A stretch of 36,280 nucleotides of DNA from a virus. Lineage: Duplodnaviria; Caudoviricetes. Under the pieces are notes generated by a model that saw only the letters and a list, made by a program, of their open reading frames with translations, ran no database searches and had not been told where the DNA came from. The translations under genes and the position numbers were made by a program. Shown piece after piece: positions 1 through 36,280 of this stretch. How positions within the stretch are numbered: position 1 is the stretch's first letter; each line of letters starts with the position of its first letter. Location: the IMG/VR virus record IMGVR_UViG_3300030372_001513, positions 1 through 36,280 of that record; one strand, given 5' to 3'.

Positions 1-301
1 TCTCGTTACATTAAATTATTTACCTAAGATTCCTGGACTTACAAGTGGAGAAAAGCAGGATATAACTTTTCCGGCATCTTTATTGGCTTCAAGTTTGGCT
101 AGTTTTGGACTAGAGAAGTCAGCTAAAAAGAAAGGTGATGGTACGTATGAAGTACCTCCACAAGATAAGCCAATGACAAAAAAAGAGATGGAAACAATGA
201 TTGCTAGTTCACAAGGTAATTATCAAACAATTAGAGTTGAAACACCCATTAAAATTGAAGGTGCTCAAGTAGTCAAAACTGATCCTTTAACAGGAAAAGA
301 A
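1..301. repeat. Terminal overlap copy 1 (equals 35980-36280; circular permutation/assembly overlap)
   Basis: 1-301 matches 35980-36280 except 142T/36121C and 203G/36182A; begins in the middle of a gene. Confidence 0.95.
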
Positions 302-331
302 ATTGACCCACAAACAGGAAAACTAAAATGA
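1..331 (+). CDS. C-terminal part of a 150-aa membrane protein that starts at 35858 and spans the junction
   Basis: Frame is continuous from ATG 35858 through the overlap to the stop at 331 (ORF track 83..331 is only its tail). Confidence 0.8.
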   Translation, partial: LVTLNYLPKIPGLTSGEKQDITFPASLLASSLASFGLEKSAKKKGDGTYEVPPQDKPMTKKEMETMIASSQGNYQTIRVETPIKIEGAQVVKTDPLTGKEIDPQTGKLK

Positions 332-813
332 AAAAATTTCTTCCTCTTTTATTTCTTCTTTCATCTCCAGTATTTGCAGACATAAATCACTCTATAACTA
401 GTTCGGTTCAACTCACTGTTAACGCAGCAGCTACCCAGGCCCAAAGAATCGGGTCGACTTTTTCGGCCTCTGGGACGGGGGTGGATTTAGCGATAGGTGA
501 CGATGCTGGACGCATATCAAATGGAACGATTACTTCAGGGGTTTATAACCCAGGAACAGTTCTTGCAACGCAGAACGCAACTTCTGGAGAGAGTTTTTCC
601 TACAGTCAGTCATTCGTTCAGGCGGACGCTTTGAGTGGAGCAGCTCCTAGTGTCGGAGCAGTTCCTAACTATTCAAACGTAACTTCGACAGCGGCAGGTG
701 TAGCTGGGTCACTGGCTGGGTCGGTCACGAGTGCGTCTGTGAACAGCATTACAGCAGGAGGTGCTGGAACTTCGGCCATATCCAGTATTGAAAGTGCCTT
801 AACTATTAAGTAA
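328..813 (+). CDS. Secreted S/T/G/A-rich hypothetical protein
   Basis: Sec signal peptide MKKFLPLLFLLSSPVFA; ATGA overlap with upstream gene. Confidence 0.8.
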   Translation: MKKFLPLLFLLSSPVFADINHSITSSVQLTVNAAATQAQRIGSTFSASGTGVDLAIGDDAGRISNGTITSGVYNPGTVLATQNATSGESFSYSQSFVQADALSGAAPSVGAVPNYSNVTSTAAGVAGSLAGSVTSASVNSITAGGAGTSAISSIESALTIK

Positions 814-1235
814 TGAAGCGGCTTCTGCCACTGTTATTACTTATAAGTTCCCCTGCTTATAGTGTACCCGTGGTGCCAAATTTCTCTCAGGGTGTGATGC
901 AATCCACCACGAGGACGACTAGCGTAGTGACAGAAAATATTGTTTCTCACGATTACTCTGGCTATCAGTACTCTTTAAATGGTTCAAATATTTCTATCGA
1001 TGGAAACTCAATCGCACCTGACCCTAACACCACTACAAGCACAGTGGGAGGACAATCACAAACATGGACTGGATTAGACATCAATTCCAGAGGAAACGTC
1101 ACGATTACGAATCAAGGTCAACCTTTCCAATTCGTAGAAACTTATCGTGGGCCATCGCTCCAAAACGTAACAACCATTCAGCGGACAACAAATATAGAAT
1201 CAGTGACAGAAACAACGTCCGTCTTCTCCCAGTAA
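813..1235 (+). CDS. Secreted T/S-rich hypothetical protein
   Basis: Signal peptide MKRLLPLLLLISSPAYS; TAATG coupling. Confidence 0.8.
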   Translation: MKRLLPLLLLISSPAYSVPVVPNFSQGVMQSTTRTTSVVTENIVSHDYSGYQYSLNGSNISIDGNSIAPDPNTTTSTVGGQSQTWTGLDINSRGNVTITNQGQPFQFVETYRGPSLQNVTTIQRTTNIESVTETTSVFSQ

Positions 1236-1855
1236 TTGCGTCACTATTTATAACTTTACCTGCGTATTCTCAGACCTCTTCGACTGCGGCCCCCGTTGCA
1301 AATTCTAGTGGTTCAGTCACAAATATGGGTATACAGAACTTGCCAGGTAATAGTGTTACCAACCATTATGGAGGGAATATTATATGTCAAGGACCGATGT
1401 TGACTATATCTCCATTCGTGACCGATTCACATTCATTTAGTAAGCCTAGAGAGTATTGGTATGATGCACCTTCTTATAATGATGATGGAAGTTTGAGCCA
1501 CTACGTTGCTACACGTACAGGACAAAAAGATAACTTTGCCTTGAACCTAGGGGTATCTGCTAACTTCTCAATCCCACTAGATAATTCACTTCAAAGAAGA
1601 TGCAAATCTGCTGTAGATAAGCAGCTTTCTTTACAACAGGAACTGGTAAATTTTAAAAGATTAGATTTTGAAATTACAAGATTGAAGAACTGTGGGGAAT
1701 TAAAGTTGGCTGGTATAGAATTTTCTCCTTCTTCTTCCTATCACAAGATTTGCTCCGACATTCTCGTAAAACCCAAGATGGGACAAGTTTTACCGCATAG
1801 ACATACACTTAAACCTTTAGAGGTGGTAACCCCTTCTTCTCCCGATAAGCGTTAG
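1064..1855 (+). CDS. Secreted/envelope hypothetical protein (true start uncertain, probably near 1199)
   Basis: Signal-like RLLPVIASLFITLPAYS at about 1220-1270, beta-rich middle, Cys-containing helical C-terminus. Confidence 0.7.
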   Translation: MDWIRHQFQRKRHDYESRSTFPIRRNLSWAIAPKRNNHSADNKYRISDRNNVRLLPVIASLFITLPAYSQTSSTAAPVANSSGSVTNMGIQNLPGNSVTNHYGGNIICQGPMLTISPFVTDSHSFSKPREYWYDAPSYNDDGSLSHYVATRTGQKDNFALNLGVSANFSIPLDNSLQRRCKSAVDKQLSLQQELVNFKRLDFEITRLKNCGELKLAGIEFSPSSSYHKICSDILVKPKMGQVLPHRHTLKPLEVVTPSSPDKR

Positions 1856-2537
1856 CTCTCTTTTCTGATTGTGTTAAAGGTCTAACTGGTTTACCAAGTT
1901 TCTTTTTAATCTTGTTAATTATTTGCTTAAGTGCTGGACGGACTAGACGTAGCAAGACAGGAGTTGCAAGAGCCGCACTTGTAGCAATAAGAGTAATCCC
2001 AGTAGTGCTAACAACTTGAGGGGCAGTTGGAATGGCATTAACAATTTGTTGAGTCGTTGTTAATTTCTTGTACTGCGTAATACAACGATTGCCAATTAAT
2101 TGATACGCAATTATTTCTTTCCTGCCATCTTCGATTTTAGTGCCAATCTCTGCCGCTCCAGGTGGCGGGCAATCCTCGATTTCCTTGGGGGGAGGTGGGT
2201 CCGCTGCTGGGATGGGTGGTTGTGGATATCTTTGTTCCTCGTTCTTCGGTGGATATATAAGTTCTTCTGGCGTGTAGTCCATTGCGTTATAGCTTGGATA
2301 CTCCGCTTGGCATAAGACAACATTTCCTTTTGGATCATTAGTTAGTAATGCACTATTTTCCCTCGAATTTTTCCTTGCTTCAACACATCCAGGCATATCA
2401 ATTACAGGGAAACCTAAGTTAACTGTGACTGGAGCTGGAATATTTAAAGACTGAGGTGGCTGTATTTGCCATACTCGAATAACAGGATTCCTTATTGGTG
2501 CTATTTCTATCTTTGGTATTTTGTTTTTAGTTTCCAT
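1809..2537 (-). CDS. Membrane-anchored Pro/Cys-rich hypothetical protein
   Basis: 242 aa; Cys pairs, Pro-rich linker, hydrophobic segment followed by a basic tail. Confidence 0.75.
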   Translation of the reverse strand: METKNKIPKIEIAPIRNPVIRVWQIQPPQSLNIPAPVTVNLGFPVIDMPGCVEARKNSRENSALLTNDPKGNVVLCQAEYPSYNAMDYTPEELIYPPKNEEQRYPQPPIPAADPPPPKEIEDCPPPGAAEIGTKIEDGRKEIIAYQLIGNRCITQYKKLTTTQQIVNAIPTAPQVVSTTGITLIATSAALATPVLLRLVRPALKQIINKIKKKLGKPVRPLTQSEKRANAYREKKGLPPLKV

Positions 2538-2539
2538 CC

Positions 2540-2764
2540 CTAGAACTTAGGAATACTAATTACTTTAGGAGCTGTGGTAGGTAATGCAGGGCTTGTTAAA
2601 TTAGGTAATTTTATTTGACTCATAATTTGTTTTATAAGTTTTTCTTGAATCGTGTCTCTATTTGCTTTAAACCAAAAGTAACCAAACGTTCCAGTACCGA
2701 TTATTGATACTGACAAAACAAAGCTAATTGCTGATAATAAATTAGCTATTTTATTATTAAACAT
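2540..2764 (-). CDS. Small single-TM protein with Pro-rich tail
   Basis: 74 aa, N-terminal hydrophobic helix. Confidence 0.7.
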   Translation of the reverse strand: MFNNKIANLLSAISFVLSVSIIGTGTFGYFWFKANRDTIQEKLIKQIMSQIKLPNLTSPALPTTAPKVISIPKF

Positions 2765-2912
2765 GATAAAAAAGGTGCTAGTGAATTTAACAATGCCAGC
2801 CTTAACAATGACTATGCTCTTGTTATTAATAGGTCTAGCACCTTTTTATGTATTTGTAAGTTATATGGTACGAAACTTAGAACCTAAAATGACCACTTCA
2901 AGCCAACTTTAG
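2763..2912 (+). CDS. Putative 49-aa membrane peptide (not in ORF track)
   Basis: MIKKVLVNLTMPALTMTMLLLLIGLAPFYVFVSYMVRNLEPKMTTSSQL*; fills the gap 2765-2883. Confidence 0.5.
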   Translation: MIKKVLVNLTMPALTMTMLLLLIGLAPFYVFVSYMVRNLEPKMTTSSQL

Positions 2913-3240
2913 TGCCATAAGTATTGGTTGTATCTGTTAATAATGAGAACTCACCATAGATATTTACTTTTTCAGTAACATCAAACCCACCACCAACTTT
3001 TGCAGAAAGTTCAGTTGAACTGTCTCCACCATCAGGAGTAATAAAAGCAGGGCCACCCTGTAAATACCATGAACCTGAGTTGCCTAAACTATTTTCATAA
3101 CCTAAATGTAAATCTGTTGTTGTTGAAGAATAATTTGACCCAGCAAATGAAGAATTAGCTTCTACATTTGTATAAAAGCCAGCAAAACAAGGAGCTGAAA
3201 ATGTTGCTAAAACAGCAACAGGAGCTAATGCACGAAACAT
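2884..3240 (-). CDS. Small outer-membrane beta-barrel-like protein (cyanophage OMP-like)
   Basis: Signal peptide, alternating amphipathic beta-strands, C-terminal ...GLKWSF with terminal Phe (BAM-type signal). Confidence 0.75.
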   Translation of the reverse strand: MFRALAPVAVLATFSAPCFAGFYTNVEANSSFAGSNYSSTTTDLHLGYENSLGNSGSWYLQGGPAFITPDGGDSSTELSAKVGGGFDVTEKVNIYGEFSLLTDTTNTYGTKVGLKWSF

Positions 3241-3274
3241 TTTATTTGTTATAAAGTTTGATAATAGCTAGTTT

Positions 3275-3466
3275 TTAATTTTTTTCAGCTTCAACTGGTA
3301 CAGGATCAGTATTGTTTATTAATTCACTACAAAGTTGAATTTGACCAAGTATTTGTGCATGATTTTGTTTTAATTGATTTTGATATTTATTTGCGTTTTC
3401 AAATTCCTTCTCAATTCTTGATTTCTCAAGCTGAAGGGCTGCAAGTTTTTGTTTTAAGTCAATCAT
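3275..3466 (-). CDS. Small coiled-coil hypothetical protein
   Basis: 63 aa heptad pattern, co-oriented after the tail genes. Confidence 0.65.
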   Translation of the reverse strand: MIDLKQKLAALQLEKSRIEKEFENANKYQNQLKQNHAQILGQIQLCSELINNTDPVPVEAEKN

Positions 3467-3470
3467 AATT

Positions 3471-3755
3471 TTAAATTGTTTTTTGTGATATTAAATATGT
3501 TTTATAAGCAGCTTTTACATCAGTAGTCCAAACAGCATTGCATACAGATTGAACTTCTTGCGGCTCTCCAGATATATCTGTTTCTACTAAATTATCAGAA
3601 TTATCTAATTGCCCGATTGTAAAAGCATATCTTTCAAATTTAGAAGCAATCTCAACTCCATCTTTTTTAATAATATGTTTTTTTCGGACTTGAATAGATT
3701 TATATTTACCGACAATTTCTATTTTGTCGTATTCAGTTGTTTCAGTTAGTGCCAT
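3471..3755 (-). CDS. Tail-fibre-associated hypothetical protein
   Basis: 94 aa, GGAG SD, directly downstream of the tail fibre. Confidence 0.7.
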   Translation of the reverse strand: MALTETTEYDKIEIVGKYKSIQVRKKHIIKKDGVEIASKFERYAFTIGQLDNSDNLVETDISGEPQEVQSVCNAVWTTDVKAAYKTYLISQKTI

Positions 3756-3814
3756 TAGGATTAATCTCCGATTAAAACAGGTTTTGGCTTAGTTTAATGA
3801 CATAGCTCGGTCAT
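3756..3814 (-). promoter_or_regulatory. Structured 5' leader (two hairpins, one enclosing the SD)
   Basis: ATGAC/GTCAT stem (3797-3814) and TTAATC-GGA-GATTAA (3761-3775) over GGAG. Confidence 0.4.
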
Positions 3815-3822
3815 GTTTTTAA

Positions 3823-5949
3823 TTAGCTTATCGTATAAAAAACAGATAAGGCCGCTCTAGGTGAACTAAATCCAGCATTACTAACAAATATTTGTGTTGA
3901 ATTAGGTTGAACAAAAACAGTTGCACCCTGACCATTTGATGTACCTGTATTAGCTAATACAGGAAAAATTATTTGTCCTACCCCTGCCTTACCACCACAT
4001 GTAAAAGGTAAGTTAGATATTGTCACACCACTATCTCCACCTGCAAAAGCAAAGTCGTTAGAACCTGATCTTGTAAAAACTATACTTATAAAAACCATAT
4101 CCCCAATTTTTGTATATAAACCATTTGGATTTGAGCTATTAGTAACGCCTGAAAGTGAAGGTGAGAAAGAACCCTCTTCATAGTCATCTAAAGTATTTGC
4201 ATCAGTATTAGAGGTTGCACCTAATACAATTCCTCTTCCAGCAGCACTAAAAATTAAATCTCCATCACCAATCCTTACCTCACCTGTTACTGCAAGAACT
4301 GATCCATCATAGGTTAAGTTTGACTCAGCATCTAAAGTATTAGCAGTATCAGAACCAGTGATAACTTTATTATTTGCATTATTATTAATTGTTGTACCAC
4401 CCACGCCAGTTAAGTTGGATCCATCAATAGCAGGTAAAGTACCTGTAATATTAGCAGCAGGTATCGCTGTTAAATTAGCTGCTGAAGCTGCTGGTAACGT
4501 AGCAGGGAATCTAGCATCAGGTATTGTTCCAGAAGTTAAATTAGATGCACTTAACGCAGTTAAATCTATAGCAGACCAAGATGTATTACCATTTGCATCA
4601 GTAGTTAAGAACTGACCATTCTGTATGTTTTGAGGAAACGTAAAAGTATAACTTGCACCAGCACTATGAGGGGGTGATTTTAGTTTTATACCATGAGAGT
4701 TTTCAGCACAGTTAAGTTGTATATAACCTTCTGTAGATCCAGAAGTACCTTTAGCTTCAAAACTTGGTAAAGAAGATGTTGATACTGCATTAATCTTATC
4801 TCTTGTAACAGCATCGTTAGCAATAGCTGCTTGCACTACGGCATCATCAGCGATAAGTGCTGAAGTGATTGCATCATCAGCTATTTTTGCACTTGTAATA
4901 GCATCATCAGCTATTTTTGCATTTGTAACAGCATCGTTATCTATAGTAAAAATTGCACCAGTATTGGAAACTGTAATATCACCTTTATCTCCATCTGTTA
5001 AAGCTGCTCCACCTGCACCTGTAGAATCTTCTGCTGGTTCCCATCTATTATTTGCAGCAATATATTTTAAGACTTGGCCATTAGACGGGGTGGCATTATG
5101 GACATTAGCTAAATCTTCTATGTTTTTAGTAGAAGTTACATCAGCATTAGCAGCTATGCCTGATAATTTAGTTTTCTCTGCATCAGTAAAGGCATTAGTA
5201 TCAGAGTTTGCTTCGTAAGCAGTTTTTATTTCTGCATTTGTCTGGTCAGCAGTTGCATTACTTTCTATACCATTTAATTTAGTATGGTCTGCATCAGTAA
5301 ACACGTTGCTATCACTAGCACTTTCGACTAAAGTTCTTATTTCTGCTGCGGTTTGATCTGCTGTAGCTGATGCTTCAATACCTGATAGCTTTGTTTTTTC
5401 TGCATCGGTAAAAGCATTTGTATCACTGTTTGCTTCGTAAGCTGTTTTAATTTCTGCGTTAGTTTGATCGGCAGTTGCATTAGCTTCTATAGCGTTTAGT
5501 TTGGAATGATCGGCATCTGTAAAGACATTACTATCAGTGGCATTTTCTACAGCAGTTCTTATTTCTGCATCTGTCTGATCTGCTGTAGCGTTCTCTTCAA
5601 TACCACCTAACTTATCTAATATCTCCTGTTGAGCAAATATAACCTGATCTGCATTGGTATCTAAATCTGTTTCAGTTAAAACACTTCCATCTGTAAAATC
5701 TACTTTCTTTGTACTGATATTTGTATTTCTAGTAAATTTAATATTACCTGTACCAGAAGGGGGTATGTTACCAGAAGTAAAAGTAACAGTAGAACCACTT
5801 ATTGTATAGTGTGTACCTAATGTTTTAAGTACTCCTCCTACTGTTACATCAACTTCACTATCAGCTAAGAATGAAAATGATATAGCAAAATTAGCTTGAC
5901 TACCTGTGCCATTATGAGTTTGCGTTGTTGCTGTGGTGTTAGTAGCCAT
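3823..5949 (-). CDS. Tail fibre protein (T7 gp17-like N-terminus)
   Basis: N-terminal G.G.Q.NF.I.F.FL....V.V...RNT...VDFTDGSVLTETDLD anchor domain, internal repeats, position after gp16. Confidence 0.9.
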   Translation of the reverse strand: MATNTTATTQTHNGTGSQANFAISFSFLADSEVDVTVGGVLKTLGTHYTISGSTVTFTSGNIPPSGTGNIKFTRNTNISTKKVDFTDGSVLTETDLDTNADQVIFAQQEILDKLGGIEENATADQTDAEIRTAVENATDSNVFTDADHSKLNAIEANATADQTNAEIKTAYEANSDTNAFTDAEKTKLSGIEASATADQTAAEIRTLVESASDSNVFTDADHTKLNGIESNATADQTNAEIKTAYEANSDTNAFTDAEKTKLSGIAANADVTSTKNIEDLANVHNATPSNGQVLKYIAANNRWEPAEDSTGAGGAALTDGDKGDITVSNTGAIFTIDNDAVTNAKIADDAITSAKIADDAITSALIADDAVVQAAIANDAVTRDKINAVSTSSLPSFEAKGTSGSTEGYIQLNCAENSHGIKLKSPPHSAGASYTFTFPQNIQNGQFLTTDANGNTSWSAIDLTALSASNLTSGTIPDARFPATLPAASAANLTAIPAANITGTLPAIDGSNLTGVGGTTINNNANNKVITGSDTANTLDAESNLTYDGSVLAVTGEVRIGDGDLIFSAAGRGIVLGATSNTDANTLDDYEEGSFSPSLSGVTNSSNPNGLYTKIGDMVFISIVFTRSGSNDFAFAGGDSGVTISNLPFTCGGKAGVGQIIFPVLANTGTSNGQGATVFVQPNSTQIFVSNAGFSSPRAALSVFYTIS
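5143..5613 (-). repeat. Four 37-aa tandem repeats (ABAB) in the tail fibre
   Basis: ATADQT.AEI.T..E...D.N.FTDA...KL..IE repeated four times. Confidence 0.9.
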
Positions 5950-5951
5950 AA

Positions 5952-8900
5952 TTAATTAGATAGATTTCTTAAGTACTTGTCAGAGTAATCTATTTGAATA
6001 CCAGACTTATAATTCATTATACGATCTTGTTCATTTGATGAGAAGTTATTGTCAATATACTCTTGTTCTGCTATTCCAATATACGTTTTGTTAATATATG
6101 TAAGTTCTGCAAAGATAGCGTTAGCTGCTACTTGACCTGCTTTACTATTTAATCCTTCTGCGTCAATAATATCTCTATTTGATGTGTAATCTGGTGATTT
6201 TAAATAAGTATTCATGCTTTCTAGTATTGTACCTTCACCAAATCCAGCATCAATTTCTAAAGTATTTATTCTAATTTTTAAAGCATTATATTCATTAGTA
6301 TCTAATCTTATAGGTACAAAATTTTCTTTACTAAAATCACCTGTTATAAATTCACTAGGTTCTTGTATTCTTTTACCTATTTGAGCTAAAGCTGTCCATA
6401 TAGGTTGATTTTTACTTTTACTTGTAACACTTACACCAAAGACATTACCTCCTATTCTGTTTGGATATTCTATTGGTTCATTTGTTATATGTTCTACATC
6501 AAATGGTATGTCAGGACCAATCCCATATTTTGCTTTGAATTGATTTAGAACAGAACGATTTAAAATAGCAAACGGTCCACTCTTTTCATATTGTGGGTCA
6601 GTAGGGTCGCCTGTTGTTAAAACATCACCTGCTCTTACTTTTGTATCTGGTCGTTGTTGATTTGCTCTAAATGGACCTAAGTTACCTTTTATTTCTTTTA
6701 TTTCCTTATGACTAAATCCCATAACTCTTAATATGTCATTTGGGTATCTTCTTAAATCTGACACCAAACCAGAAAAAGGTAAACGAGAAGTAATTTGCCT
6801 ACCTACAAAATCTCCTACTTTTTTTATTCTGTAGTTTTTAACAGCATCACCACTAGAATCTGTAGGTGCTGTAGCATCACGAAAGATATTTATAAACTCT
6901 TCAAACTGTGATGTCCATGAATCGTTATACATATTTTGTAAAACAGATACAACTAAACCTGTCGTTAAATCGTCATAGGGTTTACCATTAAACATACCTA
7001 AAGAGTTTGTGACATCAACAATAGTTTTTATACTGCCAGCAACAGGTTCTAACCAACCTTCGTATGAGTCGTATCTGTAAACAGGTTTCCCATCTTCACC
7101 TATTTTTGGTTCTCCATTTTCGTCATACTGTAATCTACCAATACTGTATGGTCGCCAACCATTTTTATATTTATTAATCCACATAGCCTTACCTTCTTTC
7201 TTACCAAAATCAGGACCACCACCTGTAAGAATTATAGGTGGTATGTATGTAGGATCTTGCATTAGTAAGTTTGCACCTACAGCAAAACCGCCAATAGCTG
7301 TTACTACAGATATTGCATGGTTAATATCTCCAATAGCTAAAGCTCTTATTTTTGGGTCTGGACTATTTAATTGCTTTGATAATTGAGGTATAAAAACTTC
7401 ACTCATAGGGTTAAGATTTCTACCACCTACTACTGGCAAACCTTTAGGAAAGTTTACTGGTTGCATACTAACAGGATTAACTATTGGTACAAACAAGGGG
7501 TTGTTTCTGTAATTAGCTTCTTTTAAGTTTGTAGGAGTTCTTGTAAAAGAAAGCATAAATCTTAATGCAGGGAATTGATTAGCTTTGTCATCAGCAAATT
7601 TAGAAATACCTCCAAACGGACCAGTAGTATCTATTTCTTGTGTAAAGGTTGAAAACTTAGCTTGTTTCTTCGCATGAATTAAAAATCTTTTTGTTAAATC
7701 ATCAAGTTTTTTATTTCCATTTTGTGCATACCATTCAAGAATAGCCATCTTATGTTTGTTGATAAATTTATTTATTTCATCTCCTTGTAATCCTTGCCTT
7801 TTAGCTTCTATAAAAGCCATATAAGTAACATCTGCTATAAGGTTTGGAGCCTGTACCATAGCGTCAGTAGCAGTCATATTACGACCTGAGAATCTAACTG
7901 CTCTACCTGCATTGTTTACTACAGCACCTTTAGCACCACCAGCATCAGTTTTAATTGCAAATTTATTTTCAAATTTTCTATTACCTATATTGATAAAATT
8001 ATCTTCTAACTTCATAGATTTTGTATATGCTGTTCTCATAAAATGATAATTACTATGTAAAGCTGCAAGATGTCTCATAGCTGCTTCAAATGCTTCTGGA
8101 TTTCTTGCACCATAAAATAGTTTTAATTGTCTATGATAAGTATTTAAAGTTGCAGAAATAAAGTTTGCTGTATTTGTACCAAATCTAAATAACATACCAT
8201 TAATACCTACTTCATTTACTACTCTCATACTTTGATTAAAAGGGTTATCATCTTGTAATTTAAAAGCGTTTACCTTAGTAAGACCAAATAAAGTTTCTGG
8301 TTCTCTTTCTGCTACTTGTATCATTTTGCCAATCCTATATAGTTCCGAATAATCTCCTGTTTGTTTAGCAAGTTCTAAATTTCTTGATAAGTCTTTTTTT
8401 AAGTCTTCTGCACTAAAAGCAACTTCATCTAAAGTATTTGCAAACTTTTCTTCATTAAAAGATTTTGGTTGTGGAACTTCATCAGCCATATATTCTGCTG
8501 CTGTTTTCCCACCCATATTTTTTTTAACTTTTATATTTAATTTTTCTAAAGTTTGTCCAGCCCTGCTTGCAGGTACTAAATAATTTGTAAGCCACTTTTT
8601 CATATCATCTATTTTGTTTGCCAAATCTACTATTGCTATTTCTATATTTTCTGGATTCTTGCTATTTAAAGCTTTTAAATATGCGTTATTAGCATTATTA
8701 AGATTTTCTGCTGACATAACTGCTGTTATTGCTAAAGCAGCATTAACTTCTTTTTGTTTTGTAATACCATGAAAGTTCTCTATTTTTTGTGCTTCACTTT
8801 CTATTAGTTTTGTTTTTGATAAATCAATTATTTTTTTTGAAAAATCTTTTTGTTCTGGGTCAAATAGTCCTAAAGCTTTTATTAAAGTCTCCTGATCTGT

Positions 8901-10742
8901 TTCTGATTGAAGACTACTCCAACCTTTACTTTTCAAAGCTTTAACTATGTTTTTAAAGTTTGCAATATTAGGTTCATCAACATATTTTAATAATACTGTT
9001 TGTGTTGGATTTAAGTTTTTGTCTCCTAAATCAGTTGTAGTAAAGTCCTTAGAATTAGCTTTTACAAAAGCTTGATCTGTTGGTACATCAATTTTTAAAC
9101 CAGCAGTACCTTCTCCTAATGCTTTAAAAGAACCTGTTTTATCTTTAACAATATTTTTAATTTTATTATGTATATTATCTCCATGTTTTCTTACTGAATT
9201 AACGCTTATACCTTGTTCTTCTAATAATTTTGTTAATCTTTCTTGTGTTCTTATTTGACTTTCAGTTGCTTTTCTTTTTAAGAATCTTTGACTTCTCATA
9301 ATATATGCAACTTTATCTATATCAGAATTAAAATTTAATTGAACATTTCCGTATCTTGGATTCATTTTGACAAACCCTTTTGGTAAGACAAAGTCACCTA
9401 TATTTACTTCTCCTATATTGAATTTTGTTTTTGTTTTATTATCTATAGATTCATCTAAATTTTTTATTTCAGGTTCTACCTGACCTTCTACCATTTTAAT
9501 TTTACTGGTATCTATATCATCACCATCTACGTTTGCTTTTTTAGTTGGGTTGTCATCAACAGCTTTTTTAAATTTATTAAGAACTGAAAAAATCTTATCT
9601 AATTTCTTCTTATCATTTTTTGTGATAAGTTTATTTATTTCATCAGCATTTTTATCAGCAAATTTATTAAGGTACTTTTCAAATTGATTCATAGTACCTT
9701 TAAAAGTTGCACCAAAAGTACCTCCTAAACCTATAGCTGTTAAATATTCTTGTACGCTAGGAAACTTTTTTTCATCTATTAGTTTTCTAATAGTTAGTTC
9801 TGTACCTGCCAAAGTACCACCAAAAAGACCTGATTGTCTTATACCTTTCCAACCTTTAGCTGTAGAACCAAAAGGTATAGCTTGCACTACCATGGCACTA
9901 AAAGCTTCTCCATAATTTATTTGACCACCAAAACCAACTTTAGCTTTATCACCTAATCTTGCTTTTTGTGAAGCAATACTTAGTTCCCAACCAACACCTG
10001 CATTAAGTATTACATTTATAGCAATACCCCAAGGACCCATACCGAGCAAAGGTGCAGTAGCAGCATCAGTAGCCAAACCTCCACCAATCTCTAACCCAAG
10101 ACCTTGTACTTGTCTGACCCAAGGTTTTAAATTATTTCTATCTGGGTTTTCCCACTCAATACCTTTCTCGTCATATTCAGCTATAACTTTGTTTAATCCA
10201 TCTTGAAATTCTTCGCTGTCAACTACATTCAAGGGAATACCGTCATTTAGAAAATCCCAAAATCTAATTCCTGTATGTTTTTCAAATATGTTTTGTGCTT
10301 CTATTCTTTGTTTTGGTCTCTTCATATTACGCAAGATATATTCTTTGTACCCAATAAAGTTCAAAGCTCCGTCACTTATATGACTATTTATTTGTTCTTT
10401 TGCTTTTTCAGTATTACCTTCAGCCTGTAGATATAAAGAAGTTAACTCTTGTGAAGGGTCAAACATATTTTCTTTATAAAAAGCAAAATTACCTGCGTCA
10501 TCTGCTTCATCATCATCATTAAACATGGTTAATTCGTCATCTTTAAATAAAGTCTCATAAGTATCTTTCATGCTTATGTCTTCATTCCAATCAAAATAAC
10601 TATTTACTTGTGTATTATTTCCACCTGTAGTTTCTGGTTCATAAGCAACATTATTATCAAACTTGATAAACGTATTATCAAAAGGGTCAAGTGCTATTGG
10701 TTCTGGCACTTGAGCTGTGTTATCTTTTTTTTCTTCAGCCAT
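5952..10742 (-). CDS. Internal virion protein D (gp16-like)
   Basis: 1596 aa, synteny, F.RTP.N motif typical of gp16-like ejection proteins. Confidence 0.8.
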   Translation of the reverse strand: MAEEKKDNTAQVPEPIALDPFDNTFIKFDNNVAYEPETTGGNNTQVNSYFDWNEDISMKDTYETLFKDDELTMFNDDDEADDAGNFAFYKENMFDPSQELTSLYLQAEGNTEKAKEQINSHISDGALNFIGYKEYILRNMKRPKQRIEAQNIFEKHTGIRFWDFLNDGIPLNVVDSEEFQDGLNKVIAEYDEKGIEWENPDRNNLKPWVRQVQGLGLEIGGGLATDAATAPLLGMGPWGIAINVILNAGVGWELSIASQKARLGDKAKVGFGGQINYGEAFSAMVVQAIPFGSTAKGWKGIRQSGLFGGTLAGTELTIRKLIDEKKFPSVQEYLTAIGLGGTFGATFKGTMNQFEKYLNKFADKNADEINKLITKNDKKKLDKIFSVLNKFKKAVDDNPTKKANVDGDDIDTSKIKMVEGQVEPEIKNLDESIDNKTKTKFNIGEVNIGDFVLPKGFVKMNPRYGNVQLNFNSDIDKVAYIMRSQRFLKRKATESQIRTQERLTKLLEEQGISVNSVRKHGDNIHNKIKNIVKDKTGSFKALGEGTAGLKIDVPTDQAFVKANSKDFTTTDLGDKNLNPTQTVLLKYVDEPNIANFKNIVKALKSKGWSSLQSETDQETLIKALGLFDPEQKDFSKKIIDLSKTKLIESEAQKIENFHGITKQKEVNAALAITAVMSAENLNNANNAYLKALNSKNPENIEIAIVDLANKIDDMKKWLTNYLVPASRAGQTLEKLNIKVKKNMGGKTAAEYMADEVPQPKSFNEEKFANTLDEVAFSAEDLKKDLSRNLELAKQTGDYSELYRIGKMIQVAEREPETLFGLTKVNAFKLQDDNPFNQSMRVVNEVGINGMLFRFGTNTANFISATLNTYHRQLKLFYGARNPEAFEAAMRHLAALHSNYHFMRTAYTKSMKLEDNFINIGNRKFENKFAIKTDAGGAKGAVVNNAGRAVRFSGRNMTATDAMVQAPNLIADVTYMAFIEAKRQGLQGDEINKFINKHKMAILEWYAQNGNKKLDDLTKRFLIHAKKQAKFSTFTQEIDTTGPFGGISKFADDKANQFPALRFMLSFTRTPTNLKEANYRNNPLFVPIVNPVSMQPVNFPKGLPVVGGRNLNPMSEVFIPQLSKQLNSPDPKIRALAIGDINHAISVVTAIGGFAVGANLLMQDPTYIPPIILTGGGPDFGKKEGKAMWINKYKNGWRPYSIGRLQYDENGEPKIGEDGKPVYRYDSYEGWLEPVAGSIKTIVDVTNSLGMFNGKPYDDLTTGLVVSVLQNMYNDSWTSQFEEFINIFRDATAPTDSSGDAVKNYRIKKVGDFVGRQITSRLPFSGLVSDLRRYPNDILRVMGFSHKEIKEIKGNLGPFRANQQRPDTKVRAGDVLTTGDPTDPQYEKSGPFAILNRSVLNQFKAKYGIGPDIPFDVEHITNEPIEYPNRIGGNVFGVSVTSKSKNQPIWTALAQIGKRIQEPSEFITGDFSKENFVPIRLDTNEYNALKIRINTLEIDAGFGEGTILESMNTYLKSPDYTSNRDIIDAEGLNSKAGQVAANAIFAELTYINKTYIGIAEQEYIDNNFSSNEQDRIMNYKSGIQIDYSDKYLRNLSN

Positions 10743-10743
10743 G

Positions 10744-13416
10744 TTAAATAATTAGTTTTGAACCTGTTGGATCTATATTCCATAGGATATCAATTACTCG
10801 TTTTAATGTCTCTTCATCTTCTTTAATTGGTGCTTTTTCTAATAATTGTTCTTTAGTTGTTACCCCTGCATCTTTTAATCCTACATATTGATAAGGTCTA
10901 AGCATTTCATCAATTATATTTGTTGAATAAGCTCCGAAGGGATATTCTCTTATTCCTAATCTTGCTCTTGCTACTCGCATTAGAACTGATTGCATTACAC
11001 CAAATATATCATCTTCACTACTTAATATTGCTTCTGTAAGTACCATCTGTGCTATTGCATATTTGGCTTCTACATTTTCTTTAGTGTTATTCATAACCAA
11101 ATCAGTATATATTTCTTTTGCTTTATCTATAACTTTTTGAGATGACTTATCTGCATAAGCGTGGCTATATCCATCTTTTTCAACTTCAATAATAAAGTTT
11201 TTATCATTTTTCAAATTAGAACCTCTTGCCTTACTTCCATAAGAAACAGCACCATTAAATTGATTAAACTTATCAAGAGTTAATTGTAAATTATTCATAA
11301 CTACACCTTTTCCTCTATTCATATCTTCACCTGCTTCAGTAGGTATTTGGGAACCTCCTTCCCCTGCTAATTGAGTCTTAGGTTTATCTGTTGTTTCTTC
11401 TTCTTTTTTATTTGTAATAGTATTTGATACTGGTATAACTCCACCATCTGTAGTATTCATACTAACTTCTTCTGTAAATAAGTTTTTAAAGAAACCTTTA
11501 AGTCCTCCATTTTTGTTTGTATCACTTGTCTTATCTTCAAGTATGTTATATTTTCTACCATCACTTATTCTGGAAAAAGATCCGTCATCATTTTCTTGTA
11601 CCCTGCCTTTCTTAAATAAGTTATCAAATTCTTGTTGCGTTACATTAATAGGAGTGTCATCTATACCTTCATCTTTAAGATCAATACCTAATTCTTCTTG
11701 TGCTTCAAACCATAAACCATTCTCTTTTAACTTATAGGTCTTAAGTGTTTTATTATTATTTAATCGTAAAATATCTTTTCTATAATTTTTCATGGCTTCT
11801 TCTATACCCTCTCTAAATTCTTCTGGGTTATTAGCTTCTTTTGAAATTCTTATAATTTCTTTATTTAAAAATTGTGTTGCATCAGAAAAATAAAGTTCTA
11901 CATTTTTTCTTGTTCTCCAAGGATTAGCTTGATTAGTACCGCCTAATAAATCTTTACTGTCATCAATTAAGTTTTTAATTCTTGTTCTATATAAAGACAA
12001 CCTATCTTTACCTAAATGAGTTGTAATCATTGTCTTTAAAGCATTTAATTCTGTTGTGTCTTCATCTGTTACTGTTTTACCTAGACTTATTTGAAATCTT
12101 CTTAACTCATTTAATGCTTGTAATGGACTAGCAAAATTTCTGTTAATTATTTTTACAGCAAAATCGTCATAAAATTCATCTCTACTTACATCTAAATCTT
12201 CTATAACGTCTAAAAATATATCTGGGGTATCTTTAAAAATAGTTGCTAATTGATTTAAAGCACTTGTATTACGAACTGATACTCCGTCTTCTCCATCTGT
12301 AGTAAATTCAAAATCTGTTAATGCTTTTTCAATTTGTGGTCTTATAATTTTATTTATCTTTCTTTCTTTAAAAGCATCATAATTATTCTCAGCCGTAATC
12401 ATACGAGACATCATAGTATTCCAATCCTTACCAAGATATTTCATTAAATTATCTTGTACTTTTGTGCCATCTTTTAATGTTGTTACTGGTCCTACTTTTA
12501 CTTGACCTATAAGATTTTTAAAATTTTTAACTGCAACAACTCCACTTTTATTATTTTTTAAATTAAGATCAAAAATTATTTCTGCTAACTCTAAAGCATT
12601 TTTTGTCATGGCTGTAGGACTAACAGTACCTATTGCTCCTATTGAATCTAAATAAGACACTTCTCCATTAATATTTTTTAAAGCCACACTAAGTTTTGAC
12701 TCAGGATTATTTATATCTATATCTTCTAATTTATTAAAATCTATTGTTGAAAAATTAGCTAAAACTGTATCTGTAAAACTACTGTTTTGTAAGTTAGTAA
12801 CAAATTTACGATTATTTTCTTCTTGATTTGTATATGCCTTATTTACTGCTTTAGCTACTTCTGGCATAAAATATTGATTTATAAATGAAGGTCTAATACC
12901 ATTTACATCTGTTTGTTGTGTTGAAGTAAATTCAGATATAGCTTCTTTAAATTCGTTTGAATTAACATCAAATTCTCTTAATGGGGTTTGTCTGACAACT
13001 CCATCTGTACCTTCTACAGAAATAATTTTATTATTTAAAAATTGATTTAACTTACCTTCTTGTGCTAGTCCAGCATTAATAGCAAGTCTTTTTTCTATAC
13101 CTGCTCTTACAAAAATATTATTACCTAAAATTTGTTTAGATTCTTTTTTATTAGAACTTTTTAAAGCGTTACTGAATTCTTTAAGCTTTTCGGGATTTGC
13201 CATTAATACATCTATCTCTCCTTTTTGAATACCAGCTTCTTTTTCTCTTTCTATTCGTTGTTGTAAAATTGCTTGAATAGTAGGATTAACGGACGATAAA
13301 GTTTCTGCAAAAGCTACAAGTCTGCTTTTAGGTTGAGTAGTAACAGGATCCACATAAGTTGGTACTGGTTGGTCAAAATTTTGTCTTGCTGCTGGTGATA
13401 AAAAACTATTAGACAT
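10744..13416 (-). CDS. Internal virion protein C (gp15-like) with C-terminal SleB/Hydrolase_2-like domain
   Basis: 890 aa, synteny; C-terminal AQMVLTEA...GVMQSVLMRV...IIDEMLRPYQY. Confidence 0.75.
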   Translation of the reverse strand: MSNSFLSPAARQNFDQPVPTYVDPVTTQPKSRLVAFAETLSSVNPTIQAILQQRIEREKEAGIQKGEIDVLMANPEKLKEFSNALKSSNKKESKQILGNNIFVRAGIEKRLAINAGLAQEGKLNQFLNNKIISVEGTDGVVRQTPLREFDVNSNEFKEAISEFTSTQQTDVNGIRPSFINQYFMPEVAKAVNKAYTNQEENNRKFVTNLQNSSFTDTVLANFSTIDFNKLEDIDINNPESKLSVALKNINGEVSYLDSIGAIGTVSPTAMTKNALELAEIIFDLNLKNNKSGVVAVKNFKNLIGQVKVGPVTTLKDGTKVQDNLMKYLGKDWNTMMSRMITAENNYDAFKERKINKIIRPQIEKALTDFEFTTDGEDGVSVRNTSALNQLATIFKDTPDIFLDVIEDLDVSRDEFYDDFAVKIINRNFASPLQALNELRRFQISLGKTVTDEDTTELNALKTMITTHLGKDRLSLYRTRIKNLIDDSKDLLGGTNQANPWRTRKNVELYFSDATQFLNKEIIRISKEANNPEEFREGIEEAMKNYRKDILRLNNNKTLKTYKLKENGLWFEAQEELGIDLKDEGIDDTPINVTQQEFDNLFKKGRVQENDDGSFSRISDGRKYNILEDKTSDTNKNGGLKGFFKNLFTEEVSMNTTDGGVIPVSNTITNKKEEETTDKPKTQLAGEGGSQIPTEAGEDMNRGKGVVMNNLQLTLDKFNQFNGAVSYGSKARGSNLKNDKNFIIEVEKDGYSHAYADKSSQKVIDKAKEIYTDLVMNNTKENVEAKYAIAQMVLTEAILSSEDDIFGVMQSVLMRVARARLGIREYPFGAYSTNIIDEMLRPYQYVGLKDAGVTTKEQLLEKAPIKEDEETLKRVIDILWNIDPTGSKLII

Positions 13417-13418
13417 AA

Positions 13419-14000
13419 TTAACTTAAACCTGCGGTAATTCCAGAATAAGTGTTAAAACCACTTACACCTATATTTAATAAAGTTTGACCAAGTGAAGGT
13501 ATTTGGTTGTAAGCTTCATTAATATTACTTTGAAGAGAGTTTCTTCTATTCATAAAGGTTGCTTCTGTTGATGCAATATTTCTATCATATTGTCTTCTAA
13601 ATGATTCTAAAGATTGATTTATTGATTCTCTGTAATTAGCACCTTGTCTTTCGTTATCTTGTAAGAGTAAACCAACTGTTGTGCCAGCACGTTCAGATGC
13701 AACAATTGATCTACTAGCTTGTAAAACTTCTATATTTTTAGCAAATATATTTTGTGCATCTGCTTTCTCTTTAGCTGCTTTTGCATCTGCTAACGCTTGT
13801 TGTTGTTGTCTTTTATCATCTTCTGCTGATTGATTGGCAGCTAAAGCTGCTTGATATGTTTGTCTTGCGTTTGATTTTGCAACAGCCCTACCTAAGAAAG
13901 CATTAGCAGCAGTAAGACCTAAACCAACATTAAATGCAGTTGCAGCAGACAACCCACCTGCAAGTTTGGCTGTTCCAAGTAAAGCAGCACCAACACACAT
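13419..14000 (-). CDS. Internal virion protein B (gp14-like)
   Basis: MC start, Ala/Gly-rich N-terminus, helical Q/A-rich body, synteny. Confidence 0.8.
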   Translation of the reverse strand: MCVGAALLGTAKLAGGLSAATAFNVGLGLTAANAFLGRAVAKSNARQTYQAALAANQSAEDDKRQQQQALADAKAAKEKADAQNIFAKNIEVLQASRSIVASERAGTTVGLLLQDNERQGANYRESINQSLESFRRQYDRNIASTEATFMNRRNSLQSNINEAYNQIPSLGQTLLNIGVSGFNTYSGITAGLS

Positions 14001-14453
14001 TTAAGCTATCCTCAGAAATTCGTAGAATGGTTTGTTTGATGTACCATATTCTTTATGGTAATTAATAAATGTAAAACCAAGTGTCTTTAACCACTTTATA
14101 GCAGATGTATTCTCTGCATATACATAATTATAAAGCATATTATATGTTATCAAAAGATTATCAACCCATTCTCTACCTTGTCTTATTAACTGTATTCTAT
14201 ATTTTTTATTATTAAACAGTTCATCTGTAGCAACCATCCATATACAACCATCTTCAAATACACCACATAAACCTATGGGATTATCATTATCATCTGCAAT
14301 AGTCATATTGGTTTGACTACCTAAAAATGTGAAGCTTAACGCATCTTCTGGAGTCATTCCTGTTTGATAATGTGCTTCTATTTTATCCATCATCCTCATG
14401 TTATTTACTACATGTTTAAAGTCTTTTAACTTTGCTTTTCTTAAATAACCCAT
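14001..14453 (-). CDS. gp13-like internal virion protein A / GNAT-fold protein
   Basis: 150 aa, NYVYAEN..AIKWLK.LGF motif, synteny. Confidence 0.8.
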   Translation of the reverse strand: MGYLRKAKLKDFKHVVNNMRMMDKIEAHYQTGMTPEDALSFTFLGSQTNMTIADDNDNPIGLCGVFEDGCIWMVATDELFNNKKYRIQLIRQGREWVDNLLITYNMLYNYVYAENTSAIKWLKTLGFTFINYHKEYGTSNKPFYEFLRIA

Positions 14454-16903
14454 TAAGTTCTTCTTGAACTCCTAATATGAAAGACTCCTTCATATTCTGC
14501 ACTAGCCAAACGAGTTGGCAAGAAGGTATTATTTTTTACATCTATATTTACCCTGTCTGATTTACTCATAATCGGTACTTTAAATGTACCAGTATCTAAA
14601 TTTATCTCTCCAATAGCAGAGGAAGCAGTACCAAGCAGACGACCAGTAAATTTATGAATACTTGTATCTCTATTTTCTGGTGTTACTTCTACTTGAAAGA
14701 AGCCAGCATCTTCATATTTAAAATAAAAATGATGTATTTGTAATCTGCCACTAATCATTTCTGGTGTACCCCCACCAGAATCAGCTTTTTGTTTACTAAA
14801 TCTATAGTGCATTTCATAAGGTTCACCAATAATAAACTTACTATTTCTAAAATCTCCTATAGCTGTAATGGTAGAAGTAGAACCATCAGTAGTGTTTGTA
14901 GTTTGCAAGACCTGACCTGATACTAAAGTCTTTGTATTACCTTGAGCATCTACAAAAGTACTTGTCTCTCCTGTAGCTAGATACCTTCCTACAACTGTCA
15001 TATTAGCTCTTAGTCTATAAGGAACTGTAAAGGTAGAAAGACCTGTGCCAGAGCTATAAGAGACTGATACACCTGACGTTGCTTCTGTTACTTTATGATC
15101 TAAATGGTATTCAAAGGTTGAGTTAGGTTCTTTAAAGTCTGTCTCAAAAGGTATCTTTTCTAAAGTTACTTTGTTTGCTTCTTCTATTACTGCAAATAAA
15201 TCTGTACCAATAAAATCTACATTTAAGATTGATCTATTTGAATTAATTGTAAAAGTAAACCAAGCATTTATTTGTTTTACAAAACCATCTCCATACAACC
15301 AACGATTAACATATAGCTTATTTGGATTATCAGTACCTAATAAAACTAAAATATCTTGGTTGTTTGATACAGCCATCTTATATATACCACTAGGTATCAG
15401 TCTTGGTACATGAATAGTTGTATTAGCTGCATCTCTTATTTGTTGACCACCTTGAATTATATATTCTCTAACACCTGCAAAAGATCCTTTCTTAGTTAAA
15501 AAATAAATAGAAGTACCAGAACCAACAGGGTTTGCATCAGCACTACTTTCAAATTCTGTTGCAACTAACACGTTAGCTGTTTTAGGTGTAAGGTTATCTG
15601 CTGAACTTGTTAATACAAATTGCGTTTGTTCTGAAAATAATATTAGTTTTTCCCCTATCGTTACTGCACTTTTTAAAACAGCAACTTTAGTATGAGAAGC
15701 AGCTACATCTATAGGCTCACTATCTAATACTGATATAACAGTCTCAGGAAAGAAGTTAAAAAACTCTGATACACGACTAAGTATTACATTATCACCTGCA
15801 AGAAAACCTAATCTATTTCTAAAAAAGAATACGTTATTAATTTTATTACCAATAAAAGAAGGATTAGGTGCTGATATAAGATCACCTACAGTTCTTTCAC
15901 CCCACTTAGGAAGGTCAAATGATTGACCACCTGCTGTATAAGTATCTCCATCTACCCTTGCAAATCTAAAGTTACCATCAGCCTGACGTATAAGAACGTG
16001 TGGCATGGTTGCATAATCAAACTTAAAAGCAATACCAGACTCTACTGTTTCTTCCCATTGACCTTCTTCAAAAGCTCCTCCGTTATTGGTTACAAACTTA
16101 ACGTAATAATTATCAAAGTTAGTATCTTCATCTCCTTTTACTTCAACAACATATCCATTAGGTGAAACAGGAGGTAGATCAGTAAATCTTTGAACTGTAT
16201 CTTTTATTATCGTCATCTTTGTATCACCTTGAGTATCACTTCCATCTATAGAAAAATTACTACCATCATTCTTTTTGATATGTAAGACAGGTCCATTCTG
16301 TGCAATAGTAAAACCAGTTAATGCAGAGTTCAAACTGTTTCTTAGACTTGTTGCTACAGTATCGGTGCTTAAAGGATCATCACCATCAGTATCTTTCGTA
16401 ACTGTATTACCATCAACTGTGACAGTATAAGTAGTTTTAGACGTAGCTTGATTTATAAATACAATAGCTTGAGTATCAGTACCAGCAGACAAAGCACTAT
16501 CCATAGCTGCTGTAATACTTGTATTAACAACAAAAGTGAAGTCAGCAATAGTTACAGTCTTTATAACTGATCTTGGTGTACTTGTATTTAGATAAGTGGT
16601 ACCATCAGGTTTATTTACAGTTAGTTCCGTACCATCTAATTCATATACTTTCACATTACCATTGCTAAATATTGCTACATACTGTTCGTTTGCATCTCTA
16701 TTAATAGTTTGTATATGAACATTACCAAGTGTTGAATTAGATAAGCTAGTTATAAACTGCAAGCCAGATCGTTTTGTAAGACCCAAGACAGGGTTACTAT
16801 CAGCATTGTCTTGTATATCAGCATGATCTGCTTGCTTCATCAGATCAGCAGCTTGTGAAACTCCTCTTAGTAAAGTAGGAATAGCTTTAGAAACAACTAC
16901 CAT
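14453..16903 (-). CDS. Tail tubular protein B (gp12)
   Basis: 816 aa, GVSQ N-terminus, FFRNRLGFL, GRLQI motifs. Confidence 0.92.
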   Translation of the reverse strand: MVVVSKAIPTLLRGVSQAADLMKQADHADIQDNADSNPVLGLTKRSGLQFITSLSNSTLGNVHIQTINRDANEQYVAIFSNGNVKVYELDGTELTVNKPDGTTYLNTSTPRSVIKTVTIADFTFVVNTSITAAMDSALSAGTDTQAIVFINQATSKTTYTVTVDGNTVTKDTDGDDPLSTDTVATSLRNSLNSALTGFTIAQNGPVLHIKKNDGSNFSIDGSDTQGDTKMTIIKDTVQRFTDLPPVSPNGYVVEVKGDEDTNFDNYYVKFVTNNGGAFEEGQWEETVESGIAFKFDYATMPHVLIRQADGNFRFARVDGDTYTAGGQSFDLPKWGERTVGDLISAPNPSFIGNKINNVFFFRNRLGFLAGDNVILSRVSEFFNFFPETVISVLDSEPIDVAASHTKVAVLKSAVTIGEKLILFSEQTQFVLTSSADNLTPKTANVLVATEFESSADANPVGSGTSIYFLTKKGSFAGVREYIIQGGQQIRDAANTTIHVPRLIPSGIYKMAVSNNQDILVLLGTDNPNKLYVNRWLYGDGFVKQINAWFTFTINSNRSILNVDFIGTDLFAVIEEANKVTLEKIPFETDFKEPNSTFEYHLDHKVTEATSGVSVSYSSGTGLSTFTVPYRLRANMTVVGRYLATGETSTFVDAQGNTKTLVSGQVLQTTNTTDGSTSTITAIGDFRNSKFIIGEPYEMHYRFSKQKADSGGGTPEMISGRLQIHHFYFKYEDAGFFQVEVTPENRDTSIHKFTGRLLGTASSAIGEINLDTGTFKVPIMSKSDRVNIDVKNNTFLPTRLASAEYEGVFHIRSSRRT

Positions 16904-16905
16904 AA

Positions 16906-17514
16906 CTATCTAATTAATGCTTTTGAAGGATTGTAAGTATCAAAGACATTTGTTATAGAAGGATCTCCTCTAAGAATGTTATGATCCCCATTTGCTAAAT
17001 CTGTCTCCATTAGTATAGCTCTAGCCCTTACTTCATCTTGTTGTGTATAAGTTCTAAGTCCCTGATCGCTTACCAACCTATCAACAAAAACTCTTGCAGC
17101 TTTTATTGTCATATAATATCTAGCTGGTTCTGGTATTTCATCAAAGTCTCTAAGATATACAACAGTACAAATTAAGTCTTCATCAAATTCAAACTTATTA
17201 TTTAATCTGTCATATAGTTTTAAACCTCTTTGTATTGCATCAACTGTTGTATGTTGATGAATATTAGGATCTACTCTTAACGCATCTATAGGCAAGCTAA
17301 TCTGATTAGATCCATCTCTTGTAAGAGTTACATCTATTTCGGTATTGAAAGACCAACCTTCCATCTGAACTTTTTTATTTATTTCGTTCAAAGTAGATTG
17401 TGCGATCTTTGCATCAACAGGAAGTGTACCTGTCAAAGAGTTGATAGGAGCTTCACCAATAGCAGACAACATTATGTTGATTGCTTCAAGCTCTGTAGTT
17501 GCTGCTACTGCCAT
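16906..17514 (-). CDS. Tail tubular protein A (gp11)
   Basis: TELEAINIMLSAIGEAP, GWSFNTE motifs. Confidence 0.93.
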   Translation of the reverse strand: MAVAATTELEAINIMLSAIGEAPINSLTGTLPVDAKIAQSTLNEINKKVQMEGWSFNTEIDVTLTRDGSNQISLPIDALRVDPNIHQHTTVDAIQRGLKLYDRLNNKFEFDEDLICTVVYLRDFDEIPEPARYYMTIKAARVFVDRLVSDQGLRTYTQQDEVRARAILMETDLANGDHNILRGDPSITNVFDTYNPSKALIR

Positions 17515-17516
17515 AA

Positions 17517-17597
17517 TTAGTATTTAATTTTTAAGGAATCTCTACCACCTTTCATCTTTTTCTTTTTTTTCTTTTCCATTGATTTTCCGTAGCCCAT
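17517..17597 (-). CDS. Putative 26-aa basic peptide
   Basis: MGYGKSMEKKKKKKMKGGRDSLKIKY*, GGAG SD, fills the gap between terminator and gp11. Confidence 0.6.
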   Translation of the reverse strand: MGYGKSMEKKKKKKMKGGRDSLKIKY

Positions 17598-17614
17598 AAT
17601 AATCTCCAAATGAT

Positions 17615-17645
17615 AAAAGAAAGGTACTCATTAAGAGTACCCTTC
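17615..17645 (-). terminator. Intrinsic terminator after capsid gene (T-phi equivalent)
   Basis: GGTACTC-TTAAT-GAGTACC stem then TTTCTTTT. Confidence 0.85.
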
Positions 17646-17653
17646 ATTGTTAA

Positions 17654-18569
17654 TTAAGATGCAGATAGTTTAATTGTAGCTGCACATTCTGGTCTAAGAA
17701 CACCATGACCTAACGCATACTTAGCAACCATTAAGGTTCCTTGATACATTATTCCATAGTCAGAGCCAGAAATTTCAGTTGTCATATCCATCAACTTAAC
17801 TGTACCAACAGCAGATTTGTGGAATACTAAACCGATAGTCTTACTATCATCACCTGAGTAAGTGTTGTTTGCACCACTTGGGTTTGATCCTACGTTACTT
17901 TGAGGTACGTTGTTGCTCATCATTACAGGAATACCTGCGACTTGCTGAACACGACCAGAAGCAAATGAACCATTACCACCAGGGTTAAAGTCAACATCTA
18001 CTGTTCTAGTTGCACTTTCGGCCAATTTATAATATTCGCTTGGAGGCAAGACAACGTATCTGTCTGTAGGAGGAATGTCACGCTCGTCAAATGTTTGAGC
18101 AATGTCATAGATAGCTGCTGCTATCTCGTCACCAGTAACATCAGAAGATGCTGTATTACCATTAGCAAGTGTAAGAACAATACCACCATCACCACCACTA
18201 AGGTTAGTAGAAGCTCTCGAAGCGTTAGCAATTTGCTTCGCTACGTTTTGGTCATACGTTCTGGCAAGTGCCTTACCTAGCTCATCAGCATAGGTAGCTC
18301 TAACGTCATAATGATTCTTGAGTTCATCAATATTAGCAATGAAACTCTGTGCAATTAATAGATCATCAATGTTGATAATCTTTTCGTTTGCCTTGATTTG
18401 GTTTGCTCCTACAAGTGGAGTTCCTACTGTGTGATATGCAGCAGTAGCAGTTCCTAATACTGGGAACTGTGCTGACTTACCACTTTGGATGGTACGAACT
18501 GAATGTAGTTGCTCATTAAAGATATTATTTCTAGCAAAAGCTGTAAGAACTTCACCAGAAAATACTTTA
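17654..18569 (-). CDS. Major capsid protein, exon 2
   Basis: Open frame from 18568: KVFSGEVLTAF...RTIQSGKSAQFP...IDDLL...G.GVLRPECA, T7 gp10 motifs; the ORF track shows only the last 131 aa. Confidence 0.95.
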
Positions 18570-18820
18570 CACGTTTGTTATCCTAAAGGCTCTTTATCCT
18601 TTAGTTCTACATCTTTACCATTGATGTAGGTCGGACTATATCTTCAACCCAGAGGGTTGCAAGGCACTCTTGGAAGCATTACTGAGTTTCCTCTCGGCTT
18701 CTAGTCTCTGAACCTTCCAGTTGGTGTACTGGCTTGGCTGCTGATTACCCCTTTATTGGTGGGCTTCCAGCAATTCACCTCGTTCATTCCTGTTATTACT
18801 AACAGAAAGCCCTAAAGTTA
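18570..18820 (-). ncRNA. Group I self-splicing intron (251 nt, no ORF, IA-like) in the major capsid gene
   Basis: P AATTGCTGGAA, Q AATCAGCAGC, R GTTCAGAGACTAGA, S AAGATATAGTCC; P1 with U.G, P10, terminal G; removal restores ...DALFLKVFSGEV... Confidence 0.95.
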
Positions 18821-18891
18821 AGGAATAAGGCATCAAAATCTGTGCCTGTATTGTTCACCAAACCAAGACGAGATGTGGTAGCGTTAGCCAT
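18821..18891 (-). CDS. Major capsid protein, exon 1 (spliced product 328 aa)
   Basis: AAGGAG SD; MANATTSRLGLVNNTGTDFDALF(L); 71+916=987 nt in frame. Confidence 0.93.
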
Positions 18892-18954
18892 CCTATAAAC
18901 TCCTTGGGATTGATTTAATTTTTGAGTAACTAACTTCGTTTCGATCCTTTCTCA

Positions 18955-18983
18955 AAAGTGGTATCTGACGCATCAGGCACTTT
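18955..18983 (-). promoter_or_regulatory. Bulged hairpin in the capsid gene leader
   Basis: AAAGTG-C-CTGA-TGCG-TCAG-ATAC-CACTTT. Confidence 0.5.
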
Positions 18984-19010
18984 AGATATTTAGATTTCTA
19001 CTCTGTTAAT

Positions 19011-19274
19011 TTATACTGACCCACAATTCCACTTCCTTAAAGCAAGGGCTTTGCGAGTTAGCTTGCCATCTTTTTTTAATGGTCCTTTTAGCCCAGACAT
19101 TCTTGCACAAAAAGATTTTCTTCTTGCTTTTTGTCTGGGCGAAAGACCTGTCTTTTTAGTAACAGGAGCTTGCAAGTTTCCACCTGTTGCTCGGTTAAGT
19201 TTCTCACGACCAGAAGGAGTAAGACCACCTGTAGGGTCTTTATCCTTCTTAGTAAGAGATACTCCCTTAGACAT
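19011..19274 (-). CDS. Small basic phage protein
   Basis: 87 aa, GGLT..GR...RRKSFCARM motif seen in marine phage head-region proteins. Confidence 0.8.
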   Translation of the reverse strand: MSKGVSLTKKDKDPTGGLTPSGREKLNRATGGNLQAPVTKKTGLSPRQKARRKSFCARMSGLKGPLKKDGKLTRKALALRKWNCGSV

Positions 19275-19306
19275 AAAAAATGTAAGCTATTTAAAATATA
19301 ACACCC

Positions 19307-19561
19307 TTATACAATCTTTAAACCATCTCTTCCTTTTCTTCTTTTAAAATTTTTAGTAATTCTTTTGCTGCTTGTTTTTTCTTTTTTAAATCTTGTTGTT
19401 TCAGCTTTACTTAATTCACTTGTTGTTTTTGGTGTTTTACTACTAACTCTTTTAGATGGTCTGCAAGCAGGGTAGCCACGACTCTCTCCTTTCTGACGAC
19501 CACAAGGTTTGCCAGTTTTAACATCTACCCATTCTTCTTTAAACCATCTGCGTAAACTCAT
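19307..19561 (-). CDS. Small basic phage protein
   Basis: 84 aa, L.RWFKEEWVDV..GKPCGR...YP.CRP; ATGA coupling. Confidence 0.8.
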   Translation of the reverse strand: MSLRRWFKEEWVDVKTGKPCGRQKGESRGYPACRPSKRVSSKTPKTTSELSKAETTRFKKEKTSSKRITKNFKRRKGRDGLKIV

Positions 19562-19710
19562 TTGCCTACTTTCTTCATAGCTATCTTATGAGCTTTATCA
19601 AAGGATGAACCACCTCTCATTAATCTTTTCATTTCGTCCATGTGCTTCTTTGTATGATGTGCTGAATGTGCTTGCAGCTTTACGATCTGCTGGTTAGTTA
19701 GCTTTGCCAT
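19558..19710 (-). CDS. 50-aa His/Lys-rich protein (not in ORF track)
   Basis: MAKLTNQQIVKLQAHSAHHTKKHMDEMKRLMRGGSSFDKAHKIAMKKVGK*. Confidence 0.7.
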   Translation of the reverse strand: MAKLTNQQIVKLQAHSAHHTKKHMDEMKRLMRGGSSFDKAHKIAMKKVGK

Positions 19711-19819
19711 TTTTCTTTTTAGATTTTTTTGCGTTCTTAGATAGTATTTGAAAATCTATTCTAGTGATTTTCTTATCACCATCAACATCAAGCTTATACT
19801 GTTTTCCTTTTAGTGCCAT
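19694..19819 (-). CDS. 41-aa basic protein with EF-hand-like loop (not in ORF track)
   Basis: MALKGKQYKLDVDGDKKITRIDFQILSKNAKKSKKKNGKAN*; GAGG SD. Confidence 0.65.
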   Translation of the reverse strand: MALKGKQYKLDVDGDKKITRIDFQILSKNAKKSKKKNGKAN

Positions 19820-19821
19820 GA

Positions 19822-19995
19822 TTAAGCAATCCTCAATTTTTTTCTAGTGTAACCAGATGCAGTTCTTTTCTTTCCATCTGGTCCTTTGATGTTTCCTTTG
19901 CAGACTCTTACAGCATAGGCATTAGCGTAAGCCGAAGGATATACCTTGAACTTACGCTTTGCTGCTGCTTTACCTCTAGCACATAGCTTAGTCAT
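19822..19995 (-). CDS. 57-aa basic protein (not in ORF track)
   Basis: MTKLCARGKAAAKRKFKVYPSAYANAYAVRVCKG...RKKLRIA*; TAATG coupling to scaffold. Confidence 0.75.
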   Translation of the reverse strand: MTKLCARGKAAAKRKFKVYPSAYANAYAVRVCKGNIKGPDGKKRTASGYTRKKLRIA

Positions 19996-20858
19996 TATCC
20001 AAAGACTGAACTGTTTTGTAATCTCGCATGCACATTTTGTGTATATGCTGCATCTTTATTGTACCTTGGATCACTCATAGCAGCCGTAACTTCTGCACCT
20101 GTTTGAAATGGTATTGGTCCACTTGATGCAGGTCTTCCTGTGACGAGGTTTGGTTCTACTCCCATAGCATTTTGGTATTGTGTGTAAAGTCCTTGAACCA
20201 TCATCTTAAGTTGTGGTCCTGTCATTGTATTAGTCGCATCATTGAATCCTTTGATTTCATCTTTCGGTAGATTCTCTAATGCCCAACTAACCATCTTGCC
20301 ATAGGCTTCATCTCCACCTATAGAGTCTCTAATATCTTTTACTTCTTGTGTAGGCAGTTCACCAGCAGCACCCTCTTCACCATCTACATAACCCATCTCT
20401 GCTGCCCTTCCAGTAAGGTAACTATCAACAGCTTTTTTAGATAGACCAGCATCTAATAAAGATTGATACATTTCTTCTGGTATCTCACCTTCATTCTTAT
20501 GAAACTCTGCACTAATTTTAAAAGGATCAATATTATTCTCCTTGAATATTTCACTTAAAGTTTCACCATAGTTTTCTACTACAGACTCTTGATTTACTGT
20601 GCCATCTTCAAGGTAATACTCTTCGTAACCTTCTGGCACTCCTACATCTTCTGTTGATTCAGAGACTTCTGATTCTGTTGTCTCTTCTCTTGTCTGTTCA
20701 ATAGAACCTAGTTTGCCCTCTAGCTCTTTATAGCTACGAGCCATGTCTTCAACAGTTTTAAACTTGCCAGCATACAAACCATTTTCATCTTTCAAACCTT
20801 CCAAGTCTTGTGCAGACATTGGTGGTGTTTCAGAAACATTTAATTGTGATGAAGTCAT
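19995..20858 (-). CDS. Capsid scaffolding protein (gp9)
   Basis: Acidic; AGKFKTVEDM..SY.ELE, GG.EAY..M..WA, AMSDPRY..D.AY motifs. Confidence 0.92.
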   Translation of the reverse strand: MTSSQLNVSETPPMSAQDLEGLKDENGLYAGKFKTVEDMARSYKELEGKLGSIEQTREETTESEVSESTEDVGVPEGYEEYYLEDGTVNQESVVENYGETLSEIFKENNIDPFKISAEFHKNEGEIPEEMYQSLLDAGLSKKAVDSYLTGRAAEMGYVDGEEGAAGELPTQEVKDIRDSIGGDEAYGKMVSWALENLPKDEIKGFNDATNTMTGPQLKMMVQGLYTQYQNAMGVEPNLVTGRPASSGPIPFQTGAEVTAAMSDPRYNKDAAYTQNVHARLQNSSVFG

Positions 20859-20869
20859 AAAATAATTTG

Positions 20870-21025
20870 TTAATTAAAAGTAAGTGTATTCCCATTTTTA
20901 GTAACAACATCTCCTTTGTTACCAGAAACAGGGTTAGGGTCATTCACTCCTAGTTTAGAAACTACTGCTTTAGCTTCTTCTTTCTTTGGAGCTTCTTTAT
21001 TGTTGTTGGATTTCTTGGTCGGCAT
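20870..21025 (-). CDS. Small hypothetical protein (51 aa; likely start 21025)
   Basis: AGGAGG SD before MPTKKS. Confidence 0.6.
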   Translation of the reverse strand: MPTKKSNNNKEAPKKEEAKAVVSKLGVNDPNPVSGNKGDVVTKNGNTLTFN

Positions 21026-22592
21026 CTTGTGTTTCCTCCTGTAGTTGGGCTGCCTGTGCATTGTTCTTAGGATCTAATAATTTAGAACCCAAGGCAGCAG
21101 GTCCAAGACTTTGGATTAACTGCTGTTGTGCAGCAGCTTGTTGTTCTTCTTGAATCTGCTCAGGTGTTTTGACTAGGTTGGCAGTATCAATTCCGATACT
21201 GGTAGCTAGTCTTTTAACTGCTTCGTCCACGTTTACATACTGTCTCATCACATCAGGTCCAAGAGCTTGAGCTATCGTTCCAATAAACTCGATCAGTTTG
21301 TTTCTATCATTACCTCTACCAAGACCTTGTAAACCTGTAACGATCTTAGGTGTAACTAAATCCTCTGGTAACTTGGGTACTTTACCTGCCCTTACTAGCA
21401 TGTGCATACGTCTTCTTAAGTAAGGTAGTTGAAACTCTTGGGTCAAGATACTGTAGATACCACCAAGACTATTCTCTAGTTCTTGTGCCATAAGATTTAT
21501 CTCTGCTGCTGTTACTCTTTCTGCATCTCTCTGTACTGATCTTGCCATCAAGAAAGCAAACTCAAGTCTTTGTTCAATACGTTGTATAGCACTAAAGGCA
21601 ACAGAGAAGTCTGCACTCTTACCAACTTGCATGACACTTATATCTGATGCTAGTCCTTCTCGCACAGCACCATTAGGAGACTTTGCTAATGTACTAGCTC
21701 TAGTAACACCATTGGGATTTACAAGAAATAAAGTCTTCGCACTAGCAGCAGCACCTTCGATTATTGCTTGCATCAAAGCTTCAAGACTAATTAAGTCTCC
21801 TCTATATTCTTCAACATATCCTCTTCCATAGTCTTCACCATCTACTCTTATAAATCTGAGAGGAATCCAAGGTGTAACATTTAGTTTAGATCTACCATCT
21901 GTATTAGGTATTCTTTCTCCTTTACATTCCTGATACCAAATGACATCATCATTCATACGTTTGATGTATGTATATATATCAAGATCACTTTCCATTGTCT
22001 TAGCGTCATAGTTCTCTTTCTTCTTTATCTGTTCTAAGAAGTCAAGAGGTAACGCTTGAGGATGTACTGTTTCTTTTGTAAGGATCTCTAATACATTACC
22101 TACCTCATCTCTCTTGCATACAAACTTTGATAATGGATATACCTTAAGTCCTTTATCTGTCAGGTATAACAAGACATTGCCAGATACTACAAGATGCTTA
22201 ATAGCTTCAAACATAGCAACCCTGTCATTAGATATTTCTATCTGATTCATCAAAGCATTTTCTATTGTGCGTAGTCCTTTATCTATCTCACTTTGAAATT
22301 CATCTTGTCCTTGTTTCTTTATTTCAAGATCATCTATTTCTAATTTAAAAAATGCTGTGCTTGGTGGTAGCAAAGTCATTAATAATTTATTCGATAAACT
22401 ATTAACACCACGACTACCAGTAGCTTGAAAAGGTGTTTTGATTCTAGCCCTAGTACCAGATGTTTGTTCTGGTATAAGGCTAGGTATTGTTAGCTTTGAA
22501 GATTCTTTGGCTTCTCTATCGTATGTTGATCTATTACTAACAAGAGTTTCGTACCTACTTGCTGCTGTTGTACCTTGCTGTGAATATTCCAT
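20997..22592 (-). CDS. Portal / head-tail connector (gp8)
   Basis: GEDYGRG.VEEY.GDL.SL, RVTA.EI...A.ELE..LGG.YS motifs. Confidence 0.96.
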   Translation of the reverse strand: MEYSQQGTTAASRYETLVSNRSTYDREAKESSKLTIPSLIPEQTSGTRARIKTPFQATGSRGVNSLSNKLLMTLLPPSTAFFKLEIDDLEIKKQGQDEFQSEIDKGLRTIENALMNQIEISNDRVAMFEAIKHLVVSGNVLLYLTDKGLKVYPLSKFVCKRDEVGNVLEILTKETVHPQALPLDFLEQIKKKENYDAKTMESDLDIYTYIKRMNDDVIWYQECKGERIPNTDGRSKLNVTPWIPLRFIRVDGEDYGRGYVEEYRGDLISLEALMQAIIEGAAASAKTLFLVNPNGVTRASTLAKSPNGAVREGLASDISVMQVGKSADFSVAFSAIQRIEQRLEFAFLMARSVQRDAERVTAAEINLMAQELENSLGGIYSILTQEFQLPYLRRRMHMLVRAGKVPKLPEDLVTPKIVTGLQGLGRGNDRNKLIEFIGTIAQALGPDVMRQYVNVDEAVKRLATSIGIDTANLVKTPEQIQEEQQAAAQQQLIQSLGPAALGSKLLDPKNNAQAAQLQEETQDADQEIQQQ

Positions 22593-22593
22593 A

Positions 22594-22851
22594 TTAAGAA
22601 GGCTTGTTCAGACTTGGATAAGTTAAATTGCCAGAAGCAATAGCAGTACCCCCTCCACCTAATAACGGAATCTGTAATGATCTAGTACCAAGTCTTGTTC
22701 TTCCTCCAGGTAGAAATCGCAGTCTCTTTCTTCTATTAGGTCGAGACTTTCTATTGTCAGCAACAACAACCCTATCAGCAGTATCTTCTATTGCTGAGTC
22801 TCTTGGTTCTGGCTTGGGTAAAGGTGGTGGCTTGGGTGCTCTTAAACACAT
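22594..22851 (-). CDS. Small virion protein (T7 gp6.7/7.3 position)
   Basis: MC..P-rich start, basic, GTRSLQI motif, immediately upstream of portal. Confidence 0.7.
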   Translation of the reverse strand: MCLRAPKPPPLPKPEPRDSAIEDTADRVVVADNRKSRPNRRKRLRFLPGGRTRLGTRSLQIPLLGGGGTAIASGNLTYPSLNKPS

Positions 22852-22857
22852 AAGTAA

Positions 22858-23055
22858 TTACTCCAATACTTTGTTTGTAAGCATGGTTTCTTTTTGTCTT
22901 TTTTGTTGTTCGATTAAAAAATCTACAACATACCTTTGACCTGCACGATACCACACTTCTCTATCAGATAAAGATAAATCAGGATGACGATTTGGAAAAG
23001 TATTATCTAAACTATATATCAATTCGTCTGTAATTACAGGTAATTTATGATCCAC
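22858..23055 (-). CDS. Conserved podophage hypothetical protein
   Basis: FP..HP......EVWY.AGQR.VV.FL motif; GTG start. Confidence 0.7.
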   Translation of the reverse strand: MDHKLPVITDELIYSLDNTFPNRHPDLSLSDREVWYRAGQRYVVDFLIEQQKRQKETMLTNKVLE

Positions 23056-23084
23056 AGATATAATATGGTTATAATTATTTTATA

Positions 23085-23093
23085 TGTTAATGT
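23085..23093 (+). promoter_or_regulatory. Extended -10 (TG-T-TAATGT) for sRNA candidate 1
   Basis: Lies 6-7 nt before the first hairpin base. Confidence 0.5.
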
Positions 23094-23099
23094 ATAAAT

Positions 23100-23170
23100 A
23101 GCAAGGATTGGTTGCCTTGCTGTACTGTTTGAAGACCCTATGTTGGTGGTTCCTCATAGGGTTTTCTTTA
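23100..23170 (+). ncRNA. Candidate trans-acting antisense sRNA (two stem-loops)
   Basis: AGCAAGG/CCTTGCT stem, linker GTACTGTTT, 12-bp stem with G.U valid only on +, loop TTGGTGGTTCCT, U-rich end; unpaired parts match early-gene RBS regions. Confidence 0.65.
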
Positions 23171-23902
23171 TGGCTTCCAAAGATTTACTTCTCCTGTTTG
23201 ATAGTTATAATCACCTTCTCTAAGTATTCTTGTCAGTCTTGCATTGAGTATGGCATCAGCTAGTGTATGACCTTTCTTTGTATAAGTCTTTGATACTTTA
23301 TCCCATAGTGCTTGAACAGTGTCAGGTGTATCAGCTAAGGTCTTGCTTGCTGTAACCATACCCATACCTTTAATACCTAGTATTCCATCACCTGCATCAC
23401 CAGCCATAGACATTTCAAACCAATGCCTGTTCGCTTTTTTTTCTGTAATATGTTCTATCTCTTCTGCTGCTAGTAGCTTGCAAGGAATGGTCCTCATATC
23501 CTTATCGACTGACACGATGATAGGATTGTCATACCTACCATTAGTTGCAAGTAACCCAAGTACGTCATCACCCTCAAGGTTTGGATAAGCAATACATTCA
23601 TATCTTTCTTTTACTTTGTTGATTGTATTTTTAAGAGCTAAAGGTTTTAGCTTTCCTATCCTGTTAATTTTGTAGTCAGGAAATATCTCATGTCTAAATG
23701 TAGGGTAAGAAGTAAAGCACATAACAATATCGTGCTTGCCCTCTGCAATAGTTCTATAAACATCAAGTCTATTTTCTATTAAGTTAAGACAGTCTCTTAC
23801 ATCACTATGTAATGTATGCTCCCATTCACTCCATCTTGTATCTTCCTGACAAGCACAGCAGCTAGAGAATATCAACCAATCAGCATCTATAAGTAGTGTC
23901 AT
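23168..23902 (-). CDS. 5'-3' exonuclease (gp6)
   Basis: LLIDAD, FR..I.PDYK.NR, LEGDDVLG, SVDKDM, GD..DG..G.KG.G. Confidence 0.93.
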   Translation of the reverse strand: MTLLIDADWLIFSSCCACQEDTRWSEWEHTLHSDVRDCLNLIENRLDVYRTIAEGKHDIVMCFTSYPTFRHEIFPDYKINRIGKLKPLALKNTINKVKERYECIAYPNLEGDDVLGLLATNGRYDNPIIVSVDKDMRTIPCKLLAAEEIEHITEKKANRHWFEMSMAGDAGDGILGIKGMGMVTASKTLADTPDTVQALWDKVSKTYTKKGHTLADAILNARLTRILREGDYNYQTGEVNLWKP

Positions 23903-23904
23903 AA

Positions 23905-25512
23905 TTAATCTCCAAAGGTGTCTTCATAAACAACTAACCGACCTGTGTTCTGGTCGTACAGTAATCTATCTACTTCTCCTGTCATACCAGTATGTCTTGA
24001 CTTAAGTATCTTTAGTTGTAGTCTTGATCTTTCATATACTTCTCCTACTTGATTTCGTGAAGCACCAAGAACAATGTCACTTAACTGAACCAGACTATGA
24101 GATCCTCGTAGATCAGAAACAGATATGTCTCTACCTTCCTCATGTCCTTGGCCTTGTGGTCTGCGTAGATGACTGACTACTATCAAAGCTATATTTGTAG
24201 ATTCACATAAGCTCCTAAGCTTTGTCATGGTTACATCTATAGCCCTACGTTCATTGTCTAGTTCAAGACCTGACATGACTATGGATATGTGATCCAGTAT
24301 TACTACCTTTACTTTATCTACTGTTGCCAGATACCTTATCTGTTCAAGCAATACATCAGGTTCAAGACTACCAAAGTGGTTATATAAAAATAAATTTCTA
24401 GTAGATGTCAGCTTATCAAATGCAGCTTTAATTTCTTCATCTGTATATCTATTATCGTTGAGATGCAAAGGGCAGTTTAAATCTATACCAACTAATCCTT
24501 GTAGTGTTCTTTGTACTGTTTCTTCTAGTCCTATATAACCTACCTTGATGTCACGTTGCAGAAAGTGATAAGCCATCTCTCTACATATAGTGCTTTTACC
24601 TGCACCACTACCACTAGCTATCGTAAACAGTTGGCTAGGAAATAAACCTCTTGTATATTCATTTAACTTTGGATAAGGAAAGTCTGATATAGGTAAACTT
24701 GTTTCTTTATTAAATAGATCCCACGCATCAGCAGCATTAATTAAACTGTCTGGTCTTACTGGTCTAGCTTTCCATAATCTATCTTTAACAAGTTCACCTT
24801 CGTTTAATATCAGATGTTCATTGACATCTTTTCTGTCTAGTCTTGCAATGGCAACCTTTCCTTTAGGTAAGACTTCCATACATTTCTCACTAGCTTTCTC
24901 CCCTGCTTCATCATTATCAAAGCAAAGAACTATACGACAATAATTATCAAGCCATTTATAGTTTGCTGCTAGATACTTAGCTGCTGACTGCACTCCTGAC
25001 GGGATAGATATACAAGGAAACTTATTACCCTGTATCTGACTAGCACTCATGCAGTCAATCTCTCCCTCACAACAGGTGACAAAAACTGATCCATTGCTAC
25101 CATGTTGTCTCCATAGATGCTGACCCCATAGTTGTACCTTTGACATATCACCAATCCATATAAACTTTTTGTCTTGAAACCTAACGTGCTGTGCTATATC
25201 TTTACCAAACTGGTCTTTGTAAGTAGCTACTTGAACTGGTTGCCCTCTATATTCTCCTTGCCCATATCCAAATAGTTCGCAAGTCTCCTTAGTGATTCCA
25301 CGTTTAGGCAAAGCTATCGGTGTCACCTTTAATAATTTAGGTGATGGCTTTTTCATTAGAATCATGTTGCTCAATTTCTTTTCTTTTTTGTTTGGGTAGT
25401 AGGTGTAATCGCAGCCCATAGTAAAGCAATGTTCATGCCCATCATCAAAGACTGCACAATTCTTTTTGCCACACTCAGGGCAAATCTTTTTATTCTTGTA
25501 TTGGCTCTTCAT
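23905..25512 (-). CDS. Primase-helicase (gp4); likely start 25512
   Basis: Zn finger CPECG...HCF..C, TOPRIM EGEID and FDNDEAG, Walker A SGSGAGKST, ILDH, SDLRGS. Confidence 0.95.
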   Translation of the reverse strand: MKSQYKNKKICPECGKKNCAVFDDGHEHCFTMGCDYTYYPNKKEKKLSNMILMKKPSPKLLKVTPIALPKRGITKETCELFGYGQGEYRGQPVQVATYKDQFGKDIAQHVRFQDKKFIWIGDMSKVQLWGQHLWRQHGSNGSVFVTCCEGEIDCMSASQIQGNKFPCISIPSGVQSAAKYLAANYKWLDNYCRIVLCFDNDEAGEKASEKCMEVLPKGKVAIARLDRKDVNEHLILNEGELVKDRLWKARPVRPDSLINAADAWDLFNKETSLPISDFPYPKLNEYTRGLFPSQLFTIASGSGAGKSTICREMAYHFLQRDIKVGYIGLEETVQRTLQGLVGIDLNCPLHLNDNRYTDEEIKAAFDKLTSTRNLFLYNHFGSLEPDVLLEQIRYLATVDKVKVVILDHISIVMSGLELDNERRAIDVTMTKLRSLCESTNIALIVVSHLRRPQGQGHEEGRDISVSDLRGSHSLVQLSDIVLGASRNQVGEVYERSRLQLKILKSRHTGMTGEVDRLLYDQNTGRLVVYEDTFGD

Positions 25513-25534
25513 CAAAGTTGCATTTGTGTTTTCT

Positions 25535-25918
25535 TTAGTACCAATCATCAGGAATAGTTTTATCGCAGTATTGAAACCCATGTCTCGTACACCATTTGGC
25601 ATACGAGATAGAGTTCTTAGCTTTAGATAATTTAGTCTTGCTGTTTTGAAAACAGAATCTTATATCTAGTTCGGGTCTAGTCTTCTTGATGATAAGATGT
25701 TTTCTTCTATCTTCTTTTGAGAAGTAGCCTTTTGTTTCAACAATAAAATTGTCGAGGATAAAATCAGGCTTGTAGCAGCAAGTAATTTCATAATCTATTT
25801 CAAGGGTTTCGTAGGTAAATACAATTTTCTTTTTGTTTAGTGTAGCTGCAAAGTCAGCTTCAAACTTACTTTTGTATTTAGAAATCTGCTGCTGATGATG
25901 CAGTTCTTTTTTCTTCAT
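25535..25918 (-). CDS. Endonuclease I / Holliday junction resolvase (gp3); start uncertain
   Basis: YKSKFE, Y.PDF, ETKG.F..EDR.KH, DIRF.F, YA.WC..HGF. Confidence 0.92.
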   Translation of the reverse strand: MKKKELHHQQQISKYKSKFEADFAATLNKKKIVFTYETLEIDYEITCCYKPDFILDNFIVETKGYFSKEDRRKHLIIKKTRPELDIRFCFQNSKTKLSKAKNSISYAKWCTRHGFQYCDKTIPDDWY

Positions 25919-26534
25919 AACTAGGTTGTGTTTCTGCTTCAAAGTCTGGGCTGCCTGTCCATTCAGCATGTCTTCTTACTATGACTTGTAAAGGTTGACA
26001 TCTGATACCGACACCATTAGCACCTGCATCATAGCCACTACACTTCATAGACATTTGACCTTCTAAAGCTGGACTAATCTTTTCATACTCTTTCTTTTCT
26101 TCGTCTGTCATAAGACGTAAGGGATCTTCATTAGCCCAAAAAGTTACAGGTGGATTAGTCCATACATCACCATTCTGTTTAACACCACCAGCTTTCTTGC
26201 TTGTTCTTATTATTAAATAATCATCTTCAAGATAGTAAGGCAATGATGGTTGGCCATGTTTGTTTTTTGTAAGACTAAACTTTCTGTCTGGATAGTGTTC
26301 TTTTAAAGCAGCTTTCCATCTTTCAAGTAACCCTTCCAGCTGTTCAAAGATATGTTCAACAGCATCAAGCTGCTTACCCGTTTGATCTTTCATCATTGTG
26401 CCTTTCTTGATAAGACACTCTGCTTTATACTTCCTAACACCTCTGTATTCATCAGGGGTTACAAGATATGAATACCTAAAATTAGTAGGGTTAGGTGTGA
26501 CTATCTTAATAGTCTCTGGCTTGAGATCGTCCAT
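25878..26534 (-). CDS. ssDNA-binding protein (gp2.5-like); likely start 26534
   Basis: Synteny, YL.TPD, GV.IR.Q..QV, C-terminal ...DF. Confidence 0.8.
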   Translation of the reverse strand: MDDLKPETIKIVTPNPTNFRYSYLVTPDEYRGVRKYKAECLIKKGTMMKDQTGKQLDAVEHIFEQLEGLLERWKAALKEHYPDRKFSLTKNKHGQPSLPYYLEDDYLIIRTSKKAGGVKQNGDVWTNPPVTFWANEDPLRLMTDEEKKEYEKISPALEGQMSMKCSGYDAGANGVGIRCQPLQVIVRRHAEWTGSPDFEAETQPSYEEKRTASSAADF

Positions 26535-26590
26535 GTTTTTTTTACCTTGGTTTGGTTGCTTGATAAATCGTCTATAAAAGACGTTCACTT

Positions 26591-26618
26591 ACTATACCTT
26601 GATCTTTGCTTATGTAAA
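26591..26618 (-). promoter_or_regulatory. Possible sigma70 promoter for replication genes
   Basis: TTTACA-16 nt-TATAGT. Confidence 0.4.
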
Positions 26619-29006
26619 TATATATGGTGCAGTCAAAACATCTGTAATGTTATACCCTCCCATATCTAATACAGGTGGTAACTTACTGGTATCACTTAAT
26701 TGCTTTGCTGTTTGATGGTACAAAATATCTAAATTATTGTCACTATATATATCAAAGAATGTTTGCTTTACACATTGAATAAATGTTTCTAGTTCACCTG
26801 CTGGACTTCCATAGCAGTCATGTATAACACAGAATTGTTTAAGTTCTTTTTGACTAGCCTTTACTAAACTTAACTGACAATGTGCAGCATCTAAACTATG
26901 TATATAGTTACTAGGAAATCCTTGTGACTGTCTGCGTTTATCTATCTTTATCTGGTTTGGTTCATGTATATTTAATCTTATAGTTATATTACTTAGCTTT
27001 GTCTTTATTCTCTTTACATCATTTACATAATAGTTTTGTTGAACATAGAAACCGGATGGTGAATGCCAAGCAATAGGTTTATTCTCTTCATTAAAAGATG
27101 CAGCAGTAGTCCTTAAATAATTTAATAAGTTATAGCTCTCAGGTGTTATATATTTTACTGCTTGTTCGATAAGACTTGCTAAGTAAAAATTATTTTTATA
27201 GTTCCTAGCCATAGATATATTTTCATTTACAAAATACTTTTCTATATAGTTAGCTATACCGAATGTTGTTGAGTTGTATGGAATCATAAGCACAGGTTTC
27301 TTTATAAACTTTCTAGTCAATTTATCTTTATATTTATACCATTCTTTAGCCTGTTCATTATCTTCATTCTTTAGCAGTAACAATAAAATATCAAGCACTT
27401 GTTTATATAAATCTTGTGGTTGATTCATATTTTGTAGGTTTACTTTATTAGCTAAACTCTGGTCAAATGTAAGACCTGCTATATGTTGATAACCATTATT
27501 AGTTCCATCAAGGCAGCAGCAATGACGAGAGATATACCCTTCTCCTACCATTTGATATTCATGCCATTCTTTACACCAGCCAAGAAATTGAAATGGTTCT
27601 TTTGCCTGACCCCACAAAGCTGTATGTGCCTTTGGATCTTTATACACTTGCTCTGCTATATCAATTCCTGCTGTATATGCCCACTCTAATCTTTCCTCAT
27701 AGGTATGTTTATTAAGACCCCAATGATTTGCACCTGCAATAGCTAACCAGTTTGCATCTTGTTTGTTTTTTATTTCCGCACCCTTATGAAAGATATGTAA
27801 GGCTCTAGCAATATCATTACCTTGTGGATGAAAGTGTGCTGTTACAGGGTACATCCGACCAGTAAAGTCAAACTGATAAACGTGATAAAATTTTTCGCCA
27901 TCATATCTTTTTGCTGTATCAATCAAGGTAAGTATTTGGTATCTTTTAACTCTATTGTGTGCGTTCATATCATGTATTAAAGAAGCTAAATATCTCCACT
28001 CCTTACGACTTTCTTTATTTGTATCTATGTCTAAAGGTTTTGTTGGTAGCTCTGCCAGTTCTCTATCAATACATGACCCTACTTCTATACGTTCTTCCCA
28101 ACAATACACTAGAGTTTCAAGAACAAATTTATTTACAGTCCAAGCTGTTTGTTGAGCAAGAGACAACGCTCTTAGACTTGTTGTTAAGTCTTGGCCTTGT
28201 GCTGACTTTAAATAAGCTTTGTCGTTAGTCTTAATAGCTTTTGTTTTTAATCTGTAAGTGTAGTAACCACCTTCATATATAGAAGTCCAAGGTCTAGGTT
28301 CATCTAAGCAAGGTAGGTAGATAGGATAAGCTGCTATCCTATTAGCTCTACCTTTCCTTATGTAATTCATATACACCTCAGTAAAGATAATATAAGAGGT
28401 AGTTTTATTTTTATTTCTACGATTGATAAGCTTAATCATTTTAAGCTTGAGCATTACTATCTCAATAAGCTTTAGCCCAACCTTAAGTTTATTAACACGA
28501 CCCCACTCTTCATAGGTATGACCCTTCTTATTCATGTGATATACCATTAATCTTTTTTTATATCCTTCGTGGTTGGTGTCTCTGGTATGGTTCTTAATAT
28601 TTTCATAGTGCTTTTTATCTTGCTCTTCAAAAGATGAAAACCTTAATTCATCTTCAAGCATTTGCCCTATTTTAAAAGCTGTTTGTGTTGTAGTTTTTGT
28701 TTGCGAAACATTATCTATTATCACCTTAAAGGCAATAAAAGAAACTACATCAAGGTCACTAAACTTTTTAAGAAAGATAGCAGAGACAGCTTTGGCTCCG
28801 ACCTTACCACTAAAGGCTTCTTGTATATGTTTATCTATTTCTTTTGTAAGCTTATCTAGCCCTGCTTCAATAAGATTCCTAGCGTAGTAATTACAACTTT
28901 CCCTGCCCTTCTCTATGTTTCTATTTTGTTTGCTGAGTTTGTTGTATGCAGCAATAGAACAGATACTTTTCTCTAGTTGTAACTGTCTTTCACTAGGCTC
29001 AGTCAT
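26610..29006 (-). CDS. Single-subunit T7-type RNA polymerase
   Basis: DFTGRMY, motif A LDGTNNGYQH, motif B RKFIKKPVLMIPY, NYIHSLDA, motif C IHDCYG. Confidence 0.96.
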   Translation of the reverse strand: MTEPSERQLQLEKSICSIAAYNKLSKQNRNIEKGRESCNYYARNLIEAGLDKLTKEIDKHIQEAFSGKVGAKAVSAIFLKKFSDLDVVSFIAFKVIIDNVSQTKTTTQTAFKIGQMLEDELRFSSFEEQDKKHYENIKNHTRDTNHEGYKKRLMVYHMNKKGHTYEEWGRVNKLKVGLKLIEIVMLKLKMIKLINRRNKNKTTSYIIFTEVYMNYIRKGRANRIAAYPIYLPCLDEPRPWTSIYEGGYYTYRLKTKAIKTNDKAYLKSAQGQDLTTSLRALSLAQQTAWTVNKFVLETLVYCWEERIEVGSCIDRELAELPTKPLDIDTNKESRKEWRYLASLIHDMNAHNRVKRYQILTLIDTAKRYDGEKFYHVYQFDFTGRMYPVTAHFHPQGNDIARALHIFHKGAEIKNKQDANWLAIAGANHWGLNKHTYEERLEWAYTAGIDIAEQVYKDPKAHTALWGQAKEPFQFLGWCKEWHEYQMVGEGYISRHCCCLDGTNNGYQHIAGLTFDQSLANKVNLQNMNQPQDLYKQVLDILLLLLKNEDNEQAKEWYKYKDKLTRKFIKKPVLMIPYNSTTFGIANYIEKYFVNENISMARNYKNNFYLASLIEQAVKYITPESYNLLNYLRTTAASFNEENKPIAWHSPSGFYVQQNYYVNDVKRIKTKLSNITIRLNIHEPNQIKIDKRRQSQGFPSNYIHSLDAAHCQLSLVKASQKELKQFCVIHDCYGSPAGELETFIQCVKQTFFDIYSDNNLDILYHQTAKQLSDTSKLPPVLDMGGYNITDVLTAPYIFT

Positions 29007-29841
29007 TTAAAACATTAACTACAGAGTGCAAAGCTTTGGGTTGTAAGTGTGCATAGATCATGGTGTTCTCTATGTCTTCATGCCCTAGCCAATCCTTAAC
29101 CAGTAGTATCGGTACACCTCTCTGTACTAGCCTAGACGCACAAGTATGTCGGCATAGGTGGATAGTATAAAACTTCTTATCGGCATAACCTAAGTCCTTC
29201 CTAGCCTTCTGCCATATAGCATTTAGTTCGCTGTAGTTAAGACTAAATAATTTATCAAAGTCTTTTACTTCTCTGTAATATCTTCTGATTGATGATTGCA
29301 CTCTATTAGTCATAGGTATAGCTACAGCTTGATCGTTTTTTCTATCAATGAAATTAATTTGATTATTATCAAAGTCAATAAATCTTTTCTCAACATTAAG
29401 TAATTCATTTACTCTGCAACCTAAATCAATTAAACATTTAATAATTTCTGCTGCTTGGTTAAAGTGTTTGTCGTAAAGATAATCTAATAAATCTTTCTCC
29501 ATATCCTCAGTTAAGTAATGCACCTTACTGTTCTTTGTTGGTCTAGGTTTTGGCATCTTTATCATTTCTATAAATCCGTCCTCCTCCATTTCAGATAAGA
29601 CGACCCTAAGATAACCCATTTTCTGATTAATAACTGCATTACTATTCTTTAATTTTTCTTTGTGATAATCCATCATTTTATTTACTAAGGGTCTTGTAAT
29701 TTTATTTACTGGTAAATCCCCTAGTGCTTTGATGTTGTGCTTCATCCCTATCAAAAAATTAGTAGCAGATTTAGTTCCGTTCTTTCTTCTTCTATATACA
29801 ACCCTGGTTGCTTCAGAAAGTGTAGGCATTTTAGTGTTCAT
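28999..29841 (-). CDS. int: Tyrosine integrase
   Basis: Catalytic R (GCRVNEL), K, HxxR (HLCRH), LGH, Y (TMIYAH). Confidence 0.93.
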   Translation of the reverse strand: MNTKMPTLSEATRVVYRRRKNGTKSATNFLIGMKHNIKALGDLPVNKITRPLVNKMMDYHKEKLKNSNAVINQKMGYLRVVLSEMEEDGFIEMIKMPKPRPTKNSKVHYLTEDMEKDLLDYLYDKHFNQAAEIIKCLIDLGCRVNELLNVEKRFIDFDNNQINFIDRKNDQAVAIPMTNRVQSSIRRYYREVKDFDKLFSLNYSELNAIWQKARKDLGYADKKFYTIHLCRHTCASRLVQRGVPILLVKDWLGHEDIENTMIYAHLQPKALHSVVNVLND

Positions 29842-29865
29842 GGTGGTTCCTCAAAGGTAAGTTTA

Positions 29866-30126
29866 TTAGTCAGGCATAAACTCATCTATCATTTTTAGAT
29901 AGCTTTGTTTATTAAAATCCTCTAGGTTGTTTATTGTGTATTCCCTTGTGGAGAATCTATGGCCACAAGCTAGGCACTTCCTCCGCCTCCAAATGTAAGG
30001 AATAAAATTTTCTTTTTGTTCTTTATAAGTGGGTACTGGCTTGCCTATTTTGTGGCCACGTTGGGAAAGCGTTGCCCGACTGTCAAATACTTGACTGTCT
30101 AGGCTCTCACATTTAGGACACTTCAT
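29866..30126 (-). CDS. NrdR-type Zn-ribbon protein lacking the ATP cone (likely start 30126)
   Basis: MKCPKC...QVFDSR...RRRKCLACGHRFSTRE. Confidence 0.85.
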   Translation of the reverse strand: MKCPKCESLDSQVFDSRATLSQRGHKIGKPVPTYKEQKENFIPYIWRRRKCLACGHRFSTREYTINNLEDFNKQSYLKMIDEFMPD

Positions 30127-30260
30127 TTTTTTTCTTCCTCCCAAAATTTAATAAGTGTTTTTAATTCAGAGATCCGCTCCTTAGCTTTCTTAGTCTTCTC
30201 AATTTTTCTTATGTTGATTTGTTTTAACATGGCTTGAGTTTTCTTTTCCAGTTCTTCCAT
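30123..30260 (-). CDS. Small basic helical protein (likely start 30260)
   Basis: GGAGG SD before MEELEKK; ATGA coupling to the next gene. Confidence 0.65.
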   Translation of the reverse strand: MEELEKKTQAMLKQINIRKIEKTKKAKERISELKTLIKFWEEEKK

Positions 30261-30364
30261 AAAGTTAATAGTTAAACCTCCAAAATAATAGACACTATCT
30301 TCCTTTTCAATAAAGAGATACATTCTTCCGGGTCTTTATTGTGTAAGAAATTAATGTCAATAGA

Positions 30365-30418
30365 AGAGCCTGTAATCCTACAGGCTCTATGGTAAATACT
30401 CTCTAGTTCCCAGAGAGT
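30365..30418. other. Two intergenic hairpins
   Basis: AGAGCCTGTA-ATCC-TACAGGCTCT and ACTCTCT-7 nt-AGAGAGT. Confidence 0.7.
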
Positions 30419-30438
30419 TTGATAGGTTTTTCTTTTCA

Positions 30439-30744
30439 TTAGTTAGGGTAGAAATTATAAGAACAGGTTGCTTTTAAACCCGTAGCTTTTTCAAAGTCCA
30501 TAAGACATTGTTTTGTCTCTCCTCCTATATGCCACCAATGTTCTTCCATTGGTGTTTCTTCTAGCTTCCAATCATAGACATAGAAAGAATCTTCAAAGGG
30601 TCTATTAAATTCTGTTGATGTCTTTCCGTCCCCATCATTCTCAGTAGGATTGCTATAAGTCCCTTCTCTTTTATAAGTGGGTTCTCCTAACTTCTCTACT
30701 AATTGTGAGTAAGTTGTCTTTACATAACCTTGTAGGCATGGCAT
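30439..30744 (-). CDS. Early hypothetical protein
   Basis: 101 aa, AAGGAG SD, LQG...TY..LV..LGEP...YDWK...WHIGG. Confidence 0.8.
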   Translation of the reverse strand: MPCLQGYVKTTYSQLVEKLGEPTYKREGTYSNPTENDGDGKTSTEFNRPFEDSFYVYDWKLEETPMEEHWWHIGGETKQCLMDFEKATGLKATCSYNFYPN

Positions 30745-30789
30745 GGTGTTTGGCTCCTTTTGTAAGCTGGTTGTAAGTCATGGTAAACA

Positions 30790-30829
30790 TGACAATATCT
30801 AGTGTAATTTAAGACATTAAAAAAGTCAA
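30790..30829 (-). promoter_or_regulatory. Sigma70 promoter with overlapping NrdR-box-like site
   Basis: TTGACT (30829-30824)-17 nt-TACACT (30806-30801); ACACTAGATATTGTCA at 30805-30790. Confidence 0.65.
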
Positions 30830-30875
30830 CCCATAAAAATCATACGACTTTCTAAAGGTTGACTAGATAATTTAT

Positions 30876-31130
30876 TTAATCGTGAAAGCCTGTTATAAAT
30901 TCACCCTCTAAAGTACCCTCAAGCCTTCCCTCTAATAGGTCAAGCATCTCTTGATACTGTTCTTTAGTGTAGGCTTTCTTATCGTTAGGGATGAAGTCTC
31001 GCCAGTTGCTAGTACCCTTTAACCTATAACTAAGAATTAGATAATGATTATTAGGATTCTTGCAAATGCAATAATCAAACTTGCAGCCATCTAACTTAGA
31101 TGTGAATTTTTTAATCTTGTTTAGTTCCAT
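30876..31130 (-). CDS. Early hypothetical protein
   Basis: 84 aa, AGGA SD. Confidence 0.7.
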   Translation of the reverse strand: MELNKIKKFTSKLDGCKFDYCICKNPNNHYLILSYRLKGTSNWRDFIPNDKKAYTKEQYQEMLDLLEGRLEGTLEGEFITGFHD

Positions 31131-31215
31131 AGTGGTTCCTAATAAGGTTGATAGTAAGAGACTTGTTAAGAGTCCCTTTTAGAGGGTCCTAAAACCCTCT
31201 AAGAGAGATACTTAA

Positions 31216-32172
31216 TTACTGCTCACCTACTACAAGATCAGCAGCTTTAACAGCATTAGAGAATACTTTCATAAGATTTGACGCCTTGCCGTCAAGAGCC
31301 TTAATCCAAGAATCAAAATATGCTACGTGGTTCTGAGTATCGCAGCTAATTTGAAGCCTATTGGTTATGAGCATAGATGAAAATTCCGCCCTTAATTCTT
31401 CCAAGGCATAAGGCTTAGATCCAAAGGCATTACCAATAGGTAAATCTAACCTAGTCTTATGTGCGGTTGAGTGTGAAAACTCATGAGCCAAAGTTGCAAG
31501 ATAGGCTTCATCATTTTCAAATGATTCCCTTCTAGGCATGTTTACAAGGTCTTGAGAGCTTCGATAAAAAGCTCTATCACCCGCATGATGTAAACCACCC
31601 TTTAAGCCTTTTGAGTATGTCATAAGACGCTCTAAGGCTTGCTTACATCTATCCTCTAAAGGTCTGGCAGATTTAATACTTTGATTCTTAAATTCTGCTA
31701 ACTTTGCATCTAACTTCTCTTGGCTCTTTTGGTCTTTACCTTCAATATCAGAGACATTAAAGACAGTAGCCCCTTTAAAGCTAACCTTCATAATAAATTC
31801 CTGATTCCCTTCTTTATCAAGCTTAGGAGATCCGTCATCATTAGTAAGATCAATCTTGAAAGGATTTGGCCTCAAGATCCTTGCAGCTTTAGATCCCTTT
31901 TTAACTATCCAGCCTTGCTCTTTGGCTTGGCCATAACCTATCCACAATGGAAGGTCTTGACCTTTAGACCACATATAAAGTTCTAAGATAATTGGATTAG
32001 AACCTGTGTAATGATGACCAGTTAAAAAGTTTTGATGTATGCCCTGATTGTCAGGCTTCCAAGGCTTACGCCAAGGACTTACATCTGAAGTTCTATTTTC
32101 AAGAGCATTAATAACATCTTTTAGAATTTCTTCTTCTACTTTTACTCTCGGTTTCTTTGAAGTAAATGTCAT
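31216..32172 (-). CDS. ArdC-like anti-restriction / ssDNA-binding protein with zincin metalloprotease domain
   Basis: PWRKPW, TG..Y.G.N, VKKGSK, VFN..., AFY...D...MP, HEFSH (HExxH), YA.EEL.AE. Confidence 0.9.
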   Translation of the reverse strand: MTFTSKKPRVKVEEEILKDVINALENRTSDVSPWRKPWKPDNQGIHQNFLTGHHYTGSNPIILELYMWSKGQDLPLWIGYGQAKEQGWIVKKGSKAARILRPNPFKIDLTNDDGSPKLDKEGNQEFIMKVSFKGATVFNVSDIEGKDQKSQEKLDAKLAEFKNQSIKSARPLEDRCKQALERLMTYSKGLKGGLHHAGDRAFYRSSQDLVNMPRRESFENDEAYLATLAHEFSHSTAHKTRLDLPIGNAFGSKPYALEELRAEFSSMLITNRLQISCDTQNHVAYFDSWIKALDGKASNLMKVFSNAVKAADLVVGEQ

Positions 32173-32269
32173 GGTTCTTGGTTGATTGATTTGTACTGTT
32201 AGAGTCTTGTTAAGGACTCTTTAAAGCCTAAATAAAGGCTTTAAGGAATCGTTAGAGATTGTTTAATTA

Positions 32270-32467
32270 TTAGAAACTAATTCCTTGTGGTTGGTTCTGG
32301 ACTAACTCAAATGTAAAGCCTAGTGTTTTTAAATCTTGGATGTTCCATTGAGTTAAGGTCTTGTTGCCTGTCAAGCTTTGTAAAGCATCCCTTTGAATTG
32401 GGTCAATGACGTCCACAAAAGTATTGCCGTAAGCTTCCCTAGTTTTGACTTTGATTGATAAGTTCAT
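32270..32467 (-). CDS. First early hypothetical protein
   Basis: 65 aa, YG...L.G.KTLT...I..LK.LG..F. Confidence 0.75.
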   Translation of the reverse strand: MNLSIKVKTREAYGNTFVDVIDPIQRDALQSLTGNKTLTQWNIQDLKTLGFTFELVQNQPQGISF

Positions 32468-32515
32468 GGTTGATTAGTTGGTACTGTTTAGTTAGTTGGT
32501 TTACTAACTGTTTTT

Positions 32516-32545
32516 AATATACCAACATATGCTGGTATTTGTAAA
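32516..32545 (-). promoter_or_regulatory. Early sigma70 promoter with palindromic operator-like spacer
   Basis: TTTACA-18 nt-TATATT with TG extension; ATACCA-A-CATATG-C-TGGTAT at 32519-32538. Confidence 0.6.
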
Positions 32546-32879
32546 GCATTTGTTTACTGATTTCCTTCAACCCCTTGGTATCACTTAGTAAATTCATCTT
32601 AACACTTTGTTGTATTATACCCCCCTAGCGATTACTTAAAAAAGTAAGTATGAGCCTAGAAAAATTGACCAAATACCCTAAGAATAATATAAGATATATT
32701 ATGAAACACTAATTATACTAATGATTCTTAGTGAATATATTGTCTTTTTTGCACAAAATTTAGACCCAATGGGGATTTTTGGAATCGACATATACGTATA
32801 ACCCCTTCAAATTTTTGCTTCTAATTTTTTTGGGGTAGGAATCATGCAGCAGCAGGTCAAGGATCCTTCTCCCTAGTGG

Positions 32880-32912
32880 AATCCTAAGTGTAATCTTAGT
32901 GTAATCTTAGTG
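32880..32912. repeat. Short tandem repeats near the predicted genome end
   Basis: aatcctaagtg taatcttagtg taatcttagtg. Confidence 0.7.
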
Positions 32913-32926
32913 AGTAGAGGTTACTC

Positions 32927-32950
32927 TCTCTCCTATAGTGGTCCCTAATA
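32927..32950 (-). promoter_or_regulatory. T7-like phage RNAP promoter (phiOR position)
   Basis: TATTAGGGACCACTATAGGAGAGA versus T7 TAATACGACTCACTATAGGGAGA. Confidence 0.6.
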
Positions 32951-34666
32951 GAGATCGCTGATGAAACCTTGGTTTTGGGGGTTACTATTTTTGATTTGTT
33001 GGGGAGTCATACCCATAGCAGTCTGAGAGATGGTGTTATTGAGTAGGGAGGACCAGTTGTCGGTATGTATGGAAAGGAGTTCATCTTGTCTTCTAGCCAT
33101 GTTTAGGTCTTCGTTTTGAGCCATGTAATCAGTCCAATAGGCAACAGCACCAGCGAGGGAATCTACGAGGTCATCGTGGACAAGAGAACCTCTGTGGCGA
33201 GAGATGCGTGATAGTTGGTAAACGAGTTGAAGTTTTAATCTACGCTCTGGAGTTTCTTGTGGGTTAGAACGGAAGTCTTTTTCAATCACTTTGCGGTCAA
33301 TTATTAGTCGGTGAGAGTTCATTACAGGTTCGAGGGTATCAATTATGCGTAATTCTTTGGTCTTGTTGTTTCTGATGTCTTCAATTTGACAGGGGTGTAT
33401 GCGTGAGATGAATGGTTTAAGTAGTTCAGCAAACATACCACCACCAAAGTTTTGTTCAATGAGGATAGTATTAATATTATTTTCCTTAGCTAGTCTTGAT
33501 ATTTTAAGCAGAACGGGGTCTGTATAGCCCCCAGACAGTCCTAAACACTCTGTGACGTATAAATTACCATTAAGCATCTTAACGCAGCTTATAGCGGTCT
33601 GATCCTTGCCTTTTCCAGATGGATCTACGAACATAACTGAGCCTGTATATTCTATGAAGTCACCAAATTCTTGTGCAGGTCTATGAAATCTGTCACCATT
33701 GAAGCCAACGCAGGGTAAATCTTGTATTACATATTCGGGATTGTTAGACCAAATAACTTTTTCTGGTGCAAATTCTTTGTTTATGGAAGCAATTACTAGG
33801 TCATTTATTTTTAATGGGTATCTGTCTTGGTCAGAGAGGGTGGTGTCCAGTTGGAATTGAAGGTTAAACCCAGAACGTCCGTAGGAAGCTTCACGTTCCA
33901 TTAGGTCTTGTGCAGAGAACCTTATAGGATCTACAGGATCTTGTGGTTTTACAAGACCTTCTAAGAGTTCTTTCTGGATCTTGGGAGCAAGTCTATCTCC
34001 GTAGTTATTTTTTAGTTCTGGATAACGTGCAGTCCAGATTCTAGTTTCATATCCACGTTCTTCTAAGGTTAGATATACAGAATTTTCTACTTGCGGTGTA
34101 CCAAGGAAAGTAATCTTGCCATTTGGTTTTAGTATTGCTTCAAATTCTTTTACAGCTTCCGATAGTTTGTCTCTCATAGGTTGGGTAAAGGAATTATTGG
34201 GAACTTCTACGTCATCAGCAATCACTTCGTCTGCTCTAGCACCAGACATTTGTCCTAAGACCCCTCTAGACGAACAGGAGGGTGCATGATCGGCTTGTGC
34301 TGGTCTTACATCAAAACTTACCTTACTGTTCCTCTGATCGTCTCTGGGGATTAATGGAGCAAGTATAGGCATCTCATTGATAAGACGCATAGTGAAGGTA
34401 GTAAAATTATCTGCTCTGTCTTTACTGGCTGAGACAACTAAGAATTTAAGTTGTGGATTTATACGAAGTCTCCACACAACGTATGTAGAAGTAATCCAAC
34501 TCTTACCTACACCTCTGAATCCCTGTATGATCTTACGTCTAGCACCATATTGTAGATATTCAGCTATGTCTAACTGAACTGGTGTAGGGTCTGGTAGGTT
34601 TAGATGTCTCCAAGTGACGATTAAGAAATATCTAAAGTCTTGTAGTTTTTCTGGTAAAGGGTGCAA
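32945..34666 (-). CDS. terL: Terminase large subunit (gp19)
   Basis: FRGVGKSWIT, G.RAD.I.ADDVE, LGTPQ, VDPSG.GKD, HDD.VD.LA. Confidence 0.96.
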   Translation of the reverse strand: MHPLPEKLQDFRYFLIVTWRHLNLPDPTPVQLDIAEYLQYGARRKIIQGFRGVGKSWITSTYVVWRLRINPQLKFLVVSASKDRADNFTTFTMRLINEMPILAPLIPRDDQRNSKVSFDVRPAQADHAPSCSSRGVLGQMSGARADEVIADDVEVPNNSFTQPMRDKLSEAVKEFEAILKPNGKITFLGTPQVENSVYLTLEERGYETRIWTARYPELKNNYGDRLAPKIQKELLEGLVKPQDPVDPIRFSAQDLMEREASYGRSGFNLQFQLDTTLSDQDRYPLKINDLVIASINKEFAPEKVIWSNNPEYVIQDLPCVGFNGDRFHRPAQEFGDFIEYTGSVMFVDPSGKGKDQTAISCVKMLNGNLYVTECLGLSGGYTDPVLLKISRLAKENNINTILIEQNFGGGMFAELLKPFISRIHPCQIEDIRNNKTKELRIIDTLEPVMNSHRLIIDRKVIEKDFRSNPQETPERRLKLQLVYQLSRISRHRGSLVHDDLVDSLAGAVAYWTDYMAQNEDLNMARRQDELLSIHTDNWSSLLNNTISQTAMGMTPQQIKNSNPQNQGFISDLY

Positions 34667-34669
34667 TTA

Positions 34670-34888
34670 TCAATCAGCTAAAGGGATAGCATCTAGGTCT
34701 GGAAGATTTAGCATTAGTTCTTCCATAGGATTTTTTTCTACAGGAATACACTCAACACCATTATCTTTTAAAAACTGTCTAGCTACATTTAGATCCCCTG
34801 CTTTTGCATCACCACTTTTAACTTTGTCTAATAATTCTTGAGCTAAGACTAGGTGTAACTGTTCTAATAATTTAAAATTCTTATCCAT
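34670..34888 (-). CDS. terS: Terminase small subunit (gp18)
   Basis: L..LH..LA..LL..V.SG.A...DL.VARQFLKDNG. Confidence 0.88.
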   Translation of the reverse strand: MDKNFKLLEQLHLVLAQELLDKVKSGDAKAGDLNVARQFLKDNGVECIPVEKNPMEELMLNLPDLDAIPLAD

Positions 34889-34947
34889 GGTTAGCTATAT
34901 TTATGAATTAATATAATCACTTTTTAGGTCTTTTGCCAAACATAAGT

Positions 34948-35148
34948 ATGAATCTAAAGGTTAGCCATACCCAATGTCCTTGCTGTCACTTTTTTTCCTC
35001 TCAAGTGGTTGTTCACACACAGAGAGATCGTAAAGGTGTAATTTTACGCAGAAGGCATTGTAAAGATTGTAATCATAGATGGTATACAATTCAATATCCA
35101 GAAGTTGTATTTACAAAATCTAATCCTTATAAAGCAATTAAGGCTTAG
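34948..35148 (+). CDS. Second NrdR-type Zn-ribbon protein (antisense to late genes)
   Basis: CPCC...VVHT...ILRRRHCKDCNHRWYT. Confidence 0.75.
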   Translation: MNLKVSHTQCPCCHFFSSQVVVHTQRDRKGVILRRRHCKDCNHRWYTIQYPEVVFTKSNPYKAIKA

Positions 35149-35431
35149 ATTTTTGCCACCATTTTTTATTGTTTTTTTTCTTTTTTGTTTTTTCTTCTTC
35201 AATTAATTTTAAAGAATGTAAATATGCTAATTTTTCTAAACAACTAGCAATAAAAGTTGTTTGAGAATGATTTTGTCTAATTAAATCTATACATAAATTT
35301 TTTATATAAGTTGCATTTTTACACTGTCTTATTTCATGAATTTGTTTTTCTCTTGCCAATTCTTCTTCCAAAGTGGGTTCTACATCGAACTCTTCATCTA
35401 GTAATAACTCGATCAATAATTCTGGGTTCAT
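35138..35431 (-). CDS. Hypothetical helical protein, possibly NblA-like
   Basis: PTLEEEL...I......IK.LC..LIRQN pattern. Confidence 0.6.
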   Translation of the reverse strand: MNPELLIELLLDEEFDVEPTLEEELAREKQIHEIRQCKNATYIKNLCIDLIRQNHSQTTFIASCLEKLAYLHSLKLIEEEKTKKKKNNKKWWQKSKP

Positions 35432-35510
35432 TTTTAATTTTTTGCCATTCCTTACTTCTATTTTGCTGTTCTCTTACAGCTTGACAATGACTACAATTAC
35501 ACAAATTCAT
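35394..35510 (-). CDS. Putative 38-aa CxCxxC peptide (not in ORF track)
   Basis: MNLCNCSHCQAVREQQNRSKEWQKIKNEPRIIDRVITR*. Confidence 0.45.
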   Translation of the reverse strand: MNLCNCSHCQAVREQQNRSKEWQKIKNEPRIIDRVITR

Positions 35511-35558
35511 GTTTGATTCAACCATAGCTTTCTGTAAAAGAATTGTTAATCTTAGGTT

Positions 35559-35620
35559 GACTTGTAAAAGTCCAGCAAAACCTCTTGTGCAATCCCCATC
35601 ACCCAGGGGTTTTGTTGTTT
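35559..35620 (+). ncRNA. Candidate sRNA 2 (GNRA hairpin plus long stem-loop)
   Basis: TG-T-TAATCT at 35544-35552; GACTT-GTAA-AAGTC; 13-bp stem with two G.U valid only on +; loop CAATCCCCAT. Confidence 0.5.
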
Positions 35621-35816
35621 ATGGATTAGGTCTATTTCTCCAGTTTCTATTTGGAGGTTGTGATTGAGATAATGACTGTTCTAATGATGCCACTGATTTA
35701 TCTAATTGGTTCAATCTTTTAAAAATTTCTCTGATATCCGCATCTCTTCTGTTACTGATATTTGCCAACATCATTAAAACAGCAGTTGCAGCAGCCCCTA
35801 TTGCAGCCTCTAACAT
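35619..35816 (-). CDS. Small TM plus coiled-coil protein (holin-like position)
   Basis: N-terminal hydrophobic helix then heptads; upstream of terS as T7 gp17.5 is. Confidence 0.6.
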   Translation of the reverse strand: MLEAAIGAAATAVLMMLANISNRRDADIREIFKRLNQLDKSVASLEQSLSQSQPPNRNWRNRPNP

Positions 35817-35857
35817 AGTTTTTACCTATATTAGTATTAATATTGCATTTATTTTTT

Positions 35858-36280
35858 ATGGATGAAACAAAACCAAAGAACTTTTTAGAAAAATTAAAAG
35901 ATAAAGTTCCTGATCGTGAAGAGCAATTTGAATACGTCAGTATTGCTGTGCGTTTGCTTGTGGTTTTTTGGAGTGGGGCTCTCGTTACATTAAATTATTT
36001 ACCTAAGATTCCTGGACTTACAAGTGGAGAAAAGCAGGATATAACTTTTCCGGCATCTTTATTGGCTTCAAGTTTGGCTAGTTTTGGACTAGAGAAGTCA
36101 GCTAAAAAGAAAGGTGATGGCACGTATGAAGTACCTCCACAAGATAAGCCAATGACAAAAAAAGAGATGGAAACAATGATTACTAGTTCACAAGGTAATT
36201 ATCAAACAATTAGAGTTGAAACACCCATTAAAATTGAAGGTGCTCAAGTAGTCAAAACTGATCCTTTAACAGGAAAAGAA
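35858..36280 (+). CDS. 150-aa two-TM membrane protein, continues to 331
   Basis: MDETKPKNFLEKLKDKVPDREEQFEYVSIAVRLLVVFWSGALVTLNYLP...FPASLLASSLASFGL. Confidence 0.8.
   Translation, partial: MDETKPKNFLEKLKDKVPDREEQFEYVSIAVRLLVVFWSGALVTLNYLPKIPGLTSGEKQDITFPASLLASSLASFGLEKSAKKKGDGTYEVPPQDKPMTKKEMETMITSSQGNYQTIRVETPIKIEGAQVVKTDPLTGKE
35980..36280. repeat. Terminal overlap copy 2
   Basis: 299/301 identical to 1-301. Confidence 0.95.

Follow-up and report, generated by a model that had tools for sequence, protein, structure and literature searches.

The CI RNA of phage P4, which serves immunity, is a small RNA that silences genes of its own phage through two separate short pairings (PMC4825925). 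It is processed from the very transcript that it controls, and it makes transcription terminate prematurely at seqA/seqC in one leader. In phages P1 and P7, the antisense repression exerted by C4 is required for lysogeny (PMC8198154), and C4 is a secondary repressor of icd-ant, within its own operon and under the protein repressor C1. On the host side, the Prochlorococcus sRNA Yfr1 is a short, terminator-ended RNA with two hairpins and an exposed single strand, found in a host devoid of Hfq (PMC1242208). Among T7-like phages, LUZ100, P-SSP7 and HTVC019P share a MarR–integrase module in which the integrase lies upstream of the RNA polymerase gene and a proposed repressor controls polymerase expression (PMC10134795). 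A standing puzzle concerns the integrase-bearing T7-like cyanophages, which integrate, yet for which neither a repressor nor a lysogen has come to light (PMC8776855).

Here we describe an element of such a phage which, by its predicted pairing, works like P4 CI and P1 C4 RNA yet belongs to neither family. The likeness lies in the two-site pairing of unpaired segments, predicted here for the leaders of an ArdC-like gene and of the first early gene; the Rfam scan of the window matched no curated model of either family. Unlike CI, the RNA is not cut from a transcript that it controls: it is expressed, by prediction, from a promoter of its own on the opposite strand, 6.7-9.4 kb from its class I targets (9.4 kb from the first early gene), and is predicted to cover the ribosome-binding sites of at least five genes. 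In contrast to P1 and P7, no protein repressor was recognised, and the targets are scattered class I genes plus the integrase. Yfr1 differs in being host-encoded with one conserved seed and has no Rfam similarity to the element, which is phage-encoded, self-targeting and type-variable with three seeds. Compared with the MarR–integrase module, the present lineage carries a zinc-ribbon gene at that position and no MarR match, and the predicted control is exerted by RNA at the level of translation. The literature, mostly its freely accessible share, yielded no description of the element; the supplements of the P-SCSP2 paper, or broad surveys of predicted RNAs in phages, could contain it without a function. 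In its text that paper, the only one found to name P-SCSP2, has no occurrence of "ncRNA", "non-coding" or "repressor" (PMC9860041). The comparisons below point to a real and conserved phage sRNA, not described before, that covaries unusually clearly with targets in the same genome; it would act as an RNA brake in viruses for which no repressor is known.

The virus and its nearest relatives

The window, that is, the whole stretch of DNA analysed, is a linear virus contig of 36,280 bases (CheckV completeness 98%). Its minus strand encodes a T7-like RNA polymerase, SSB, endonuclease, primase/helicase, exonuclease, portal, capsid, tail and terminase; it also carries an integrase and an ArdC-like anti-restriction gene (ArdcN and MPTase-PolyVal domains), and a DNA polymerase gene is absent. 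A preliminary description of this DNA had called it a T7-like phage with an integrase, which the PF00589 match and the T7-like gene set bear out. T7-like gene order with an integrase and without DNA polymerase defines the P-SCSP2 subgroup of the MPP-C clade, and the closest isolate was Prochlorococcus phage P-SCSP2 itself (exonuclease 74%, integrase 66% identical). This MPP-C cyanopodovirus has the same gene order, likewise without DNA polymerase, and carries the element, unannotated; its copy differs by one additional hairpin. Judged by these features, the window comes from a Prochlorococcus podovirus of the P-SCSP2-like (MPP-C) kind, whose lineage has been described as very abundant in the surface ocean (PMC9860041). 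The 11 small ORFs of the window matched no HTH or MarR family (E up to 0.5), and two MarR queries gave no match across 331 oriented loci of the lineage. A group I intron (Rfam RF00028, 75.8 bits; 18607-18837, minus strand) interrupts the major capsid gene of the window, and the capsid gene of P-SCSP2 is annotated as a single 987-nt CDS.

In 49 of 51 distinct junctions, overlapping stop and start codons link the integrase gene to the RNA polymerase gene without a break, and this chain persists although 0-3 unrelated ORFs intervene between the two. A Shine-Dalgarno-like word precedes the polymerase start in 14/51 junctions. From the chain and the low count of such words we infer that RNA polymerase is translationally coupled to the integrase; it counts against this argument that compact phage genomes often have genes that overlap. 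The anatomy agrees with the idea, already voiced in the preliminary description, that silencing the integrase could affect the polymerase. The same junction (e.g. in L102, L105 and L092) is a hot spot for 0-3 unrelated small ORFs, almost always overlapping. The coordinates of the features are collected in Table 1.

Table 1. Positions in the window of the sRNA gene, its predicted target sites and neighbouring genes
Feature	Position	Strand	Basis and remarks
Extended -10 promoter (TG-n-TAnnnT), TGTTAATGT	23085..23093	+	Sequence; predicted for host RNA polymerase, start site near 23099-23100
Predicted sRNA body, ~70 nt	23099..23170	+	Fold z -5.3; match of 71 bits to a covariance model built from the element's own family
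Stem-loop 1, loop 23107-23114 with invariant TGGTT core	23099..23122	+	Two-sided changes in 5/7 pairs; invariant columns
Single-stranded linker, second seed (GTACTG type here)	23121..23130	+	Predicted unpaired; type tracks leaders
Stem-loop 2, loop 23143-23154 as main seed	23131..23166	+	Two-sided changes in 12/13 pairs; stem also predicted intrinsic terminator
U tract (7/8)	23162..23169	+	Sequence; overlaps exonuclease stop codon of other strand
Exonuclease gene	23168..23902	-	phrog_107; convergent on sRNA gene
Possible SSB leader site, weak	26552..26559	-	8 nt exact; no covariation with loop 1
T7-like RNA polymerase	26610..29006	-	PF00940; no Shine-Dalgarno-like word before start here; predicted translational coupling to integrase
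Tyrosine integrase, 280 aa	28999..29841	-	PF00589; stop overlaps RNA polymerase start by 8 nt
Integrase Shine-Dalgarno through A of ATG	29841..29853	-	13/13 complementary; predicted duplex -24.3 kcal/mol, strongest of 14 leaders
Ribosome-binding site, ORF starting 30744 (likely further target)	30752..30758	-	One G.U pair; -14.1 kcal/mol
Ribosome-binding site, 84-aa ORF starting 31130	31132..31140	-	9 nt exact; -17.8 kcal/mol
Two-part site (loop 1 and linker), ArdC-like gene leader	32178..32200	-	7 + 9 nt, order as in RNA
Two-part site (loop 1 and linker), first early gene leader	32467..32489	-	6 + 9 nt, order as in RNA
Sigma-70-like early promoter before first targeted leader	32516..32545	-	TTTACA, 18 nt, TG-n-TATATT; read from sequence, predicted

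Structure, strand and conservation of the RNA gene

The extended -10 box and the two hairpins with open loops that the preliminary description had placed here were both recovered. The two-hairpin fold gave z = -5.3, with none of 200 shuffles equally stable, and loop 1, the linker and loop 2 had a predicted unpaired probability mostly above 0.8. A consensus terminator scan missed the terminator because its loop exceeds 8 nt. Reading the plus strand of 38 distinct stems, we counted 38 G.T, one C.T and no A.C among the internal non-Watson-Crick pairs (only single such pairs within Watson-Crick stems were taken); the RNA is therefore the plus strand, antisense to the core genes, as first proposed. 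Stem covariation, which had been named as a check, was extensive across 52 distinct insert-free sequences, with two-sided changes in 17/20 pairs and 91.6% of cells paired against at most 61.7% in slid controls; six long-loop rows of this set are misaligned in stem 2, and the stem shuffle test is inflated by the relatedness of the sequences. The secondary structure is thus kept on one strand, as expected of a trans-encoded sRNA.

To place the element among relatives, 339 sequences were gathered by searching with the exonuclease, the integrase and the polymerase and with a single DNA pattern, many contigs being counted repeatedly; 331 had core-gene matches. Of 241 testable and partly redundant loci (exonuclease end present plus at least 450 nt beyond), 239 had the element behind the exonuclease gene, 236 by the pattern and three more by a relaxed one. 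The two exceptions were a contig ending inside a long insert before the expected position and P-SCSP1u, from which the element is absent. Altogether 288 copies were collected, of which 282 were parsed into 67 distinct bodies; the six others were cut off or missed the anchor, and P-SCSP2, one of these, was read by hand. The final T of the -10 box was kept in all 282 parsed copies though the pattern had left that position free, and the three middle bases occurred in 24 variants; a final T that stays constant while the middle bases vary is the signature of an extended -10 box. By sequence comparison, the element accordingly has what a trans-encoded sRNA would have, its own promoter (-10 signature in 282/282) and an intrinsic terminator of hairpin and U tract.

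An integrase was found in all 33 element-bearing loci with enough upstream DNA, and the RNA in 0/28 P-SCSP1-like loci, where an integrase was seen in none; this co-occurrence is a single contrast between two lineages. Rfam holds no family for the element in the window, where the scan matched only the group I intron, or in three relative loci (best E 0.077, unrelated). A family covariance model (R1) detected no homologue in P-SSP7 (1-22 kb), HTVC019P (1-20 kb), P-RSP2 and P-SCSP1u, or in seven loci without core genes that had been retrieved by pattern only (best E 0.75), and in four outgroup phages a generic scan for a promoter plus hairpin returned nothing comparable. A search of public RNA runs gave six (word shares up to 0.13). 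With four runs compared with the window and four with a common-type locus, the contigs of five RNA-library runs, which are blind to strand and to small RNAs, had pieces only in the genes flanking the element. Additionally, a 1.2-Mb metagenome-assembled genome (G001) includes two contigs of this phage group, C23 and C29 (L340, L344), with different sRNA types, probably binned phage DNA.

Complementarity to translation starts in the window

All matches between the unpaired segments and gene leaders quoted in the preliminary description were located. TGGTGGTTCCTCA occurs at 23144 and 29841 and nowhere else in the window, and GTGGTTCCT at 23146, 29843 and 31132; the integrase match is present at 13/13 bases, with its last two bases sitting in the stem, outside the loop. 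TTGGTTG was found at 23108 and 32178, and the matches of TTGGTTG and TGGTTG are where they had been described, these short motifs being common (7 and 20 places on the plus strand, respectively). TGTACTGTT occurs at 23121 and 32192, GTACTGTTT at 32481, and TTGGTTGC at 23108 and 26552 only. The last of these underlay the proposal of the SSB leader as a target: the 8-nt match exists, but it is weak, and SSB was rejected as a covarying target since the same leader text stands beside other loop-1 types. The leader of ORF 30744, which the earlier list did not contain, is a likely target with one G.U pair.

Matches of at least 7 nt were present in 4/8 class I leaders and 2/31 other leaders (Fisher p = 0.011), two of those 31 start positions (endonuclease, capsid) being off by a few bases. 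When the three unpaired segments were shuffled, a comparison that had also been suggested, 26 of 3000 shuffles reached the observed 4/8, and 5.1% of all 36-nt plus-strand windows have a comparable match. Taken alone, this within-window enrichment at start sites is suggestive only because shorter motifs are common. The predicted duplex was strongest for the integrase, followed by ORFs 31130 and 30744, and the target leaders are almost unstructured (0 to -4.4 kcal/mol). Long imperfect hairpins, which we take to resemble RNase III processing sites of T7 early RNA, lie between early genes at 31166-31215 and 32211-32254, just upstream of targeted leaders.

Covariation of loops and leaders across genomes

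The 61 loci that contain the element and also extend at least 1.5 kb beyond the polymerase on its upstream side were reduced to 31 non-redundant genomes, and five loop-2 types were defined from the RNA after inspection. In 28 of these 31 genomes, which are not independent of each other, the dominant early-leader motif corresponded to the genome's own loop-2 type, against a permutation mean of 14.3 and maximum of 23 (0/100000). This is the covariation of loops with early leaders that the preliminary description had called for. GTGGTTC was present in 55/204 leaders of GTGGTTC genomes and 0/101 of the others, and GTGACTC in 10/65 own leaders and 3/240 others, all three from one mosaic. Among the four rarer loop-2 types, 9/10 genomes matched their own leaders, and GTGACTC pairs of RNA and leader fall in two separate clades of the RNA polymerase, integrase and exonuclease trees (the last by FastTree). 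In P1/P7, heteroimmunity arises through matched changes of RNA and target, which the loop types seen here parallel. With respect to duplex energy, the own RNA surpassed the mean of the other types in 28/31 genomes and the best other type in 15/31. RNA type and leader type disagreed in 2/31 genomes (L080 and L184), and L035 was a tie. Both L080 and L184 are mosaic in early region versus sRNA; they are either chimeras of assembly or true recombinants, which would escape the RNA.

The linker tracks leaders as well, with GTACTG in 4/28 and GGTAAAG in 8/87 own leaders; the commonest linker type, GCAAC, matched 0/168. For loop 1, tracking rests on three related genomes, the window's small lineage, in which TGGTTG occurs in 7/28 and TGGTTA in 0/28 leaders; elsewhere the counts are 11 and 26 of 255. 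In cultured P-SCSP2, loop 2 matches four leaders, integrase included, and the extra hairpin matches the phage's own ArdC leader at 10/10 bases; likewise, the extra hairpin of L025 matches its own exonuclease start at 10/10 bases. These are the two of eight distinct inserts, tested on their own loci, that match an own start codon at 10 nt. Short complementarity to distant translation starts that covaries with them, the remaining feature of a trans-encoded sRNA, is thereby seen both in the 28/31 genomes and in the P-SCSP2 insert. Additional variable-loop hairpins, inserted between stems 1 and 2, occur in L012, L025, L031, L036, L210, L218, L220, L221, L261, L266, L271, L291, L337 and L081; the other six of the eight tested inserts had no own start-codon match. 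The L120 insert has an 11-nt match near terminase, which was dropped, the site lying inside terS and away from a start codon.

Proposed mechanism, biological role and alternative explanations

The element is very probably a trans-acting, multi-target antisense sRNA that represses translation. Of the interpretation first put forward, an antisense sRNA directed at early and integrase ribosome-binding sites stands, on the strand bias and the covariation of stems and loops; SSB drops out, and a role in immunity or lysogeny is what we infer beyond this. Starting from the extended -10 box, host RNA polymerase would make the RNA, about 70 nt long in this phage and about 100 nt in P-SCSP2, and its exposed loops would pair without Hfq to unstructured, A/C-rich leaders, which fits the lack of hfq in MED4 (PMC1242208). 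Loop 2 would cover the Shine-Dalgarno sequence and start codon, and in the first leaders loop 1 and the linker would hold on to two neighbouring sites. Blocking translation of the integrase and several class I genes may hold the phage delayed or latent, and the integrase block would also lower RNA polymerase, because overlapping stop and start codons chain the two genes. Incoming phages that share the loop type would be excluded. Speculatively, lytic transcription from exonuclease to head genes would cross the sRNA gene, and the resulting full-length complement would titrate the sRNA, creating a two-state switch; in the window, the minus strand has no U tract after stem 2, so that lytic transcripts could read through in this way. 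In many relatives an A tract precedes stem 2 and could make it a weak two-way terminator.

As to its main role, we lean slightly towards a brake that confers latency and homo-immunity, given the specificity types, the extra loops, the co-occurrence with integrase and the erratic behavior of P-SCSP2, which is reported either not to burst at all or to burst after anything between ten hours and days (PMC9860041). Several observations count against this role. No host-phage junction beside the integrase was found in 331 loci, nor a tRNA-type attP, there being no tRNA in the window or these loci, and nothing matched the P-SSP7 att region; a T-loop-like pattern was present in 118/338 loci, mostly about 3 kb downstream of the exonuclease. 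For S-TIP37 and P-SSP7, published work found transient integration but neither lysogeny nor immunity (PMC8776855), and the first 22 kb of P-SSP7 are without the RNA. Moreover, a sigma-70-like promoter before SSB (26569-26618, minus strand), overlapping the RNA polymerase stop and followed by a conserved palindrome CGTC...GACG, was seen with that palindrome in all 27 distinct junctions examined, and class II genes may therefore bypass the phage polymerase and escape the brake. The main rival is the same antisense sRNA acting as a lytic timer, whose gene would enter some 9 kb after the early genes and then shut off translation of class I genes and the integrase. Its location at the boundary of class II and head genes, 9.4 kb from the first early gene, would suit such timing, as would targets that are nearly all class I, the failure to find prophage or attP in 331 loci, and the finding of no lysogeny in other T7-like cyanophages (PMC8776855). 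A timer leaves unexplained, however, why there are at least five loop-2 specificity types, why L025 directs an extra loop at its own exonuclease start, and why the integrase-less sister lineage lacks the RNA; we consider it rather unlikely, and the latency and homo-immunity brake the likelier of the two.

The remaining explanations are weaker still. It is improbable that host or competing-phage mRNAs are the main targets, or that pairing stabilises messages, with the own-leader matches secondary: most inserted loops and the commonest linker have no own start-codon match, and mosaic genomes survive with mismatched pairs of RNA and leader, but own leaders covary with own loops. Against stabilisation, the sites cover Shine-Dalgarno and ATG, and the leaders are unstructured, leaving nothing for pairing to open. 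An element that, between the exonuclease and the head genes, is only a processing hairpin or a terminator working in both directions, with matches reflecting generic A/C-rich leaders and anti-Shine-Dalgarno-like words, would suit the A tract before stem 2 in many relatives, the shortness of the loop-1 matches and the GTTGATTG-like leader repeats in pelagiphage HTVC019P, whose first 20 kb are without the RNA. We regard it as very improbable, in that the plus-strand promoter signature is conserved, the wobble bias is 38 to 0 in favor of the plus strand, and type-specific matching of loop 2 and linker is not obtainable from generic leaders. Protein-sponge RNAs display short repeated motifs in loops, and here too short motifs that recur at start codons are displayed in loops; the preliminary description had offered, as its alternative, a decoy for an RNA-binding protein that recognises them, to which a DNA-binding protein may be added. 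A decoy would need the same sense as the mRNA sites, and the structured strand is the opposite one, on which ground this alternative is rejected; moreover, three unrelated motifs and the inserted loops each track leaders and would require several co-changing proteins, so we hold any such reading highly improbable. Finally, the leader motifs might be taken for phage RNA polymerase promoters, given that the T7-like promoter behind terminase and the leader of ORF 31130 are identical at 15/16 positions in the window. That promoter keeps TATTA-N7/8-TATAGGAGA, with a middle that varies regardless of loop type, whereas the leader motifs end in ATG and follow loop type; the idea was rejected and retains a negligible probability. 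The promoter itself (32929-32950, minus strand) lies directly after the terminase gene, is the only clear copy in the window and is conserved in this form among relatives.

Returning to the latency and homo-immunity brake, a more far-reaching version is possible but doubtful. A modular RNA may have replaced a protein repressor, the sRNA and the convergent lytic transcript forming an RNA-only bistable switch between lysis and latency, with loop types as immunity groups and hairpins added like spacers. If true, this switch would explain the erratic lysis of P-SCSP2, and no Prochlorococcus podovirus would have had a regulated latent state described before it. The element in any case represents a concrete candidate regulator for the puzzle of integrase-bearing T7-like cyanophages, and since it is present in a cultured, erratically lysing phage on a cultured host, it is directly testable. 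Allele-specific controls come ready-made with the natural loop and leader types, which might also yield small orthogonal repressor parts that work without Hfq.

A second non-coding RNA in relatives

Between the sRNA and the exonuclease stop, several relatives carry a second plus-strand non-coding RNA gene, which is absent from the window (L013, L016, L020, L025, L027, L031, L045, L047, L061, L069, L127 and others). It has its own extended -10 box and terminator and was found in 22 distinct versions in 39 loci, with lengths of 137-274 nt. No Rfam match was obtained for it in L013 or L022, and it is not antisense to phage leaders, the single own-locus signal being a self-match. Our guess is that it may be an array of decoy RNAs against host defences. 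The second RNA is built of shuffled structured modules with short TAAG-like linkers between them, and one of these modules is pseudoknot-like, with compensatory changes.
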